A stretch of 16,137 bases of DNA from a virus (lineage: Duplodnaviria > Heunggongvirae > Uroviricota > Caudoviricetes): IMG/VR virus record IMGVR_UViG_2671180543_000010, one strand, 5' to 3'. Shown piece after piece: positions 1-16,137 of the stretch (positions within the stretch are counted from its first letter, which is position 1; each line of letters opens with the position of its first letter). A program made the position numbers and the translations under genes. Under the pieces are notes generated by a model. The model was given only the letters and a program-made list of their open reading frames with translations, had not been told where the DNA came from and did not search any database.

Positions 1-1461
1 ATGAAAAAATTACTGCGTCTTTTTTTCCCGCTCTCGCTGCGGGTACGTTTTCTGTTGGCAACGGCAGCGGTAGTACTGGTGCTTTCGCTTGCCTACGGAA
101 TGGTCGCGCTGATCGGTTATAGCGTCAGTTTCGATAAAACTACGTTTCGGCTGTTACGTGGCGAGAGCAATCTGTTCTATACCCTTGCGCAGTGGGAAAA
201 CAATAAGTTGCATGTCGAGTTACCCGAAAATATCGACAAGCAAAGCCCCACCATGACGCTAATTTATGATGAGAACGGGCAGCTTTTATGGGCGCAACGT
301 GACGTGCCCTGGCTGATGAAAATGATCCAGCCTGACTGGCTGAAATCGAATGGTTTTCATGAAATTGAAGCGGATGTTAACGATACCAGCCTCTTGCTGA
401 GTGGAGATCATTCGATACAGCAACAGTTGCAGGAAGTGCGGGAAGATGATGACGACGCGGAGATGACCCACTCGGTGGCGGTAAACGTCTACCCGGCAAC
501 ATCGCGGATGCCAAAATTAACCATTGTGGTGGTGGATACCATTCCGGTGGAGCTAAAAAGTTCCTATATGGTCTGGAGCTGGTTTATCTATGTGCTCTCA
601 GCCAATCTGCTGTTAGTGATCCCGCTGCTGTGGGTCGCCGCCTGGTGGAGTTTACGCCCCATCGAAGCCCTGGCAAAAGAAGTCCGCGAACTGGAAGAAC
701 ATAACCGCGAATTGCTCAATCCAGCCACAACGCGAGAACTGACCAGTCTGGTACGAAACCTGAACCGATTGTTAAAAAGTGAACGCGAACGTTACGACAA
801 ATACCGTACGACGCTCACCGACCTGACCCATAGTCTGAAAACGCCACTGGCGGTGCTGCAAAGTACGCTGCGTTCTCTGCGTAGTGAAAAGATGAGCGTC
901 AGTGATGCTGAGCCGGTAATGCTGGAGCAAATCAGCCGCATTTCACAGCAAATTGGCTACTACCTGCATCGTGCCAGTATGCGCGGCGGGACATTGCTCA
1001 GCCGCGAGCTGCATCCGGTCGCCCCACTGCTGGACAATCTCACCTCAGCGCTGAACAAAGTGTATCAACGCAAAGGGGTCAATATCTCTCTCGATATTTC
1101 GCCAGAGATCAGCTTTGTCGGTGAGCAGAACGATTTTGTCGAGGTGATGGGCAACGTGCTGGATAATGCCTGTAAATATTGCCTCGAGTTTGTCGAAATT
1201 TCTGCAAGGCAAACCGACGAGCATCTCTATATTGTGGTCGAGGATGATGGCCCCGGTATTCCATTAAGCAAGCGAGAGGTCATTTTCGACCGTGGTCAAC
1301 GGGTTGATACTTTACGCCCTGGGCAAGGTGTAGGGCTGGCGGTAGCCCGCGAAATCACCGAGCAATATGAGGGTAAAATCGTCGCCGGAGAGAGCATGCT
1401 GGGCGGTGCGCGGATGGAGGTGATTTTTGGTCGCCAGCATTCTGCGCCGAAAGATGAATAA
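1..1461 (+). CDS. phoQ: PhoQ sensor histidine kinase of the PhoP/PhoQ two-component system (complete, 486 aa)
   Basis: Full-length ORF recognised as E. coli-type PhoQ: two N-terminal TM segments, periplasmic acidic patch [12 protein letters not shown]-box [14 protein letters not shown] boxes [23 protein letters not shown]. Stop TAA at 1459..1461. Confidence 0.97.
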
Positions 1462-1579
1462 ATATGTCCTTTTACCACTACATCAAGTCATTGATTCGAT
1501 CAAACAATTTTCATTGAAAAAGTGCCAAAAATCGCAAATTGACTACACCATTAACTACACCGTTCGGTGCACTGTATGA

Positions 1580-1604
1580 AACAACGTGGAACAAATAGAC
1601 ACAA
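1580..1604. repeat. Three AACAA half-sites at exact 10-bp spacing (1580-1584, 1590-1594, 1600-1604) containing box ACAACGTGGAACAA; preceded by direct repeat ACTACACC x2 (1542-1549, 1554-1561)
   Basis: Read directly from sequence; the same box recurs at 9143-9156 and, on the other strand, at 14816-14860. Candidate arm-type/RDF or regulator binding array near the phoQ-proximal island end. Confidence 0.5.
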
Positions 1605-1973
1605 GAAATATACAGGCGGGTAATCTTTCCAGGGGGAAGCGCACCAATTCATGAGGGGCGTTAATGTCGATATGGGGATCCCCATAACGGGGCTACCGGA
1701 TTTTTTTTCCGGTTAACCTTTAATCAGGCTGGTGGGTTTTACATACCCTTGATCACCGTAATGATGATCCAGATGTGCACCTTTTCCACCAATGGCGGAA
1801 AAGCTCCAACCGTAACGATGATCGCTATGGTTGCCTCGATGGTCTGCGTGGTCATTATGACCGTTCAGCCAGTGACCTTAATCAGAATTTTTCGCTAAAA
1901 AATGACGTTGGCCACGTCATCCGGAAAGCACAAAATCACGTCGATTTTTAATGAACGGTTAAACCGTCTTTTT

Positions 1974-2008
1974 GTCACGGTGTGTCACTGGTTGTCACTC
2001 TCCGTCAC
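1974..2008. repeat. Four GTCAC direct repeats with exact 10-bp period (ttGTCACgg tgtGTCACtg gttGTCACtc tccGTCACga)
   Basis: Direct reading; helical-phase spacing typical of a protein-binding array (integrase arm-type sites, RHH operator or packaging-site repeats). Related GTGTCAC motif sits in the 13619-13634 operator palindrome. Confidence 0.5.
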
Positions 2009-2222
2009 GATTGAGGTGGTGGTCATTCTGCCCGACCGCGCATCTTTGCGCTATCGGGAATATCAAACAGTTACCTCGCCGACTTCCTCAAATTGAGGTT
2101 TCCGAAAATATCAGAGCGGGTTAGCGATTAAGCTGACGAGTAATTAAACTGCGAAAATTTCGTAGTTTCTGAATATATTCCGGCCTGCTGGTTAACAGTC
2201 CTCAGATGTGAGGGATGTAGCC

Positions 2223-2248
2223 AGCGCAATTTTGCGCTTTGCTTTAAT
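2223..2248. terminator. Hairpin AGCGCA-ATTT-TGCGCT followed by T-rich tract on + strand; lies just 3' of the last island gene
   Basis: Inverted repeat read from sequence; T-run is on the + strand only, so function as a minus-strand terminator is uncertain. Confidence 0.3.
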
Positions 2249-2257
2249 CTCAGTGAG

Positions 2258-2539
2258 TTACCGCCGTAACCGCTCCGGCTTCTTCCAGTGGTACGTGATT
2301 TTCTCCTTCTCCCGATACAGTTCAACGCGGCGATTGTAGGCCAGCATTTCCAGAACGCGGATCCGTATGTCGCGCATATCCGCATCATTAAGCTGGATAC
2401 CATCACGGCGCATCACCTCAGCAACAACACGCGCATAATTTTCGGCTGTCACGCTGTCCGGCTGCGTGGTCTGTTCGTCAGCCTGCTGGCTGATTCCAGA
2501 GACGCGGCGGATTAATCGCAGTATTTCGGCTTCTGTCAT
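2258..2539 (-). CDS. Hypothetical 93-aa protein, last gene of the island, immediately after terL
   Basis: ORF with GAGGT Shine-Dalgarno 7 nt upstream of ATG, starting 14 nt after terL stop; no recognisable domain. Confidence 0.55.
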   Translation of the reverse strand: MTEAEILRLIRRVSGISQQADEQTTQPDSVTAENYARVVAEVMRRDGIQLNDADMRDIRIRVLEMLAYNRRVELYREKEKITYHWKKPERLRR

Positions 2540-2552
2540 GCTGCTGACCTCA

Positions 2553-4214
2553 TTACACCCCGCTAAATTCTTCCAGTTTCTGGCGGTGGCTGTCGCTTAT
2601 ATCAAAAGCAAAATCCTCATGCTCTGCCTGGAATGTACCAAACGCCATCAGCGCCGCTACGCTCGGGTCTATCTTGTTCGGTGATTTTTTCTTGTTCGGC
2701 TTGATATTGGCGTTCGCGTCACTCTGCATCACGACGTTACTCATCGACCAGGACAACACCGGATCGCCACGATGCACAATCACCCTGCGGTTAACAAAAA
2801 CTTCGAACGATTTCGCCGCCGGACTGAATCTGAGGTAGGTTTGCGGGAACGGCTCCACCTCAAAACCAGCCCCCTGTAATTGCGTCCTGAGATGCGTGGC
2901 GTTCCACGTATCAAAGCCCACCAGCCTGATATTAAATTTCTCCGCATCCTGCATGATGTCATCTCTGATCCGGTCGTAATCAATGCAGTCACCTGGCGTT
3001 GTGCGTATCCAGCCCGCTTTAGCCCACTGGCGATAGACAGCGCGGTTTTTATTGGCGGGGTTCTGTAGCTGGAACTCCGGCAGATAATGACGGGAAATCA
3101 GCATAATGGTTTTACCGACCGGAAAGGCATAGCATACGCTGGAAATATCGCTGGTTGATGATAAGTCCAGCCCCGCGTAACACTCCTGACCGTGTAAATC
3201 TTCCTCCGTGAACGTTCCGGCACACTCAGCCCATGCACCATTACCCATCCACGGGGTAGTCCCCTGACACCAGATATTAAATCGCTTTGTCATCATCTCC
3301 ACCCACTGCGACGGAATACCCCGCGCTTTCTGGATGGTTGAGGCCAGTTTTTCACGATCCACGGAAACATCAATATTAGGGTTCGCCTTTATCCACATCG
3401 CCGGATCATCAACCTCGTTTTCGTCGTCCAGTTCGTAAATCAGTACAAAAATTGAATCGTTAACCTCTTCGCCGTCCAGGATCTGGCAGCAATAATCATA
3501 GTGCTGTTTACAGGCTGAAACGACGTTACTGCCCGATGTGGTAATGGCAAATAACAGCCCTTCGGGACGTGCGCCCATCCCCAGCTCAAGCGCGGAATAA
3601 ACGCCGTTATCGGGGTGTAGGTGGTATTCGTCCACGATGGAAAGACTGGGGTTTGTCCCCTCGATGGTTGCCGCTTTTGCTGCCAGCGGCTTTAACAGGC
3701 TGTTGCTTTTCGGGTGTATCACCTTATGCGCCTGAATATTCACCCGCCTGCGTAACGGTCGGGATAAAAGGCACATCTGACGCGCATTATCAAACACGAT
3801 CCGCGCCTGGTCACGGCTCACCGCTGCGGTGTAGATATCCTGCTGACCGTTCTCCATAATCAGAAACCAGTTAGCCAGAATCGCGGCGGTCGTGGATTTC
3901 GCATTTTTGCGCGGCACTTCGATAAAGGCGCTCGTGTATTTGCGCCGTCCGGTGGCCTTAACCTTAAAGCCGAGGATGCACGCAAAGGCGAACTGCTGCC
4001 ACGGCTCCAGCTCAATGGGTCTGCCACGCATCGGTCCTTTTACGTGCGGGCACACCCTGGAAAAGGCAATAAACCGCTCCACAACCTCACGATCGAACGT
4101 GTAAAGGGGGCTTTTAAGGTCCGAAAAGTACCGTTTAACAGCCTGTTTTAACCGTTTACAGGCCGGAATTTTGCCCGTTTTTACGTCTTCTGCGTACTTA
4201 TTCCAGGCGGTCAA
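2553..4214 (-). CDS. Terminase large subunit (Terminase_1/HK97-like ATPase-nuclease), 553 aa
   Basis: Walker A-like VPRKNAKST, Walker B-like SIVDEYH, typical length; start overlaps terS 3' end. Confidence 0.9.
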   Translation of the reverse strand: MTAWNKYAEDVKTGKIPACKRLKQAVKRYFSDLKSPLYTFDREVVERFIAFSRVCPHVKGPMRGRPIELEPWQQFAFACILGFKVKATGRRKYTSAFIEVPRKNAKSTTAAILANWFLIMENGQQDIYTAAVSRDQARIVFDNARQMCLLSRPLRRRVNIQAHKVIHPKSNSLLKPLAAKAATIEGTNPSLSIVDEYHLHPDNGVYSALELGMGARPEGLLFAITTSGSNVVSACKQHYDYCCQILDGEEVNDSIFVLIYELDDENEVDDPAMWIKANPNIDVSVDREKLASTIQKARGIPSQWVEMMTKRFNIWCQGTTPWMGNGAWAECAGTFTEEDLHGQECYAGLDLSSTSDISSVCYAFPVGKTIMLISRHYLPEFQLQNPANKNRAVYRQWAKAGWIRTTPGDCIDYDRIRDDIMQDAEKFNIRLVGFDTWNATHLRTQLQGAGFEVEPFPQTYLRFSPAAKSFEVFVNRRVIVHRGDPVLSWSMSNVVMQSDANANIKPNKKKSPNKIDPSVAALMAFGTFQAEHEDFAFDISDSHRQKLEEFSGV

Positions 4215-4548
4215 GCTCGTCCTCTTCTTCTGTTTCCGGTGGATTTTTACGGCGGCTTATCGGGTCAAAACCGAGCAAGGAGGCCATTTTTATCATCACT
4301 CTTTCAGCGTCGGATTTTGCGCTTAATGCGGGGTTTCTGCTCTCGCCGCCCTGACTGTTAACAATGCTGAACCCGCGCGCCGCAAGGTCTGCAACGGCTT
4401 TCCGGTAAATGGAGTAGTTGACGCAATACAGTTCCAGATTGCTCCAGTCGGCGGGGGTCAGGTCTCCCCGTTCCGCAAGCTGCCGCGATTTTTCCCGCCA
4501 CTGCTTCACGGCGATATCATCCAGGTAGGCGGGGGCGGGGTTGTCCCG
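4198..4548 (-). CDS. Terminase small subunit, P27 family (C-terminal 116 aa resolved; N-terminus lost in N-gap)
   Basis: Motif LTPADWSNLELYCVNYSIYRKAVADLAARGF and acidic C-terminal tail typical of P27-type TerS; ORF runs into the 4549..4603 N-run, so the true start is unknown. Confidence 0.8.
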   Translation of the reverse strand, partial: RDNPAPAYLDDIAVKQWREKSRQLAERGDLTPADWSNLELYCVNYSIYRKAVADLAARGFSIVNSQGGESRNPALSAKSDAERVMIKMASLLGFDPISRRKNPPETEEEDELDRLE

Positions 4549-4603
4549 NNNNNNNNNNNNNNNNNNNNNNNNNNNNNNNNNNNNNNNNNNNNNNNNNNNN
4601 NNN
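4549..4603. other. Assembly gap (55 N) inside terS 5' region
   Basis: Run of N in sequence. Confidence 1.
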
Positions 4604-4640
4604 GTCCTGAAAACGCCCCCCACCCCGTCATACAGCCTCA

Positions 4641-4823
4641 TCAGCGATTGCGGAAACATTCCATAACCTCGCGGTCACGGTCGGTTAATCGCTTCGCTGT
4701 GATGCGTTCTGCGCGTCCTGACGCTTTATCTTTATGCCCTGTTTCCTGTGTCTTCCATGCGTCACGCTGCCTTATAAGTCCACGGATAAGGCGGTTTTGT
4801 TCCCGCTCATTCATCAGCGTCAT
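4641..4823 (-). CDS. Possible 60-aa basic protein between HNH and terS (MTLMNEREQNRLIRGLIRQRDAW...); alternatively non-coding cos/packaging region
   Basis: ORF in a different frame overlapping the HNH stop; no strong RBS seen; the position is where HK97-like HNH/terminase systems place cos. Confidence 0.3.
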   Translation of the reverse strand: MTLMNEREQNRLIRGLIRQRDAWKTQETGHKDKASGRAERITAKRLTDRDREVMECFRNR

Positions 4824-5247
4824 ACATCCAGTTATTGCGGTTAGCAGCCCGTTCTTCCTCTTCACGAAATCCACCTGCGGCACGCTTGCTTTTTGTTGCC
4901 GGATCAAGCCATTTCGTTTTCTGGTTATGACACGCCTGGCACAATGGTTGATGGTTCCATTCGGGCCAGAAGAGAACATCATCACCGCCATTAATCGGGA
5001 TAATGTGATCCACCACCACGGCGGGCGTATATATCCCCTTCTCAAGGCATCGCACGCATAACGGGTTTTTACTCAGATACATGGCGCGGTATTTGTCCCA
5101 CTGTCTGGAATATCCACGCGCGCGGCGGTGTCCTCGTCTGGCATCCTCTGCACGCCATGCCGCCCGCCTGTGCTCCTCACACTTGCCGGATTTAACGCGC
5201 CTGTTACAGCCTGGTTCTGTGCATCGTCTTAATGGTTGCCACGGCAT
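4807..5247 (-). CDS. HNH endonuclease (terminase-associated, HK97 gp74-like), 146 aa
   Basis: Cys-rich N-terminus (CTEPGCNRRV...C), core VVDHIIPINGGDD...N...LCQACHNQKT; GGGGGGG Shine-Dalgarno 5 nt upstream; start overlaps stop of the upstream gene. Confidence 0.88.
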   Translation of the reverse strand: MPWQPLRRCTEPGCNRRVKSGKCEEHRRAAWRAEDARRGHRRARGYSRQWDKYRAMYLSKNPLCVRCLEKGIYTPAVVVDHIIPINGGDDVLFWPEWNHQPLCQACHNQKTKWLDPATKSKRAAGGFREEEERAANRNNWMYDADE

Positions 5248-5602
5248 CAGTACCCCCCCACATCACGGTAAGCCGTCCAGAGTGCGCCTATCGTCATGGG
5301 TACGCGTGTTTTTGCGTTATCCGCGACAATCTGGCGATTTTCATACAGGTGAGCGATAAACATCATGCAGCCAATCTTTATGGCTGGGGGGGACGCCACC
5401 CNNNNNNNNNNNNNNNNNNNNNNNNNNNNNNNNNNNNNNNNNNNNNNNNNNNNNNNNNNNNNNNNNNNNNNNNNNNNNNNNNNNNNNNNNNNNNNNNNNN
5501 NNNNNNNNNNNNNNNNNNNNNNNNNNNNNNNNNNNNNTCATCGTCGCCATCGATGCGGCAATGGAGTTTCACTTCTTCCAGGGTGATAAGTTCTTCTGTC
5601 AT
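5247..5602 (-). CDS. gp6-like head-tail connector protein (Phage_connect_1), interrupted by N-gap
   Basis: N-terminus MTEELITLEEVKLHCRIDGDD matches the gp6-family signature; after the gap a third frame stays open for 51 codons and its TGA overlaps the HNH ATG. Frame through the gap is unknown. Confidence 0.6.
5402..5537. other. Assembly gap (136 N) inside the connector gene
   Basis: Run of N in sequence. Confidence 1.
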
Positions 5603-5937
5603 TTTTCCGCGCCCTCACGACAAAGAATTTCAAGGCGTGTCCTGGCGGCATCCGGCAGCGGCTGCCCGATGATATTCAGTACACGCCCCGCCAGCGGCCC
5701 CGTACTGACCTTTATCCGGCTGGTGGCGTTGATGTCCTTCCGGTACCGTATCCAGATCCTTACGGTACCAATCGCCAGCTCTGCGCCCGATGAAATGGCC
5801 TCCTTGCTGCTGACCATGTTCACGCTTGCCCAGAGTGTGTGACCGTCCTCCCACGTTTCGAGTATTTCGCCGGTTATATCCCTGGTCTGTTTCAGGGTCT
5901 GAATCGTTATCCTGTCACGCAGTCGCCCTATGTTCAT
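5599..5937 (-). CDS. Head-tail joining / head closure protein (Phage_H_T_join, SPP1 gp16-like), about 112 aa
   Basis: Motifs MNIGRLRDRITIQ, W..WASV, IRYRKDI, RLEILCRE; start chosen at internal Met whose ATG overlaps the portal stop (ATGA); track ORF extends to 5979. Confidence 0.8.
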   Translation of the reverse strand: MNIGRLRDRITIQTLKQTRDITGEILETWEDGHTLWASVNMVSSKEAISSGAELAIGTVRIWIRYRKDINATSRIKVSTGPLAGRVLNIIGQPLPDAARTRLEILCREGAEK

Positions 5938-7145
5938 TCCGGTTTTTCTCCCTCGCTGATTTTTACTTCCTGTTTCCATGCCTGGCTGAACTCATCACCA
6001 CCATCACGCGGTGACAGCCCTTCACGTTCGCGGGCTTCGTTCGGACACATAACGTCGGATTTTATGCCGCGCTCATAGGTGGCAAAGCGTTCGCCAGGTG
6101 TGGCCCGTAACAGGTCCGCGCTGTCAAACTCCACCTGATACCGGATACCAGGTACAGGCGAGGCCACCAGCAAGGCGTTTTTTATCTGCTGCTCAAAGTT
6201 CGCCAGCCACGGGCGCATCGTCATGGTGAGAAATGCGCGGCTTGCCTCGCTGAAGTTGCTGTAGGTGCTGTTGCTGTATTCCTGCAAAAAAATCGGCGAG
6301 ACGTTGAACATTCGGGCGATGTCTTCAATGGTGAAGCGACGGGAGGCCAGCCATTCGGCATCCTGATTACTCATGCCCAGCTGCTGATAGCTCATCCCCC
6401 CTTCAAGGATGGGCGTTTTTCCGGCGTTTCTGGCCCCTTTGTAGCGTTCCAGTGCGGCTAATGCCTGTTTGCCCCTCACGCCGTCCAGCCATTCGCCTGA
6501 CGTGATAACCCCTGCCGCCATCATGCCATCACGCATCACGCTCGCGCCGTGGCGTTGTTGGGCCAGCCCAAGCCCCAGCGATTCGCGGCAGATGGTTACA
6601 GGTGAGCGCCCCATAAAACCGTCATCCGTGGAGTAACGAAGGTGGAGAACCTCCCACGGTAAATAGTTGCGGATGTTTCCGGTGTAGGCGTCAGTGATGC
6701 AGTAGCGCCAGTTATGATCACCTGTCTGCTCCACGTTCACCGACTGCGGCGGGTAAGGATGTAAAGCCGCCGGAAAACCATCACGCCCCCACTGAATAAC
6801 CGCATAAGCATTACCACTTAACAGGCAGTAGCGGATCATCATTCGCTTAAACTGGTAGGGTGTCTGCCACGCGTTCGGGCGCTCGTTGAGGATGTGATCG
6901 ACCGGATGAGAATCAAGCCATTCGCGGGCCTCCTTCCCCTTCTCATTGCGTACCAGGTACAGGTAACACGGCATGGTAGCCACCGCGTCAGAGATGACCG
7001 TGACGGCGTTCATGACGGCGGGGAGTGATTCCGCTGTCCCAGATGATACGTACTCACCCGCCCCCGTGTTCGATGTGCCGGCCAGCGCCATAAATTCATC
7101 AAGCGTCATGCTGCGCTGCTCTTTTTTTCGTCTGAAAGGCCACAT
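5934..7145 (-). CDS. Portal protein, HK97 family, 403 aa
   Basis: Motifs CLLSGNAYAVIQ and TIEDIARMFNVSPIFL typical of Phage_portal; GGGGGTG Shine-Dalgarno; sits between protease and head-closure genes. Confidence 0.9.
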   Translation of the reverse strand: MWPFRRKKEQRSMTLDEFMALAGTSNTGAGEYVSSGTAESLPAVMNAVTVISDAVATMPCYLYLVRNEKGKEAREWLDSHPVDHILNERPNAWQTPYQFKRMMIRYCLLSGNAYAVIQWGRDGFPAALHPYPPQSVNVEQTGDHNWRYCITDAYTGNIRNYLPWEVLHLRYSTDDGFMGRSPVTICRESLGLGLAQQRHGASVMRDGMMAAGVITSGEWLDGVRGKQALAALERYKGARNAGKTPILEGGMSYQQLGMSNQDAEWLASRRFTIEDIARMFNVSPIFLQEYSNSTYSNFSEASRAFLTMTMRPWLANFEQQIKNALLVASPVPGIRYQVEFDSADLLRATPGERFATYERGIKSDVMCPNEAREREGLSPRDGGDEFSQAWKQEVKISEGEKPE

Positions 7146-7146
7146 A

Positions 7147-7704
7147 TCACACCCCCGCTAAATCCGCCCACCAGCGGCGATTATCCGCACGCGGCATTTT
7201 TTCGGGGTGCTGCTCATACAGGGAACGGCGGGCCAGCTCCACGCCGGAATCGGGGTAAGCCGGTACCGATGTAACGGTAATTTCGTACAGTTCCGCCACC
7301 AGCACGGTGCGCACGCATGGATCTGTTGTGGTATCCCATACATCCTTACGGGAGCGAAAGCCAAAGCTCATCCCCGAGATGTCCCCACGCTTAACCAGTT
7401 CGATAACGTCGCGCCCTGTACTGGTATCCGGTGGGGTCAGTTCAAAGCGTAACCCTGTTTCGTCCTCTTCCAGTTTCAGCGTGCCGGAACGGGTGCGCCC
7501 CAGTAACATGCTGTGGTCATGCTCATACAGGCCGCGAACGTCATTACCCGCCGCAAGCCATTCAGTAAACGCCCCCCGCTGGAATTTTTCGTAAAACTCA
7601 CCCCATAACAGTTCTGAAAGCTTATCCCAGCGAACAACGTAGCCCGTCAGCGTACCGGCTCCGCTGGTGGTGATTTCCGATGACCGGATTTCCATACTCT
7701 TCAT
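7147..7704 (-). CDS. Prohead maturation protease, HK97 family (peptidase S78/U35), about 185 aa
   Basis: Motifs LYEHD, GDISGMSFGF, LYEITVTSVPAYP; start set at the Met preceded by GGTGA (track ORF begins 5 codons earlier at 7719). Confidence 0.85.
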   Translation of the reverse strand: MKSMEIRSSEITTSGAGTLTGYVVRWDKLSELLWGEFYEKFQRGAFTEWLAAGNDVRGLYEHDHSMLLGRTRSGTLKLEEDETGLRFELTPPDTSTGRDVIELVKRGDISGMSFGFRSRKDVWDTTTDPCVRTVLVAELYEITVTSVPAYPDSGVELARRSLYEQHPEKMPRADNRRWWADLAGV

Positions 7705-7717
7705 AATTTTTTCACCC

Positions 7718-7748
7718 ATAAAACACTAAAGGGGCTTTTTAGCCCCTT
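7718..7748 (-). terminator. Intrinsic terminator-like hairpin (AAGGGGCT-TTTT-AGCCCCTT then U-rich) between capsid and protease genes
   Basis: 8-bp GC-rich stem and 4-nt loop followed on the minus strand by TTTAGTGTTTT; likely partial terminator setting capsid:protease/portal ratio. Confidence 0.55.
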
Positions 7749-7758
7749 CTGTATGCTG

Positions 7759-16137: not shown

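What the first reader, a model, noticed from the sequence alone, without database searches (positions are those of the whole stretch)
1540..1610. Candidate attR arm: direct repeats within 150 bp of the phoQ stop
ACTACACC x2 (1542-1561) is followed directly by the AACAA x3 array (1580-1604), about 80-140 bp downstream of phoQ. A dense cluster of short direct repeats at an island edge is what integrase arm-type and directionality-factor sites look like, so the crossover site may lie in 1462-1560. An alternative is that the repeats mark a second, tandem att copy, given the internal copy at 9141-9166.
Basis: inference. Interest (0 to 1): 0.5.

Follow-up and report, generated by a model that had tools for sequence, protein, structure and literature searches.

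The report
Recombination arm of a phage satellite island
The short repeats just after phoQ are the far-end recombination arm (attR) of a known type of phage-parasitic island: probable docking sites for its integrase and its excision and activator protein, which is expected anatomy that had not been spelled out for this island family.

Summary
The repeats are real and non-random. The window holds a capsid-forming phage-inducible chromosomal island (cf-PICI, EcCIEDL933/EcCICFT073 family) inserted between phoQ and roxA (ycfD). The crossover core is AAATATGTCC at 1460-1469, overlapping the phoQ stop codon. It is the published ycfD-phoQ PICI core GGACATATTT.

The finding lies inside a 79-bp conserved arm module (1527-1605): two 12-bp units ATTRACTACACC, an 18-bp spacer, then (G/A)AACAA repeats at 10-bp phase. 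The same cassette, in the same orientation, sits just upstream of the int start codon in sibling islands. It recurs at both ends of islands at five different att sites. A circular metagenomic contig joins the two arms across the core (attP).

Across island classes the 12-bp pair changes with the integrase N-terminal arm-binding domain. The AACAA array stays with the AlpA type. I read the pair as integrase arm-type sites (about 0.8) and the array as AlpA boxes (about 0.55).

The "internal copy" at 9131-9166 is not a second att. It has no core and no pair, and is a conserved array upstream of the capsid operon. A fourth array follows the int stop codon. This is ordinary biology, a new detail of a known kind.

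The parts
1..1461 (+). phoQ, the conserved chromosomal gene on the left flank
   Evidence: A 486-aa ORF, annotated phoQ in all matching E. coli genomes.
1460..1469 (.). att core (crossover region) AAATATGTCC, overlapping the phoQ TAA stop codon
   Evidence: The empty site reads gaataaATATGTCCatacttc. The window's left junction reads gaataaATATGTCCttttacc. Right junctions of sibling islands read gataaAATATGTCCatacttc. It is the reverse complement of the published EcCICFT073 core GGACATATTT at ycfD-phoQ.
1477..1484 (+). ACTACATC, a degenerate third copy of the pair motif 7 bp from the core; seen only in phoQ-site islands
   Evidence: It is an exact ACTACACC at the same place in L001 and ACTACATC in CFT073. 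It is absent in other att classes. Its role is unknown.
1484..1496 (-). IHF-consensus site AATCAATGACTTG (WATCAANNNNTTR) between the core and the pair
   Evidence: One of 3 matches in the window, against 0.69 expected. The TTGA-T core is invariant in the left-arm alignment. This is a consensus match only.
1527..1605 (+). Conserved 79-bp attR arm module, shared by PICIs and cf-PICIs at five att sites
   Evidence: Left-arm alignment A1. BLAST matches in other att contexts cover exactly query positions 58-136, which is window 1527-1605, at 95-97% identity. Classic PICIs diverge right after 1605.
1538..1561 (+). Two tandem 12-bp units, ATTGACTACACC and ATTAACTACACC: proposed integrase arm-type sites (P'-arm pair)
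   Evidence: The motif changes with the integrase N-terminal domain across classes.
1579..1604 (+). 10-bp-phased array AAACAAcgtgGAACAAatagACACAA: proposed AlpA (RDF/activator) boxes
   Evidence: In one search, all 62 PICI-type pairs in IMG/VR are followed by such an array.
9131..9169 (+). Internal array block GAACAACGTGGAACAACCACGAACAAATAATTTACAAAA, upstream of the capsid operon; not an att site
   Evidence: Invariant apart from one base (G/C at window 9138) in four cf-PICIs, including L008, whose surrounding sequence is strongly diverged. There is no core and no pair nearby.
9180..9197 (-). Intrinsic terminator of the upstream (replication/accessory) operon, immediately before the internal array
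14816..14861 (-). Five-copy array (TTGTTC, TTGTTC, TTGTTG, TTGTTG, TTGTAT on the + strand, 10-bp phase) between the int stop codon and alpA
   Evidence: Conserved as 4-5 phased AACAA copies with variable spacers in many islands and in EcCICFT073.
14345..14533 (-). alpA (62 aa, Phage_AlpA family)
   Evidence: Pfam PF05930, E = 5e-18.
14908..16137 (-). Tyrosine integrase (409 aa) with an N-terminal arm-DNA-binding domain. The int-proximal arm and second core lie just beyond the window end.
   Evidence: Pfam PF13356 Arm-DNA-bind_3 (residues 8-95), PF22022 and PF00589. The right arm of a 98-100% identical Shigella flexneri island is shown.

Best explanation
Positions 1470 to beyond 16137 are a capsid-forming PICI integrated at the phoQ-roxA (ycfD) att site. 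Positions 1460-1469 are the core. Positions 1470-1605 are the attR (P') arm.

Within the arm, the two ATTRACTACACC units (1538-1561) are arm-type sites for the N-terminal domain of the island's integrase. The 10-bp-phased (G/A)AACAA array (1579-1604) is a binding array for the island's AlpA protein, a winged-helix Xis/TorI-type factor. An IHF-like site (1484-1496) lies between the core and the pair.

The int-proximal arm carries the same pair, 18-19-bp spacer and array cassette in the same orientation, directly upstream of the int start codon. In the excised circle the core is therefore flanked by two cassettes.

Proposed mechanism (inferred): integrase protomers bridge arm pairs and core sites. 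AlpA, made when a helper phage induces the island, coats the phased arrays, bends the arms and tips the reaction toward excision. AlpA boxes at two further places would couple the same signal to transcription: after the int stop codon upstream of alpA, and upstream of the capsid operon.

What is shown here: the junction, the core, the cassette on both arms, its conservation, and the covariation with the proteins. What is inferred: which protein binds which repeat, and the effect on directionality and transcription.
For: Junction and core:
- All 5,426 E. coli genomes stop matching at about 1469.
- Empty-site and junction sequences define the core.
- The core equals the published one.

Island type:
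- int, alpA, D5-type primase and DUF4222.
- TerL, TerS, HNH, head-completion protein, portal, protease, capsid and PerC.

Cassette on both arms:
- L001.
- The near-identical Shigella island.
- EcCICFT073.
- Islands at the smrA, yifB, tqsA and clpS sites.

attP:
- Circular contig L206 has a 119-bp terminal overlap and reads right arm, core, left arm.

The integrase has an arm-binding domain.

Decoupling test:
- thiM class: Int N-domain 61% identical, AlpA 72% identical. The pair becomes ACTGACCACACA x2 on both arms, while the arrays stay GAACAA.
- clpS class: Int N-domain 79%, AlpA 61%. The pair stays ACTACACC.
- yejM class: both proteins about 30-37% identical. The pair is CGTATAACTAAA x2 and the array is CACCGGA, in the int arm and just upstream of alpA.

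Arrays at non-att regulatory positions.

Literature:
- AlpA activates its own promoter, and its overexpression triggers excision and replication in EcCICFT073 (PMC6092414).
- In KplE1, five sites for the RDF TorI (GTTCG/GATCG/GTCCG, in blocks) and IntS arm-type sites overlap the int promoter in attL (PMC2951348).
Against: - No binding data exist for either protein on these sequences.
- The arrays lie on both arms, whereas the five KplE1 TorI sites mapped in PMC2951348 all lie on one arm, attL, the int-proximal arm; single-arm placement of λ Xis sites is from my own knowledge.
- In the left arm the array is distal to the pair relative to the core. In the right arm it lies between the pair and the core.
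- The array between int and alpA is in the opposite orientation to the other three. It lies about 130-220 bp upstream of the predicted alpA promoters, with a hairpin in between.
- Fillol-Salom et al. saw no AlpA effect on Pint in EcCICFT073, although the right-arm array sits next to that promoter.
- In the circular form the arms and the 5' end of int are adjacent. Covariation of the pair spacer (ATTA versus AGTG) with the Int N-terminal variant could therefore be linkage alone.
- AlpA types with AACAA arrays are 61-100% identical, so the array-to-AlpA link rests mainly on one distant class (yejM) plus the positions of the arrays.
- The window's own right arm is outside the window.
Confidence: 0.75

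Rival explanations
1. The roles are swapped. The 10-bp-phased AACAA array would be the integrase arm-type site set, like lambda P'1-P'3, and the ACTACACC pair would bind AlpA or another accessory factor.
For: Tandem 10-bp-phased repeats on both arms resemble lambda P' sites (established knowledge). The arrays occur on both arms.
Against: The pair motif changes when the Int N-domain diverges (thiM class) although AlpA there is closer to the window's than in the clpS class, which keeps ACTACACC. The arrays also occur at two non-att positions next to operon starts. The pair is found only in the arms.
Confidence: 0.12
2. The cassette is mainly a transcriptional operator, for example for int autoregulation, that was duplicated at the far end of the island and has no role in recombination there.
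For: The right-arm cassette lies 27 bp upstream of the int start codon, where it must overlap Pint or the 5' UTR. This resembles KplE1, where such sites repress intS.
Against: The far-end copy is kept at near-constant distance from five different cores and is more conserved than its flanks. Four unrelated integrase types each keep their own pair on both ends. In KplE1 the same sites serve both recombination and regulation, so the two roles do not exclude each other.
Confidence: 0.08
3. The repeats mark tandem or composite elements, with a second att at 9131-9166.
For: 15 bases (AACAACGTGGAACAA) are shared between 1580-1594 and 9132-9146. A near-core string AAAATATGCC lies at 9108-9117.
Against: AAATATGTCC with at most 1 mismatch occurs only at 1460. 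There is no ACTACACC near 9131. The near-core string is not conserved in L008, while the array block is invariant apart from one base. The same internal block exists in single cf-PICIs at the yifB and tqsA sites. The gene content across 9166 is that of one EcCIEDL933-type island.
Confidence: 0.02
4. The repeats are chance low-complexity sequence with no function.
For: The motifs are short.
Against: Shuffle controls. Conservation across 886 E. coli genomes with left-arm matches and five att classes.
Confidence: 0.01

Closest known systems
EcCICFT073 (classic PICI) and EcCIEDL933 (cf-PICI) at the ycfD(roxA)-phoQ att site
   Same: Same att site and core: GGACATATTT in Table S1 of PMC6092414. Int is 97% and AlpA 95% identical to EcCICFT073. 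The pair-plus-array cassettes are the same on both arms. The packaging module is of the EcCIEDL933 type. For EcCICFT073, integration of a cloned int-attP fragment, AlpA autoactivation and AlpA-driven excision were shown experimentally.
   Different: This copy is a mosaic. The best complete E. coli islands cover 91-94% of it at 93-95% identity and sit at another att site. A Shigella flexneri island is 98-100% identical over the parts compared. Its capsid gene carries a nonsense codon. The arm sites themselves are not described in those papers.
KplE1/HK620 recombination module (IntS integrase plus TorI RDF)
   Same: The int promoter is embedded in the int-proximal att arm. Integrase arm-type sites and blocks of short RDF sites (GTTCG/GATCG/GTCCG, whose reverse complement CGAAC resembles CGAACA here) lie in that arm. 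The RDF gene is transcribed separately from int (PMC2951348).
   Different: In KplE1 all five TorI sites are in attL only. Here the arrays are on both arms and at two internal positions. The integrase and target (tRNA argW versus phoQ 3' end) differ. Whether TorI and this AlpA are homologous was not tested here.
Lambda attP (P1/P2, P'1-3 arm-type sites, Xis X1/X1.5/X2, IHF H sites)
   Same: A heterobivalent integrase with an N-terminal arm-binding domain, arm sites on both sides of a short core, phased tandem sites for a small winged-helix factor, and an IHF-like site between the core and the P' sites (established knowledge).
   Different: The integrase family differs (P4-like Arm-DNA-bind_3). 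Both arms carry the same cassette in direct orientation, and the candidate RDF sites are on both arms.
Pseudomonas aeruginosa AlpA antiterminator and its ABE
   Same: Same protein name, and a predicted winged-helix DNA-binding protein (PMC7969949). Membership of this protein in the Phage_AlpA Pfam family was not tested here. It also has a positive regulatory role.
   Different: The ABE is a single GGGACGN5GGTA element between -35 and -10. Here there are 3-5 phased AACAA repeats, and none sits inside a recognisable promoter.

Membership tests
att arm with arm-type sites of a heterobivalent tyrosine integrase | The element encodes a tyrosine integrase with a separate N-terminal arm-DNA-binding domain. 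| tested here: met
   PF13356 (E = 5e-18, residues 8-95) plus PF00589.
att arm with arm-type sites of a heterobivalent tyrosine integrase | A repeated motif, different from the core, is present on both arms flanking the core in attP. | tested here: met
   The pair lies on both arms in L001, L007, L008, L009, L299 and the Shigella sibling. A contiguous attP is seen in circular contig L206. The window's own right arm lies outside the window.
att arm with arm-type sites of a heterobivalent tyrosine integrase | The motif follows the integrase N-domain, not the core specificity or other proteins. | tested here: met
   The same pair occurs with five different cores. Different pairs occur with diverged Int N-domains in the thiM, yejM and yicC classes.
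att arm with arm-type sites of a heterobivalent tyrosine integrase | The integrase N-domain binds the sites directly, and they are required for recombination. | not testable with these tools
   Needs EMSA or footprinting and att mutagenesis.
Recombination directionality factor (Xis/TorI/AlpA-type) binding array | The element encodes a small winged-helix RDF-family protein. | tested here: met
   AlpA matches PF05930 at E = 5e-18. AlpA overexpression causes excision of EcCICFT073.
Recombination directionality factor (Xis/TorI/AlpA-type) binding array | Tandem, helically phased short direct repeats lie within an att arm. | tested here: met
   10-bp phasing at 1579-1604 and in right arms.
Recombination directionality factor (Xis/TorI/AlpA-type) binding array | The sites are confined to one arm, which gives the reaction its asymmetry. 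| tested here: not met
   Arrays occur on both arms and at two internal sites.
Recombination directionality factor (Xis/TorI/AlpA-type) binding array | The motif covaries with the RDF. | tested here: inconclusive
   AACAA-type arrays go with AlpA variants 61-100% identical. A CACCGGA array goes with the 30%-identical yejM-class protein, both in the arm and upstream of alpA. Only one distant class supports this link, and in that class Int also differs.
Capsid-forming PICI (cf-PICI) | int plus alpA plus primase/replication module plus own capsid, portal, protease, TerS/TerL and HNH; no tail or lysis genes; about 10-15 kb; a PICI att site. | tested here: met
   The size is about 14.8 kb. The att site is listed for PICIs in PMC6092414. 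No tail or lysis family appeared among the 20 ORFs scanned. Not every small ORF was scanned.
Second or tandem att site at 9131-9166 | A core copy plus arm-type pair at the internal position. | tested here: not met

The most novel reading that the evidence does not exclude
The (G/A)AACAA arrays are AlpA boxes, and one small protein does two jobs from the same site type. On both att arms it would act as the excision directionality factor. At the array after int (upstream of alpA) and the array upstream of the capsid operon it would switch on transcription. Helper-phage induction of alpA would then trigger excision, autoamplification and packaging-gene expression in one step. The 79-bp pair-plus-array cassette would be a portable arm module that has been kept while the integrase was retargeted to at least five chromosomal cores by a few changes in its core-binding domain.
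Probability: 0.45. Interest if true: 0.45.

Novelty: new member of a known kind. Interest (0 to 1): 0.3.

Why it matters
It gives a concrete, testable site map for recombination and regulation in the E. coli/Shigella PICI and cf-PICI family. The map has a core, an IHF-like site, an integrase pair and candidate AlpA boxes.

For this family, how AlpA induces the island is still described only genetically. I found no paper that reports arm-type sites or AlpA operators.

It also corrects a likely mis-assignment. The "att core" listed for EcCIDI14, and probably that for the yejM class, in Table S1 of PMC6092414 are the arm-type tandem pairs, not crossover sites.

The practical value is in engineering PICI-based delivery vehicles and in delimiting islands in genome annotation. 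The finding is useful but not surprising.

Tried and rejected
- Structured RNA: no Rfam family reaches its gathering score anywhere in the window. Folding 1527-1610 and 1462-1610 on both strands gives z-scores of 0.9, 0.5, 0.05 and -1.0. An RNA element is rejected.
- Second att at 9131-9166: rejected.
- Promoter scans around the arrays gave only weak or no sigma-70 matches, at or below shuffle expectation. No promoter claim is made. A hand-read TTGTTC-16-TATTTT at 9136-9109 is not conserved in L008 and was dropped.
- AlpA-based search of IMG/VR returned only relatives at least 89% identical, so it could not test covariation. The published PICI table supplied the divergent classes instead.
- Exact-cassette scan of species-representative genomes found only Shigella flexneri plus scattered, apparently unrelated hits, which I did not examine further. 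In IMG/VR many hits to the looser pattern are coding tandem repeats.
- No complete E. coli genome holds this exact island, so the window's own right arm could not be read. The 98-100% identical Shigella island was used in its place.
- The idea that the GTCAC repeats at 1971-2010 are the cos site was not pursued. The cf-PICI preprint does not locate cos.

Full report
**Observation**

The window starts with phoQ (1-1461, +). ACTACACC occurs only at 1542-1549 and 1554-1561, against 0.21 expected per window. The repeating unit is really 12 bp: ATTGACTACACC followed by ATTAACTACACC (1538-1561).

Eighteen bases further on lies AAACAAcgtgGAACAAatagACACAA (1579-1604), three units at exactly 10-bp spacing, the third imperfect. 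The two-unit pattern GAACAAN4GAACAA (at most 1 mismatch) has 5 matches, against 0.19 expected, and none of 200 shuffles reaches 5. The matches are at 1579 (+), 9131 and 9141 (+), and 14816 and 14826 (-). Read directly, 14816-14861 holds five TTGTT units in 10-bp phase.

**Where the island begins**

A megablast of 1300-2300 hits all 5,426 complete E. coli genomes, but almost all matches end at window 1467-1469. Only 51 genomes continue.
- An empty site (CP019051) reads ...gatgaataaATATGTCCatacttcacg... and runs into roxA 75 bp after the phoQ stop codon.
- The window reads ...gatgaataaATATGTCCttttaccac....
- The far junction of a related island (CP027449) reads ...ttgataaAATATGTCCatacttcacg... 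followed by roxA.

The shared core is AAATATGTCC, window 1460-1469, overlapping the TAA of phoQ. This is the reverse complement of GGACATATTT. That is the att core published for EcCICFT073 and EcCIRM12579 at "ycfD-phoQ" in Table S1 of Fillol-Salom et al. 2018 (PMC6092414).

**What the island is**

All genes lie on the - strand.
- A 409-aa tyrosine integrase with an N-terminal Arm-DNA-bind_3 domain (14908-16137), a 62-aa Phage_AlpA protein (14345-14533), a D5-type primase and a DUF4222 protein.
- TerL, a P27-type TerS, HNH, a head-completion protein, portal, prohead protease, a capsid protein and a PerC-like protein.

The annotated sibling island has the same order and no tail or lysis genes. 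This is a capsid-forming PICI of the EcCIEDL933 type (bioRxiv 10.1101/2022.09.08.507074). The window ends at the int start codon, so the int-proximal arm and second core lie just outside it.

**The same cassette is on the other arm**

In CP027449 the 250 bp between the int ATG and roxA read: cat, 27 nt, attaACTACACCattaACTACACC, gatcgttgcacaaagggct, ACAACgtgaAACAAgctgGAACAAg, about 80 nt, AAATATGTCC. The same holds in three other sources:
- IMG/VR loci whose integrase best matches the window's (100% in the best tblastn segment).
- A Shigella flexneri island that is 98-100% identical to the window over the parts compared.
- EcCICFT073 itself, with Int 97% and AlpA 95% identical.

Both arms therefore carry pair, 18-19-nt spacer and array, in the same orientation. 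One cassette sits 72 bp after the core (attR, in the window). The other sits about 80 bp before the core and 27 bp from the int start codon (attL).

A metagenomic viral contig of 11,098 bp has an exact 119-bp terminal overlap, which is the signature of a circular assembly. It belongs to a tqsA-site sibling and reads right arm, core, left arm without interruption. That is the attP predicted from the two junctions.

**Conservation**

A blastn of 1470-1640 finds matches in 886 of 5,426 genomes. Several cover only window 1527-1605, at 95-97% identity, next to unrelated chromosomal genes. Fetching those places shows islands at four other sites: smrA/abgR, inside yifB, inside tqsA, and clpS. Each has its own core. 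Three of the four (smrA, tqsA, clpS) match the published PICI cores; yifB is not in that table. The three islands fetched whole (smrA, yifB, tqsA) carry the ACTACACC pair plus AACAA array at both ends. For the clpS class the two ends come from different loci (left arm L006; right arm L082/L084).

The alignments show the pair and the AACAA units invariant while spacers and flanks vary. Classic PICIs diverge from cf-PICIs immediately after 1605, which delimits a 79-bp arm module (1527-1605). In IMG/VR, all 62 PICI-type pairs are followed within 70 nt by AACAA-N4-6-AACAA. The remaining hits to the pattern are unrelated coding repeats.

Between the core and the pair lies a perfect IHF consensus (1484-1496, - strand). 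Its TTGA-T core is invariant in the left-arm alignment.

**Which protein binds which repeat (inference from covariation)**

The integrases of the five classes are 77-100% identical and their AlpA proteins 61-100% identical. I therefore used more distant PICI classes from the published table.

| Class | Int N-domain identity | AlpA identity | Pair | Array |
|---|---|---|---|---|
| EcCI224 (rcnR/thiM) | 61% | 72% | ACTGACCACACA x2 on both arms | GAACAA, same 17-nt spacing |
| clpS | 79% | 61% | ACTACACC | GAACA-type |
| yejM/tRNA-Pro | 37% | 30% | CGTATAACTAAA x2 at both ends, plus two inverted copies near int | CACCGGA at 10-11-bp spacing, in the int-proximal arm and just upstream of alpA |
| yicC/dinD | very different | 28% | GTGTACAYAA on both ends | none seen |

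The two AlpA proteins of the clpS and thiM classes are 79% identical to each other. Their integrase N-domains are only 61% identical, and their pairs differ. The tandem pair therefore tracks the integrase N-domain. I assign it as the arm-type site (about 0.8).

The phased array tracks the AlpA type. Unlike the pair, it also occurs away from the att arms. The evidence for AlpA boxes (about 0.55) is as follows.
- The array position after int lies upstream of alpA. Fillol-Salom et al. showed that AlpA activates its own promoter, and that AlpA overexpression triggers excision and replication of EcCICFT073.
- KplE1 is a precedent. Blocks of short sites (GTTCG/GATCG/GTCCG) for the RDF TorI sit beside IntS arm-type sites in an attL that overlaps the int promoter (PMC2951348).

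**The internal copy**

Positions 9131-9169 lie directly after an intrinsic terminator of the upstream operon (9197-9180, - strand) and about 215 bp upstream of the capsid start codon. In an alignment of four cf-PICIs, the 39-nt block GAACAAC(G/C)TGGAACAACCACGAACAAATAATTTACAAAA is identical apart from that one base. This holds even in the yifB-site island, whose surrounding sequence is strongly diverged.

No core and no ACTACACC is nearby. The core-like AAAATATGCC at 9108-9117 is not conserved. This is a conserved regulatory array of a single island, not a second att or a tandem element.

**Caveats**

- There are no binding data.
- The arrays lie on both arms, unlike the KplE1 TorI sites, which are all in attL.
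- The array after int is inverted relative to the other three and is separated from the predicted alpA promoters by a hairpin.
- AlpA did not change Pint activity in EcCICFT073.
- The arms and the 5' end of int are neighbours in the circular form. Fine-scale covariation (spacer ATTA versus AGTG with the two Int N-terminal variants) may therefore be linkage.
- No RNA explanation fits: there are no Rfam hits and no folding signal.

**Novelty**

The island family, its att site and its core are published. I found no paper that describes arm-type sites or AlpA operators for PICIs. One published "att core" (EcCIDI14, CGGTGTAGTTAATGGTGTAGTTAATT) is in fact the reverse complement of this pair. The finding is therefore correct and useful, and is an expected feature of a known system: a new member of a known kind, of modest interest.

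Noticed in passing
window 8089-8091 (- strand; capsid gene 7759-8916): The cf-PICI major capsid gene carries an in-frame TGA where two sibling islands have TGG (Trp276). It is otherwise 98.7% identical to L001. This copy may be unable to build its own capsids, unless this is a sequencing error.
   Followed up: yes
window 1610-2257, especially 1971-2010: About 650 bp of non-coding DNA between the arm module and the last packaging-operon ORF is conserved among cf-PICIs at different att sites, up to 8 places in one genome (H5). It contains four GTCAC units at about 10-bp spacing (tttGTCACggtgtGTCACtggttGTCACtctccGTCACg). Its function is unknown. It could be a packaging or regulatory site.
   Followed up: no
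window 10380-10615: A dense set of GGTAGAC/GTCTACC-type iterons in both orientations lies just downstream of the primase gene (10623-12371, -). This is probably the island's replication origin.
   Followed up: no
window 14693-14725 (+ strand): A hairpin, AAAGGCAT-13 nt-ATGCCTTT, is followed by a T-run on the + strand, between the five-copy array and the predicted alpA promoters. It is conserved in sibling islands. It may end int transcripts (bidirectional) or a small + strand transcript. It was not called by the terminator scan because the loop exceeds 8 nt.
   Followed up: partly
integrase (window 14908-16137, -), alignment columns 119, 129, 133: phoQ-site and tqsA-site integrases are about 95% identical after residue 100. 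Only 7 alignment columns separate the two classes. Columns 119, 129 and 133, in the central core-binding region, also differ in the yifB and smrA classes. They are candidate determinants of core-site choice.
   Followed up: partly
window 1477-1484: A third, degenerate copy of the pair motif (ACTACATC; exact ACTACACC in L001) lies 7 bp from the core. It is seen only in phoQ-site islands. It could be an extra arm-type site or chance.
   Followed up: partly
PMC6092414 Table S1; loci L159, L160, L161: Several published PICI 'att site cores' are tandem repeats found at both island ends. They are probably arm-type pairs or arrays rather than crossover sites: EcCIDI14; the yejM class, TTTGTAGTTATACGTTTGTAGTTATACGG; NmCIFF6, TTTGGTAACACGTTTAGTAACAC; and PhaCIATCC43949, AACAAAATCAAACAA. 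In L159 the island abuts a tRNA-Pro gene, which is the likelier target.
   Followed up: partly
L206 (IMGVR_UViG_3300045988_152974): This 11,098-bp metagenomic contig has an exact 119-bp terminal overlap. It is a circular or concatemeric PICI genome caught with an intact attP (tqsA-type core).
   Followed up: yes
right arms, e.g. L297:7450-7510 (reverse strand): Between the AACAA triplet and the core, the int-proximal arm has a further run of 10-11-bp-phased GAACAA/GAAACA/GAAAC/AAAACA units. clpS-class islands have CGAACA x2 at the same place. These may be additional AlpA boxes or intrinsic bending.
   Followed up: no
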